A stretch of 64,000 nucleotides of DNA. Origin: Oikopleura dioica. Its lineage: Eukaryota > Animalia > Chordata. The notes below the pieces were generated by a model, which was not told where the DNA came from, searched no databases, and saw only the letters and a list, made by a program, of their open reading frames with translations. The stretch covers positions 10,726,001 through 10,790,000 of the forward strand of contig OU015568.1 in assembly GCA_907165135.1 (NCBI GenBank), in the 5' to 3' direction. The translations under genes were made by a program, and so were the position numbers. Positions 1 to 64,000 of the stretch are shown piece after piece. Within the stretch, counting starts at the first letter, position 1. Each line of letters begins with the position of its first letter.

Positions 1-99
1 TGGCGGGTACTTGTAAGTTGCCAATTTGCACTTTCACAAACTTGTGGATTATTTATTATGATGAATTACTACCAATTTTATAAAAGAAAACAGTATCAG

Positions 100-1337
100 T
101 GGACATGCAAGAGCTCCTCGGAGGTACTCGAGGATGAACTATCCCAAGCTGACGAGCGATGCCGTCTTTTAGAAGAAAAACTAAACAATATGCGATTAGC
201 ATTCGTCAAAGCCGAGACCGAACGCAACAAAGAGAAAGAAGCAAGAATCCGCTCCGAGCGCGAGAGAATCGCAGCTATTTACGCAAAGACCGAGCAGAAG
301 CAGCAAACGCCTATCAGTATCAACCGCCATGTCTACGAAGTAGCGCCTATCTCTACCAAATTCAACGGTTTCGATTCCGACGAGTCCGAAGTTGAAACTG
401 CCGAAATGCCCCTGACAGTCGACTCCGAAGACAACGAAGAGAACGAGCTTCAGAAAATTTTAAAGCAAAACAGCAAAATAAAGAAAGCACAAAAAACAAA
501 GCGCAAAAATCCCTCCCCACCGACAAAAACGCCGAAAAGCAATGACCGAGAAAAGATGCAATTTCCATTTTGCGCTGGATCAGCAACGAAGAGCCACAAT
601 GTCGGGCTAAACTTGCAAGGTAAACATGAACTTTGATAACATTCTGCGATTTCCTACATGTAAATTATTTGCATATGAATCACTGGACTAATTTACTTTC
701 TCAGAGACTCATTAATATGCGTATCATCTAGGTCTGATGCACCAGGTGAAAACACAATCTTCTCGCAGAGGTCCGCATTATGCAGAGTCTACTAGCAGCA
801 AAACAAGTGCCAAAAGAAAAACTGTTGGAGGCCATGAGCAGAATATGGACATTGCTACTACTAAAGAAATTGGTAAATAGATTTTTCTTATGAAATCTGT
901 GAGTTCTCTTTTTTTCTATCATCTTTCTTTAGAAAATTTGTCGACCCTTCTCTCTGAGCTTCAAAAAGAATTCGCCGACTTAGCGGTCTCCTGCCGCGAA
1001 AAAGAGTAAGTCGTAACGGAAGTTACTGTAAGTTACAGTCTGTAACTAACTCTGTTGTAGCTTAGATTGCGAAGACCTCCAAGATAAACTGAAGGACATG
1101 GAGAAAAAGGGTCAACACATTTTGGTCGTCAAAAAATTGCTAAAACAAAAGAAATCGAAGCAAACAACTAAGGAACAAGGTGCAGTCAATACAGATTGTT
1201 TGAGTGAGATTTATGGGCTGGTTTTTTCAGATTTGCCAAAGAGCATGCAATCATCGCAAAGAAAAGGCGGCGCGCGCCCAGCTCAGAATCGGGCGATTTT
1301 GAGAGAAGTTAGAAAACTTCAGAATGCGATTCAGTAA
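100..1337 (+). CDS. CEP57: CEP57/translokin-like centrosomal protein, 5'-partial, multi-exon
   Basis: LSQADERCRLLEEKLNNMRLAFVKAETER resembles the Cep57 coiled-coil region. Spliced exons give NLSTLLSELQKEFADLAV..DLQDKLKDMEKKGQHI, resembling the microtubule-binding domain, and end QNRAILREVRKLQNAIQ*. GT-AG introns join the exons in frame. Confidence 0.7.
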
Positions 1338-1756
1338 GATCAGTGCTTTCAAGCCGCCATTTCTAGCGCTTCTTTTTAGTTCTGACCAAGTGCTATAAAA
1401 TCGGCGAAAGCGGCAAATTCCCATCATAACATCAACTAACAACGAATTAAACCATTCCTGCCTCTCTCGAATTGTAACAGAACTAACTATCCCTGTATCA
1501 TATTTCTGAGTTCATTCGATTTCCTTTTTATATTTTTCTACAATTCACTCTAATCTCTAAAGCAGCAAGTTGCTGCCAGCAACTAATTTTATACGCACTT
1601 TACATTCCCCTCTTTCGGGCTTTACGTTTTGTTTTCTTTCACATTCCCATAGAAAATCTACGAAATCACATTTTCCTTTCTTACTTTGTTCATAAGGTTC
1701 ATATTTTTATTTTTGACTTGTTGTGACTTACACTCATCGCTATTAGATCTAGATTC

Positions 1757-2459
1757 ATGGGAAAACCCATCCGAGTTGTTGTCGCAGGAGGGCCGAGTTG
1801 TGGGAAGACTTCGATGCTCGAGCGCTTGATTTACAATAACTACGATCCCGATAAGAAAATGTTCCCAACGCAGGAGGACATTTATCTGGGGCAAATCGAC
1901 GTGCGGAATAGAATGGAGACCTTGCACATCCACGACACCAGCGGCGAGGAATGGATCAAAACCGCCTCTCCGCCGCGCCACTTGTGCTACTACGGCGAGG
2001 GATTCCTTCTCGTCTACGACATTACCTCCGAAGACAGTTTTAATCAAGTCAAAAAGATCAAAAAGAAATCGAAAAAGAGCTCAACAAGACTTCGCCCACA
2101 CTTCCTATGTGCGTGGCTGCCATGAAGTGTGACATGGAGGAAAAGGTACTCAAAGAAACTTGGAAACCCCGAAAAGGGAAAAACAATAGATGAGGGTAAC
2201 TTTAAATAATTTGACCTTTCAGCGCGCTGTTGACGTACGAGTAGCCGAGTCGTGGGCGATGACTGAAAAAGTCAAACATTTCAATGTATCCGTGATGAAC
2301 AGGGGTGAACTTGCCGAGCCACTTTGTAAGCAGAGAATTTTAAAATCAAATCACAAACTGAACCTTTCTTTTCCAGCGTATCTCGCATCAAGACTCGCCG
2401 TTCAATCCCAGAAAAGCTCGTTTTTATCGAGAAGGCCCGTGGTCGAAGAAGAAATCTAA
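1757..2459 (+). CDS. NKIRAS1: kappaB-Ras small GTPase with an apparent 1-nt frameshift near 2060
   Basis: MGKPIRVVVAGGPSCGKTSMLERLIY..TQEDIY..LHIHDTSG..GFLLVY; C-terminus YLASRLAVQSQKSSF. The G4-like MKCD lies in a shifted frame. Introns at 2146-2222 and about 2326-2377. Confidence 0.8.
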
Positions 2460-2550
2460 AACAAAACCAGCAAACAATACTTACCTTGAACTCATTTTTG
2501 TGCAATAATTCAGATATTTTAGAAAGACTAAAAATATTTCATCTTTTTCA

Positions 2551-5948
<3,398 letters not shown>

Positions 5949-6729
5949 GAAGTGGTTTTCTCAACCACTCTGGCCGGCTTCTTTTCATTCTTCGCGAGCA
6001 ATATTTCCCCAACTAAATGGTGCGGTGACAAAACAACGATTTCGGACAGCGCACGAAAAAACGTTTTTCCGCTTTCCCGTTTTCTAAAATTCCTTTTCAA
6101 CAAAAATAATGTCTGCAAACTTCAACATTGTCTTCAATTACTATCATTAATTATTTATTGTTTGTACCATACAAATCACAACCATCCAGCCAATATCCTT
6201 GGATCTCCTCGATAACATATTTTATTCTTTTTTTGCCAATGTAAAATAGCACTGGCCGACTTTATAAATACATTCATTGTTCTTCTGTAAAGCTTCAGTT
6301 CTTTTGAGGTCCTTTCAATAATATTTTTTCTTATAATCAAGACTGAATATCTCCAAATACTTTAAATTCTCTATGTTTCGGCATTTGTTGTGAAGGAGCG
6401 CGAATAATTTGCATGGATGAGCTTTCCCATTCAAAATTTCAAAGTTCACTAGATTTGCCGTGAACTGATTCCCTAATGTTCCGTGCAAGTAAATAACCAT
6501 TTCTTATTTTTACTAAAGTGCCCCTAATTCTAAATAAACCCAGCCTCTTCAGCTTGTTCAAAAACCCTTGATTGTTCTTTACTCTAATTTTATAGAAAAA
6601 TATAAGCGAGCGTATTCTCTACGTTTATGCTTTATCATCTCATTTACTCACGCTCAAAGTCAAGTTCAAGACGAATTATAACTGATTGAATATTCTTCTA
6701 ATTAACGTTTCAAAATTTAACTCCCAGAA

Positions 6730-8118
6730 ATGTCATCGGACGCAAAAGACATTCTTGGAGGGCTTGTTGTGCCTTCCTCGCAACCGAAAGAACCAAAAAG
6801 GTTGTAAATTTTAACAATTACAGGGGAACAAACTTTGATTCAGGACGAAGAAGAGAAAACGCCCAGATGGAATGTCAAACGAAGTATTTGGCCTGTTAGG
6901 ATTTTCTGACAACGATCCAGTCACACTTATTCCAACAAACGCAGCAAACGGGGGCTACAAAGAACGCCCCAAACTTTGGCGAAAGCAATGTCGTGAATGG
7001 GTACTCAAAGACTGCTCTGTTCCAGGGCGAAAAGACGGATTCACGATTAAAACTTGGGTGCCAAAGAACTCAGATGTCTCAAAGACTTTGCCAGACTTCA
7101 ATCTTAATAAAATCACCATTCCTCGAAATAATAAGGTAGTGGCGGGTCCATTTCTGTTAAAGAAATCTGATGTAGATATCACACTGCGAAGGAACATGGA
7201 CAAAAGATGAGACAGAGTACATGCTCGATCTATGTGAAATGTTCGATTGTCGGTTTATTATCGTTGCTGATCGCTACGACTGGAAAGTCGATGGCAAGAA
7301 TGTTGAGCGCTCCGTCGAAGACATAAAAGAGAGATATTACAAAGTCACTGATCATACTATCACGCTCAGGTTTCAATTAAGACTGTTTCTCTTTGTATAG
7401 CAGGTTTCTAGTGATGATATAAAGCGAACTTATGTCTACGATGCTGAGCATGAGCGACGTCGAAAAGAGCAGCTAGATATCATCTACCGTCGCTCAAGAG
7501 AAGAAATTGAAGAGCAAGATCGTCTCATTGAAGAGCGCAAACGCATCGAGCATAAACGCAAGCTCAAAGAGAAAAAAGAGGCTGACAAGAAGTCAAAAAA
7601 AGCTGCGGCACTTGCGAAAACGCCGTTAGGAATCAAATCCAATTCTGGCCGTGCATCACCTCAAATGATCGATGAAAGCGAAATTGGTTTGAGAGCTCCC
7701 GACTTTGGCATTAAATTCCCAGAACTAAAACCTGGCATTTCTCTGCGAAGTAAAATCATGATTCTCCCGGCGAGTAATCGCAAGAAACGGACAGACATCA
7801 TTGAGACTGCAATCAAAGGCTTTGGACTTCCAACACATCCGATTCCAACCGAAGAAGTCACGACTAAATTTAACATGTTGCGATCTGATATTTTGAAACT
7901 GCACGATGTCAGACAAGCATTCCAGCATACTGAGTGCGAGCTTGTTGCACTTATCAAGAAATTTACCGAAACCTGTCCAGGCTCTCCGCTTCCTAAAGGA
8001 GTTGAATCAATAGGTTGGTGAAGAAATTTTTTGTTTGTTATTTATTTTTTTAGAAACACTAAAACGATCACTCAGCAGCCCGACAAATCCTACACCTAGC
8101 AAAAAGCATAAATCCTGA
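6730..8118 (+). CDS. DMAP1: DNA methyltransferase 1-associated protein 1 (Swc4/Eaf2; NuA4/SWR1 subunit)
   Basis: KRPDGMSNEVFGLL; PGRKDG; SANT-like WTKDETEYMLDLCEMFDCRFIIVADRY..RSVEDIKERYY; YDAEHERRRKEQL; LRSDILKLHD. Confidence 0.9.
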
Positions 8119-8430
8119 ATCCAAACATGTTCTATTTCTTGCAATAAACCTGCCGACTTTAGTCTAATGATAACAGCTGAAGCGAATTGAAATCTTCAGT
8201 TTAACTTTTGAAAAATTTGATGAATAGGCTATTCAGAATAGCGCCTTGTTAAATTCTTACCGATGCATTTTTTGGTATTTTTCTGCATGTGTGTAATGAA
8301 TGAAAGAAAGAGATTTAGTCCTGGTAGTTTGAGGATGTTAATTTTCTTTTTATTTACGATATAAAAATGTACAGATAAATAAGTGACAGTAAATGGCAGT
8401 GGAGTGAAGACAAACTAATCATAACTCCTC

Positions 8431-10621
<2,191 letters not shown>

Positions 10622-11258
10622 GTTGCTTCAAAGTTGCGTTGAAATGATAACTCGACGAAAAAGTCAGAAGAAAACTGTTCGGTTTTTTCCTCGTTTGAAG
10701 AAAAATCGAATGATGCGATTTTGCGCGCGCTTTCTCTATTTATACCGAGCGCGGTGGATTCTTCTGATTGGGTGTCTCTTTTCTAACTGAAAAAAAATTC
10801 CACGAAATGGAAAACTGATGAACCGAAAAACCTTTTGTTGCCGATTCGCCAAGTTCAATTCTAAATAAGGAAATGCGAATTTTCACCGACGTAAAAATCT
10901 CTTATTTTTGACTTTGACGCGCACCTGGCCCCGGCGAAAACGCTGAAAACAACACTCAATCTCGAAAATAAAATTTGGAAAACTCTAGAAAAAGGAGGCT
11001 TTTATCCGCAACAAACAGTAACGGGAGTAGCAAATCAATTAACATCAGTTAGACTAAGATTTTTTCGAAAACGCATCTTTTAAAAAGGTAGAATCTTGCA
11101 TACACCTGGATTTATTTTATGCAAAGAAATCGTAACAACTTGAATTTGTTCCTTTTGAAGCTGAAATTTATTTTCACGCCATGTTTTTATAGAATAGGTA
11201 TTTGGCAGTATCATTAATTGAATTAATTTAATTGTAAATAATTATTGAGAAAGTGTCT

Positions 11259-11629
11259 CTAATTCTGTCTCCATGTTGTTCTGAGACTTCCAATGAAGGC
11301 GGAGAGTGAATTGTCTTCGAGACGTTGAAGGGCTTCTTCTCGCTTGCTCTCGTTCCAGTACTTCCAGCGCTGAGTGATTGTTCGAAACTGCTCGTATCTC
11401 TGCATTGTCAGTACGATTGACTCGCAGTCTTCGAATCGCATGCCGGCCGAGGTTGAAACAATCCTCTCTTTTTGGATTCGTACCCGCTGCTCTTGCTCTC
11501 CGGGAGGACCGACTTGTAAAGCAATTATTCAGGAATGAAGAGTTGGGAAAACTTACCGTGAACGACGTTGATTTTGATCTTCATGATTTCATTTCGATCG
11601 TACTCGTTGTGAATGTAGAAAACTGTCAT
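11259..11629 (-). CDS. Small two-exon protein of unknown function (about 107 aa)
   Basis: ATG at 11629. A GTAAG..TTTACAAG intron joins MTVFYIHNEYDRNEIMKIKINVVH to VGPPGEQEQRVRIQKER..RTTWRQN* in frame. No family recognised. Confidence 0.6.
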
Positions 11630-12211
11630 GTCGTTGATTTATAGAAAACTTGTGTTTTTCGTGTGTTGCTCAAATTTTTATGTTTTTGGCAATGAATGGT
11701 GAAATTTTCGAATTTCCATTGGAAATTTTCTAATGGTAGCGCCATCATGTGGGCACCCTGCGCTAAAAATAGATCTCCCGGGGAGCCATCGCTCGGCTGC
11801 GATTGATGAGTTAGTTAGTTGATTCCCAGGTGGCGTCAGCAGAAGCGCGAAACTAACGCAATTCTGGCAAAACCTCCAAAGCTCAGATAACGCGATCATC
11901 AACCTTGACAACAGAGTCACAGGAGACATGAGTCCAGTATCTGGGTTCAACCAATCTCAAGTTGAAGAAAAGAATCTTTATTGCACTGAATTGTCATTGG
12001 CACTGTCAATAATTAAAAAAATATTCTAAAGAATTGACCGAGTTAACAGCATTAACGGAAAATTGATCCCTAATTCCTCATATTTCTGTCTTCACCTCAG
12101 AGATAATCACTTACTTTAACGCTCACTTAGTATAGTTGGTAGAATCAGTATTTATTACAAAAGTTTCCACAAGTTAATTACAAAATAAGAGTGCAGTTAA
12201 TCTTCACAGCA

Positions 12212-12694
12212 CTAGTCTTCGCGTCTTCTTTTCTTCCCTCTTTTAGGTCGAAGATCTAAGTCTTCAATCAAGCACTCAAAATCAGCTGAGCTGAGATTCG
12301 TTGTTGCGATGTGTTTGTCAAACCAGCAAATCAGATCCAAAAATATCCCTCTTACATCGACGTCTATTTCTATGCCTTCGTCAGGTGACTTGAGAAGAAG
12401 ACCTTTCTCTTTTTCTTTTTGAAGAAAAGGCACCATTCGGGAAAAGCTTACAAGAACACCATACATGTCCATTGAAATGATAGTTTTTCTGTCTTGAACC
12501 AGTTTTACACCTTTCCGATTACTTCGGTAGACTTTCTTGCGAACTTCCACTAAATATCGCTCTTCAGGCAAGTCTTCTTGGCGCATCCCAGCAAATTGTC
12601 GCTTGATCAACTTGAAGTTCCATAAGATTAGCTTGTTCCTCTTTGCCGGTTGGATTTTCGGTTTTCTGTCTTGATCGGCTTGCAAATTGTTCAT
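12212..12694 (-). CDS. Intronless ORF of unknown function (160 aa) with basic NLS-like C-terminus
   Basis: Open frame from MNNLQADQDRK to LRPKRGKKRRRED*. No recognisable domain. Confidence 0.5.
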   Translation of the reverse strand: MNNLQADQDRKPKIQPAKRNKLILWNFKLIKRQFAGMRQEDLPEERYLVEVRKKVYRSNRKGVKLVQDRKTIISMDMYGVLVSFSRMVPFLQKEKEKGLLLKSPDEGIEIDVDVRGIFLDLICWFDKHIATTNLSSADFECLIEDLDLRPKRGKKRRRED

Positions 12695-13028
12695 TTTTAT
12701 CTCTTTCCTTCCGCGAGAAATTTCGATGATTTCGTAAGAGCAGAAACCTTTGAATTTAAATAGCAGGAAGAAGAGCGACATCAGGTCGAGTTTACGGAGC
12801 ACATTTCGTAAATAATAGGTCGTTCGTGCTCTATTTCTCCACGACCACTTTTGATGAATTCAGGCCAATGTTCCACTAGCAAATCTTCTGTGCTATCCTT
12901 TGGTGATTTTAATCAGGGATCTCCTTTTTCCAAATTTAATGTTAGCAAATACCGTCAGCTGCGTGAAAATCAAACCAATCCAAGACAAATAACAACAAGA
13001 ACTTCATTTCCATAAAGATATTCCTTCA

Positions 13029-15038
13029 ATGAATCTCTTTTTATTGTTTTCGCTTGTCAATTGTGAGAGAGGCTGGAATCATCGAATCATTACAGGTTGA
13101 TAGATACGGTATAAACTTTCTCGTTTAAAAATATTTCGAAGATAATGCTGGAACAATATCGACTCCCAATTTTGACTACGGACGGCATAACTACCCAGCT
13201 TATTCGAGAGAAAGCTGGTTGATCAAATCTGGATCTCCAAGACATCATGTTCTTCTCCAATTTACCAGCTATTTTGCCATCGAGGGTGACTATTTATTCA
13301 TCCCTTCATTTCATAAACAATCCATCCATATTAACACTCATCGAAAATAATAAAATAATTTTTCACCCATTTTCTGGCATAGAAGACAGCAGTAACTGTA
13401 TCTCCGACTCTCTGAAGATTTACGATGGAACTAATTCTTCTTCGCCACTGCTGGGAGTTTACTGCGGAGTTCAACGACCGCCCTCAACAATTTCGTCGGG
13501 GTCGAATCTTTTCGTTGTTTTTTCGAGTGATTCGAGCGCCGAGGAGATCGGATTTCAAGCTCATTTCAAGGGAATAACGTGAGTACGTTTTTTTGTTGAT
13601 AAAATTAAGATCATTAAGAATGGAGCAATCAAATATCAACCCAATGGTTAAATGTGGTGAATACATAACTGCAGATGAAGGAGTCTTTTACAGTCCCGGA
13701 TATCCAAATTTCTACGATGTGAATCTTATCTGCATGTGGAGACTGACTGTGAATGTCGGAAAAGCAATTCAGCTTACTCTTCGATATTTGGGTAATCTCA
13801 AAAGCTTCTCTTTTTATTGTCGTTTCAATAGATATCGAAAACAGTAAGTACTGCTCCCGCGACTCTCTAACAATCGCTACCGTACAAAATGAAACCGTCG
13901 AAAACGGTCTCGAAACCAAACATCTGAGACACCTCTGCGGAAAAGACAATAATCACGTGCAAATCGACACTGATAGTAACGACGTACTCATCATTTTTAC
14001 AAGCGATCATGTCTCGTCTAAATCCGGCTTTGAAATTTACCACACTACGGGTTACGCGCAGACTGCTTGCCCAAGCTTGACAAAATTGAACGAAACAGAG
14101 GGAACGATAGTTACTGCCGTCGTTGACGATGAATATGACAAAATGCTACATTGGTAAAAATTGTTAGAAAAAAGTAATGATGAGTTCTAGCTCGTATCTT
14201 ATCGAGGCCGATCCATTCAACGTGGTTGAAATTTATGTCGACGGGCTAATCTCGTCTCCCGATTGCTTGCAAGACAATTTGAGTGTCTTCGATGGCGACA
14301 CCGATCATCATCGAAATATCGCTACAGTTTGTGGGTCAAGGACTTCGAAGGTCTTCACGACAACGCAGGATAAAGCCCTAGTCGTTTGGCACCTTGGTAA
14401 GTCGATTTGAAAAAGGACTGTATCAAAGAAACGCTTCAAGACCTTCCCGACTCGACGAAAAAGGCTCAGTTCACATTTCGTCAAAAACCAAATCCATTCA
14501 AAAGCGACTTAGTTGAGATTCCAAAGCCAACGTTATCGACAACGACTCCAAAACAAACATTTCCCGACAAATCGCACGTTACTTGTACCGAGTGCATGCA
14601 CAACGTTACTCGGGTGGACTCCAACATTTGCCATAAAAACTACATTTTCGAAGGGCAGGTTAAAATGCCCATCAGAAAATCTGGCGATCTATGGTACACC
14701 CGGGTAAAGGTCCTTGACAATTTCAAAACTGGAGAAATATCAATTGAAAAGCGAGATATTTAAATACGAATAAGGCATGATTATTGATGATGTTATATTC
14801 GCAAATCGTCAAAATATCCGTTATAAAGAAAACTACTTCGAAAGGATCCTCTGCCACGACAAAAGTTTTCCTGACCTGCAACCTTTGCCCTAAACTTCAA
14901 AGAAGAAAAACGTACATTTTCACGGGAAGAAATCTCCACTCATCGTCAAAACATGGAAACGCTCTTCTTTATCCGAAAATAACACAATCAGATTATATAT
15001 TGCCGAGAATAAGGAACAGGTTTTCAGAAAAAGAGTAA
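13029..15038 (+). CDS. Secreted 3xCUB + NTR (netrin/C345C) protein, PCOLCE-like
   Basis: Signal peptide MNLFLLFSLVNC. Three CUB-like units (DSLKIYDG..LLGVYCG..SGSNLFVVFSSD; CGEYITADEGVFYSPGYP..; DNLSVFDG..IATVCG). A Thr/Pro linker is followed by C..IC..YIFEGQV..CPKLQRRKTYIFTG (NTR-like). Confidence 0.75.
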
Positions 15039-15066
15039 GATAAAAATGTGCATTCGATAATTTGGT

Positions 15067-15362
15067 CTACTGATTGAAAGCCGAAACTCCTCGGTGGCCA
15101 GTGCTTATTGTCTAAAAAAGAATTTCGATTGCAAAGTCGCAAGAATGCGAGTACCTGAATCAGTTGATGCAACTTTCGAGGTGTGTCAGCTTTGAGGATC
15201 ACTTTTTGCTGACTTTGTCCGCAACCTTTGCAGCTGAATCGAGGAGTCCTCGAAGCTGGATGAGATTGAAATTTCTGAAAGCAAAAAATATCTCTGGGGA
15301 GCTTTTTCGAGAGTACTTACATTACATGAAGTACATTTGAGTAAGAAATGAAGATGATGCAT
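15067..15362 (-). CDS. MRNIP: MRN complex-interacting protein-like zinc-ribbon microprotein (68 aa, 3 exons)
   Basis: Exons 15362-15321, 15274-15155 and 15111-15067 join through 46 and 43 nt GT-AG introns to give LLKCTSCNKFQSHPASRTPRFSCKGCGQSQ, matching the CxxC-FQxH-CxxC N-terminus of MRNIP/C5orf45. Confidence 0.65.
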
Positions 15363-15830
15363 CTCTGCAACCTGTCAGTAGAAACCGATAATAAAGGCCG
15401 TTTTTTATTTATGATATGATAAAATTCTAGAAAACCTTCCTAAGTCGCCCGGATATAAACGCACTTCAGTTGGAGAAGATCAAATCGTTCTTGAATGACA
15501 AAAGTTGCAATCCATAGTTATATCATACTTTTTTACGATCAATTTTATTGAATAAAGTACCAAGAAAATGGACTCTAAATACGACGACGTTTTTATGAAA
15601 AACAGTGGATAGTTTGTAAAAAAGCATAAAAGACCGTCTAATTATTTGTAATTCATGGTGGCTCTTGTTAAGGCACTTCGTTTACAGCAAATAACTCGTG
15701 CATGTGCACTTAACTTAAGTTTATGTTTCTTATACCATAGGTATGTTTATCCTTGACAAAAGGTGAGATTAGTGGTCACATGTATGCGTGCGTAGCACCG
15801 CCACCGTCTGGTTCACCTCTGAAATCGCTG

Positions 15831-15837
15831 TATAAAA
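15831..15837 (+). promoter_or_regulatory. TATA box
   Basis: TATAAAA 46 bp upstream of the ATG at 15877. Confidence 0.5.
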
Positions 15838-15876
15838 CGAAACGTAAAACTACGCTTTCCAAAAAAAAAACTGAAT

Positions 15877-16331
15877 ATGAAGTTTTCTCTTGCCCTTTTT
15901 GCCGCTGCTTCCGCTGAGCTCCCACAGGAGTTCTATGAACGTCGACTAGTCATCGTCTCCCACTTTGAAGTAAGTACATGATTTTAGAAATTATTACTCC
16001 TTATCGTGTTTAGAGACTTAGAGACGCAACACTCGATCTTGCCAATAACAAGAAGGATGCAAGATACTACAACAAGTTTAACGACTGGCTTGTTTTCATT
16101 GATGGTGCCAGAAACGAGGACGGCACTCGATGCGGCGAGGAAGTCGATGATGCCGATGACATTCAAGTCTTCAGCGCCGATGACTACTGCAAGTTGAATT
16201 CTCAGCTGAACTCCGCCATGTCCTCTCTTGCTCGACAATGGGCTTGCAATGGCCGAGGTAACGTTGCCCGACAGGCCGTTCGACGACTCAAGAAGCTCAA
16301 AAACCAGTACGCCCGACGACACTGCGCATAA
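15877..16331 (+). CDS. Small secreted 4-Cys protein of unknown function
   Basis: Signal peptide MKFSLALFAAASA. One GT-AG intron. Continues RLRDATLDLANNKKDARYY..CGEEVDDADDIQVFSADDYCKLNSQ..WACNGRG..RRHCA*. AATAAA at about 16411. Confidence 0.75.
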
Positions 16332-16575
16332 CTTTGCAACTGTCTCCGCGGCCTGCTTACATAGTGTAAAAGTCTGTTACACTGTAAGCCTTTTTTCGTA
16401 TTTCTGCGAAAATAAATCAAAAAACAAAATTAGTAGCCTTATACCAATGCAGGATAGAATAAGCACTAACAAATGTGGAGATAGAACTTTTTTTATTGAG
16501 CGCTCTGTGGCATGAATAAATAGTGAACTCTGAGAAAGAACATGTTACATGTAGATTCAGAATTTACGATTCCGC

Positions 16576-16923
16576 TTATCCAGAGGTGAAAGGATATGGG
16601 AGCTGGAACTGGCCGAAGTAGTTGTTGATGACCTTGATGTCCTAGAAAACAAGGTTTAGATGAGCAAGAAGGTAGAAATGGTACCTCATAGTCCATTGGA
16701 GTGTAGCTTCGTCCAACGACTCGTCGAAGGTTGTAGGCGACGAACCAGGCGTAGAAAGCGACGAGAACGGCGTCTGAGAGAACTATCAGCCAGAAAGTAC
16801 TGTTAATGCTTTACCGTAAGCAGTAGAAACTTCAGCTTCGACTGGGACAATCTTGGTACTGGCGTTTCGGACCATAGGTCGGGCAAGTCGGGGAGCAACG
16901 CGGGTAGCAAGACGACCGAACAT
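16576..16923 (-). CDS. Small single-pass protein with mitochondrial presequence (about 87 aa, 3 exons)
   Basis: Arg-rich, acid-free N-terminus MFGRLATRVAPRLARPMVRNAS; hydrophobic AVLVAFYAWFVAY; ends YFGQFQLPYPFTSG*. Two GT-AG introns join in frame. Confidence 0.7.
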
Positions 16924-17180
16924 CCTAAATCACAAAAACGACTAATTTATGAACTTCTACAAGAATTTTCATTGAGAATTGAATCAGAAAGGCGGCCATT
17001 TCAGGCAGCAAAAACAAGAAGGAAAAGGATTAGAACATGAATAGTTAGAGGGAAAGAGTTGTGAATATCGTGGGAAGTTGAAGAGTTTTGATCGGTTGAA
17101 AAGTCAATTTTCAACAGCAGTTTTAAACGTATTGCAATGGGACTGTAGTGAAATTGAATGGAAACAAGGATTAGAGCTGT

Positions 17181-19347
17181 TTAGTTATCAGGAAGAAGTC
17201 CTTTATCTTTGCAATACTGGTAGGCCTTGCATTTCTTGGCCATTTCGACTGAGGAACACCACATTTTAGGACCAAGAGTGCATTCATCGATGCCAAGAAG
17301 GGGTCGAGAAGTTGGGGCGGCGCAGAGTTGAGCTTTTTCACAAATAAAGTTGGGATCAAGAACACCATCAGCGAATTGAAGGATCTGGGGACCGTAGACG
17401 TCGACAATATCCTGGCATTCCATTTTGAAGGAATCAGGGACAGAGTCGCAGATGTGTTCAAGGGCTTGCTCGATATCTTCCTGATTTCCTTTGTCTTCAA
17501 TGTATGCCTTGACGTAGTCGATGGCGAGCTTGCAGTCTTCGCAGATGCCCATTCCGAGAGCATTTTCGCATCGATCTTCGCACTGCTTGAGAGAGTCGAA
17601 TCTGTTAGTGTTGCCTCCACAGCCTCCGTAGTTGAACTTCTCACATTTGCCAGAGTCAGTGTTGAAGAAGTAGCTTGGGATGAGTGCTCTGCAGAAACCA
17701 GCCAAAGCAGGCTGAGCGCAGGATTCTGGAAGACGCCAGTCAGCCGATTTGTCACAGAGACCAACAGCAGCACAGATGACATTTGGCTTGAGGTTGTCCT
17801 CGACCATTTTGATCATCTGGGGACCGTACATCTCGATGGCAGCTTTGCACTGATCAGCGTAAGCTGGGAGAATGTCGCAAGCTTGCTCTGCGTAGTCCAT
17901 GACTTCACCCTGAAAATCATCTGAACAACTGTTGACATATAAATTAACTAACGTCAGTTTCCTTGTCCTCGAGAGCTTCATCAATCTTGATGACAGCCAA
18001 CTTGCAGATATCACACCCAGTATTGCCAAGGGTAGTCTTTAGTCGAGGTAAACGATTATTCTGACAAAATCCGGCATCTTTGCATGACTGGGTAGGGTTA
18101 GCCATCATAATTTGCTTGTTCACAATTGGAAAAATTTCTTTTGTTATCGATCGGCAAATAAAATCTTCACATATCAAGTCAGAAAAGCCTTTGAAGACTT
18201 CTTTTTGACGACTATTAGGGAGTTGTTGGTAGTCTATCACAATAGTTGCGCATGAAGAGCAAAGGTTGGATTGGTCGGGTGGGGTCGGGTTGGAGGAGGA
18301 AGAGCAGTAAGTAAGGGCGGTGCAGAGTTGGGTTGGTTCGGGTGATGTTAGTTTCTTCCACACGTCAGAGAACTGGTGAAGAGTTATGATGAGTTCTCAA
18401 AAAAGATTATCCGATCAAAAAATTGAAAAATGTGAAACATAACTCTTGTTTGACAGCGAATCGACACAAATTACGCGGTCTCTTAGGCAAAATATCGCAA
18501 ATTTGTAAAGCAGCAGCCTGTGCTTTTTGGTACATTCCCTCTGGATCATTTTTGATCTGATCCAGAGCTAACTGAACAAAGTCTGTGCAGTCGGAGCACA
18601 GATCTTTGTCGTCGTTTACCGCCGCCTTCAAAGTTTTCGAGGGACTTTCCTCTGGAAGAGCACCCAAATCGATGGGCATTGGTGGGAGCTCTGGCTGCTC
18701 AACTTTGACAAAGGTCTAAGAGAAATATAAGTGTTGAGCTGGCGAAAAAAGAGCTTACAGAAGGCATGTCTTCCATGTTCATCTCGATCGCCTTGTAGAA
18801 AGACTCGTCGACATCGGTGGAGCAGATCTATAAGGCCGATTTGACTTTATAAATCGAGAGAAAAACTTACTCGAAGACCAGTGCAGACTGTTTCGGGATC
18901 GACAACATTCTGGATAAAGTCGAAGACCTTGTCGGTCTCTTCGTCGATCATCTTTTTGCAGGCATCTTGCTCGGGGCATTTGAAGCAAGCGTAATCCAAT
19001 ACTTCTTTCACATCAGCTCGTGTTCTAGAAAATGTTATCACTTGCAAAAAAAGAAGTGCTCACTTGTTGTCGGTGAGATACATGTTGACGAGGCCGATTG
19101 CGGTTTTGCAGGACTCGCATGATTCAGTGGGAGCGGTATCTTTATTCCACTAAAAAGACAGTGAGAGCGGTGATCACTCGTTTTGCTCTACCTCATTGTT
19201 GGAACAGTAGGTCACAGCTCCCTTGCCGCAGTTGGAAGCGGCGACAATATCTTGGCACCAATGAGCTGGGCCATATGTGCACTGATTTGCACCAAATCGA
19301 AGTTTTTCCGAGTGGCCGGCGGCCAATAATCCCGCAATGAGTTTCAT
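17181..19347 (-). CDS. PSAP: Prosaposin-like protein (SapA - 5x SapB with inserted Kunitz - SapA)
   Basis: N-terminal GANQCTYGPAHWCQD and C-terminal LLGIDECTLGPKMWC are saposin A-type domains. Five CxxC..C..C..C.....C saposin B units. Kunitz domain at 17568-17720. Confidence 0.85.
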
Positions 19348-19448
19348 CTAAAATTTTAGCCTGTAAAAGTGATAATAATAAAATAATCTTCTAGTAAAAA
19401 ACTTAAAAACAGTGTGAGGAATGTGGTGAAAAATGAAAAGACAGATGG

Positions 19449-21257
19449 CTAGTTTGAGCTTCGGAAGTTATTTTCTACTTCGTAGAGTTTTTTCTTCAGT
19501 GATTTTAGCTGATTCTGAATAGCGCGGGACTTGGCCGCACTCTCCTTGAAGTTCTGTAGGACTTCTATGTCATTCAGGCCGCCGATGCTCATTTTGTAAA
19601 GCTGGCCTTCGAGCTGGTCGCATCTCTCTTTCAATTTTTTTATTTCATTGCGGTAGCCTTCATTTTCTAGCCCTCGTCGCTGCTCAAGAGATGAGAATCG
19701 CTGAATAGGATCGTTAAGATGATTCATTCGTATAAACATACGACATTCAGATGTTCATAAAAAGTTCAAATATTACCTTTGTAGTCAATTCCAGCTTATC
19801 GATAAGTTTGGCAGACTTTGTCTGGTACATATTCTGATCGCGAAGAGCTTGGTCCTTCACTTTTGAAACTTCTTCTTCGGCAGTTATGCACTGTTCTCGA
19901 TACATATCAGATAAATGCACCGCTTGCTCGAGCCGTTCTTTCAGTGCCTCATTTTCTATTTTCAGCTTTTTGACGACTAAAGTCAAGGATGAGAACCAGA
20001 TGCGTCTGATGAATCTTACCGGAAGGATCGATCGCTGGCTTGGAGAGCACGTCGTAGTTTTTGCGCATATGAGCTGGAACAGCAAGGAGTTTATCGTGTC
20101 CACTTGGCTTGTACGTTGGTGATTTTTGATCTTGCTCATCTAAAAAACATAAGGAAACGCATTTAGATGAAATCTTACAGATTCGATCGTGAGCTTTGTC
20201 TAGTTGCTGAAGAAGTTTATCTTTCTCTTGAAGCCATGAACGGTCCTTTTCTCGCTGTGCTTTTCGCGCCTAGAGCCCTTGTAAAACGCTAAATTAAGAT
20301 TCGAAGATTACCTCAAGGAAGTCCTTTGTCGTATCTTTCAGAAGTTCTTGAGTTTTCCTCAACCTTGCTTCTAGCTGCTCCGTTCTATCCGCTTCTCGAG
20401 CTCGATGTGTTTCATGTTCTTCGATCATAATGCGTCTGTCCTCCATCAACTGGCTCGTCTGCTCATTCGAAAGCTTTATGTGCTCCTCTAGCTGCGCTCT
20501 CAGTGCCTCAACTTGGAGCGCAAGAATCTGTTTGTCGTCGCGCAGCCTCTCTTCGCTCGGGCCAGAGTTCTTCTTGCTTATTTTTATCTCGCTTGGTTTG
20601 AACTTTGATGGAGCTCTTACAACACCGTCACCCTTTAGTGTCGGCTTAGGAGGCGGGTTTTCGCGAGGCGTTGAGCAAAGACTACCATCACCAGATTCTT
20701 GGGGGTACTTCATTTCTGCATTATGTTCCTTGATCACCACTAGAAAAGCGATTCGCATGCGAACTTGAAAAAGAAAACTACCTATTCCGGGAGGTTCTTT
20801 ATGAAAATAAGAACATTCTGCAATGCTCGGCCCCGCGATATTCAACAAATGCTGCATTGTTTTTCTATCTTCGAGTTCTCGTATTTTCAGCTTGTCATTT
20901 TCTGCGTGAAGTCTCAAGTTGCTCTCTCGCTCCTTGAGAAGGAAGACTTGTATGTCTGAAAGTGCTTTCTGCAAGTCGTTGATTTCTTTCTCGCGTTGGC
21001 GGATTGTTCGTTCTAGCAGAGCTTCTTGCTGACAGTGTTTTACAAAGTTGTCTAGCTTTCCGGACATTGTATCATATTCGATCTCTAGCACAATTTTAGT
21101 AAAAAAATGAAACAAAGTTTGTACCTAAATCTTCAACTTTATGTCTGTAGAATTCAAGCAATTGTCTTGAAGGTCGAAGAGCAGCAAGTCGCTCTTCTAC
21201 TGTTGGAAGTCCATCGTCTAATTCTAGGGACACTTCTGCTACCGGTTCGATTTCCAT
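19449..21257 (-). CDS. CCDC77: Coiled-coil domain-containing protein 77
   Basis: LPTVEERLAALRPSRQLLEFYRHK; REKEINDLQKALSDIQVFLLKERESNLRLHAENDKLKIRELEDRK; HLSDMYREQCITAEEE; GLENEGYRNEIKKLK. Confidence 0.9.
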
Positions 21258-21354
21258 ACTAAGAGATTGAAATGAAGAATGGTTGTTAATCGATAAATCC
21301 ATGATTCAAGTATTGCAGCTGTGTGAAAGGGTGAAGAGATTGTGAAGAAGCTTG

Positions 21355-22926
21355 TCAGGCTCGGTTCATAATTATGAAACCGGCGAAAACACCAGTGATA
21401 GAGAACATTGATAAATGAGTAGAGAACGTCATTGGGTACGGAGCGGTGATCAAGTAAACCCACGAAATGCCTAAGACCACAGATTAATTCTCTTCTTTTT
21501 TGTAAAGTGCTTACCTAAAATGGCGCCGATAGCTGGGACAAACCAACGAGTAATATCATCAAAGAAGTCCTCCTCGTCCAATTGCGGCGAATGCTGTCCC
21601 GTTCGAGGATGAGCACTCGTTCCTGCATTATTATTGCTTTCTTCAGGACTCGGCTCTGGAGGTAGCGTCTTATAAAAGCCGTGCATTGTGTCTCCATCTT
21701 TAACGCCGATTTTTGACATTTTTGCCTTGTCGTCCTTTAGCGTGTGGGAGAAGGTCCTCTCCTCTTAGGCATAGTAACTGGCTCGAATGGCGGACAAAGT
21801 CCCCGGAGAAGTAGTGCAGTGGTAGCACACCGGTTCATGAACACGGAGGTCCCTGGTTCGACCCCAGGCTTCTTCAATACTTTTCACTCGCCTTTGCCTG
21901 ATCCTACAAACTGGTGAAGACAGTGGGTTGTCTAGGTAGCCAAAACAAACCCTAAGCTGAGATTGACAAAGGTTCACTCAGTAGCTCAGGAGAAGCTGAA
22001 GGTTGGGAGGGTTGGTAGGCTTGTAACGGTTGGGGACCGTGGCACCAGACAAAGAACCAAAACCCAAGGCGGCATATGTAAGACGAGTTGTTAGAGCAGT
22101 TACTAGGGAGTTGTGGGAGAAGGTCCTCTCCTCTTAGGCATAGTAACTGGCTCGAATGGCGGACAAAGTCCCCGGAGAAGTAGTGCAGTGGTAGCACACC
22201 GGTTCATGAACACGGAGGTCCCTGGTTCGACCCCAGGCTTCTTCAATACTTTTCACTCGCCTTTGCCTGATCCTACAAGCGGCATGCCGCCAAAAATGAG
22301 ACAGAGACGTCTACGCTCTGTGGAGTTTTCAATGTTCTTTCCTAAATTATTCCCGCTTTACAGAAACGCCGGTAAATTTATTCATACGTTTGAAATCACC
22401 GAGACTCTGGCTCGGCCGAAATCTGCATTGAATCTCGCTCTCATCTAGAAATCGTATTTTTGTCGTTAGTTCCGGCTCTTCCAGATCTCCTTCATCGAAT
22501 AATTCCTCAGCTACTGACGAGGGCGACCTTTGGTCAGTGCTAGAATTTCCGCCATTTGCCGAGCTGCTTGCTCCCTGAGAAGATGGAGGCGCACTGGAAT
22601 TTCCATCAGAATTAACTCGCCGACGAAGCCCTTCGGGACTTCTTCGCAGTGAGGATGACTGCTCGTTTCTTTGCGCCGATGAAGAGTCGTGCACGATATT
22701 AAATGTTCCGCGACCGGGGATGTTGAATTGGCCCTCTAATTCATCTGGTGTGGACACTACAGAGGATTGGACATGATATTTCATCGGATAAATCGGATAA
22801 TTTACCTTCAGTACTTCTCCAAGCAAAAACAACAACGGCGCAAATTAAGCTGGCAACTATAGCCGGCAAGAATTTCTCACCATACTCTCCATAAAACCCT
22901 TCAAAATTCCCATACAGCGCCTCCAT
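21355..22926 (-). CDS. TMUB1: Transmembrane and ubiquitin-like domain protein (TMUB1/2-like), interrupted by a TRIM in this haplotype
   Basis: N-terminal TM segment ..LICAVVVFAWRST; UBL domain TTKIRFLDESE..PSQSLGDFKR..LCLIFGGMP|LKDDKAKMSKIGVKDGDTMHGF, rejoined after removing the insertion; two C-terminal TM segments. Paralog assignment is uncertain. Confidence 0.8.
21743..21908 (+). repeat. 5' LTR (166 bp)
   Basis: TG...CA termini. Identical by eye to 22112-22277. Confidence 0.95.
21805..21876 (+). ncRNA. tRNA-like Pol III unit in 5' LTR (degenerate anticodon arm)
   Basis: Acceptor GGAGAAG/CTTCTTC, D arm GTGC-AGTGGTA-GCAC and T arm CCTGG-TTCGACC-CCAGG all pair. The anticodon stem CCGGT/CACGG has two mismatches. 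TTTT follows a few nt downstream. Confidence 0.8.
21912..21927 (+). other. Primer-binding site complementary to a tRNA-Leu-type 3' end
   Basis: TGGTGAAGACAGTGGG, 3 nt after the 5' LTR. Its reverse complement CCCACTGTCTTCACCA has a CCA end and the CCCAC T-stem typical of tRNA-Leu. Confidence 0.7.
22112..22277 (+). repeat. 3' LTR (166 bp)
   Basis: Direct repeat of 21743-21908, followed by the AGCG TSD. Confidence 0.95.
22174..22245 (+). ncRNA. tRNA-like Pol III unit in 3' LTR
   Basis: Second copy of 21805-21876. Confidence 0.8.
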
Positions 22927-22989
22927 ACTTTATGTTCTCCTTCAACTTCCAGTCTTCTCACTTCCTCATCCTCTCTAACAGTAGCACTA

Positions 22990-23200
22990 GAAAATTGGTG
23001 ATCCTAAAAGTTTGTGTCGAAAAAGCGAAAAAACTGGAGCGAAAGAAAATACGCGCGGCCAATACGGACGCGGATCGAACCAAATTCAACACTCGCCGCT
23101 ATCAGCCAATCAGAGCGCGCGATTCAAACGCTCCGACGATTTTTCTCAGACGTTGAGACATACAGTTTTCGAAAGTTTTTGTTCATACGACTTGATTATC
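22990..23200. promoter_or_regulatory. Putative bidirectional promoter (TMUB / COPZ1)
   Basis: Divergent gene starts. CCAAT at about 23059, CCAATCAG at 23106-23113, and CG-rich GCGCGC tracts. Confidence 0.55.
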
Positions 23201-23205
23201 AGAGG

Positions 23206-23910
23206 ATGACCGTCGATCCGAGCTTGTATACTGTTGGTAAATGATAAACTGAAAATCGAAGGGGAGAATTTATCATTTAAATTAAGGCGGAGTCATTATT
23301 CTCGATAACGATGGGAAACGGCTGCTGGGAAAATACTTTGGCGATGAATTTCCGACTCTAAAAGAGCAGAAGGTACGGCACTCAGTTTTTCCAAAAGATA
23401 ACATATTCCTTCCAGCCGTTTGAGAAGAAGATCTTCGAGAAGACGAGAAAGCGCGATGACGAGATCGTTCTTTTGGATGGACAGACGATTTGCTATAAGA
23501 CCAATGTCGATCTACTCTTCTACGTCATCGGCAGCCAGGACGAGAATGAGCTTCTTCTATCTGCGTGCGTTTCAAATTTACTGTTCTTCTAATTTAGTTT
23601 TGTTTTAGTGTTTTGAATTGCGTTTACGATTCGATCTCGTTAATCCTGCGAAAAAACGTTGAGAAACGAGCGCTTTACCATCACCTGGAAAACGTATTTC
23701 TTGCGATTGACGAGATCATCGACCAAGGAATCATCATGGAAATTGACCCCAACAATGTTTACAACCGATTAGGTAAGAAGCAATCGAGAAAATCGAAATT
23801 CATCACCGCTTTTAGCCATTCGATCTGAAGACATTCCACTTTCGGAGACAAATCTCTCCCAGTTCCTCGAACGAGCCAAAGAAGAAGTCAAATGGAGCTT
23901 CTTCAAATAA
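23206..23910 (+). CDS. COPZ1: Coatomer subunit zeta
   Basis: [15 protein letters not shown]; [46 protein letters not shown]; EVKWSFFK*. Confidence 0.95.
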
Positions 23911-24112
23911 TTCCTCTCTCACAGTCGTCAACACCACCTCCTCCCCTCCAACCAGGAGAATATGTAATAAGATTATTGAAATACCTTTTCTTACTTCAAA
24001 AATTCGCTACATCTTCAGTGCAATCACTCACCAATTTCAATTAGGAATAAATTTTCAAGATAAAACCCAGAAGAATCGATTCATCCTGGATTTACAGTGA
24101 TCTGTGTTCAGA

Positions 24113-25072
24113 ATGAAAGTATCCGCTTGTCGTGCTTCTTTTAGCAAAATTCTCAAAGAGGCGCAGAAAGTTGTTGTCATTACTGGCGCTGGCGTTTCCG
24201 CTGAAAGTAATATTCCTACATTCAGGAGAGTTCTAGCTTTTCTCTTCAATTGGATTTCTTTCTTTTTCGGAACTGTGAAACAGGGGTGCCGGTGGGTATT
24301 GGAGACGATACGAAGCCACGTCCCTAGCGACTCCAGGAGCATTTCGATCAGATCCTTCTCTTGTTTGGGAATTTTATCACTATCGACGAGAGCTCGTGCG
24401 AAAATGCTTTCCTAATAATGGCCACAAGGCTTTAGCACTTCTCGAGCAGAAACTGGAGGGAGAAAATAAGGCTCGTTATTTATTTTTTCGAAAACCAAAC
24501 AATCGATTCAGGACTTTTTTCTCATTACGACAAACATCGATGGCCTTCACCAGCGAGCAGGGAACAAAAATGTTCTAGAGCTTCACGGAGCTTTGTATAA
24601 CGTGAAATGCACCGCTTGTAATTACAAAGGAATCAACAACGATTCTCCGATCGTCCCGGCGCTGGAGGGGAAGGGGCTTCCAGATCCAAAGCAGGCTCCA
24701 GCAAGAATTCCTGTCAAGGACTTGCCCGCCTGCCCAGAGTGTGGTGGATTGTTGAGGCCAGATATTGTCTGGTTTGGGGAAAATCTCGACCACGGTGCTA
24801 TAAAAAAGGCTTCGCAAAAGGCAGAAGAAGCTGATTTAGTACTGATCGTGGGTACTACTTCTGTAGTTTATCCAGGTGAAACAGAAAAGACAACGAGCTT
24901 TACAAATTTATAAGCTGCGATGATTGCACCGAACGCGGCGAACAGAGGTGTTCCAGTGGCCGAATTCAATATCGATTATTCAAACCACACGTCCGACTTC
25001 CAGTTCCACTTTCAGGGACCTTCTGGAACGACTCTGCCCAAAATGCTCGGTTTCGAGCATTTACTTGAATAA
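24113..25072 (+). CDS. SIRT5: Sirtuin 5 (class III deacylase)
   Basis: [24 protein letters not shown]; WEFYHYRRE (Tyr/Arg acidic-acyl pocket); ELHG; CTAC..CPECG; [10 protein letters not shown]; [11 protein letters not shown]. Requires one GA-AG and one GC-AG intron. Confidence 0.92.
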
Positions 25073-25630
25073 TTCACTTTGATAATGTTTTTCTAAAGCT
25101 TCTGTGCCTGAAAACAGTTGTTGTTCAATAAAAGGACAAAATTCTTAGAATTCGTGAAAATTCTCTAGAACTGATGTTGTTGTGAGGGCTTATTTTCCTC
25201 ACAGGGTCAGTCTTCGGATTTTTCCGAGTCCGGCGCCGCAAAAATAGTCCGTAAGTACTTTATTTATCCTGCAATTACAAAAGTAACCGTAATTTTTAAG
25301 TCCACGAGGAAAATCTCTAACAAAGATTCTGAAAAAGAGGACCTACATTGAAAACTTAGGGACATCCCTAAGTTTTTGAAGAATCAAGTGGACAAGAAGT
25401 CTATCCACGGCCTTCCCTTCCAACAGGGAGCATCGAACTGAACATTCTCTGAAAATACAGTCGCAACTTTCAAAACCTATTTCTAAAACAAAAGCCTACT
25501 ATAACTACCAGTAATTTATTGGTAGGCTTTTGTTCTTGTGTCTTTTATTTCGTTTATTGCAGGATCTCGCATATAGCAGGAAACTAGCTTAGTTTATGAA
25601 TTTAGAAGTGTTCATTTATTTACAATCAAA

Positions 25631-26893
25631 TTATATAGAAACTACCCTTTTCTTTGGATCAATTTCCGGTAGTTCATTCAGTAAAAGCTCTTCCGGAGTC
25701 ATTCTGATGTCATACAGCAAGTCAACAGTTACATTCACAAAACAGTGGTTAACTTCCTTCGCAACAACATTGTATTCCAAACTATTTAGTCCATCAAGCT
25801 GCCAAAATCGTTTTTCAATGAGCGCCTTGAAATTCCAGCGATTAACCATTGGCCGACGCTCAAGATTTTTGCGATTTCCAGAGTCGCGCTTGTGTTCTAT
25901 CATTTTGTAGCGAGCGAACTCTGGCGGTTTTCGGTGTATTTTGAAGTTTTCGCCCATAACGACTCGGCGGTACATGTCGTCGTCTTCACCTCCCCAGCCC
26001 CAGAATTCATTGCTAGAATGATAAGTTGAGGAGAAAAGATTCAGTTTGTACCTGAATCCATTGACAGCTTTGAACATTTTTCTATCCAACTGCACAATTC
26101 CACCAAATATCTTCTTATAGGGAATTCTATACCTAAACTTATCAATCGCTACCGAATAATGATTGGGATTTCCATCGCAAGAATAAAGGCATCTGTCATC
26201 TTCCAAAACAAGATCAACATCGTGAAAGACGAAACAGTCCATCGTTGGGTCGTCTTTTATAGCCTCTTTGTATCCAACATTGAGAAGTTTTGCGCGATTG
26301 AATGGTGAACCAGAGATTTGATTTATGATGTAGAAGCGAAAATGTAACTGTTGGCGTTTGAGTACTGAAGTATTCTTGAATCTTGAAACCCATCGAAATA
26401 GAATACCTGATATCATGTGTTCCAATAAATATTGCAAATGCCTCGTTCTAATCAATGCCTTGGTTTCATCCCTGAATGGAATAATAATCGCCACTCTTGA
26501 ATTTTTCGGCGGCGTGCACGTTTTTGGCTCAAACAGGCCAGTTTCATCGGGACCCTCGCGTTTGGCAATTTCTTCGAATGAGAGGGGAAGGTGATTGAAA
26601 GAAATGTTTAGCTTTCCTTGATATTCGATATGTTCGTCGAGGCAGAATTCAGCTGATTCAAGCGCGGTTGAAGTTGTATTGAAAACGTCTCCTGGCATCG
26701 TTGTTGTTTCGACTTGAGAAGGCGATGCTGCATATTGTCTTTCTGCTTTAGTCTTAGATGGGCAATAAGCTGAATTTAATGAAGTCGCGATTTTCTTTAT
26801 CTGGTAGTAATTCAGCGCAAGAAGAACGAAAACACCAAGGCACCGATGTCCATTAAGAAATTTGCAAATAGCTTCTATAATATTCTTTATCAT
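25631..26893 (-). CDS. Beta-1,4-galactosyltransferase-like (GT7)
   Basis: Type II TM anchor; RVAIIIPFRD; FNRAKLLNVGY; CFVFHDVDL; NEFWGWGGEDDD. Two in-frame introns lie inside the listed ORF. Confidence 0.9.
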   Translation of the reverse strand: MIKNIIEAICKFLNGHRCLGVFVLLALNYYQIKKIATSLNSAYCPSKTKAERQYAASPSQVETTTMPGDVFNTTSTALESAEFCLDEHIEYQGKLNISFNHLPLSFEEIAKREGPDETGLFEPKTCTPPKNSRVAIIIPFRDETKALIRTRHLQYLLEHMISGILFRWVSRFKNTSVLKRQQLHFRFYIINQISGSPFNRAKLLNVGYKEAIKDDPTMDCFVFHDVDLVLEDDRCLYSCDGNPNHYSVAIDKFRYRIPYKKIFGGIVQLDRKMFKAVNGFRYKLNLFSSTYHSSNEFWGWGGEDDDMYRRVVMGENFKIHRKPPEFARYKMIEHKRDSGNRKNLERRPMVNRWNFKALIEKRFWQLDGLNSLEYNVVAKEVNHCFVNVTVDLLYDIRMTPEELLLNELPEIDPKKRVVSI

Positions 26894-27335
26894 TTCTCTC
26901 TCTTTTCCTTCAAGCTATTTTGTTTGAAAAAAATCAATCCATCTTCATGTTTTGACAAGGTAAATTGGTGATGTTAAAGTAGCGTACAACCGCAATTTCT
27001 CCGCTAGTTCGAACAAACGCCGGCGGCTCCTGAATCTGAATTTTCTATAAAAACCATGGCCCATGGGAAACGAGCCTTTTTCTTGCTTGTCATTGCTGTC
27101 ATTATGTTCAATAAAAATATCAATTCTAGTCGCCAAATTAGTATTTTGGAAACTAAAACAGATGTTTGAAAGAGTCACAACAATAAATACAAAAATGACG
27201 GTCGAAAATCAAGCTGAGATAATTTTATGCATTTATAAGGTCGACAAGCATGAATTTTCACAGTCCAAACTCGTTAAAATCGCTTAGTTGTCTTATTCAT
27301 TCGCAAGGCATCAATCAAGCGATCGAAGAGAAGTG

Positions 27336-29451
27336 ATGCTTGTCCATATTTTAGTATTCCTTCAAGGAACTGTTTTTTCATTTTTGGCTGGAAATTGTAC
27401 TTTTGAAAGACCAAAAACAAGAACGATAGAAATTATCGGGCACAGAGAAGATTCGATTTACGCGAGGATTAAGCTTGTGAATTCGCAGCCGGAAGTTTTC
27501 TGGGGAGCCATCAGATTTCAATTTGCGTGTGCGAGCTTTTTGAAAAATGTTGAAGAGGGGATAAAACTGGAGTTTGATGTCTTTGATCAGATTAAGAACC
27601 TTTATGTGACAGAAAACTTCCGCTATGAAACTCCCCTTCTAACTAAAATGGACCCAAAACGATCTGCCTTTCTTCAATTCAGGAAGCTCAAAGCTCACAG
27701 TGATGAACTTGTTGGCTACCAGCTCGATTCCGATGGCTTCATCCTTGAGATTTCTGGAATCAGTAGTTTAGCAAACGACACAGATATTCGCAATTGTATA
27801 AAAAAGGTTCGAGTTCACACATTCGAAGATGATGGCGTTGCGCCCGGACAGGTTGATTACACAAAATGTCTTCTCTATAAGCGATACAATCAAGAAATTA
27901 ATTGGAACTTTATGAACACGACTAAAACAACTTCAACTACAACGACAACTACGACGACGATTACGACGACAACTACGACCACGACATCAACTAAAACAAC
28001 AACTATGACCGCCACCACCACCACCACCAGGACTACAACTACAACGACAACTACGACGATAATTACGACGACGACAATTACGACGACAACTACGACAACG
28101 GCTACGACCACGAGTACAACTACAACTACAACCACCACTACCACCACCAACACGACTAAAACTACAACTACGACGACGACTACAACTACAATCACGACCA
28201 AAACCTCAACCACAACACCCACTAAGACAACGAATACAACGAAAGCGCCGACAACAACAATAACTTCGAGTAAATCCACAACAACAATCATGGCAACAAC
28301 TACAACATCAACCACAAGCATAACCACGACAACAATTAAAACTACAACAACTACCATACGACAGTCAACAAATTACGTACACGATATTTGTACAACCTCC
28401 ATCTGGATCCTCGACTCTTACTACAGTAGTGATCGAAGCTGGCTATTCACACTCCCTGCTACCCTTAGAGAAAGTATTCGGGTCATTCCTGCTCTTCCAT
28501 CAAATATTGAACTGCCTTGTACGGGCCTTGTTTCTGGGGAGCTTTATATAATCTCGAACTTTGTTGAATCAATGTACAAAATTAATATGCATTGCGCTTT
28601 AGAAATAATTCATATTTCTCCTCCATTTTCGTCAAAAGTGGAGAAGTCTCATGAATGTGCTACAGACATTGGTAATGGCTATGTTTGGGCCGCAAACTAT
28701 GGAACTTTGGTTAAATTTGATGGAACTTCTTGGACGGAAGTATCGACGAGAGGAGCAGAACTCCATAGTACCGGAATACAAATATGGAAGGGCTTTCCGC
28801 TAGTGATTGGTGGTGGCTTGCCGGAAGGTGGCGTAGTTGATACCGTCGAATATTTTACATATGGCGACAAGAATCGATGGAGGACAAAATCCAGTTTACC
28901 TAAAGGTTTTTTGAATTTAATTGACTCAATAAAAATTTTATTTTTAAGGAGTTAAGTCGCTCTCGTCTATAAATATTGAAAGTGCAGTGATAACAGTTGG
29001 AGGTCTGACGTACGTGGATGGAACAAGCCAACGAGTTGGTGAAATATTCAGCTTCAAAGGTGACGCCTGGACAATTGCTGGTGAGCCACTTATTCAATAT
29101 AAGACGATAATCATATGCATTAGGCAACTTATTGACTGCAAGAAACCAATTATCAATATTCAAGCTGTCAAGTTCAACGTTTTATGTCATCGGAGGTTGG
29201 GGAGATAACGGAACCTCACAACCTGGCAAATTAGCCGTCGAAAAAGGTATCATCTTCATATATTGATCGTCTTATTGCGAGTAAAAACATTGTGTATAGC
29301 CATTTGTTTCAATAAAGACTGTTAATTAGTATCGATCGCGCTGGACACCGCGTCTTCTGAAGAGGTTACATCGATGGCGTCATTTCAAGCCAAACCAATT
29401 TTGGTGGATCATTGTTTGCCACAAGAAATGAGCTCATTTACGCTTGTCTAA
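27336..29451 (+). CDS. Secreted mucin-like Thr-rich protein with C-terminal kelch-like repeats
   Basis: Signal peptide MLVHILVFLQGTVFS; about 145 aa poly-Thr stalk; repeats PLVIGGGLP..VEYF, VITVGG..IFSF..W and FYVIGGWG. The 3' end is uncertain. Confidence 0.7.
27919..28360 (+). repeat. Low-complexity ACN (poly-Thr) coding repeat
   Basis: Imperfect ACA/ACT/ACG/ACC trinucleotide tract. Confidence 0.95.
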
Positions 29452-30076
29452 TTTTCTTAACGTCATCATTTCTTGGTAGACAATACTGGCCATAACGAAG
29501 CAAGAAGATTGTTATGTTCTGTTTTCCTCACATGATATAATTTACTTGACATATGAGCGAATTATTAATGATTATTTTTGGAAAAGTTGTGATAATAGAA
29601 TACTTGTTATAACAATATTTCGATGAAGTTTGTTTGATTATCTCACATTGTCATTGCAAAAAGTTTGTTTTGAAAATATGAGCCAAAATAACAATTTTTC
29701 TTTCATAATTCCTATCTTTTCGAAAATAAGTGGCGACATGCATTTGTCTGATATCTGCAGAAGGGATTAATGCAGAGTTTTCTGTTGATTGTGGGCGGCC
29801 GCGAGCCATGTCGCTTCTTTTTGGTCTTGACAAGACGAGGCTTGCTGAGTCAGACTGACCCTCGAACTTCGCGAATCCCTTTTCCTTTTCGCAGGGTTCC
29901 CTATTATTTTTCACTCTACTCAGAAAACGAGCTGTTGAAAAAGCCGCCTTGGGAACAATACAACTCAGCACTCAACACTTAGGGAGATTCAAAGCTCAAT
30001 AGACCGTGAGCTAGACCTTTCACTGAAAAATAATAAACCAGCACGTAACCCAAATTTGGACAGCAAGAGAAAAAAA

Positions 30077-31645
30077 ATGGCGATAGAGATTTCTGAAAAA
30101 CTGAAGAGGAAAGCAAAGGAAGAGCTTGGAGAAACGGAAGAGTCGAGAGAAAATGCTTAGCAGAACTAAGAGTGAGTTATTTTTAAATGAAAGTATAAGC
30201 GATCTTTACATAGTAAGAATATAATTAATGAATAATTAATTAATTAAACCGGTTCTGAGTTTAAGACTAACAATTCGATGCGACTCGAAGATGATTTTTA
30301 ACGACTTCGATTCTCCGATACTTACTCCGGCTAAAACCGGATCATCTCAATCCTTCTTCAATCGATTCCAGTCTTAAATATTCAATTACCTTAGCATTCG
30401 CATTACCTTAACAAAAAAGACGCCATCATTAAAATAGATTCTTTCGTCCTTTACCCCGGAATTCATTCAATAATTAACCCGCCTATTGTCAATAATATAA
30501 ATCCATCTATTTAGGTTCATTCTAATATTACCGCTGAATATGGAGGCTCTATAAAACCCTCTGAAGACGAAGATTTGATCAAATTCCTGCGTGCACGAAA
30601 ATTCGACGTTCAAAAAGCTGCTGATTTATTCCGTTCGTATCATACAAAACGCCTTGCGCTTCATGATTTCAGCAAATTACAGAGTCCATCCTCTTATAAG
30701 GACTATTTGAAGACGTTGGCGCAGAACTTTGGAGAATATATCGCTGTCTTAGATAGATCAGATACACAAGGAAGAAGAATCATTATTTGCAGAGAAAGCG
30801 CATCTTTCGAGGAAAGGGTTAAATAAGAATTAAATGCTAAAATTGAATCTTGCCGAATATCGAAACCTGTTCAAACCGAGCTAGACCTGTCCATGTTCAA
30901 GTCCATGGTCGCGCTAAGAGATGCATATTTTATTCTATAAGGCGACGATATCTAATTCCCTCGAGGTCCATCGAGTCTTATTTTAATTGCATTGTAATAA
31001 TATCTAAATAGAAAGCTGCGTAATTGAATTTAACTCAAAACAAAGTCAAGCGAGTCAGCCGATGCTAATAGACCCAGCACTTTGTGGTTCTTTCTTATCC
31101 TCGACTGGCTCCTCGCTACGTGCAAAGGTAGGACTCGAGACTCGAGTGATCCTTACGCAAGTATCAATATTTATGTTGATCCTTTCAGATATGCAAGTCA
31201 ATGGCATTGTGGTTATTACAGACATGAAGGACTTTTCGCTGTCCCAGTTTCAATGGCTCTTGACGCATCCTGGAGCTCTCAAAGAACGAATCACCAGCAT
31301 TCAAGATGGTGTACCCATGAGAATTAAGGTGCGTCTGTCCATCTTTGATAAGTCTTAAAATTATAACTTCAGTCAATCAGAATCGCAAATGAACCAATGA
31401 TTTTCTCAATGGTCTACGCTCTGGTCTCGCCTTTTCTGAAGCAAAAGCTCCGACAAAGAATAAAAACTGTGTCAACTCGATACGAAGAAATTTACAAAAT
31501 TCTCGACGGAAGTAATAACGAAAATAACGACTGGAAGAAGATTATGCCAAAATCAGTCGGCGGGAAAATGTCCTGGTCCGAGTTGACAGATTCAACTGTG
31601 AAAAACGTGCTCGATTATTATCTCCAATTTGACTCGATTGAGTGA
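30077..31645 (+). CDS. CRAL-TRIO lipid-binding protein (clavesin/TTPA-like) with an apparent exon-1 frameshift
   Basis: KAKEELGETEESR..LAELR; DEDLIKFLRARKFDVQKA; DRSDTQGRRIII; MQVNGIVVITDMKDFS; IQDGVPMRIK; PFLKQKLRQRI; MPKSVGG. Middle exons are unresolved. Confidence 0.8.
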
Positions 31646-31946
31646 GCTTTAATTCATTATTGGATACGAATCTTTTGATGAGCATGGTGGAGAACTGTGA
31701 CCTAAAATTATGACGCTGGCGTGATATTACCTTCAAGTGTACTTTGCTTTCTTATGATTTATACCTACTTACTATCTGCTGCAGTAGACTAGATTTGCTT
31801 TGCTTCAATAAAATTATACGAGGTGGCAACTTGAAAGTGGGTTGATTTTGTACAAAAGATTTATTCAAAAAAATATTGTCAGAAAAATAAAAAAAATATT
31901 GCAGAAAATAAAAATATAAAAAATAGAACAAAGGGAAAAGATTTCA

Positions 31947-34749
31947 TCAGCTATGAATTCTAGTTTGCTTTGGAGGAGGATTTTGACGGATGGTCAGGCC
32001 TTTTCGCTTGGAAGTTCTTTCCTTGGGTTGAGGGGTTGAAGCGATCATTGGTCCTGCGAGTTCTTGAAGCATAGTACTCTCAGAGAACTTAGTCAATTAA
32101 TAATTTGATTTCTCTTGATTTCTTACCTTTGGATTTGTAGGAATTGAAAACTTGTCTTCGACGTATACCTTGACTTTGCTTTTGGACTCTCTCTTGGAAG
32201 AGCTCTGTTTGTTGCTGCTATCAGGCGATTCTCGCTTTCGCTTTAGCTTGGAAACCTTGAGGATCGACTGCTCAAGTTCTTTCACTTGTTTGATTTTTTC
32301 AATTGATTTCTTGAGCTCGACGACTTCCTCCTCTAGTTTCTCGATTTCAGCTTGATTTTCTGCTTTCTTTTCAAGGGCAGAAGCAGCATTGAGAAGAATT
32401 GCCTCTTTTGACTGAATATTCAGTTCGAGGTCATCAAGGATCTTTTCCATTTGAGTCTTGAACTTTTCTTGATACGTGCTTGTTTCCTAGATAAAACTTG
32501 AAAATGCAATAATAGTAAATAAATTACCTGTTCTGAAGCTTCTTCCTCAAGATTCTCGATTTCGAGTCTGATCTTGTCAATTTCTTCCTCGAGCTTGAGT
32601 TTTTCTTCTTCGACTTCTTCGATCGTTTCCAGCTCCTCGCCACTCTTTTCGGCCAATTCTTCGACCTTTTTCTCCAAATTTATGGCCGACTTTTTAAGAA
32701 CATCGACTTTTTTCTGTTGAGTCTTGATTTTGCTGGCCATTCTTGTCTTTTCGCCCTTCGCAGTTCTTTTATAGGTTTTCTTCTTTTTGATTTCTTCATT
32801 TTGCTTTTCGAATTCCTCGTCAAGCTCCTTGAAATCTTGCTCGATTGATTCCATCCGTTCAATTTCGTTTTGAAGATCAAGCTGCTTTTCGAACCAGTCG
32901 ATGCGCGTGTTGTTGAAGTTCCCGATTTCGAGGTCGTTTTCCTCAATTTCTGCGTTTAGCTTCGCCAGTTCAGATTCAACGTCGGCGAAGTCAATCTTTG
33001 CCACTTCTCGTTCAAGCTGATTAATAGCTTCTTCCGCATCTGTGATGGAGTTTTTCAGATACTTGATGTGGTCTTCTTTCGCGGTGACCCCGCCAGTGAG
33101 CTGGATCAGTTGGCGTTCAACCCTTTTTATCGTTTCTTCGCATTCGCCTTGCTCGGCCAAATTGAGCTCCAGTTTCTCTTCGTGGTCATCAGCTTCTACT
33201 CGAGCCTTTTTATGGTTTATGAAAATCAGTTTAGAGTTTTTACTGACAGAAATTTCAAGAAACCAGTCCCTTTGCGATTCTTTCAGAAATTTCTATATCT
33301 TGAGTTTCCATCAGCTTGATTTTCTCCTCCATTTCTGCTCCAAGTTTCGTTAGCGTTTCGACCTTTTCCTTTCGTTCTGTTAATGTTTGTACGTCAGTTT
33401 CCAGCGTGCTCTGATCTTGATGATAACGGGTGAGGCGCGAGTTCATGTGGTCAGTGAGGATTTTGACTTTGACCAAGACTTCGTCGAGCACTGCGCGTTG
33501 TTTCATGTATTGCCCGTCGAGCTTTTATGGGCTTTTAATATCGGGAATAAATTGAAAAGTCCTGAAGTAAAGAAATATTTTCAGCCCTTTCCTTTGACTG
33601 CTCGTGTTTTAACTGTTCGATGGCCAGTTTGTTAGCGGCTACTTCTTGCTCCTTTTCATTGTGTTCATTGACTCTATTTTCGTAGAGTTGATCAACTGTA
33701 GCCTTCTTCGACTTGAGCGCCGTCGACTCAGCCTCCAAGTTATCAACCTCACTTTGGTTTTTCGCCTTTAGAGCTTCGATCTTCTTCGCATGTTCAGATT
33801 GGAAGTTGTCTTTTCGAAGAAGGAAAGTGTCACGGAGTTTCTCTTGAACGGATAATTTTTCTTCGTGAATGGTGATTTCTTTTTGAATTCGCTCGATTTG
33901 GCCACGAATTTGGTTCAGTCGGTATCGCTCGTTGTTCAGATGATCTCTATAATTATAATCAGTTGTAATAGTAAAACATCCTCTTACTGTAAATTATCAG
34001 CTTCAGCGATGGTCGCTTTTGAGGATGTAGAAATTCTGGCGTATTCTCGCTGAGCGAGATGAAGTCGATTTTTCTCAAGATCGAGGTTGTTTTTTGCTTT
34101 TTTCACATTTGCTCCAACTTCATCCAGTTCAGCGACCTTGATTTACTTTTTAGCAGAAAACATCAAGTTCAAAGTTACCTGTTCGAGGGACTTCTGTTCG
34201 CGCAAAACTGTCAGCTCATTGATTTGCTCGTCGATTTGTCGAACAACCGCTTCGACTTCTATCGAGAGAGAGGATAAAGGGGCGATGATTTCTTCCATGA
34301 TTCCACGGCGATTTTCCAGTTCAATCTTCTCTGTAGCAATATCATTTTGATCACATTTGATAACCTCCTTGATATTCTGATTCGTTTGTCGAAGCCGGAT
34401 GCTGTTGAGCCGGACGATTTCGGTGTCATTTCGGAGTTTTAGTGATTGCTGCTCGAGAATGTCATGGCGTTTTCGGACTCCTTTTAATTTGATCACCATT
34501 TCGTCGTAGTCCTGTTTCATCACGCTCACCTTCACAGAATTAAGAGTTACGTTTTTGACGACAACGATGATTTTTTCGACCTACCTCGCAAACTTTATCA
34601 GCGATCTGGTCTTCCATTTCCTTTGCCTTCTCCGAGACATTTTTCTCCCAAGCTTTGACAGCAGACTCGATATCATCATATTGCTCTTGTGATTGCAACC
34701 TCTCCGAGGTCACTTCCTGCTGGGATGATCTTTCGCGCACGCGCTGCAT
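31947..34749 (-). CDS. Long coiled-coil protein with basic Ser/Thr/Pro-rich tail, unidentified
   Basis: A series of E/K/Q-rich heptad exons joined by GT-AG introns, starting MQRVRERSSQQ and ending AGPMIASTPQPKERTSKRK..RIHS*. Confidence 0.7.
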
Positions 34750-34834
34750 TTGACAACTGATTCCGTTTATTATTTTTACAAAGAATAATACGCGTATTCT
34801 AGAGATCAATATATCAAACAGTAATGCAGTGTTT

Positions 34835-37144
34835 TTATTGATTTTCATCCAACGTAACGTAGATCCAGTCCAAATAGTCAGATACCTTCGTGTAAATACC
34901 AGGAATATCTTTAAATAAATAATAAACGAAGACAAAATTCGATTATACTTTTTGCTCCACATTTGTAGTTAATTGTTTCGCCATCTTTTTTCTTTTGTGA
35001 TTGAACGCCATATGAAACGATACCGGTCAAATAAAATGGCTGATTGTCATCGCCACTTTTCGCATTGGGATTTTTACAAACCACAGGTCCACCAGAATCA
35101 CCCTGGCAAGTGTCGACCTTTCCATGGCCAAAACAAAGCTGATGTTCCAAAACTTCTGGTCTCTGGTCATCACTGATTCCTTTAGCTGAGTTGAAAGCTG
35201 CTTGGCATTCGCTTCTACGAATATGGCGAACAAGGGCGACTCTTGAATCGACGAATTTTTTTCGTTGATGAGCTTTCATTGGCGTTAAAGAAATGAAAAA
35301 GCAAAATCTCAGTTTTTAAATTTGTTATTCATTAACACCTTACTGTATTTCTTTTCTCAACTTCCTCGTTTCCTCCATCAACAGTTCCAGTTTGCAAGCC
35401 CCAACCGCCAATCATGCAGACAGAGTTCGGCTCTAATTTTTTTGATGAAGCTTTTTTGTTCGGAAAAGCGGCTCAAACCTGGTTCAAAATTTATTGGAGG
35501 TAAGCAAATCGGACTGACCATTCCGTTGAACCAAAATGGCTTCTTTACTTGAATCAAGCTTATATCGAAGCCTTTTCCCACAGTTTTATATTTAGGGTGG
35601 TTAATGATATTCTTAGCTTCCTGTCGTTGGCCAAGGCAGTTCATACTGTTCTATGGACTTAAATCGCTATTAATTTCAAGGAGGATAAAATACCGCTTCG
35701 TGCACTTTCCCGTCGATATTAGAAAGTCCTGCGACAACCGTGGTGGATTCAGGTTGCATTATTTTCTTCAAATCGAAGCAATGAGCCGCAGAAATAACGA
35801 AGAGAGGGTGAATAAGGGCAGCACCACAAAATTGTCTCCATGATTCCTATAATCTATTTGATGTCAAGATGATCGTTCTCAATACAAACCTGACAGATAT
35901 TATATTGTTCACTACTAGTTTTTTCTAGGGCAACGAGCCATGGAGTCGAACCTGGAGGATTTTTGTATCCGTTGATGGTTCGCATAGAAAATTCAGTGTC
36001 ACTAAAAATATCAAGAGCGCAATGATTGTATATATTTACGCGCTAGAAACTTTCTCTTCCTCTTCTTCCTCTAAAACTTTTGCAATTTCTCCAGGATCAG
36101 CCATTGGAGGGCATTTTACCGCGTCGGTACATGGTCGGTTATCCCGCCAGGGGTCGAGAAGGTCGATAAAATGTGCCGTCTCATTATCAGTGTTCGACTT
36201 CCAGCTTGATAGATCCCACGGAATAGATTGATTTTGTCCATGTTTGGTAAAACGCAAGAAAGTTCTGCTACATCCACAATTCGGAACACTGCACGTGTCA
36301 TAACGAACGCCCTCTGTTTTCGTATAACACCAGGGTTGATTGTAAGCGCCGCAAGATTCTGGCGTTATTTGATTGTAGTCAAAGTCAGCAGATCTACAGA
36401 CGCTTATTGGACCAAGAACTTTTCTATTTGAATCTGGTTTATCCCACCTGAAAATAATTATCGAAAGTAAAGAAAAAACTAGAACCTATCACAGGTGTGT
36501 CCACCTTCAGTACTATCAAGAGTCCCGCGATAATATTGACCGCAATCAGCAAACGGGGTGACTTTCATTTCGTCTTTAACTTTTGCCTTGAACTCGTCTT
36601 CCCCGTTATTCGGAGCCGATTTAAGCTCATTGAAAAGTCCCTGGTCGGTCATGATACAGCTTCCCTTGTACGCACTGATCTCGTACCCGTTTGCCTTGAC
36701 AAGAAAGTTCTGCTCGATCTCGCACTCTCGCGTCCAAGCATCTTTATCGCAATAAGGAACGTCACAGTACTCCCAGTTTCTTCGCCTACTATCTGTGTAG
36801 CACCACGGTCCACCAGGTCGCGTAGGTCCTGTGTTCCTGCAGAAGTTTCCATAAACTCTTTTAACTTTTCTCTCTCCATCCAATGTTTCAATTGGTGTTA
36901 AAATAAACGACTTCGACCTTTTTGGATTTCCCCATTTTGCACACTCTTTTGAACTCATTTAACTTTTGACCATTCCAAATTTCTACTCACCTGTGCCATC
37001 TCTCGTAACATTAATTGACCCTCTATAAAGTATTCCTCTATCTTCACGGTGAGCCAGACAAGTGACTGTTTTTCGTTTTGCCTGACTCCTGCAAATCGCA
37101 TGTGCACTGCCCAAAAGCAGCAAAATATCTCTTAGTAACCTCAT
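34835..37144 (-). CDS. Secreted 2x kringle + trypsin-like serine protease
   Basis: Signal peptide; kringles (YRG..NFCRN..GPWCYTD..WEYCDVPYC; YRG..PWCYT..DTCSVPNC); intact triad SAAHC / DISL / GDSGGP; Asp in the S1 pocket (DTCQ); ends IPGIYTKVSDYLDWI. Confidence 0.88.
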
Positions 37145-37301
37145 TTTATACTGTAACAATCTTCCAATGATCAAGCACTGGAAAGGCAAACAAACAAGAA
37201 TCCCGTTTCAATTGAATTTTGGTTTATTTATTTTCTCAATAATTTACAAAAAAGGCTATGTTTGGAACGAATGCAGTTATTTATAAGAAAAGAGAAAGTT
37301 T

Positions 37302-38995
37302 TTATTTCTCGCATTTGACAGTTGTGAGCATCATTGGAATTTCAGGCACTCGCCGCGCCGGAGCTGTTTTCTTTCTCCTCTGAGAGGATGTCGGCGAGAT
37401 CGTTGAGTTTGGAGAACTGGTAGATTTTGTGTCGGGCGTTTTTGGCAAATCATCGTTCTCCATCACTTCGATTTTGGTATCTGGGCTAAGAATATCGTTA
37501 GATTGAACGTCAGTCATTGTTGATTTTACCTACCTTTCTGGGTTAATAATTGGCTCTTCTTCATCATTTTTGTCAAAAGCGATTCTTGACCGCTTTTCAG
37601 GGGGCTCATCGGAATGATCAGATTCAAAGCTCACACCGTTTCTAACGTTTCCGTTGGCCTGAAAGAAAGTTGATTAGAAACTGATTCGACCTTAATTTCT
37701 GTATTTTTCATGAGTGAATTCAAAATAGAGCTAATCTCTCAGTGGGGTCTCCTCTCAACCGAACGGGGCCGATGATCCGACTCAGACCAGAGGATCATCC
37801 AGCTGAACGTCGATGGGCTCAAACTGTGATTATGATTTGAATAATTAATAGTTAGATGGGGATGAGGCGTGCTCAGCATGACGATTCGCGGCTGAGGCGA
37901 ATCTCGAGGGCTGAGCGCGCGCGAGAAGCAAAAATAGCTTCGTCTGTTCTAACTTACAGGCAGGTGACTGTGAGATGACTGGAGTGCTTCGCGGATTTTC
38001 TCGGCTTCTTCGTAAAATGGTCGACGTTCTTCAAGGCCTAATGAGGACCACTGGCGGGAAATAGAGCGTTCCAGGAGAACTGGACTTTCCTAACGAAACA
38101 ATTTCAAGCTGAAAATAGAAATACTCCAACCTTTGACTGATCTTGAAGAGCTTTGAGACGCATGTGATGCGAAAAGACCATGTAAGCGTTAATCGTAGGA
38201 ATATGTGACAAATCGGCAGGTGAAGACGAGCAGTCTTCCGGATTCGACTCGTCATCCTTTCCGGAAGCATTTACAGCCGTGTCTTGCCCCGATCGCTTCT
38301 GACCCGGCTTTGGTGATTTCGCAGGGCTCTGTGAGCGGACACTGTCAGAGTCTACCGGCATTTTTTGATGGAAGCCGTTTGCTGATCCGTTAAGAGCGGA
38401 AAGAGCTGGGAGGCCAAGACCGAGGAGGGGACCAAGAGATGCAAGAGAACCGAGCGAGGCGAGCGAGTCGACTTTCGGGCGCATACTGTTCAAGACTAAA
38501 AAGGAGAATCTTTAGTACCGCTTTATTATTAATCTTAACTAAGCTATGACGATATTCAAAGCCCTTTTATTAAATTCATAATTATAAGGCTACCTTTTTC
38601 ACATGCGGAAGTAATATGGGAAAAATTCAAATTGGACGCGGCTCGGTACACTTCTGTCACATTTGACGGCTCAAGCGTGAACGAGTTCGTGTAGCAAAAT
38701 TCCATAAGCACGACGAAACCACGTGCAGGTACTCCGGCAAGGACGAAGTTGGTCTGGTCATCCGAGTTGCGAAAAAGCGAGAGGAAGTAATCGGAGTTGG
38801 CAGCAAGGATGGACCGATGCGCTCGGAATTTCTTTCCTTCCACGTGTAGTGTTACGTCACAGAAGAGATCTTAATTACAATTTTGAAACAGTATTTGAAA
38901 AATATACTTTACCTTTCATTCTTTGCTCGTTGAGACGTTGCAGTACAAAGGTGGTATGTTTAATCGGGAGAATGTTTGTTCTATCTTCCTGGGAC
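37302..38995 (-). CDS. BTB/POZ + HMG-box protein (5' end probably further upstream, candidate exon 41661-41788)
   Basis: [44 protein letters not shown] (BTB). Spliced PTINAYMVFSHHMRLK..ISRQWSSLGLEERRPFYEEAEKIRE (HMG box). Confidence 0.8.
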
Positions 38996-38999
38996 CTAA

Positions 39000-41900
39000 A
39001 CAAGTCCGGTTAGAATCTGATGAATCCGTAATTATGCTGGTTTATGCAAAACCAGTACTGCACTAGTCGCCGAGAAAGTACTTTTTGGCTAATGCCGCTT
39101 GAGCTGATTAAGGTGTCCGGCTGTCATCCCGGTGTTTTAAAATCGACACTATTTTATAAACGAAGTTTATCACAGTTTAGTTTCAACCCGGAGGAAGCAA
39201 AGACGCGATCAAGATAGGAAGCTAAAAGTCCAATGGTTCCCCCGAAAGTAAATCTTTCCGTTTGAAGAATAATTTTTCTACGGTAGTACTCAAAATCACA
39301 TTTGCGAGTCAGTTAGAGGCGAATGTTTGATATTAATTCGAGATATTCTTCTCTTCAAAATTATGAAGGTCTCATGCAATAAATTTGATGCCAAAATGTT
39401 CTCGTCTGGATTTCGAAATTTATTTTTATAAAAATTTAAGTGCTCAGCGCTCTGCGCGACTGGTAATCATCCGGATTAGAATAATTTCGATTTTGTTTAG
39501 GCAGTTGGCGGAGATCTTGCAAGCTGAGCCCATCAAGAGGGTTTGGATATAAAATGGAAACTACCTTCTGAGCTGCAGCGGGTGTGAAAATCCGATGAGC
39601 CTTACCGCAATCGTTCTTTTCCTAGTAGAACTTTTTTGTCTATTAAGAAATATCTTTCGCTTATTGAATCTAATAAACTGAGAACGTACCAAAAAATAGT
39701 TAGTCGAATCAGTGCCAAACTGCCCATGAGTGTTAGAATGCGCGAGCTCTTTACTTGAGCCGAGACGGCTGGTCTAAGCGGATGATCTGCGTAACCAGGG
39801 AAGCATGTTTTGCGCGGGATCAGCCTCAGCGGCTTGGAATAACTACCGGTCGGTGCAACACATGTTCAGCCGGGATTAGCACGTGACCTCGCGCAGATGA
39901 CCCCGAGAGCCGACTTGTACATGCATAAACGATGCCGAATAACAAAAGAGAGAGCTAGTACCCTTCCTGCTTAGGCGGCTGAGCGAAGCTTTATCTCGGT
40001 TCCTTCTAAATCCTAACCTTGACAAAGAAGTTCACTTCAACTCTTTGTTCATTTCTATTTTAGAGTTAGATTTTTTCTTTCATCGAGTGATTGAGATGCT
40101 CGAATCTCAAATCCCTGTTTCCAATGAAAATTGACAACTTCAAATTTATGAAAATCTCGGCGCCAGGCTCGCTTTTCGTCCAAACCGCGAAGCCTATTAT
40201 ATAGTCGGCTGAGCTGGAAATATTTCTCAGATTTAGGCGTCCGTAATCCGCTTCCGCCACTTCTAACAACATTTCCAAAATCCCAAATATGTGGCTGCCA
40301 GAGCCCCCAGCCCAAAAGGGGATTCGAATGGCTCAAGCTCGTTCAACTCGCCGCTAAAGCCGGAAGGAAATAAACGCCTTGGTTAGATTTTTTTCTATAA
40401 TTGAATTTCTTCAACTTCTTGCAAGATTAATTAAATAAATTCATTCGATAATAAATATTTTTCTATTTGGCCTTTTGTTGGTTTTTGATGAATCTCATTT
40501 TAGGAAGTCCAAAAATGGCCCTACAAAAGTTCAGCTTATAAAAGGCAGCTGAAAGTACAACGGAGCGACAACACTTGAGCATAAAAACGAGCACGACTAC
40601 TTAGAAGGCTGAGCGGGATAAGCCGTGTTCAGCAGGATAAGACAAAAGCCAATTTTTCAACCTTTTGTTCCTTCTGGATAAAGAAGGGTGGGAACATTTG
40701 CATGAGCCGCTTTTGGGAGATGAGCAACTTTTTATCTCCGAAAGAGAAATTTCTGTTGAATTAGAAAGAGGGCTTCTTGGTTGATTTCAGCGATCCTAAG
40801 TAGAGGTCGATGGCGAGAGGTAAAAAGTGTCGCATGAGCGTTTGAAATGGTCTATAAAACCGTTTCCGTAAATAAGGGCAAGTGCGTTATTAGATCAGTA
40901 AATCCTCTGGGAGCTCGGCCGCGAATGGAAATCCGATTCACAAGTCGGTACCGGTAGCGTTAACGCCCCGCCAAACGGTTAACCTTCTTAACTTCTTTAA
41001 TCGATTCCGTCCCTAACAGGGGGATATCCGACGGCTTCCCATTCCCACTAATTTCAGTAATCAAGTCGATCCCAGCTTGGCCTTCATTTGTGGATTCCGC
41101 CTCGCACACAGGTGCACCTGTCACCTCAAGACCCAAAACCATTTTCGACGGCTTTTCTCAACCGCCCGGTAGATCCTTACTCAACAACAATCAATCGTCG
41201 ATTCTTTTTATAGCCGCTTACTAAATCCTAACTTCCAAACAAAAAGTTATCTGCCGGATTGGAAGGAGGACAGCTCCCGCGTAAATTGTTAATTTCTTGC
41301 GAAAGGGGCGCGCTCCGGAAGCGATTTCGTATTCGGATGGGATAAGCAGATGAATAGTGCCCGAGCACGGTTTTAAATATTGTTTTCATTTGGGGCGCCT
41401 TTCTCTTTTTGTCCAGATGATCCCACCGGTGGAATAGGTAGCGCGGCGCATCCGGTTTACGGGCGGTACTCGGGTGCGATTTGGCGCAGGCTAAGCCGAT
41501 TATTCAAATTTCAATCCGCTTTCGCGAGTCTCTCGCATGGGGCTTAGCCTCACGCGCTCCCATCGACTTTAGCTTTGAGCTCAAAACTAAACTCTATTCA
41601 TGGCTTTCATTATCCAATTTTCCAATCATGAAATCTGCTGTGCCCAAAACTAAAACTTACATTTCTGGTTTTCTTTGGCGCATCCGTCGGTTGTTTAGGT
41701 TTTCTTCAAGCTGTCTTTTTGGCGATGATTCTCTCTTGGAAACAATTCTTTCTCGAGGTAATGATCTTCGAATCTTTGATAATTTTTTCTTATGAAAAAA
41801 AATAAAAAAAATTTAAGGCTTCCTACAGCATGAGCTGGCGAATCCGTTGTGTGTGTGTCTGGCGGGTAGCGCAGCTCGGATAGGTAAAGCTCTAAGCCAA

Positions 41901-44900
41901 CTAAGCCGATTAGTCGCCCGCCTCCCCGCAGCAGCACCGAGTGTCCACCACCCAGCGCACCTTGCGCGAGCGCTAGAAACTCAACGAAGGACTCGCCACG
42001 AGTGACGCTATTCAACTCTTCTTCTACGATGATTTTGTAACGTTATGATCTCCCCCCAATCTTCATGGATTTCAAACTGTCTATTTTAACACTAGAATGG
42101 CACAGCAATATTTTCTTGGTCGTCTTATTTCCGTAATCGAACGACAAGAATCGTTCAAATATCAAGATTTTCCTAAGTAACTTCACTTCACAAAAATAGT
42201 ATTTTAGAAGAAAAAGAACCTTCAAGAATAGGCGATAATAAATTTCAAAGAAACCGAATACATCGTATTTTGGCAAGGATATTTCTAATTGACCCTTGTG
42301 GGTAACTTATCTGGATCTAAGCCTCTTAGTTCGGACAGGTGGTGGAGGTGGCGTCTTTTCTGAATCTTCTTGTAAACGTCAAACTGTTCTGCTCAGCCGC
42401 CCTGATCGCCTTTTGAGCTGTCTTGCGACTATCATCCCCGAAAAAAATGTAATTCAACGCTGAGCCCTCCCGTCAGGCAGGATGAGCTACTGGTCATCCC
42501 GGCCGAACGTTGTGCTCCCTCGTTGGAGAGTACTTCCAAATGAAAAGGATTGAAAAGGATAATCCTCCGGTGCTGGATCTGGTGTAACTCCTCCAGATTA
42601 CAAATTATTGTGGCGGGCAGCGGCACAAGACCGCACAGCTATTTTCGAAAAATAAAACAATTGGAATTAGTAAAACCGCACCTGCACGTCCCCTGGATTA
42701 ATGTGTGCCGTCGAAAGATGCCTTCAACTTTACTCACTAAAGTTCCTTCTCGAGCGAATTTCTGTGAAAGTAGAATGAGTTTTTACCAACGTACATTTGT
42801 TTGTATCTGCACACTTAACCCACCAAAAGAGCTGCATATCCTTTGATAAAGTAGCTTTACTTTTCCTATTTCAATCGGATAATACCGCTCATTCGTTTAT
42901 CATTGACGCCGTTTCTAGCGCAGAAAAGCCAGTGCCCGTGCTTGTAATCCGGGCGGGGTGAAAACAACTCAAAGATATAATCCCGCCTCGAATCGAGCAC
43001 CAGGAAACTACTTTCCGCAATTAATCCTCATGCGGATTACACCTCTAATGCGAATGCAAACTTCCCGAAAGATAGCCAATTAAAGATTCTCATTATAGTT
43101 TTGTAAAACGGCGATAACAGGAGGACTTATTGTAGAAACTTGTAGAACAAAAGCTGTGATAGGTGAAATAGTGTAACCTTGTGAACTTATTCAAAACGCA
43201 TGTTCTAAAATCGACAGAATTGATTTCGAGGAAGAGATTTTTAATAAAAGACAAAAATTATTTTACAAAATTATTTTTTAAAATAAAAGCATGAAATCGC
43301 CTTCGATTCACACAATCTCATAGAAAGATCTTGATCTCGATTCTTTACAAGTTATTCTTTCTTAACCTCATTATGATTTTCCCGTTACTGCGGGAGGCGC
43401 CTTAGCCTCTTTCTCCCGTCTTATCCCAGCCCCATCTGATGCGTTAATGAGGTTTATTTACGGAGTTTTAGGCGAATTTCAATCGAAATTTAAATCGTAC
43501 TCAGCCAGCTTTGGCGAGGGCTAAGCTGGCGAAGCCGATTTGCGCTCACCATGGAGTCCTTTCGGCGCAAACCGATTTCGAGAGGCAGCGCAAATCGCCT
43601 CACAGAATTTCAGATAGAAAAGGAGTAATCGAAGGAGGATTAGTATTTGGATTATTTCAACCGATCAGGAGGAGGTTACTCGCACTCTTTGATTTATGAC
43701 TCCAAGATTTAAGTTTAAGATACTATACAGTAGTTAACTGTCTTACCCTCGTGCAAAACTATTCTTTTGAAGATCATTTATGATCGATCCACCTCGTAGA
43801 AACCGAGGAATTCTAACCCAAAGCCTATTGCCGAATTTTGAAAATAAAATAATTTGCAGGATAAGAATTTTATCATCGTAAATTGCCACTGCTTTTTCAT
43901 ACGAGTAAGGGTGATCCTACTCATTACCGACGGCAGCAAGCGTAAGCGCATTAGGTACCCTTAAATAGCATAAGCCATTTTAGTGTAAATATAATTATTT
44001 TTAGCTTGAGGAAAGAAAAAACGATCGCACTCTTGATCCTTCCTCTCGCAGGATCTCGCCAGTCTTTAATTTTCGGCAACATTTAAATCAAAAGTAGCAA
44101 TCAAAATACCCGGTCTATTAACGAGCTGGATGAAAATTTAAAAGGGAGTTTGTGGAAGCGACCTTTTCGGGAGGATATATTCACCGATTTCGATCCGATT
44201 ACTACTAGAATTTGGTATTTTGGCTGCGCCGAGCTCAGAGAATGACTCGACTCATTTATTTACCTTTTTGTGTTTAGCGTAAAAGGTCAAAAATGCGAAA
44301 AATGCGCCGCAAAGAGGATCAGCTCCGGCTCACCGCCTGGCGCGGATCAGCTCCCTGGGATCTTAAGGGTAAACACTCTCCCACGGACGAGCTAGATTTG
44401 TCATTTTAGGGCGAGATCAGCCTGATTAGCCTTTCTTTGTTATTTTTGCGAAAAGAGAAAGAAATTATGATGAGTTTTTTTTCTTATCAATCCCTAATAG
44501 CCGCTTGATAAGACCCCTGTGAATTCCCTCTTCTTTGATTTCCTGTACCTAATTGTAAAAAAACACCTTTTCAGCAGAAAAGCTCGAATACAATAAAAAG
44601 CTAAGCGCGGCTCTAGAAGCACCATCCTCACCGCGCAAAATGGGATGATCCGTCGTTGATCCGCCCGCTTGTATATATAATTAAGACTGGTTGAAAAAAC
44701 TCGAGGCCAAGTGGCTTTTTGGGGTTCGGGCAAGAAATTGCAGCCTTCTGCGGCTGCTGATCAAAAGATTAGCTGCGAACTTATCTGCTGATCTCAAGTG
44801 CACAAAATCGAGCTTCTAGCGAGCCTAATAACCGAACATTTACGCGCGTTTTTTCTTGTTTAGAAAACACATCGCCGGCGAGTTCTTTGGCGATTTTGAG
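39000..44900. promoter_or_regulatory. About 6 kb mostly non-coding region, likely cis-regulatory or intronic for the BTB-HMG gene
   Basis: No credible domain-bearing ORF in an otherwise very compact region. Eleven TAATCC/GGATTA hexamers between 39473 and 43654. Confidence 0.55.
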
Positions 44901-44938
44901 GTTTATTTTCTGGTGTACAAAAATGATGAAGAAACGAG

Positions 44939-45903
44939 TTAGAAATTTAGGTCAAAGTTGACGCCAAATCGAGGCGCTTGCCATTGCAGAGCGTTGAATT
45001 GACATCCGATTGTGCATTTGATCTTTTCCAAAGTTCCAAGGTCCAGAAACTGAAGAGAAAATTGTAAATTGTTCAAACATCGAACTACTCACCGCGGTCT
45101 GGGCAAAAGAAACTTCTCCGTTGTGGTCGACTTTCGCATAAAGATCAGCTTTCGGTAGTCGCTTTTTCACCGCCAGAACGAGACTATGCGAGGAATTTCC
45201 CTTTGACCAGCCGTACTCGATTCCTCCCTCTGCTGTTTCACCGGCCTAGAAGTTGACCTTGAGCACGAGCAATTTATAATGCTATGAGAAAAAACCTGAA
45301 TTAATCCAATTTTAAACTTGTTGAAGTCGGTCTCGAGCGATACATTCTTCGTTGGGTTGAGTGTATATTTTAAATTCCGCGGCTGGAAGAGCTTGCCATT
45401 GAGCTGGGCGGAAGCGTCGCCGTAAATCCCCTTCAAGTTGATTTTGGCTTCTCTGGGCGCGCTGTAGTCAATGTTGGCTGATCCTCTTAGATAGGAAGAA
45501 ATTAGCTCTAATCTCGTTGCGTTGCCAAATTTGCTCGTTTCCGGAACAAAAGAAACAACATGGTTCAGCTTTAAGAATCCGTTGATGTCTTTCTTCACGT
45601 CGAGTTGGAAGGTCCTTCCATCGAAGGAATACGACGATGGAACAGAAAACGATGGCTAAAGCTTTTTTTTTTCATGGAAACAAAAAGACTGATGATTACC
45701 TGCAAGACTCCTTTTAGGAGATCATCAGAGGATGAGCGTAGTGTGCATCCGATATTTTCCCCTTTCGACGATGCTTTGAGAGAAAAATCGGAGCATTTGC
45801 AGCTCGATTTGACGGATCCAGGGCTGAAGGGCTAGAAATATTTACATTCTGCTTTTGATTATTTCTTTTTAGGTACCGCCTTAAGCTTTTTTGTTAGGTT
45901 CAT
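44939..45903 (-). CDS. Divergent VDAC/Porin_3-like beta-barrel protein
   Basis: Alternating beta-strand pattern. LVLAVKKRLPKADLYAKVDHNGEVSF and terminal PRFGVNFDLNF* resemble the VDAC FSAKVNNSSLIG..HKLGLGLEF segment. Multi-exon, about 270 aa. Confidence 0.65.
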
Positions 45904-46293
45904 AAACACGAGTACACAAAACGATCGATTTACCTCTATAAAAATCATTCGTTATGTAAAGAAGTTTCATCGAGATACACACTCCTACTATTTCAGACTT
46001 TCTTATTTATCATAATGTCTTTTAGTCGCAACTGCGAGTCAAGTCAGCAGAAAAATCTAGGGCGCTATTTACATCCTATTATCACTTACCACGTTCAAGA
46101 CGTTCGGACTTGGCTGGTCAAACTCATCAAAGTACTCCATCCTTACTCTCTTTTTATTCAATTTATCAAAAATTACTCGATTTCAACCTCCTATTTTCTT
46201 TGAAAAACAACGCCGGAAATGATGATTTACGAACGAGAACTTTCTTTGATGATTGTTTTTGATTTATTTTCAGGTAGAATACCAGTCGACAGC

Positions 46294-49200
46294 TTAGAAT
46301 GTATCAAGACTGAATTCTTCCACTTTATCCTTCTTTCCTTTCGTAAGTTTCTTCTTTTCTGACTTCGACATTCTCGAAATATCAACTTCTGGCTCTTCTG
46401 CTTCTTCGTCTTCTTCTCTTTCACCATCTATAATTGTCGGTGAAAAAGTCTTAGCTCTTTCATTCTTACCTGATGCATCGGAGTCGACATTCTCGGCCAT
46501 TCTTTCGAACTCAAGTCTGTTCTTTTCTCGCTCAGCTTGGCCTTCCTCGGATTCCAGGTACTCTTTGAGTCCCTTTTCTGCTTTGGGAATGTGTCCTTGC
46601 AGCTTCTCTTTCCTCTCCTGAATTGAAAATTAATAATTATTCTTGCTCTCGGTAAGGCGAAAAACCTGATCTTTGGCTCGTTTATATGATGCAAGCTCTG
46701 CCATAAGAGGAGTGCCTTCATCATAAATCTTCTTTTGCCATTCTTGAATTTCTTCCAGCTGATGAGGTTTCAATTTTGACTGAATGTAACTCGTAACTTT
46801 TTCTAACGAATGGACAGTACCTTTTCTCTTCGGTTTCAATGTACTCAATGTTCTTCTCCATAATCCCATGAAGCTTTTTGATGCTATTCCTGTGACTTTT
46901 ATTCTTCGTATCCTAACAAGAATCAAAGCGATGATCTAACAAGATTCCTACCTTTGAAAACTCTCGCATACGCTTCATCGCCATTCTGACAATTTCTGGA
47001 AAGTCGATTCTGTGGCTAATAGCAGCTGAGTACGTAAATGCTACATCATAAAGCTCATCCAGGATTTTGTCTGGTAATCTGCGATAATTTTTGATAAAGA
47101 CAGTAACCTTCTGATCTTTACCGTTTATTGTTGACTTGGCCCGAAGAGAGCTTCAAAGCAATTTGAAAGTCCGGAAGAATGTTTCCCTGATTCAAGTCAC
47201 CTTCCATGAGGACTTGTTGAGATGGAGCCTTCGATCCAGTGGGCAAGAACTTGAACAACTCGAGAATATACGGCCAGAGAGGGATGTACTTTTGCTCCGG
47301 TCCACAGAGCAGCAGGGCACATCTGATCATATGAAAGGTCAGAGGCGAAAGTCTCGGCGAGCCGGAGATAATGTCGAAAACACCGAAGATGATCTGGATC
47401 AAAGGAAGATAGAGCTCGTCCAGCGCTGGAGTCGTCACAAGAATCTTCGACTTTTACAAGGGCTTACGTAACGATGACGTCACGCTTATCTCAAACTTGA
47501 TCGGGTAAAAACGCCAAAGAAAAAAATACAAAAAAGAGGTGAAAATGCAGGCGAGAGTCAAGTTTATCCATCGAATTGCCGCTGTGAGCGGGTGCTCGGC
47601 AGTCGCTCTTGGCGCGATCGGGGCTCACAAGGTAAATTTAAAAAACTAACTGAATGAAAACTAGAATTTTAACGCTTCATGTTTGTATCTAAGGTAAAAC
47701 CCGTCACCCAAACTCATCAATACGAAAGCTACACGACCGCCAACCGATATCATTTCTATCATACGATGGGCCTCTTTACTGCACAATTTTCCTCCTATCC
47801 GCTACTTACAGCTGGCCTTTTCGGCGTCGGAATGCTGATGTTTTGCTCTGCCGCTTACATGGAAGGCCTTACTGAACTTCCAGATCTGGAAGGCGCGTCC
47901 TGGGCCGAATACATGAAGAGAACGAAAGACGAGCATAAATTCGTCTTTCTCATGCCGGTCGGAGGCACCTGCTTTATGCTCGGCTGGCTCTCCCATATCT
48001 TATAAATCTACTTCTATCTTTCGAAATTTCGTAAGCCCTGTACCCATAAAGAAACTGCGGATAAAAATTGCCAATTACAAATCGTCCTTCTCGTATCTTT
48101 CGAAGCATTCATTAGCGCTTTTCTGAGGTGAATTGCCAGCTGACGAATATACAGGAATCCGTGTTGATAGCTGAATAATCTCAATTAAAAAGCACTTTAA
48201 AATTTCTTAATTGGAAAGAAATGGCGAAATTTTTTGATTGAAAAATTGCGAGATAATTGCTTACCATACGACGTCGTTTAATTTATAAAGCTCGATCAGG
48301 CAGTTCTGCATGAAATAAATATTCGGCAAGGTGCTTGTATTGACAAATTTGGCATTTGCAAGGTAGGCTTTGTACATCATTCGCATTGTGCCTTCAACTG
48401 CATCCGGTTTATGTCGCAGGACTTTATGAATCGTTAGGAAGGCCTGTACTCGTTGAGTCTGCTCCTCCGATTTCGCCCAGACTCCGACGACTGCTTTTAG
48501 GAGAGGCTTCGTCATGGTGGAGGCCATGAACAGAATGGAAGTGTTTCTGATAGTCGTGAGCAAATTATTCTGAGCACTCTTATCCAGCAATCGTTCGAGC
48601 AGCGCCAGATAGGCCTTGAGAAGCAATTTGATCGGCCGCCGAAGCTTTTTCCAAAGTTTGTGTTGCATGAGCTGGCCTGGTTTTGAGTTTTCTTCCAACT
48701 CGAATAATTTGAAAAGGCAGGGAGGCACTTTTGCGATCGCAGCGGTGCACAACTCTGGGAAAAGATTTCCAGTCGTTTTCACTTTGGACAGGAACTTCTT
48801 GTCGTGCTTGTTTTTCTCGCCACCGTCTCTTGAATCCAACTGCACGATGCTCGAGTATAACGTTGTCGCTATTCTGTCAACTGGTCTATGAAAGCCGGAT
48901 TCCAGTTGTTCGATCCAACTATTCAGTTTTTCCGAAGTAATGAGCTTTTTGTCCGACTCAGGATCATCCATTTCCGCCTCGTCGTTATCAGAATCATTAT
49001 CGAGCTGGAGACCCCCATCAAAATCCATTTCATCGAGTTCTTCTTCGTCTGAGCTCATTTCGGCGAAATGACCCGCATCTGACTCTGGATCATCTTCCTT
49101 TTCTTCAGATGGCTCTTGATCCATTTCTTCCTCTTCATCATCAGAAAAATCAACGTCGTTTTCAATCTTATCGAAAAGCTCTTCTCCTTCATCATCTTCC

Positions 49201-49520
49201 ACAGAATTTTTGTCTTCTTTTTCCTCCTCGGAATCAGAGCCTGACAATTCGTGATCTCCATCTGCGAAGTCTAAGAATTCCTGATCAACGCCTTCTCCTT
49301 TCAAAAACTCCATGAAGTCTTCTGTGCTTTCCGCTTCAACCTTTTCTTTAATGGCAGGTGCTTTTGGCGCTGTTTTCTTGCTTCCACTGTTTGGTTTAGC
49401 GGTTGCCACTTTAGCTGGCTTAGTTTTGGTAACTTGAGGCTTTGAAGCAGTCACAGAGACTCCGCTATCGCCATCAAGAAGGGCCGATAGTTCTTTACGA
49501 CTTCGCTTCCTCTTCACCAT
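46294..49520 (-). CDS. NOC2L: Nucleolar complex protein 2 homolog
   Basis: Acidic N-terminus; RVQAFLTI..MYKAYLANAKF..NIYFMQNCLIELY; YQHGFLYIRQLAIHLR; CNWQF..LW..LYLPLIQ; PLTFHMIRCALLL; DEGTPL. Confidence 0.9.
47545..48005 (+). CDS. TMEM256: TMEM256 (DUF423), nested antisense in a NOC2L intron
   Basis: IAAVSGCSAVALGAIGAH; ANRYHFYHTMGL; AGLFGVGMLMFCSAAY; LMPVGGTCFMLGWLS. Confidence 0.88.
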
Positions 49521-49991
49521 TCTATAAGATTTCAAGGTCAAATACTTCCCCCTTCTTCTCCCGATCATTAGCCACACGACTTCCCACCTCGTCCCTAATT
49601 AGCCCTTTTGATGTATCTACTTATTGATATTTATTTAACATTCCTAGAGAGCCAGCCCGACAAAATTAACATCCAAGTGAGAACCGACCAAAGCGAATAT
49701 AAAGGCGGCAAAGATGGATACATCAGTAGAGAACAAGGAGAACTATTATTGAGATCAGGGCGATGTCAACCATTCTGTTACTAAAGGTGGACAGATATTT
49801 TAACTCCAGAAGTACACAATGGTTGAGATTGCACCGATTCACGCTCGACCGAAATACTGAAAAGCCTGCAATAAAATAGAGACACAGAAACGAAGAGTTT
49901 TTCTCGAGGAGATTTTGATAGCGGAATCGTCAAAATTGTCAAAGAGAAAGACTCAAAATGTGTACAAGTCCAGAATTCGAATAGTCTGTAT

Positions 49992-50569
49992 TTAGATAAT
50001 GAATTCGTATGGAATAGGGGCGACCATCTCGGGTTCTTTGCCGAAGAGCTTGACGGTGTGAGCAGGTCGGGGCTGGACGTTGATTCGCTTGACATCAACG
50101 AAGGTGCCGGCCTTCTTGGCCTCAGCGATTCGAGCGTTGTTGGTCTTGACTCGGTCGAGGAAACCCTGTCGGGACTTGGAGTGTCGGACGTGCTCGATTC
50201 GGAGGTTCACTCGCTTGGCGATGATTCGTCCGTTGTGCTACAGCAGTGATCAGAAATTTGACGACAGAGGGAAAAATACCTTCTTGTTGACGATAACACC
50301 GACGGCCTTTCGAGAGACGTTGAAAACTCGGCCAGTGGTTCCGTGGTAAACCTTGTGGGGCATACCCTTCTGGACGGCACCATCACCCTTGATGTCGACG
50401 ATGTCTCCCTAAAATCAACTGTAAGGATTCGCTTACAAGCTGCAAAAAGCTCTCGCTTTACCTTGTGGTAGTTGGCGAAGTAGGTCTTCAAGCCAATAAC
50501 TCCCTTCTTTCGGAAGTCCTTGGAGAACATGTATCGGGTACCACGACGAGTACCTTTAGGGTTGGTCAT
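49992..50569 (-). CDS. RPL21: 60S ribosomal protein L21
   Basis: [68 protein letters not shown]. Confidence 0.97.
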
Positions 50570-51138
50570 TGTGTCCGGTTTTCAATCTAAACAACACGTT
50601 CGTGGATAACTTTATAAGCAGGTGAAATGTAATTGCAGTGGCGACTTGTGCAAATTAGGGTTGGTCATTCGTTCGGACAGTATGTTTTTACTAGCAGTCT
50701 TTTGAGAAGTGATTCAATCTTCCTCTTGAAGAAGTAGTACATTATCACAATGGGATGTTTCCATTGAGGTCGTGCTTTCGTGGCGAATCATTCCTTCTAT
50801 CTGCTGGCTTTCAGCAACATCTTCGTCTTCGTCTTTTCTTTCGACAAGGGTTTTCCCTTGTCGTTCGCAATCTATTCGGAAACTCGCCCCATGAAGGGAC
50901 GAGTATTGCCATTAATCTGCGTCTTGCATTATGAGACGGCTGATGACCATCAGACATCAACCAATCTCTCATTCGAAAGATCCTCAAGCTGGGGATCTTC
51001 AGTCTTCTTCGAATCATCTGAAGACAGCAGCGAACCCAAAGGCCCGCCACTGCCTCCACATGTCGTCGCTACATTCGGGTGTCCGGGACCGGCTGATCCC
51101 GTCAGTCTTTCTCGCATTCTTTTTCTCCATTTATTTTC

Positions 51139-51942
51139 TCATTTTCGTCTCTTCTTTAAGACAATGACTTCCTCCTCTTCTTCCGACGACGAGGAAGCTT
51201 CTCGAATGGCTCGCTTCTTCGGCATGAGCTCATCGAAGAGCGCACCCATTTGGCAGGGTTCTTGTTCTGGTGCGCTCTTCACGACTTCTCCTGTATCTTC
51301 CGCCTGAAGTGTTGCTGGTTTTGGCGGGAGATCAAGAGCATCGCCGGACTTTACTTTTTGAGAATTTTTAATTTGAAAATTTAACTAACTTTCTTAGATT
51401 TGAAGCAAAGAAAGATAGCGTAGTAATCATACAAAATAATAAAAATCCTTTCCTATCAAAGACCTGATAGTAGCCAAACAAGTCACTGCCGCCAATAAAT
51501 TCGGCAAATAACCGTCCCCCATCCGAATCTCCAGCATGCTTTCTTTCGCCGCGAATTCGCACTTTCGCACGACTTCTTGGACGTCTTCTTCGCTCATCCT
51601 GGTGACACGGTCGGGGGCCTTTTGGTTCGACTTCAGCAAGAGGCCATGAGTTGTTAGGCAGCGGACGACGGAGGACAACGCTTTGTGGAATTTGAAGCTC
51701 CTACAGGCGTTCTTCATCTTGTAGACTAAATAATCATTAGCAGCTTTATTTTTCTAAATCGTCTAATAAAATTGATCCGATAAAATTCGAAGAATAAAAT
51801 AGAAAGTTTCCGTCAATGACTCATCAATAGAAAATCTGCTAGAATTTCTTCTCTTACCTATGCATTTCAAATACACAGCCTCTTTGGTGAAGTTTCCGCC
51901 ATCTCTGCACCAGATAATTCTCTTGTCCTCTGCCGAAGTCAT
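51139..51942 (-). CDS. Multi-exon protein of unknown function (3' exons unresolved, may extend to about 50715)
   Basis: ATG at 51942 downstream of a CCAATCAG box. A GT-AG intron joins ..VYLKCI to VYKMKNACRSFKFHKALSSVVRC... An acidic/basic tail exon follows. Confidence 0.45.
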
Positions 51943-52330
51943 CGACGTAGTAACGAGCAAAAGCGTAATTCTTTCTCGGCGGCGAATCTCACTCCACGGT
52001 GTGCGTCCAACGGGGCTTCTGATTGGCTACTGCGCCAGCGTCGTCACGGGAGTGGCTGGTTCTCGAAAGAAACTTTTCTGAGGCACCAATTCGAATTTTT
52101 CAATTTCTCTAAAAAGCGAAAACGCGTCAAAGACAAACCCACCGAGATCTTTATCTAAGAGATAATAACTCGTTTTCGGTATAACTTATTTATAAATTTT
52201 CTTATAGTAAACAGGAGAATTTTCTGAAAGGCTAGAGAATTGATTTTTGAAATGCTTCTCATCTGTCCCAGGAATATCTGCTCCCGAATTTAGATGTATT
52301 TTCTCACTTTCAGGAAGAACTGAAGAAAAG

Positions 52331-53295
52331 TTAATAATCTTCAGATACAGTCATCTTCTTACTGAATGGTTTGAAGGGGAAAAATTCCTGTATTTCGTCT
52401 TTTGGATTGTCCTCTCCAAGATTATGCATCCGCAAATTTAAATAATGTAGAACTTCTTCATATGAAAGAACTTTCTCTTCGACTGGATCGTAGAATCCTG
52501 CGATTTTGCGGACACAGGATTGATGAATCTGTCCGAATTCTCTTGATGTTCTCAGGTTCCGATTTCGATACAGGTTGCTTCCTTTTGTGTAGAATTCCAT
52601 CGTTTCTTTTATTCTTTCATAGAACCACATAAATCCTCAACATTTCTACTTACAAAAATTCCACAGAATCTCGTCTCTACCTAATCTTTGATTCGTATAA
52701 AATGGTCGAAAATCCGTGTCGTCCGTCCCAAGCCACAAATGTTCCTTCCTGATTTCTATCTTGCATCCCTGTATCCTGACAGTATCACCCTCAGTTCCCA
52801 GTACCCTCAACACCGATTTGGGCTCGCGAAAAGAAGACAATAGCATTTTGTTGGGCTCGTAGCGGTGTCGTTTGTTCATCATTTTTTCGACCAAAACTGC
52901 ATCTCCTGCAGCAGGTTGCTCGTCGGATAAGATTGGGAATATGGAAGGACACCTGCTCGTCAGTAAGAACTCGGTGGCTTGAAGAGAGTTGAAAGAGAAC
53001 TTTTGAGAAGACGGCAATACATATAGGTATTGCCAATACCTATATTTTTCGGTGAAATTCCTTCCTCACGCCATAGTTTCCAAAGAACTGGGAGCGCGTT
53101 TATCTGAGGCTGGTGGAGAGCCGCGTACAAGCAAGAAATCCCCAGGGTAAAACCGTATACAAGAAATCGAAACTTATCAAGTCTCTTTTCGGCTTCGCGG
53201 GTAAACTTCCAATCTTTGAGCTTGAACTTCTGATACCTGAGGACTTTTTGGAAGGAAAACTGTTGAGCTGCGTTTCGCGTGATCAAGGAATTCAT
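52331..53295 (-). CDS. IMMP2L-like mitochondrial inner-membrane peptidase (S26) homolog, catalytic Lys absent
   Basis: Presequence plus TM segment; RCPSIFPIL..GDAVLV aligns to EGASMQPSL..SDVVLL; SVLRVLGTEGDTVR aligns to IIKRVIALEGDIVR; HLWLG. The 3' end is uncertain. Confidence 0.65.
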
Positions 53296-53377
53296 TCTGA
53301 AGACAGAATAAATTGGCGGTTTCAATCAGTTCGAAATTGAGGTACAGAAAATCAAGAAGAGCAAAGAACTGAATCAT

Positions 53378-54377
53378 TCACTGAATCGCCAAATCAATAG
53401 CTAGAATAATGCAACTGAAACCGTTTGCGACAACAATTGTGCATAAAATATAAACATATCGTTTGTCCGATGGAAGTTTGCAAATATCATTCACAAAAGA
53501 AGAAATCGTTGTTAAACTGGAGCAAAACCCCGTGAGAACTCCTCCCAAAGTCCACTTCAAGTGATCGAAAGAGTTGACTTCTTCGGTCAGATTCGTGTTT
53601 CGTCTGATAACAACGAAGAGTATTGAATAAATAATGCTCCCGAGAATATTCGCGAGAAATGTTCCAAGAGGATATCCTCGCCAGCCGTTGAACTGCTTTC
53701 CAAAAAAATGCCTGAGAAGCGCTCCGAAAGGACCAAGAAGTGTGGCGAACCAAATAAGACTTGAAAAAATAAGTCGTCAAAAATAAAAAAGTACGCAAGT
53801 TTGGTTACCGTGTTTTCTCAAAAATACCGCACAGGAAAGAAAACAAGACAACGAGCAATCCAAACATTATCCTCGTTGTTATCAAAAACTTCGAAGAAGA
53901 ATCGATCGCTTTTAGCTCGCTCATCTTTTGACCAAGATCTTTGCCACAATTCAAGGCTCCAACGAAACAAAATAATCCGACTATCCACGTTACAATAGAA
54001 GTCCCCTTTTCATACGAACCAAGGGAAGAATCAAAGAACGTTAGAGCTTGTTGATGATTCCATCCTTTCAAGGCTCATTTTTGTTCAGAGTCTGAACTTC
54101 AGACAAACATTTCCCGATAAATAAAGCCTTGCCCTGAAAAAGTAGTGAAACAACCGCAAAAGCCAGTTGTCAATCCCGTTGCTATCAATGATTTCCTCAA
54201 GTTGCCAAAGAAGCCGATGAAAAAACAACCTGCCAAGTTGGAGAAAAACGACGAATAATAAGGATGACCCTGGAATGTTTCAATAGGCAAGGCCAAACGA
54301 TCAAGTCCTATTCTTGCTAAGACCCCGAAAAATCCGAATAACGAGATCGTTACGATTTCTGAAGCCTGCGATGACAT
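53378..54377 (-). CDS. FEX: FEX-type fluoride exporter (two fused CrcB/Fluc domains)
   Basis: GFFGVLARIGL..NLAGCFFIG..GLTTGFCGCFTTFSGW; GPFGALLRHFF..PLGTFLANILGS..GVLTGFCSSLTTISSF. Confidence 0.9.
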
Positions 54378-54583
54378 TTCTAAAAGACAACGGCTCTTGA
54401 ATGGATTCAAATTTCCGATTGTTTAAAATGTGAGTGTGTCGTGATTTATGGCAGTTGGGTCCTGTTTTGAAGCAAAATGGTACAGGGTTGAACTCTTACT
54501 GCCTCTTTTGTTAGGCGCGAGTTTCCTACAGGAAAAAATGTGACAAGGAATAAAGGTGTCTGGTGAACTTATATTTTACATGT

Positions 54584-56524
54584 TTAGAGTCGTTTTCCAA
54601 GGTTTAATTCATCTAGTTTCGATCCGTAAGCAGTGTGGATTTTCCCAAGTGCTGTTCGGCACTCATTTCGTAATTTTCTCAGTTCGACTCTAAAAATGCT
54701 TCAGAAATTGGTATCATTGTCCGGTTTACCGTTGATTATTGTTTCGCACAAGCATGTCGAGATTTTGCCCCATTCTTGCGAAGAGTTTCAGTGCTTTGGG
54801 CAGACATTCAAGAGTAACGCCGGCGCGATCTTCAGATGGAGCGCAAGCTAGAGTGTTTGAAACGGCGATCATCGCCAGTCGAACTGCATTAATATCCGTC
54901 AGTATTGAAACTGTCTTGAAGTCAGGACGCTCTTCAAGCCAGTAACTGATCGGGCGAATTTCAAAGAAAGCACTAAAATAATGTGTTATAACGTCAATTA
55001 GCAAAAGATTGCTTACTTTGCGCAGTTTCTAGCGCAGTCGACGATCTTCTGATTCATGTTGTCCTTGAGAGAATCAGCCCAGAGAGCAAGTCGCTCTGAG
55101 AGTGCTGGCTTTTTCTCTTTTTCGTTTAGGAAATGGGATCTTGGTTGGGTAACTGTCATTGTTGCGGATCGGCCAGGACTTGTCTGGCCTGAAGTCTTTG
55201 ACCACAAGAAACTTCTTCTACAAAACAGTCAACTATCAGTCATCTATCTAGTTTACTTACGAAGGACTGTTGAGTTGAGGAGTAGCAACAGTGGGAGTTG
55301 AAAATACATCATTCTTCAAAGTTCTATTTTGGACAGGAGTTTTCTGTATTTTTGGCTTTGGAATGCTGATATTCTCAATGTTTTTGTTGAACTTATCCAA
55401 TGTTTTGTAGCATTCGCCCCAAACAGCTCTCCACACTTTTGGCTTCCCACCAGGAATCTGAAACCGACTAGTTTTTGGATGGGTAGGGTTGAGCTAACCG
55501 AAAGTTGGAAGAGCTGGCTTCGACGAGGATCGCGATATCGCGTCAGAATTGCAAGATCTTGGTAAGCTGAGAGCTTGTCGATTTCGTTCTTGGAAGAGAG
55601 GAGGCTGATCAAAGAGTCTTCTCCTTCGATGCTTGTGTCGATCTAAGGAGGATTGAAAGGAGGGGCAAGAGGTTATCTATACCTTATAAATTCGAGGATT
55701 TGTGGCAATCAGTTCAGTGAGAGAGAGGCAAACTCTGAGCATGCTTTGCGTGAGGAAAAACATCAGTCCAATCTTGAGATGAATTCGAACTCCAACAAGT
55801 GGCCAAAGCTGAAAAACCATCAAGAACATATTCGAGCAAGTAAAAGATTCTTACAGAGATTCCAAATAAGTAGGAAAAAATTGTCCACATCGGGAAGAAG
55901 GCTTTAAAAGCGTAGAATGCCGCCTCTGCTGATTCTTTCAAAGTTGGGACGAAAGAGATTTTGAATTTTTGCAGACGAGTGGTTCTGTGCGCGGAGAATT
56001 TGAGCATTGATCGGTCTTCTTTTACCAACTCGAAGTAAAAGTAGATACCGGAGAAGAGCCCAGAAAAGATCAAATATAACTAGGAATAATTTTTCCGTCT
56101 CTAAGTGAAAAAAATACCTTGACTGGTGTTTCTTGGATGTCAAATTCCAATACTGGATTCAGAATTGGTAAAAGATAGTGAAGGAGCATCCCCGCAACAC
56201 AAAATGTGAGCAATTGTAGAGGATGGGCAGTAAACAATGTCAAAATTGCAAGTCGAGTTCGACTGAAAAGTGGTTAGGAAAGTGTGGTATTTAAGCTTGT
56301 TTTTTTTACCAGGGATTTGAGCGGCCACGGAGAAGAGGAACGAGAATAAAAATTGAGAGCGCGAGTGGAAGTGCGCAAACAAGCGATTTCACCCAAACGA
56401 CGATGGAGAACAACTTGCCAAGCGTGAAGGTCTGTATGACATTAAGGACAACAAGGGAGGCGGAGGACACTAGAAGGACGATCAACGCGCAGGCTAGCGA
56501 TAGCCCCGAGTCGACGTCTCCCAT
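54584..56524 (-). CDS. NDC1: Transmembrane nucleoporin NDC1
   Basis: Multi-TM N-terminus; AYQDLAILTRYRDPRRSQLFQLS aligns to [53 protein letters not shown]. Confidence 0.82.
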
Positions 56525-56647
56525 TTTTCTTCTGAAAACGTGACATGAAACAAAAATGAATAAAAAAGGTTTATCAGTTGTATTTGAAAGCAACGCATCA
56601 ACTCAAAAAAGCAGGGAACTAAAATTCGAAACTCCGATAGGCTTGTT

Positions 56648-58046
56648 TTACGAAATGAAGATTTTCTCATTGAACTTGTGATCAAGTGGCAGAGAGGAAA
56701 TTGACTCGATCATTGGAGTCACTAGAGCAGCGTGTTTGAATGCTTCTTGATAGAGGGGTGTATCTTCTAGCGGAACACTTTCCCAAGGTCCGTTTGATAA
56801 GATTGTACTTTCGCCGCTCTCTACGGCGTCTTGAGTTTTGAGGTTGAGCTCTTCCAGGAGATAGACTGGGTGCCAGTGCGCCACCTATTTATTAATTTAT
56901 CGGTCTTGGCTTGAAGCTTACTTTTCGAGCAGAAATCACATCAGATTTGGAACTATCGCCAAAGTAGCATACTTCGAGTTGCTTATGATCTGGCCAATTC
57001 AACTGGCTTTTGAGGAAATTCATCAGCACCTTGTGATTTCCTTGCGAAAACCATCGATCTGTCGTCAGTCTAGCAGCAGGAATATCCGCGTAGTCCTGCT
57101 TTAAAGTGTAGAACTCCGAATCCATCGTGAAGAAATAAGGTTTTCTCGCATCTGCCAAGCACAAGTCGAAATACTTCCAGTAGTCCTCCGGCTCACCAGT
57201 CTTCTCGTCCACAAAGATCTTAGAGAGGATATATTTGGCAAAATCGGCATTGGAAGAGGTCATCAGGAAAACGAATTTCTTTTTTCTTCGCATTTCAAGA
57301 AGCCAGTTTTTGGTTTCCTTGGAACATGGGCGGATGAAATAATCAGGCTCGTTCTTGAGCCGAGGGAAGAAGAAGCCACGATCGACTTGAAACGCGTATG
57401 GTTCGTAACTGTACTCGAACGAGTTGAAGATGTCATCTTTGATCGTTTCTGGAGTGAACTGAAAAACATGTTTTATTGAATCCTACGACCGGAGATAGAC
57501 ACTTTTTCAACGCCCAGTTTTGACACCTTATAAAGCAGGCGATAATGAACTTGGACGCACCTCGATGAGCTTTTCCCGCTTTAATTTCGCGATTCTTTTT
57601 ATCACCAGCGGAAGACCCAGTTCAAAGACATTTTCAATGTGATGCTGTTTTCCTCTGATCGACGCGCCGTTCTGCAAATATTGTTCGTAGCCTGTCCATT
57701 TTTTCGCGCTTTTATCGAACTCGCCTGTTTCCGGATTCCACGAAATCTTCACTTCTCCGTCTTTGCCTACTTTATCGATGGACATGTCTTCGAAGTTAAC
57801 AACGAGTCCCTTGCCAAGAAAGAGCTTGTCTTCTTCACTCATCGGTTCTGCCAATTGAGATGGATAGTTTCGTTCTTGGACCAGGTATTTTACCACTGTT
57901 TCGAAGGTCACTTCCGCCATCGCCACAGTACGGTACCTGAAGGACAAGGAATAATAAAATGATAAAGAGAGGGTTTGTTACCGGGCGAGGGTCATGTCCA
58001 TATCGAAACCAATCACAGGATAATCGTTCAGACAAAACTCACCCAT
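56648..58046 (-). CDS. NT5DC1: 5'-nucleotidase domain-containing protein (HAD family)
   Basis: FCLNDYPVIGFDMDMTLARY; KGLVVNFED; FLMTSSNADF; FDLCLADARKPYFF; CYFGDSSKSDV. Confidence 0.88.
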
Positions 58047-58199
58047 TTCTGAAGACTATAATTTTGAGAAAAGAAATATAATTATCGAATGCCCAGAAAC
58101 TTTGATAAGTAAGCAAAATCATCGAAATGATATTAAGGTGCCCTACTTCGACTTAATTCCCTTAGATACCGAGAATACCCCAAATAAAAGATCTCATCC

Positions 58200-58400
58200 C
58201 TTCTCGTTTTAGTTTCTCTGCGGGCATTTCCCGCCCTTGAATAGAAAAAATGGGACGGGCCAATCAGCGCGGTCATCCAACGATCGAACGCACTTTAAAC
58301 AGCACTTTACTACAGAAAGCGATTTTCCGCTAGGCCCGATTCGAATCCCATCTGTCACTAGAACCGCCAGAATTCTGCTTTTCGGTTTAAAATTTTTAAC
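58200..58400. promoter_or_regulatory. Putative bidirectional promoter (NT5DC1 / SAE1)
   Basis: Divergent starts. TTTCCCGCC (E2F-like) at about 58228 and CCAATCAG at 58260-58267. Confidence 0.55.
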
Positions 58401-58433
58401 TTTGATTTTTTAGAGATTTGAAAAGAAGGCACG

Positions 58434-59822
58434 ATGACCGCTGAAAATAGAGAAGAACAGGAAGTTTCGGAGCAAGAAGTCACTCAATATGACCGACAGG
58501 TATGAAAAAAATAGAAGCTGTTATCGAAAAACCGATAAATTCAAGAAAATCGATGTAAAATCGTTTTTTAGATCCGCCTTTGGGGCTTAGATGGTCAGAA
58601 ACGACTTCGAAACTCAAAAATTTGCGTTATTGGGCTGAGCTCTCTCGGCTCTGAAATCGTCAAGAATCTCACTCTTGCCGGTGTTGGCGAAATGGTGCTG
58701 ATGGATGATCGAAAAGTGGACGAAAAGGTTTGTTTTCATGCAATTAATCGTTATCTATCTACCTTTTTCAGACTCTTCTCATGACAAGGGACGGTGGAAA
58801 CTTCTTCCGTGCAAATTTGTGGAAACATGAATTTCACAAACGAAAATCTTCTTTTTCCTAGCAACTTCATTTCACTTTCTTGGGTACTCTAGTTCTCTTT
58901 TCATTGAAAAAATTGGAGTTTGCACGCGCCTCTGAGAATGTTGAGAAATCTTGACATTTGACATTCAAAGCTCGGATTAGCCTTTTCAAAGAGCTTATTT
59001 TCTTCTTTTCCATCGTCTTAAAGTGGCACAGCTTTCGAAAACCGCGCTTCTGCCAGCCTCGATCGAGTCCAAGAACTCAACCCAAACGTCAAAGTCTTCA
59101 TTGCTCCTGGATTTACGTCCGATAAAGTACAACCCATGCAAAACTGAACACTGTAACACGAGTTTCTAGAACCTCGATTTCTTCAAAAACTTTTCCTTGG
59201 TTGTTATTGCCGTCATTCTACCGAAAGATGAGCTTTTGCGAATTACAGGCATCCTCAGGGAAGGAGGAATTAAACACATTGTTGGAGCTACTTTTGGAAT
59301 GTATGGATTTGGATTCAATGACTTTTTGGAGCACGAGTACTCGCTGTAAGTCACTCTTTATCGAATATTTCTATCGAAGAATTCAGCACGAAAAATGAAA
59401 AAACAGAGCTTCGAAAGATCTCATTCAAGCCTCTTTCGGAAGCCATCAATTATTCTGAGAATGAAGTCACCTTCCCAAAGCGATACAAGAAAAACAAAGT
59501 CAGAGTTGCATTAAACTTATATGAAGGTGACTACTCGAAACTAATGACTCATTACTCATGCTCTTTTCTAGCGTATATAAGTGAGGATTTCAAGGCAAAG
59601 TTCGCAGAGTTTGAGAGCTTGAAAGGAATCGAAGACTGGGGTGAGGAATTCGAAGGCGACATTCCGCCGATTGGCGCCATTGTCGGCGGACTCATGGGCC
59701 AAGAAGCCATCAAAGCGATCGGACAGAAAGAAAGACCCATTTACAACACACTTCTCTTTGACGGAGACCGGATGGACGCGAAAGAGCTGCTCCTACCCAG
59801 GGGTGATCCTAAGGAAATCTAG
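58434..59822 (+). CDS. SAE1: SUMO-activating enzyme subunit 1 (Aos1)
   Basis: QYDRQIRLWGLDGQKRLRNSKICVIGLSSLGSEIVKNLTLAG; NRASASLDRVQELNPNV; TFGMYGFGFNDF; PPIGAIVGGLMGQEAIKAI..PIYNTLLFDG. Confidence 0.92.
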
Positions 59823-60025
59823 AAATATTTTGTTCACAATCATCCCTCTTTGCTCAACAACTGCTGAAGTTACATGTATCCAGAGAGAGCTTTAGTCAAA
59901 TTCAATGTTCTACTAATTGTTCTTTTCGCATTACTCTCACTGCCTGTTTGCGAATGCCTGTAATAATAAGTTCTTTCCCGATCAAACTTTTAGATCTTAG
60001 CATCTACGAATTTCAGAAATGTAAG

Positions 60026-62960
60026 ATGGCCCCCTCGTACGAGCCGCAAATTCTGGAAGAACAAGATGATGACTTCGACCCAAAGACGGAAGACATCCAC
60101 CAATACTGTAAAATCATCGGACTCGATCCATCGTCAGATCCAGATCTTGTGTGGATAGCGAAAGAAGGCATAATGGCGAAATTGCCACCTGATTGGAAAG
60201 CTGTGAATCAGGAGGGATACGGGCTCTATTATTTCAACTTTAAAACTGGGCAATCGATCTGGGAGCACCCAAATGATGAATATTACAGAGGCAAAGTTCG
60301 ACAAGAGAAGTCCAAGAAAAAAGGCGGTGTTCGCTCGTCTTTTGAGGTATAATTTTTTCATCGGACATATTTTTAAATAGATCAGAAACTACCAATACCA
60401 ATTATTAAACCGACCGCAAGCAAATCGCCTCTCATTAAAGTTCAAAGCCGACGAGCAATGTCTCCTCCTCCGGGAATGGAAAATCATTTGCCCACTCCAC
60501 CAAGACTTCCAAAGAGCAGGTTAAATGCAGCACGAGCATTTATCCTTCATTTATCGGTCCATTTACGTCTCCAGTACACACGATCTTTATCAGCATTTTA
60601 GTGAGTTCACTTCCCCAAGATACGAAGCTCTGATTCAAAAAACGGAGTCGTTGGATAGCTCGAAATCAAAATCAGAATCAAGCAATACACCCAGAAAGCG
60701 TTCGTATAGCATTGATAAAAAGCCGCAAAAGTCAAAGTCTGAAGATTCATTGCCTGCCTCGCTTGAGCAAGTTGACAGCATTACACACAGCTACTCGGAT
60801 TTTACCGAGGATTATCAAGTAAAGACGCAGGAGAAAGATGAAATAAGCGCTGATGTAATGGAAAATATTCAGTCTGACAATGGCTCAAAGCTCAATCCAC
60901 TGAAAACGTCGATATCAATGTCATCAATCGACGATGTTGACGATTTGATGCGAAGCTCTAACGAGTCTTTTGGGCGGCTTGGTTATAAAAAACCAGTTCT
61001 CGGGGCTGAATCAAAGGTAAAACGGTATTTATTTTATCATTTTTAACTTCCTCTAGGATGACTCTGACTACAGCGATGAAAGCAGCGACAACAGCGAATC
61101 AGCTGGCAACAACATCCAAATGGATATTGGCGATTTGACCCCAGCAAAGGAATCAGTGAAGACACCGCCTGGAGATCACTTTGATATTGATGTCTCCCTA
61201 ACAGAGTCATCTGATGTAAAAACTCCGTCAAAGTCGCACTCACAGAGTATTTCGAAGTCCTCCTCTCTGGCAGGCAATCGATTCTTGAAGAAATTGCCGG
61301 TGAAGTCAGACCAGAACTCTGCGAGTGAGTCGACCAACGGAGTGTCTGCTTCGAAGCAATCATACACTTCGGTTAGTTCAAGCGTCAAAAAAGCGCCCTC
61401 ACTGACTCCACAATCGACCCGGCCAAAATCGTCTCGAGCTACTGAAATACCCTCTATCTCCGTTCAAATCGAGAAGAAACGAAAGGAAGAAGAAGCAAAA
61501 ATCGAGCAAGAGCTTCGCGAAATCCAATTGAAGCTGCAAGAACAACGGCAAGAAAAGTACAATCAGCTTATGGAAGAGCACGACAAGGAGATTATGCGGA
61601 TTCAAGATAGCATTCAAGAACTTACTGAGAATCAAAAGCAAGAGTCTTTTGGCGAATTAGAGAGCTTGAAGAAAAAGTTTGTCGATGACAAAGAAAAGAT
61701 TCTGAAGGAAGAGACTGAGCGCCACGAACGGGAAATGTCAGAAAACTTGGAGAAGATAAGATCGGACTTTGCTCAGGAAAAATTGCGTGCGACTGAAAAC
61801 GAGGAAAAGAGAATTCGCGCTGAACGTTTGAGAATGGAAGATAGTGCTGACAAAAGGTTCAAAGTGAAGACGGCCGAAATTACTGCTGAAATTGAAGCCA
61901 ACGAAGCGGAACGAATTCGCCTATTACAAACACAATTAACGAAGCAGAAATACGAAACGCAAAAGCTTCAAGAGCAAGATAAAGACCTCTTCGAGAAACT
62001 GAGAAAATCAAGGCATGAAATTGAGGAACAGCACAAAGCGGAGCTCTTGGAAATGCAAGAAAATCATGAAAAACAGAAGCGCCAAATATTGAAGTCGCAA
62101 GAAAATGAAATCAAACGACTTGAAAGCAATCATCTTGATCACGTTTCAGCTTTGCACAAGTCTTTTGAGGATCGACTAGAAGCGGTAAAAATAACAATTT
62201 ATTCTTTATAATTCTTATTTGATTTCAGACAAAAACAAACTTGGAAGACAAGCGCAGAGAATTTGACCGACGAGTAGAAAAATGGGAGGCCGACCACAGC
62301 ACCCGAACAATGGCTTGGGCGTCGAGAAATTTAGAAAGAAAAAATGAGCATGAGCGGCAGACTCTTCAGGTTTCTATTAATCGACAGCCGGAAGTCTCGG
62401 ACATGCCTCAGAACACGATGAATACTTCCAAAGAAAGCCACGGCTCAGGTACCTATTGAAATCATCGATGATCAATCATCTAACTAATTATAAGATCAAC
62501 CATTGACAACAAAGGAGCTTGACGAAACAGCAAAAAGTCAAACTGGCCAGAAGAGCAGAATGCCCGAGCAGGATGAATCGAGCGACCGACCGGCGTCTTT
62601 GAGACTTCAAGAATATCTTAAATCGCTCGAAGAAAAGATAAACTCGTTCCAAGCACTAAGTAGATCTTCCGAGCCTGATTTTACATCAACGAGAAAGCCA
62701 AAAGCCCCTGAGAGTAGGTTCTATTCTTCAAATGATGTCTACAGCTCTGAGGTAAGACAACATTGAACAACCAGCGCTCACGAGTATTTCTAGCGCTGGC
62801 GATCGTATTTTGGTGAAGACTACAAATACATTCCTGCTAAGAGTATCCTCAACGACAGAATTATGAACGACTACAAGTATGTTAACTGCCCTCTTCTTTA
62901 TCTTAAGCCTTTTTCAGAACGAAAAATCTCCGACGACATCCATTTTCTACCTCCCATTGA
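60026..62960 (+). CDS. CEP164: Centrosomal protein 164
   Basis: ILEEQDDDFDPKTEDI..IIGLDPSSDPDLVWIAKEGIMAKLPPDWK..YYFNFKTGQSIWEHPNDEYYR (TTBK2-binding WW region), then a Ser-rich linker and coiled coil. The 3' end is approximate. Confidence 0.88.
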
Positions 62961-63158
62961 TTCAACCAAGCTCCTCTTTCAAGCTCCTAACGACTCCCTC
63001 AATTTATTCGCTCTTCCGAATCAAATTCCGATGCTGTACAAAAATATTTTCTTTTATACTTCTGTAATTAATTCTTTCTTTTTCTTATTTTATTAAAAAG
63101 TTTTATTTTTCAACTCGTGGTATCAACATAATTCCTTGTAGAGAGTAACACTCGTTAA

Positions 63159-64000
63159 ATGAACATGTGGAGAAAATTTTTGTTGCTTTCGATATCGGCG
63201 CTCGCTTTCGTTGCAGGCCAGGAAGTAGTCGATTCTGAAAGTAGTGAAGCCTCTGATAGTAGCTTGTCAGACGACTTGAAGCTGAAGATTGGAGAAGTCC
63301 CAGAGTAAGCCGATTCTCTCTGACCCTTTTTTATTCTCATTTAGACTCGGCTTCAACCATGGTTTCCTCTCCTCCCTCTCAGTCATTCTCGTTTCCGAAA
63401 TCGGCGACAAAACATTCTTCATCGCGGCTATTATGGCGATGAAGTACAGTAGGCTTACAATCTTCTCGGGTGCCATTCTCGCTCTTGCAACGATGACAGT
63501 CATGTCTGTTTTCATGGGCGCACTTACGACGATCATTCCAAGATACATTACTTTTTACGTCTCTACTGGACTATTCGGTATGCAAGCTATCTATTTTTGA
63601 TTTTAACCTGCATTTCAAGCTATTTTCGGGCTGAAAATGCTCAAAGAAGGCATCGATATGAAGCCTGACGCGGGACTTGAGGAAATGGAAGAAGTCCAGC
63701 AAGAGTTGAAAGAAAAAGACGAGGAGCGAGAGCGAAAATCCGGCGATATTGAGTCCCAAGGCCCTGTTCGAGCTTCTACGAAGCTTAGAAATTGCTTTTC
63801 TGCGGTTTTTCTTCAAGGTAATTTTTCATGAAAGCTCTTGAGCAACATGTTTTAGCGTTCACAATGACCTTTCTTGCCGAGTGGGGCGATCGAAGTCAAT
63901 TGACAACGATTATCCTTGGCGCTCGCGAAGACATCCTCGGCGTGATCGTCGGCGGCATCCTCGGCCATTCAATTTGCACTGGAATGGCAGTTGTTGGAGG
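63159..64000 (+). CDS. TMEM165: TMEM165/GDT1 Ca2+/Mn2+ antiporter, 3'-partial
   Basis: Signal peptide; SVILVSEIGDKTFFIAAIMAM; FLAEWGDRSQLTTIILG. Confidence 0.95.

Follow-up and report, generated by a model that had tools for sequence, protein, structure and literature searches.

A young, probably still active Helenus-type miniature LTR retrotransposon family in the tunicate Oikopleura dioica

How might an element of only a few hundred base pairs, with no protein of its own and a tRNA-like gene lodged in each of its two long terminal repeats (LTRs), be transcribed, primed and moved? The question is raised by one such element in a 64,000-nt stretch of Oikopleura dioica DNA (hereafter 'the window'), where it had been predicted from the letters of the sequence. 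Taking the findings together, our best explanation overall, which we would put at a probability of about 0.8, is a young and probably still active family of Helenus-type miniature LTR retrotransposons (TRIMs; 'TRIMp3'), with transcription by RNA polymerase III (Pol III) and mobilisation in trans as its likely mode of life.

Architecture of the element and its tRNA-like unit

Repeat comparison within the window recovered a direct repeat of 167 nt at 100% identity (21743-21909 and 22112-22278), a length explained by 166-bp LTRs plus one base that matches by chance. The two LTRs and the interior that they enclose make up an element of 535 bp (Table 1), in which the longest open reading frame is 81 aa; a 70-aa minus-strand frame running across the tRNA-like unit and the primer-binding site (PBS), which we judge to be spurious, had no homologue in a protein-level search. 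Each part of the TRIM structure set out in the original prediction (a pair of identical LTRs with TGTGGGA and TCCTACA termini, a 4-bp AGCG target-site duplication (TSD) on their outer flanks, a PBS, a short polypurine tract (PPT) and a lack of coding capacity) was recovered. The element is a protein-less LTR retrotransposon that integrates with 4-bp TSDs. At the PPT site, most other copies in the genome read AGGGGGAG, with one or two additional G residues relative to AGGGAG. The terminal sequence of U5 is also found at a few other repeat junctions, among them loci that read GATCCTACA-TT-TGG or GATCCTACA-G-TGG.

Table 1. Features of the element and of the exon that surrounds it, in window coordinates
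Feature	Position	Strand	Basis or remark
Left TSD copy, AGCG, 4 bp	21739-21742	+	Sequence; single copy at empty site
5' LTR, 166 bp, TGTGGGA...TCCTACA	21743-21908	+	100% identical to 3' LTR
Putative U3, 62 nt, sole LTR part varying among copies	21743-21804	+	Variants at LTR positions 13-62
tRNA-like unit of 5' LTR, 72 nt	21805-21876	+	ARAGORN, Rfam
A box of 5' LTR tRNA-like unit	~21812-21822	+	
B box of 5' LTR tRNA-like unit	21855-21865	+	
TTTT run, candidate weak Pol III terminator, putative R/U5 border	21881-21884	+	5 nt past tRNA-like unit
Putative U5, 24 nt, ending in integrase end GATCCTACA	21885-21908	+	Invariant in all copies
Interior, 203 bp, non-coding	21909-22111	+	13 interiors in genome; no long ORF
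PBS-like motif TGGTGAAGACAGTGGG, TGG-starting	21912-21927	+	3 nt after 5' LTR
Polypurine tract AGGGAG, short	22105-22110	+	1 nt 5' of 3' LTR
3' LTR, 166 bp	22112-22277	+	tRNA-like unit 22174-22245; TTTT 22250-22253
Right TSD copy, AGCG	22278-22281	+	Sequence; empty site
Host exon piece upstream of insertion (gene sense), reads RRRLCLIFGGMP	22280-22315	-	Contiguous with next piece in homologue P0002
Host exon piece downstream of insertion, reads KDDKAKMSKIGVKDGDTMHGF... up to stop	21471-21737	-	P0002 alignment

Both ARAGORN and Rfam call a 72-nt tRNA on the plus strand of each LTR (RF00005, 50.5 bits, E 1e-9, against a gathering score of 29), in agreement with the predicted Pol III unit and its two internal boxes. 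The B box, GGTTCGACCCC, is perfect and contains GGTTC, whilst the A box, TAGTGCAGTGG, is near-consensus, keeping TRG and YGG but missing the CY of Kojima's TRGCY motif. With a stem of 3 bp and a loop of 11 nt, the anticodon arm is degenerate, and for this reason we regard the unit as tRNA-like and not as a credible tRNA. A functional tRNA gene was rejected on account of this arm, the atypical anticodon assigned by ARAGORN (ATG), and a score of 50.5 bits set against the 63-75 bits of the genome's 63 best tRNA genes (63 scored of 3446 candidates). The minimum-energy fold of the unit is no better than those of shuffled sequences (z -0.73), and cmscan of positions 21500-22500, at E-values up to 1, listed tRNA alone and no 5S. 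In annotations, each copy of the element would contribute two false tRNA predictions.

Variation among copies and the proposed transcript

The genome holds 27 LTR copies, the window's own included, and 13 interiors, arranged as 11 full-length copies (one of them a four-LTR tandem array) and three solo LTRs. These represent 13 independent insertions on four large scaffolds, all with identical TG..CA ends; 12 of the 13 have a perfect 4-bp TSD of their own, that of E7 being imperfect (AACC/ACCC), and the solo LTRs are flanked by TSDs as well. In nine of the 11 full copies the two LTRs are identical, and in the remaining two they differ by one or two changes. The family is thus very young and probably still active, as first proposed, a view that the LTR identities, the TSDs and an empty insertion site (see below) all favour; nor does the window copy stand alone, and a structure that recurs at 13 sites lies well outside what chance would give.

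Searches of the genome with the LTR and the interior matched the TRIM copies and one tRNA-like locus, and nothing else. This closest locus (L028) is single-copy and no related SINE family is present in the genome, and a SINE origin of the LTR unit was rejected on these grounds. A scan of marine metagenomes with a 21-mer from the T arm gave 35 loci, all of them unrelated tRNAs.

The insertions fall into several subfamilies, with one recombinant copy (E10) that combines the LTR of one subfamily with the interior of another, a mosaic that fits template switching of the retroviral type. Across the family we counted 27 inherited variant events, 12 at LTR positions 13-62 and 15 at interior positions 38-197, and between the two lies a block of 141 nt free of inherited variants (LTR positions 63-166 and interior positions 1-37) that takes in the tRNA-like unit, the T4 run, U5, the PBS and the leader. 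With uniform placement of inherited variants, a gap of this kind would have a probability of ~2e-6 over all 141 nt, or 7e-6 when only the LTR is considered. Private changes do occur in the block: a 1-nt insertion in the tRNA-like unit of a single LTR, inherited variants being zero among all 27, and a C>T at the tenth base of the PBS in one interior of the tandem array, again with no inherited variant at the PBS.

Synthesising these observations, we propose the following life cycle. Pol III would transcribe the genomic RNA, using as its promoter the A and B boxes inside the tRNA-like unit of the 5' LTR, a role that we infer from the sequence of the unit. The transcript would extend past the weak T4 run 5 nt beyond the unit and take in U5, the PBS, the rest of the interior and U3 of the 3' LTR. 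Its end would lie in the second T4 run, that of the 3' LTR, for a length of ~449 nt (21805 to 22253). Such a transcript would define an R region made of the tRNA-like unit and its trailer, with a U3 of 62 nt and a U5 of 24 nt. Minus-strand synthesis would begin at the TGG-initiated PBS, primed by the CCA end of a tRNA-shaped primer, with reverse transcriptase and integrase supplied in trans by an autonomous Ty3/gypsy (Tor) element. A point against this scheme is that RNase P and RNase Z would probably act on a tRNA-shaped 5' end and so remove the R region from the genome-length RNA.

On the plus strand of the element, T4 runs are found solely at 21881-21884 and at the twin position in the 3' LTR, each after a tRNA-like unit. 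The 365 nt between the two are free of T4, which is true of just 5-7% of window segments of the same length, although this absence is not significant relative to shuffled sequences of the same composition as the element (57% of shuffles). The latter comparison would suit a conventional TRIM, transcribed by Pol II from U3 or through read-through from a host gene, in which the tRNA-like unit is either a passenger (the relic of a tRNA-derived insertion, for example) or an RNA structure; so would the TTTT directly after the unit, which would end much Pol III transcription at ~80 nt, and the position of the window copy within a transcribed gene, albeit in the antisense orientation. We nevertheless consider Pol II transcription an unlikely explanation: it is the tRNA-like unit that has no inherited variant in 27 of 27 LTRs, whereas the preceding 50 nt, the expected place for a Pol II promoter, have accumulated 12 variant events, one of them a 10-bp deletion that did not stop its copy from transposing, and U3 is short whilst the B box is intact. 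Saying this, U3 is also the most variable part of the LTR in retroviruses driven by Pol II, and the pattern of variation alone therefore does not single out Pol III. Kojima likewise argues for Pol III in Helenus from conservation (PMC10886601), transcription by this polymerase having been left unvalidated there, with Cassandra as the only validated TRIMp3 lineage (Kojima 2024, PMC10886601).

Primer, source of enzymes and insertion site

The core of the PBS, TGGTGAAGA, is complementary to the ...UCUUCA end of the LTR unit plus CCA over nine contiguous nt (dG -19.6), a value reached by just 0.24% of random 15-mers plus CCA, and within the LTR the best partner for the PBS region is the 3' end of the tRNA-like unit. 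Leu-type tRNA genes pair with the PBS in two blocks of six (dG -18.4 to -18.8). The pairing is about equal and, as judged from the sequences, the primer is ambiguous between the element's own tRNA-like RNA with CCA and Leu-type tRNAs. An exact genome search found the 13-nt PBS complement in TRIM copies only, and among the genomic tRNA genes searched (Rfam scoring covering the 63 best of 3446 candidates) complementarity to the PBS reaches ~9 nt at most. A search with a canonical T-loop pattern returned, TRIM LTRs aside, 14 matches ending in TCTTCA; the three loci with the most tRNA-like T arms were rejected as primer tRNAs, since ARAGORN calls none of them a tRNA.

This rare nine-nucleotide match, with no tRNA among the TCTTCA ends checked (three of 14), could be taken to mean that the family is self-primed, such that a short Pol III product of the LTR undergoes tRNA-like processing, acquires CCA and then primes reverse transcription of its own element; published primer assignments for Helenus, moreover, frequently rest on 8-9 nt. 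We think this improbable. The templated part of the pairing is 6 nt only, the remainder being CCA, and Leu-type tRNAs do nearly as well; copying during plus-strand strong-stop synthesis should reset some PBSs, and a reset PBS is seen in none of the 13 interiors; the acceptor 3' end and the PBS are both invariant, leaving no paired changes to compare; and Kojima sought such pairing in other Helenus families and found none. The corollary, that a single Pol III unit might serve as promoter, R region and CCA-tailed primer, with a partner needed only for proteins, is to our minds similarly doubtful. If true, self-priming would be a mode of priming absent from all described Helenus families.

For the preferred reading, that of a Helenus-type TRIM mobilised in trans, a Tor or related gypsy partner is plausible because the TSDs of Tor elements (Ty3/gypsy, Oikopleura), whose insertions are hemizygous, are 4 or 5 bases long (PMC4402516). 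Apart from Tor, the genome has no plentiful supply of reverse transcriptase and integrase; integrase matches number at least 150. Among the patterns of the PBS 13-mer and the LTR-end/PBS junction sampled across the genome, no other element with either was found, and a sample of LTR-end/PBS and PPT/LTR-start junction patterns returned TRIM copies plus singles at chance level only. A pol family of 1726 aa (L087) has no LTR that could be found within 10 kb, and L088 has no recognisable TRIM-like termini.

The insertion site itself offers a view of the locus before the element arrived. In one contig from a marine metagenome (L089), which matches the flanks at 97.6% identity, window position 22278 is joined to 21738 with a single CGCT, and a second contig (L090) makes the same empty-site join at 80% identity; the insertion is missing from the corresponding site in a wild-caught relative. 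The homologue P0002 reads ...LIFGGMPLKDDKAKMSRIGVKDGDTMHGF... unbroken across the insertion point, and we therefore take the exon to be continuous there. On this alignment, the element has broken into a conserved coding exon, that of a ubiquitin-like-domain gene, and lies antisense to its host; the ubiquitin-like domain matches on P0002 are weak, and Pfam gave no match to either exon piece taken separately. Stop-free spans over the reconstructed empty sites of other copies were indistinguishable from background. Where exon-breaking insertions of this sort are hemizygous, a gene model drawn from only one individual may be misleading.

Lastly, the notion that two repeats so close together and 100% identical are an assembly artefact, or a local and immobile tandem duplication of a tRNA gene and its surroundings, is refuted, and has a negligible chance of being right, given 13 independent insertions dispersed over four large scaffolds with their own 4-bp TSDs and identical TG..CA ends, TSDs on the solo LTRs, and the empty site in an independent metagenome contig.

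Significance and comparison with known systems

Oikopleura dioica is kept in the laboratory and has a 64-Mb genome and a very short life cycle, with methods for RNA and for injection already established. With around a dozen copies, nearly all of them LTR-identical, and at least one that breaks an exon and is missing in a wild relative, direct observation becomes realistic: of the way in which a Pol III-made RNA might serve as the genome of an LTR retrotransposon, of the Tor element that would supply the enzymes, and of the RNA that primes.

Amongst known systems, tRNA-derived SINEs (SINE2) are similar in having a tRNA-like Pol III promoter, in being short and in needing an autonomous retroelement. 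SINEs, however, are without LTRs, PBS or PPT, move by target-primed reverse transcription and have a 3' tail and TSDs of variable length; this identity was rejected, since the Oikopleura element has LTRs, a PBS and a PPT, and its TSD has the constant 4-bp length that is typical of integrase. The Tf1/sushi type offers a likeness in the self-priming reading only, where an RNA of the element itself, and not a host tRNA, would provide the primer. In Tf1, the mRNA folds back so that its first bases pair with the PBS and prime synthesis, whereas the as-transcribed LTR here has just 6 exact complementary nt, and a distinct small RNA with a CCA tail would have to act as primer. Tor elements share the host, the youth of their copies, near-identical LTRs and TSDs of 4 or 5 bases, but differ in being autonomous, several kilobases long and Pol II-transcribed, and searches with the LTR, interior, PBS and junctions found nothing in common between Tor and the TRIM.

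Closer in design are Cassandra, known from plants, and the nemertean Ajax, with 5-bp TSDs (PMC10886601), both of which carry a Pol III small-RNA gene module within both LTRs of a TRIM; their module is derived from 5S rRNA, however, whilst that of the Oikopleura LTR is tRNA-like (Rfam: tRNA only).

The closest likeness is to Helenus (TRIMp3; Kojima 2024), whose families, of 311-1263 bp, have tRNA-like LTRs and, in animals, 4-bp TSDs (PMC10886601), just as the original prediction had stated. In common with Helenus, the Oikopleura element is short and protein-less, with a tRNA-like unit bearing A and B boxes in each LTR that is unlikely to be a working tRNA, a PBS after the 5' LTR, a PPT before the 3' LTR, 4-bp TSDs, solo LTRs and tandem arrays, and its 535 bp fall inside the reported range. 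It differs in its very low copy number (13 insertions, all very young), in the 9-nt complementarity of its PBS to its own tRNA-like RNA plus CCA, which Kojima did not see in Helenus families, and in its tunicate (appendicularian) host, the reported chordate hosts being coelacanth, sturgeon, paddlefish and ostariophysan fishes, with tunicates not among them (PMC10886601). In animal Helenus, mobilisation has been ascribed to a Gypsy-superfamily element with a common PBS, the partners being mostly unknown (PMC10886601); here, the sampled junction patterns revealed no gypsy element whose PBS matches. None of six motifs of 8 to 15 nt from the Oikopleura family is present in Kojima's DataS1, in which a positive control was found. 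Helenus is, though, defined by structure, with several origins thought likely (PMC10886601), so that a lack of sequence kinship to published members denotes a new family and not a non-member. The Oikopleura element is, then, a new Helenus family in a new host group, the tunicates, of an element type already described in 2024.

Anatomy of the window copy and its insertion into a host exon

The original prediction described, at 21743-22277, a short retrotransposon with twin 166-bp identical repeats, TGTGGGA/TCCTACA termini, a 4-bp AGCG target-site duplication (TSD), a PBS, a short PPT, no coding capacity and a 72-nt cloverleaf with A and B boxes inside each LTR; this description is borne out by our analysis. 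A repeat search of the window returns a perfect 167-nt direct repeat, being the 166-bp LTR plus one chance-matching base, with the expected termini at both LTRs and AGCG on both sides, and the longest ORF inside the element is at most 81 aa. ARAGORN and Rfam place a tRNA-like unit in both LTRs, with a perfect box B (GGTTCGACCCC) and a near-consensus box A (TAGTGCAGTGG). The PBS region is also able to form a 5-bp hairpin (AGACA-GTGGGT-TGTCT, 21918-21933).

Features of the window copy and of the exon that it interrupts (window positions)
Feature	Position	Strand	Remarks
Direct repeat (167 nt)	21743-21909 / 22112-22278		100% identity
TSD (AGCG)	21739-21742 / 22278-22281		
tRNA-like unit, 5' LTR / 3' LTR (72 nt)	21805-21876 / 22174-22245	+	ARAGORN; RF00005, 50.5 bits, E 1e-9
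TTTT run	21881-21884	+	5 nt downstream of the tRNA-like unit
PBS-like motif, TGG-initiated	21912-21927		begins 3 nt past the 5' LTR
Purine tract AGGGAG (PPT)	22105-22110		1 nt ahead of the 3' LTR
Host exon piece	22280-22315	-	reads RRRLCLIFGGMP
Host exon piece	21471-21737	-	reads KDDKAKMSKIGVKDGDTMHGF... as far as a stop

The acceptor, D and T arms of the unit are regular. Its anticodon arm is cut down to 3 bp with a loop of 11 nt, its minimum-energy fold is not better than shuffles, and it scores lower than the best tRNA genes of the genome, which reach 63-75 bits (the best 63 of 3446 candidates); for these reasons we reject a credible tRNA gene and regard the unit as ‘tRNA-like’ only.

The flanks of the window copy are protein-coding on the minus strand, and a single host codon (CT/A) is divided by it; read into the element, the host frame meets a stop within a few codons. 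P0002, a 240-aa homologue from another assembly (69% identity), is unbroken across the site (...RRRLCLIFGGMPLKDDKAKMSRIGVKDGDTMHGF...), with weak ubiquitin-like domain matches at residues 93-175. The near-identical protein P0001 is encoded on a Tara Oceans marine-metagenome contig, which is 97.6% identical to window positions 22271-22900 and then passes straight to 21742-21693; here the empty site reads ...GGCATGCCGCT joined directly to GAAGGACGAC, with CGCT present once only. A second, more distant contig (80% identity) makes the same jump and lacks the element. Given the empty site in two contigs and the unbroken frame of the homologue, we conclude that the window copy recently entered a conserved coding exon.

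The interrupted exon is immediately preceded by a host-gene intron of about 46 nt (22318-22365, minus strand), through which gene callers on the metagenome contigs of P0001 and P0002 read; the host frame is kept only if splicing uses an acceptor AG that lies two bases beyond the first one.

Copies, subfamilies and an invariant block

The genome searched with the LTR and interior comprises 64,281,565 bases in 19 pieces, with the window at C1:10726001-10790000; the OKI2018_I69 assembly, from one Okinawan Oikopleura dioica male, is a haplotype-merged 64.3 Mbp in 19 scaffolds (PMC8008620). The LTR query returned 27 copies and the interior query 13, which resolve to 11 full-length elements, one of them an array (LTR-interior-LTR-interior-LTR-interior-LTR, C1:2724384-2725650), and three solo LTRs. 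Two of the three solo LTRs have common flanks, and there are therefore 13 independent insertions. The TG..CA ends are identical in all copies; 12 insertions carry their own perfect TSD (GAGT, AGCG, ATGG, GGTC, GATC, TTAT, CTAG, GTAC, CGAT, GGAT, GTAC, GGAC), and one an imperfect TSD (AACC/ACCC). That last belongs to one of two same-subfamily full copies lying 2.3 kb apart in opposite orientation (C3:540168-540709, minus; C3:542979-543519, plus), which are independent insertions, since their TSDs differ and their flanks are unrelated. Multiple insertions with TSDs of their own dispose of both an assembly artefact and a lack of further copies with distinct TSDs.

LTR pairs are identical in 9 of the 11 full copies, and differ by one or two changes in the other two. 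The LTR/PBS/PPT anatomy, the 4-bp duplications at integration and recent activity are facts of this family, as is its dependence on foreign proteins, which follows from its lack of coding capacity. Several subfamilies coexist in the genome, and one full-length copy (E10) has its LTR from one subfamily and its interior from a second, the kind of combination expected if reverse transcription switches templates between co-packaged RNAs.

A variant seen in both LTRs of a copy was scored as inherited, having been passed on through retrotransposition. All 12 inherited LTR events, one of them a 10-bp deletion that did not stop its copy from transposing, fall at LTR positions 13-62, and the 15 inherited interior events at positions 38-197; across all copies compared, none lies in LTR 63-166 or interior 1-37. 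With uniform placement, the chance of such a variant-free region is about 7e-6 if only the LTR is counted, and about 2e-6 over the full contiguous 141-nt block, which holds the tRNA-like unit, T run, U5, PBS and some 20 nt of leader. We take this as a footprint of selection on the R-U5-PBS block and conclude that propagation of the element depends on it.

Proposed transcription, priming and the search for a partner

Following the proposal made for TRIMp3 (Kojima 2024; PMC10886601), we propose that Pol III would initiate at the 5' LTR's tRNA-like unit, in part pass through the weak T4 run there and stop at that of the 3' LTR, to give an RNA of about 449 nt in which R would be the tRNA-like unit plus trailer, U3 62 nt and U5 24 nt. 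On the plus strand, the element's only T4 runs are those that follow its two tRNA-like units; the intervening 365 nt are free of T4, which is true of only 5-7% of equal-length window segments but of 57% of shuffles of the element's own composition. This placement, and the confinement of LTR variation to a dispensable U3, which an internal promoter does not need, are consistent with the Pol III model. U3 commonly varies in Pol II-driven retroelements too, which makes its variability support for Pol III rather than proof. A difficulty for the model is that an RNA with a tRNA-shaped 5' end would have to evade RNase P and RNase Z.

As to the primer, the exact 13-nt PBS complement occurs nowhere in the genome outside TRIM copies. 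A canonical T-loop pattern ending TCTTCA is found in the TRIM LTRs and at 14 other genome sites; of these, the three whose T arms look most like those of tRNAs proved on checking not to be tRNAs. Self-priming by the LTR-encoded RNA seems to us improbable on the sequences compared. The 3' end of the LTR unit with added CCA pairs with 9 contiguous PBS nt (dG -19.6, matched by only 0.24% of random 15-mers plus CCA), and no other part of the LTR pairs better with the PBS region. Against this, tRNA genes whose T-stem is CCCAC form two blocks of six with nearly the same stability (dG -18.4 to -18.8), and one group of five of them shares its 3' end with the human tRNA-Leu-CAA of Kojima's Fig. S2B; in none of the 13 interiors has the PBS been reset to LTR-unit sequence. 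Primers have often been assigned to published Helenus families on the strength of 8-9 nt, and Kojima found no LTR unit-PBS complementarity in any family (PMC10886601).

At least 150 integrase matches occur in the genome, many of them within long open frames that have the Ty3/gypsy order RT-RNase H-integrase; Tor elements, the Ty3/gypsy elements of Oikopleura, duplicate 4 or 5 bases of target on insertion and are frequently hemizygous (PMC4402516). Searches with the LTR and interior, the PBS and sampled junction patterns found no element sharing the TRIM's LTR, interior, PBS or junctions. The only lead to a partner is the U5 end GATCCTACA followed by TGG, seen at 16 sites outside the family vs 4 in the control, including small groups with identical junctions and one site 1.8 kb downstream of an integrase match. 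Groups in which this 9-nt end is followed by TT-TGG or G-TGG (C1:15305036, C4:3709261, C4:10279607, C5:1097996; C2:4213182, C4:12013650, C4:12016360) may represent further LTR families that share this integrase end, which would make them candidate relatives of the partner.

Two ‘solo’ LTRs with identical flanks (C5:16038752 and C5:16057306; loci L088:753-918 and L011/L012) sit inside a Tor-like gag-pol frame, which encodes a zinc knuckle immediately ahead of the LTR and protease, RNase H and integrase beyond it; the scaffold ends about 100 kb away. The two copies of the 3.1-kb segment around these LTRs are 99.94% identical. L088 has a third paralogous copy 8920 bp downstream, from which the 170 bp of LTR plus TSD are missing, so that it shows the empty site. 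Long tandem arrays of ~170 nt and 65-68 nt repeats lie between the Tor-like copies (L088:5164-7576).

A possible source of the LTR module, and comparison with Helenus

The closest genomic relative of the LTR unit is a single-copy tRNA-like gene about 105 kb downstream of the window copy (C1:10853572-10853643; L028:1501-1572); the two are 80% identical across 69 nt and have the T arm and the acceptor 5' strand GGAGAAG in common. This gene scores 51.1 bits; its anticodon stem is weak, its anticodon is UGA, a long variable arm is lacking and a T7 run follows. The LTR module may derive from this lineage; alternatively, the gene may be an unusual tRNA.

Every structural character of Helenus is found in this element: the TRIM form, the tRNA-like LTR, PBS and PPT, 4-bp TSDs as in animals, solo LTRs and tandem arrays. 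Helenus has been reported from six animal phyla, its chordate hosts being coelacanth, sturgeon, paddlefish and ostariophysan fishes only, with tunicates absent, and six motifs of the Oikopleura family are absent from Kojima's sequence file, in which a positive control was found (PMC10886601). On these grounds, the Oikopleura TRIM represents a new family within a known kind of element, from a host group new to that kind.

Follow-up and report, generated by a model that had tools for sequence, protein, structure and literature searches.

The window analysed here is a 64,000-nt stretch of the Oikopleura dioica genome (assembly GCA_907165135.1, contig OU015568.1; chromosome 1 of the Okinawa lineage), and positions given below without a prefix refer to it. 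Its minus strand carries a four-exon gene whose third exon is interrupted by a terminal-repeat retrotransposon in miniature (TRIM) lying antisense to the gene. Read from the sequence, all three introns of the gene are of the GT-AG class, measure 49, 46 and 44 nt, and end in TAG. Exon 1 (22806-22926), with the ATG at 22926, encodes an N-terminal transmembrane helix, and exon 2 (22388-22756) encodes a disordered linker and the start of a ubiquitin-like (UBL) domain, consisting of strands β1-β2 and the beginning of the helix. Exon 3 as a whole runs from 22341 to 21515. Its part upstream of the insertion (22278-22341) ends in ...RRRLCLIFGGMP and the first base of a Leu codon, and its part downstream (21515-21742) encodes the remainder of the UBL, a linker and the start of a second helix. 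Exon 4 (21355-21470) supplies the end of the second helix, a third helix and the stop codon TGA at 21357-21355.

Homology searches were conducted exon by exon and with natural uninterrupted sequences. Two ORFs on metagenome contigs were recovered by a word search that used the part of exon 3 lying beyond the insertion. When the uninterrupted exon 3 of contig L018 (described below) was used as the query for a HMMER search of the whole library, the matches included full-length proteins of 289-290 aa (P0003, P0013, P0018 and P0019), as well as more distant proteins with about 40% identity. P0003 and P0013 derive from sister lineages; the contigs that encode them (971-2123 nt; Logan SRR1185391 and JGI metatranscriptomes) carry no introns, indicating that they originate from RNA. 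Their exon junctions match the four-exon model of the window exactly. Furthermore, the orthologous protein of 289-290 aa encoded by these spliced RNA contigs reads without interruption across the insertion site.

The initial annotation had named the host gene TMUB, and this identification is supported by a family profile, by the ESM Atlas and by the predicted fold. A profile built from the appendicularian family matches TMUB2 of Frankliniella (E 1e-7) and TMUB1 of Anabrus (E 6e-7), and the top 12 matches in the ESM Atlas are all TMUB2 clusters (0.95). The AlphaFold model of P0003 places a β-grasp at residues 127-200 (pLDDT 84-90) with strand β4 at 174-176, an N-terminal helix at 16-38 and C-terminal helices at 230-260 and 267-288; hydropathy is concordant with three transmembrane helices. 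A Foldseek search of the PDB with this model yielded leading matches that are all ubiquitin or UBL structures (target TM about 0.85). The Pfam ubiquitin profile matches residues 132-195 of P0003 (E 1.3e-4), and the orthologues score 22.1-25.2 bits, the latter value belonging to P0008. Because these scores fall just below the gathering threshold of 25.4, the UBL assignment rests on fold and profile evidence jointly. Pfam matched none of the window's exon pieces when these were searched singly, as half-domains are too short; its matches came from the uninterrupted exon of the empty-site contig and from the orthologues. Taken together, sequence and structure prediction support the view that the host gene is TMUB, with one N-terminal helix, a UBL and two C-terminal helices. 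Neither a paralogue nor a second allele of TMUB was found in the assembly. The only other genome match, a weak one at C1:10515626, encodes a ubiquilin-like UBL and was rejected as a TMUB paralogue.

The TRIM itself occupies positions 21743-22277 of the plus strand. It is complete, 535 bp long, and has TG..CA ends. A repeat search of the window reported direct repeats at 21743-21909 and 22112-22278 with 100% identity, and the limits of the true LTR were set at 166 bp, from TG to CA, once the remaining genomic copies had been compared. The 5' LTR thereby covers 21743-21908 and the 3' LTR 22112-22277, with mismatches at 0 of 166 positions. Between them lies an internal region of 203 bp (21909-22111) that holds a PBS-like 9-mer, TGGTGAAGA, at 21912-21920 and the purine run AGGGAG at 22105-22110. 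No gag or pol coding capacity was detected in the element: the internal region is non-coding, and the only ORFs are spurious ones that run through the LTRs and have no protein homology. Direct terminal repeats of 166 bp (the usual range is about 100-300 bp), a total length below about 1 kb and TG..CA ends are the size and structure of a TRIM. The element is flanked by two copies of the target-site duplication AGCG, at 21739-21742 on the left and 22278-22281 on the right. The earlier claim that a TRIM sits in a coding exon is borne out by these features together with its position in exon 3.

This family has at least 11 full-length loci and three solo LTRs in the genome, and one tandem array with four LTRs is among its loci. 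Perfect 4-bp target duplications, with different sequences, are present at 13 of the 14 loci, and such 4-bp duplications are the mark of integrase-mediated insertion. The copy at G000:C1:8826133 is 100% identical to the TRIM in the window over its whole length. An autonomous partner was not found in the genome, where the PBS region is present only in the family's own copies. A match on L042 was rejected as a partner since it is a chance match adjoining a simple repeat. Scans of JGI metagenomes with the LTR end and the tRNA-like core gave no match, which is a weak test because the near-identical contigs came from ENA. Among the members of the family, only the copy at 21743-22277 lies clearly in a verified coding exon; those on L003, L004 and L012 span moderate ORFs of unverified status. 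The possibility that the family prefers exons or acts as an introner was rejected; it is small (about 14 loci) and not enriched in genes.

Other loci of the family show some structural variety. The tandem array (L004:771-2037; G000:C1:2724384-2725650) is composed of four LTRs and three internal regions, one of which has a 12-bp deletion, and a single GGTC duplication flanks the array. A solo LTR with a GTAC duplication (L014:1046-1927; G000:C5:16057306) is located within a gag-like ORF that has CCHC zinc knuckles. An identical solo-LTR insertion with the same flanks occurs 18.5 kb away (L015; C5:16038752), which indicates that the host retroelement was duplicated after the insertion of the solo LTR.

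Each LTR contains a 72-nt tRNA-like unit on the plus strand (21805-21876 in the 5' LTR and 22174-22245 in the 3' LTR), which is called by ARAGORN and matches the Rfam tRNA model with 50.5 bits (E 1e-9; gathering score 29). In the 5' LTR, an A box is located at 21812-21822 and a B box at 21855-21865, and a TTTT run (21881-21884) lies 5 nt 3' of the unit; the unit in the 3' LTR was placed by the same two programs and by the motif positions. The anticodon stem is degenerate in these units. The tRNA-like sequence folds no better than its shuffles (z = -0.7), which is consistent with our view that this part is probably non-functional as a tRNA. Elsewhere on the chromosome, a 74-nt tRNA gene (L017:1500-1573; G000:C1:10853572) is 80% identical to the LTR unit and may be related to the source tRNA. 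ARAGORN labels it tRNA-Ser(TGA) although it is without a long variable arm.

The PBS-like 9-mer begins 3 nt past the 5' LTR, and all 9 nt are complementary to the 3' end of the tRNA-like unit in the LTR itself (21868-21876) when CCA is added to it. A search of the genome for a tRNA fitting the 16-nt PBS-like stretch gave counts about equal to those of the control, with no tRNA at the best matches. The PPT candidate before the 3' LTR is the short AGGGAG run. Given the complementarity, the TRIM family may self-prime reverse transcription by means of the tRNA-like RNA of its LTR, the alternative being a chance match of 9 nt.

The initial annotation had proposed a comparison with other individuals, and empty-site alleles are indeed present in four marine metagenome contigs: L018, L019 (ENA), L020 (Tara Oceans) and L021 (JGI). 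The first three are 97.4-98.7% identical to the window, and L021, with about 70% identity, represents another lineage. The alignments break exactly at positions 22278 and 21742, with an overlap of 4 bases in every contig that corresponds to a single copy of the target. In these contigs exon 3 is uninterrupted and has a stop-free translation, ...GGMPLKDDKAKM..., exactly the reading that had been predicted for the window upon removal of the element and one copy of the duplication. Specifically, the Pfam ubiquitin match spans the insertion site in this uninterrupted exon (E 4.6e-4), and UBL domains account for all ten of its leading sequence matches in the PDB. Since 13 of the 14 copies have a perfect 4-bp duplication, and since the breaks in the empty-site alignments are base-exact at the element ends, the insertion is not a product of chance. 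Contig L021 has a one-base frame shift in the exon 3 linker relative to the conserved C-terminal frame (L021:940-1075), which is probably a low-coverage assembly error.

A recent event had been proposed on the basis of the identical LTRs, and the empty alleles lead to the same conclusion. The flanks of the insertion differ from the empty alleles by 1.5-2.6%, whereas the LTRs are identical, which makes the insertion far more recent than the divergence of the haplotypes. In coding sequence, the window departs from the empty alleles by 14 synonymous and 3 non-synonymous codon changes, with no other stop or frameshift. This pattern indicates that the gene was constrained until the insertion and was not decaying. 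The absence of LTR differences, the identical copy elsewhere in the genome, the flank divergence and the codon differences all argue for a recent insertion, and the TRIM allele is most likely young, polymorphic and not fixed. One of the 3 non-synonymous differences lies in exon 4 at 21400-21402 (codon 23 of the piece 21358-21468), where the window encodes Ser and the empty-site contigs and all orthologues encode Phe, at a conserved position in the third transmembrane helix.

The TRIM lies within the Leu codon that follows Pro175 (...IFGGMP), in strand β4 of the P0003 model and after β1-β2-α1-β3. In tblastn searches, orthologues align to ...IFGGMPL at 22277 and resume at L176 at 21740, with residues 175 and 176 of P0003 and P0013 mapping to 22280 and 21740. 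The minus-strand frame passes through the insertion as ...GGMPLVGSGKGE, reading LVGSGKGE beyond the junction and then a premature TGA in the antisense 3' LTR (22253-22255), 8 codons past the junction. The initial annotation had given this frame as KNIENSTERRRLCLIFGGMPLVGSGKGE*, and it reads as stated, with the stop at 22255-22253. Past the TRIM, the frame resumes as LKDDKAKMSKIGVKDGDTMHGFYK.... A product of about 192 aa would be expected. It would retain the membrane anchor at the N terminus, the linker and some two thirds of the UBL, but neither the last UBL strands nor the two C-terminal transmembrane helices. The claim that the insertion cuts the UBL and removes these helices holds.

The following course of events fits these features best. 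A non-autonomous TRIM, presumably mobilised in trans by an autonomous LTR element that supplied reverse transcriptase and integrase, entered exon 3 of TMUB, a single-copy gene on chromosome 1 in the Okinawa lineage, at a staggered cut of 4 bp. A readthrough mRNA would reach the TGA eight codons into the LTR, and because an intron lies downstream of this stop, the transcript would probably be a target of nonsense-mediated decay. Given the truncated product and probable nonsense-mediated decay, the resulting allele would most likely be null. We consider it probable, with good though not complete confidence, that this whole account is correct and that a trans-mobilised TRIM of the Helenus type (see below) gave rise to a young, non-fixed and most likely null TMUB allele.

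The insertion would be harmless if the antisense TRIM were spliced out as a new intron to yield a near-normal TMUB protein. On the gene strand, the TRIM begins with TGTAGGA and ends in the pyrimidine-rich CCTTCTCCCACA. Judged from sequence only, a hypothetical GT-AG intron of 542 nt (21735-22276, minus strand) can be drawn with the donor CTT/GTAGGA at 22276-22275, whose GT starts at the second base of the antisense LTR, and the acceptor AAG at 21736-21735, which holds the first AG beyond the pyrimidine-rich end and is preceded by the pyrimidine run CCTTCTCCCACAC. Its excision would remove the whole TRIM and one Lys codon in frame, giving MPL-DDK. Two alternative acceptors 17-20 nt inside the LTR end (21763-21762 and 21760-21759) would leave 24 or 21 nt and would be in frame at any insertion phase. 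Larvacean spliceosomes tolerate odd introns, and Henriet et al. reportedly found in 2019 that appendicularians handle many unusual and transposon-derived introns. However, the real TMUB introns are 44-49 nt long and end in TAG, whereas the candidate is about ten times longer and has AAG as its acceptor, which puts A at -3. The internal acceptors are without a pyrimidine tract, in-frame pairs of this kind are fairly frequent by chance, and no other TRIM copy examined has cleanly spliceable flanks. In the collections searched, neither an annotated protein nor a transcript or other RNA from the lineage of the window was found. Overall, a harmless insertion rescued by splicing appears unlikely, and we are slightly more doubtful still that the antisense TRIM is spliced from TMUB pre-mRNA with the donor T/GTAGGA supplied by the element. 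If this were to happen, the locus would show an LTR-type element in the act of becoming a new chordate intron.

Two further explanations are an assembly artefact and an old pseudogene. A chimeric long read or an error in haplotype merging could have created the junctions, such that no animal carries a TRIM at this position. The Okinawa assembly OKI2018_I69 (PMC8008620) represents one male with a heterozygosity of about 3.6%, and HaploMerger2 was used to merge the haplotypes. Noisy Nanopore reads and merged haplotypes (PMC8008620), as well as the 100% identity of the TRIM to another copy, could be taken to favour such an artefact. But the junctions are base-exact at the TG..CA ends, and AGCG is duplicated here and single in the empty alleles. 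Exact junctions combined with a 4-bp duplication are the signature of an integrase rather than of misassembly, and an artefact is very improbable. It is even harder to credit that TMUB was lost long ago and that the TRIM is a late arrival in dead DNA. An old, fixed pseudogene would account for the interrupted frame and for the single F-to-S change at the conserved third-helix position of the window allele, but contigs with 98% identity carry an intact gene and an empty site. The excess of synonymous codon differences, the lack of other stops or frameshifts and the identity of the LTRs likewise oppose great age.

TMUB had been proposed to head an operon with CCDC77 and PSAP downstream, and spliced polycistronic RNA from a sister lineage supports its position as the first gene. 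A JGI metatranscriptome contig from that lineage (L026:118-2121) carries both a spliced TMUB ORF and a spliced CCDC77-like ORF about 100 nt apart, and must therefore represent a polycistronic RNA. In the window, the TMUB stop is separated from the next gene by 52 nt to its first ATG and by 97 nt to its second. A second sister-lineage contig, L025, has its poly(A) just beyond the first ATG of the next ORF, which suggests that the second ATG (MEIE..., window 21257; region 21257-21302) is probably the real start of that gene. In the RNA contigs, the 5' UTRs of TMUB run colinear with the genome, as would fit a first gene with its own promoter. The proposed identities of the downstream genes fared unequally: Pfam detects a saposin B domain in the third gene (E 7e-7), in agreement with the claim, and the second is CCDC77-like by an Atlas lead only (0.98, low recognition).

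Neither AATAAA nor ATTAAA occurs in the TRIM on the gene strand, and in operons the downstream cistrons undergo separate maturation. Considering both points, we would expect the insertion to exert little polarity and to have little effect on the downstream genes of the putative operon.

A young transposon insertion that makes a loss-of-function allele is an ordinary type of event, and both the element and the mutation belong to known kinds; here the event is cleanly documented. It indicates ongoing transposition of a Helenus-type TRIM in the genome of O. dioica, which is very compact and has few mobile elements. In the Okinawa reference assembly, the animal's single TMUB gene is represented by a disrupted allele, and caution is needed in annotation so that a truncated TMUB model is not taken as the gene of the species. 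The allele might also provide a naturally occurring knock-out of a UBL protein of the ER membrane, already at hand in a laboratory culture. Finally, the locus offers a clean test case both for the rescue of exonic insertions by the larvacean spliceosome and for the effect on downstream genes when the leading gene of an operon acquires a stop.

The host protein resembles TMUB1 and TMUB2 of other animals in its architecture of helix, UBL and two helices, and the family profile reaches named members of both. Unlike these, the Oikopleura protein is very divergent, with about 22-24% identity to the insect proteins, and is encoded by a single gene. The insertion also invites comparison with transposon-derived introns, namely introners and the non-canonical introns of appendicularians that derive from MITEs. 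Common to these systems are a mobile element in a coding exon and a tolerant spliceosome, and the antisense end of the TRIM supplies a GT. In contrast to those introns, any splicing of the TRIM is a reading of its sequence, and its family is small and not enriched in genes.

Among elements of similar build, the Cassandra TRIMs of plants have a Pol III promoter and terminator within each LTR, as predicted for the Oikopleura TRIM, and likewise form tandem arrays with multiple LTRs. However, the Pol III unit of Cassandra is derived from 5S rRNA and its target duplication is 5 bp, whereas the putative Pol III unit of the Oikopleura TRIM is derived from a tRNA, its duplication is 4 bp and its host is an animal. 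The closest counterpart is Helenus (group TRIMp3), the name given by Kojima 2024 (PMC10886601) to TRIMs with tRNA-derived sequence in their LTRs; animal members have 4-bp target duplications, and no tunicate is mentioned in that paper (PMC10886601). The Oikopleura PBS-like 9-mer sets the family apart in that it matches the family's own tRNA-like unit plus CCA, with no genomic tRNA gene found for it. The two are alike in having two short LTRs, between which the Oikopleura element has a PBS-like sequence and a candidate PPT, no coding sequence, a tRNA-like sequence with A and B boxes in each LTR that probably is not a working tRNA, 4-bp target duplications and solo LTRs. On these sequence features, we assign the TRIM to the Helenus or TRIMp3 type, for which Oikopleura would constitute a new host lineage.

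Follow-up and report, generated by a model that had tools for sequence, protein, structure and literature searches.

The window (the whole 64,000-nt stretch of Oikopleura dioica DNA that was analysed) contains a gene that appears to unite a BTB/POZ domain and an HMG box in one protein: a real, constrained combination of a BTB domain with a putative DNA-binding domain, confined, as far as we have seen, to one lineage. Our preferred reading of the protein, to which we assign a probability of roughly 60%, is that it would form a BTB dimer with two flexible HMG arms that bind and bend DNA.

Six coding exons were recognised, running from 38995 to 37302 on the minus strand with GT-AG boundaries throughout. 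They encode, in this order, the BTB domain, a low-complexity linker, the split HMG box and a basic tail that ends in psi-K-x-E. The features are as follows:

38913..38995, minus strand: first recognised coding exon (exon 1), entered in phase 2 and left in phase 1
38594..38869, minus strand: exon 2, the BTB/POZ domain, ending ...ITSACEK
38131..38495, minus strand: exon 3, the linker and the first half of the HMG box, opening with the junction codon G/TC (Val) and then LNSMRPKVDSLASLG...
38131..38202, minus strand: N-terminal strand and helix 1 of the HMG box, IPTINAYMVFSHHMRLKALQDQSK, within exon 3
38090..38130, minus strand: GT-AG intron of 41 nt that interrupts the HMG box, falling between profile positions 25 and 26
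37958..38089, minus strand: exon 4, helices 2-3 of the HMG box, ESPVLLERSISRQWSSLGLEERRPFYEEAEKIREALQSSHSHLP
37534..37658, minus strand: exon 5, with the basic motif EPPEKRSR(I/L)xFD (PPEKRSR at 37584-37604)
37302..37485, minus strand: last exon, with a Ser/Pro-rich stretch, a basic patch and psi-K-x-E
37350-37382, minus strand: the basic patch SQRRKKxxPARR of the last exon, conserved
37308-37319, minus strand: the C-terminal psi-K-x-E motif of the last exon, VKCE
37302-37304, minus strand: stop codon TAA of the last exon
37223..37232, minus strand: two overlapping AATAAA polyadenylation signals, read from the sequence, 70-79 nt past the stop

Exon 1 encodes (R) plus 27 residues, which form the N-terminal strand/helix extension of the BTB domain. 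In exon 3, LNSMRPKVDSLASLG leads into the low-complexity Ser/Pro linker; an acidic patch, D-SN-ED, comes next, and the exon closes with the first half of the HMG box. The basic motif of exon 5 is a candidate nuclear localisation signal. A sequence-only reading of this locus had already pointed to PPEKRSR and VKCE in the tail: both are present and conserved, but both lie outside the interval 37975-38950 that it had given for the gene. The five introns between the recognised exons measure 43, 98, 41, 299 and 48 nt, and those of 41-98 nt fit O. dioica. Intron 4 (37659-37957), at 299 nt, is far longer than its neighbours, and a GC-rich stretch within it, CGCGCGCGCTCAGCCCTCGAG..., may represent a small element inserted there. 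Judged from its sequence, the locus is probably one protein-coding gene of at least seven exons, counting a 5' exon that carries the ATG and is missing from the list above.

Several observations bear on this missing exon. Exon 1 has no ATG; its acceptor AG occupies 38996-38997, with a TAA in frame further upstream, at 39010-39012. Five lineages share the acceptor (AG/GTC), and on its upstream side their sequences are T-rich and cannot be aligned. Three of these five (the window, L014 and L019/L020) lack an in-frame ATG in the interval from the upstream stop to R-S-Q; only the other two have one just upstream of exon 1 (MKLKF... and MRLVV...). Bearing in mind that the spliced leader of O. dioica also contains no ATG (PMC6883708), the start must be supplied by a short cis 5' exon. 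Comparison of the upstream regions of the five lineages by tblastx and blastn did not find that exon, and similarity in these regions was returned only between two near-identical lineages. One candidate start, the ATG at 39125-39127, could join exon 1 only via a non-canonical GC donor and was not adopted.

Three neighbouring genes or reading frames were also observed in the window. On the same strand as the BTB-HMG gene, and starting approximately 40-90 nt past its AATAAA, is a gene for a protein with kringles (GPWCYT...) and a trypsin-like serine protease domain (CQGDSGGPVVC; 34900-37190, minus strand); the two genes may constitute an O. dioica operon. The list of open reading frames further includes a 555-residue frame with a very long Thr-rich, mucin-like run (27288-28955, plus strand) and a single-exon frame of 420 residues that, by eye, resembles a beta-1,4-galactosyltransferase (25631-26893, minus strand).

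Domain searches were run exon by exon. Exon 2 alone matches the Pfam BTB profile (PF00651) with 83.7 bits and E 1.3e-23, against a cut-off of 20.5, over positions 10-104 of 110. Its best PDB matches are MIZ1/NAC1, BACH1/2, myoneurin, ZBTB7A and BCL6: BACH1 is the best single-domain match (1.5e-15), and the top chimeric chain includes NAC1. All of the top PDB matches belong to the long-form transcription-factor class of BTB domains (ZBTB/BACH/NAC1), which bears out the ZBTB-style assignment that had been made from the letters alone; all of the peptides then quoted are encoded on the minus strand. The exon-1 peptide matches the MIZ1 chain only at E 0.05 when searched by itself. Pfam, with E values up to 10, returned no C2H2 finger in any of the six exons, again as had been claimed; the gene is closed by its stop codon and AATAAA, and the kringle protease gene is the next one. 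Furthermore, none of the exons has a Pfam match to BACK or Kelch, nor to bZIP or BEN.

The HMG box is divided between two exons: INAYMVFSHHMRLK closes the exon at 38131-38495, and ISRQWSSLGLEERRPFYEEAEKIRE lies in the exon at 37958-38089, beyond the 41-nt GT-AG intron. Exon 4 alone matches Pfam HMG_box (PF00505) at profile positions 33-67 with E 4e-5 and 24.4 bits, against a cut-off of 25.4, and it matches HMG_box_2 with E 4e-4. SOX17 is the best of its PDB matches (1.3e-4), which also include SOX18, SRY, SOX30 and SOX9, and among named ESM Atlas clusters those nearest to it hold Sox HMG fragments (0.87). When the 24 residues that close exon 3 (IPTINAYMVFSHHMRLKALQDQSK) were searched alone, neither Pfam nor the PDB gave a match; in a ten-sequence set, the exon-3 tail does line up with positions 5-22 of the N-terminal halves of other HMG boxes in this genome, of SOX, TCF and CIC type (E 0.004-0.02). 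With residue 30 of this tail on profile position 25, and the first residue of exon 4 on position 26, the two halves abut without gap or overlap, as a correct 41-nt intron predicts. The box that the sequence-only reading had described as split by an intron thus appears to be complete and correctly spliced, with four independent similarity measures behind it.

By these comparisons the HMG box seems to be a divergent, SOX-like one, closest to SOX17/18. It departs from a strict SOX definition in its signature, which reads PTINAYMVF against RPMNAFMVW (four of nine positions match). Identity to SOX17 is about 20 of 65 residues (~30%) in an alignment made by hand, its second half taken from the PDB match and its first half set in the register of the same-genome boxes. 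In this hand alignment the box keeps the SOX core Trp and the R-P-F-x-E-E-A-E helix; the basic K-R that precedes P-M-N-A-F in SOX proteins is I-P here, their DNA-facing Ser is Glu, and their C-terminal basic Y-K-Y-R-P end is missing. No lineage varies at the minor-groove Asn or the wedge Met of SOX boxes (I-N-A-Y-M). With several SOX DNA-contact positions changed, DNA binding is not assured.

Evidence that both domains are maintained was derived from marine-metagenome contigs (L006/L007/L009, L014/L019/L020/L021 and L018), which with the window make up at least four well-separated lineages. The BTB exon retrieved open reading frames at 86% identity from marine-metagenome assemblies, Tara Oceans among them, and exon 3 retrieved ten further metagenome frames that add more lineages. 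The same six exons are colinear and on one strand in independent metagenome assemblies of at least five diverged lineages, and all six are open in every lineage compared. In the DNA alignment the exons are conserved with third-position changes, and no GT or AG has shifted position. The introns are unalignable between lineages; intron 2, for example, is 98, 192 or 50 nt long, and below 100 nt in a fourth lineage. The intron in the HMG box is shared, in position as well as in phase, by L006/L009 (63 nt) and L018 (41 nt), and all ten of the metagenome frames retrieved by exon 3 end in QSK, continue with V (the GT donor) and then diverge into unrelated tails.

Purifying selection acts on both domains, where it is strong, and on both tail motifs in several of the diverged lineages. 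When the window is compared with L006, pS is near saturation (0.55-0.87). For helix 1 of the HMG box pN is 0.035 (pS 0.55), for HMG exon 4 it is 0.097 and for the BTB exon 0.095 (pS 0.84; 86% identity in relatives); exon 1 has a pN of 0.044 and the linker one of 0.29. The exon-1 peptide, which precedes FCDV, is 87-93% identical at the amino-acid level to its counterparts in other lineages; of the differences in exon 1, 16 are synonymous and 3 non-synonymous. Exon 4 is 86-90% identical in relatives. Across nine sequences, 22 of 24 positions of the HMG segment P99-K121 are invariant, and P-T-I-N-A-Y-M-V-F-S-H-H-M-R-L-K-x-L-Q-x-Q-S-K has only two variable positions. The motifs of the tail are also kept across lineages: EPPEKRSR(I/L)xFD, SQRRKKxxPARR(V/L)PE and the terminal psi-K-x-E, the last of which reads VKCE in the window, VKVE in L006/L009 and KVEVKVE in L018.

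Two differences in exon structure were noted among these lineages. L018 is without the intron between exon 1 and the BTB exon (L018:4418-4786, compared with 38870-38912 in the window). In L006/L009 the linker exon matches in two frames (L006 6697-6849 and 6822-7145), which suggests an extra intron in the linker region of this lineage.

Another key observation concerns the four codons that separate the exon-3 acceptor from the first ATG of that exon. In four lineages they read V-L-(N/T)-S, followed by M, and they are written as GTC, then TTG/TTG/CTG/TTA (Leu), AAC/ACA/ACA/ACG and AGT/TCA/TCG/AGT (Ser): the residues are kept through synonymous switches, including a full change of serine codon. 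The Val arises only when splicing brings the phase-1 G of exon 2 next to the TC of exon 3, and two more distant relatives encode ACEKV in one exon, matching the Val that is made here by splicing. Since these junction codons lie upstream of the ATG and are kept synonymously, the BTB domain and the HMG box occupy one frame and are not two cistrons of an operon. The claim that the two domains are fused therefore holds, the codons at the junction of the BTB exon with the linker/HMG exon being translated in one frame, and we regard the fusion frame as established at the DNA level.

Against this fusion we have weighed a model in which the locus yields two products: a BTB-only protein that ends in a retained intron 2, plus an HMG-only protein that begins at the MRPKV ATG (38482-38484). 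Either the two would be separate isoforms, or the locus would be an operon in which the spliced leader is trans-spliced to the exon-3 acceptor. In favour of this model, O. dioica possesses operons as well as a spliced leader. The 19-nt 3' end of the leader sequence (PMC6883708) has 53 exact copies in this genome versus 1 for a control, which marks the genome as that of an O. dioica-like tunicate and not of a human. Furthermore, the ATG four codons into exon 3 is conserved, and in-frame stops occur 5-13 codons past the BTB exon in three lineages. However, an untranslated leader is not expected to show the synonymous switches of V-L-(N/T)-S, among them AGT to TCA/TCG; donor and acceptor remain in phase 1 everywhere; the tails read through past the BTB exon are unrelated to one another, and in one lineage the frame stays open for at least 40 unrelated codons; and in distant relatives ACEKV lies within a single exon. 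We consider it quite improbable that two separate proteins replace the fusion. An additional HMG-only product or isoform that starts at the conserved exon-3 ATG may nevertheless exist. Smaller by far is the chance that the gene model is an artefact or describes a decaying pseudogene, with an HMG-like reading frame that happens to lie beside a BTB exon: the start codon was not found and searches of the protein libraries brought up no annotated full-length protein, but six exons are open in every lineage, pN is far below pS, the splice sites are conserved, and the HMG box is recovered by four independent similarity measures. We give this explanation almost no weight.

With regard to function, a role as a 'transcription or chromatin factor', as the sequence-only reading put it, is what we too infer from the domains. 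BTB domains of the class found in MIZ1, BCL6, BACH1 and NAC1 form obligate swapped homodimers. Our preferred reading is that the BTB domain would likewise make this protein a homodimer, in which the linker (~90 residues, Ser/Pro-rich and predicted to be disordered) would carry the two HMG boxes on flexible arms. The dimer would bind and bend DNA at paired minor-groove sites, and in this way the protein would serve as a transcription factor of an architectural or repressive kind, as do BTB-zinc-finger, BACH and NAC1 proteins. The basic patches could serve in nuclear import and/or make extra DNA contacts, and the terminal psi-K-x-E could be a sumoylation site. DNA specificity would be weaker than that of SOX proteins, or different from it, and the basic patches downstream of the box would help binding. 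We think it unlikely, yet worth serious consideration, that the HMG-like fold no longer binds DNA and has become a protein-interaction module, with the BTB domain as a scaffold or as a CUL3 substrate adaptor. The hand alignment lends itself to this explanation, in that the N-terminal strand no longer has the basic contacts of SOX boxes and the box lacks the basic end at its C-terminus; exon 4 also falls just under the Pfam HMG_box cut-off. On the other hand, the minor-groove Asn and wedge Met do not vary in any lineage, two conserved basic patches lie downstream, and the BTB domains most similar to this one come from DNA-binding factors and not from Kelch adaptors. The adaptor role in particular is made less likely by the lack of a BACK or 3-box region after the BTB domain.

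How widely the combination occurs was assessed within the genome, in distant relatives and in protein libraries. In the 64.3-Mb, 19-contig assembly searched for copies, where the window occupies 10.73-10.79 Mb of the 17.1-Mb contig C1, the gene is single copy: the exon-4 peptide matches itself alone, the nearest BTB paralogue in this 64-Mb genome is 35% identical, and no HMG box was found beside the other BTB loci. Orthologue-like BTB genes are present in distant relatives, namely L013/L022 (ENA ERZ22157276 ctg13790l; 2.4-Mb contig) and L015-L017 (JGI 3300001913, ERZ27241785/6). Exon 1 is 52-63% identical in these genes; the BTB exon is in two parts (70-76% and 39-45%), with an ACEKVY... exon; introns are 0.7-2.7 kb long, with extra ones inside the BTB domain and before ACEKV. 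No HMG exon was detected within 9 kb (L015) or 16 kb (L022) downstream by tblastn, phmmer, two purpose-built profiles and the use of same-genome HMG boxes as queries, and the positive controls of these searches matched. Ten open reading frames downstream in the distant relatives also had no HMG match in Pfam.

A protein library of 1.84 billion representatives was searched. When each exon was used as a phmmer query, an HMG box like this one was present in 0 of the 150 best BTB matches; Pfam, applied to 20 of those 150, likewise found no HMG box, and the proteins are of Kelch, zinc-finger, multi-BTB or BTB-only type. Neither the BTB exon, searched against the same library, nor word-index searches with exon 3 and with region 80-170 returned a spliced or named full-length protein: the database proteins found are genomic read-through frames of 60-198 residues only. 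In the literature, we found no paper that names a BTB-HMG combination, and none of relevance on Oikopleura BTB proteins.

Among the sequences compared, then, the combination appears to be found only in the O. dioica group of lineages. The proposal that the factor is lineage-specific is consistent with the distant relatives in which no HMG exon was detected within 9-16 kb downstream, with the count of none among the 150 nearest BTB proteins and with the lack of a paper naming the combination. BTB exons without a detected HMG exon in the distant relatives fit a gain in the O. dioica clade; most likely the gene arose there when an HMG-box exon pair was inserted into an older BTB gene; the HMG box may instead have been lost in the distant-relative lineage, or its exon may lie further away. 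We therefore advance only tentatively, at slightly less than even odds, the full form of the insertion account: that a transcription factor with a BTB domain and a SOX-like HMG box was invented within the O. dioica clade, by insertion of the HMG exon pair into an older larvacean BTB gene, and is absent from other appendicularians and from all other animals. If that is true, the BTB-HMG protein of this clade represents a previously undescribed class of BTB DNA-binding factor. The gene would also be a clean and datable case of domain shuffling in a fast-evolving chordate, in whose sister lineages the BTB gene seems to persist with no HMG box.

BTB domains are known joined to several DNA-binding modules: zinc fingers, bZIP, BEN, Psq and FLYWCH. 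The protein described here resembles the BTB-zinc-finger family (ZBTB/POK; MIZ1/ZBTB17, ZBTB7A and BCL6) in its plan, in which a long-form BTB domain at the N-terminus is joined through a disordered linker to a nucleic-acid-binding module at the C-terminus, and it shares with that family the start of the BTB domain, H-x-x-x-L-x-x-L-N-x-Q-R...FCDV; it differs in that an HMG box takes the place of the C2H2 fingers. In BACH1/BACH2 (BTB plus bZIP) and NACC1/NAC1 (BTB plus BEN) the same type of BTB domain is joined, as here, to a DNA-binding domain other than zinc fingers, but neither bZIP nor BEN was detected in this protein. It is thus placed in none of the ZBTB, BACH or NAC1 families, because their second domains are absent. 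With SOX proteins, and most closely with SOX17/SOX18 of group F, the box shares the spacing from the N-A-(F/Y)-M-V motif to the core Trp and the helix 3 sequence R-P-F-x-E-E-A-E-x-(L/I)-R, whereas its signature (PTINAYMVF instead of RPMNAFMVW), its hand-aligned identity of ~30% and the lack of a Y-K-Y-R-P end set it apart. SOX proteins of groups D and E dimerise via coiled-coil or DIM regions; no SOX protein is known to carry a BTB domain. To the known partners of BTB domains, the HMG box would add a minor-groove, DNA-bending module, and the result would be an HMG protein that is an obligate dimer.
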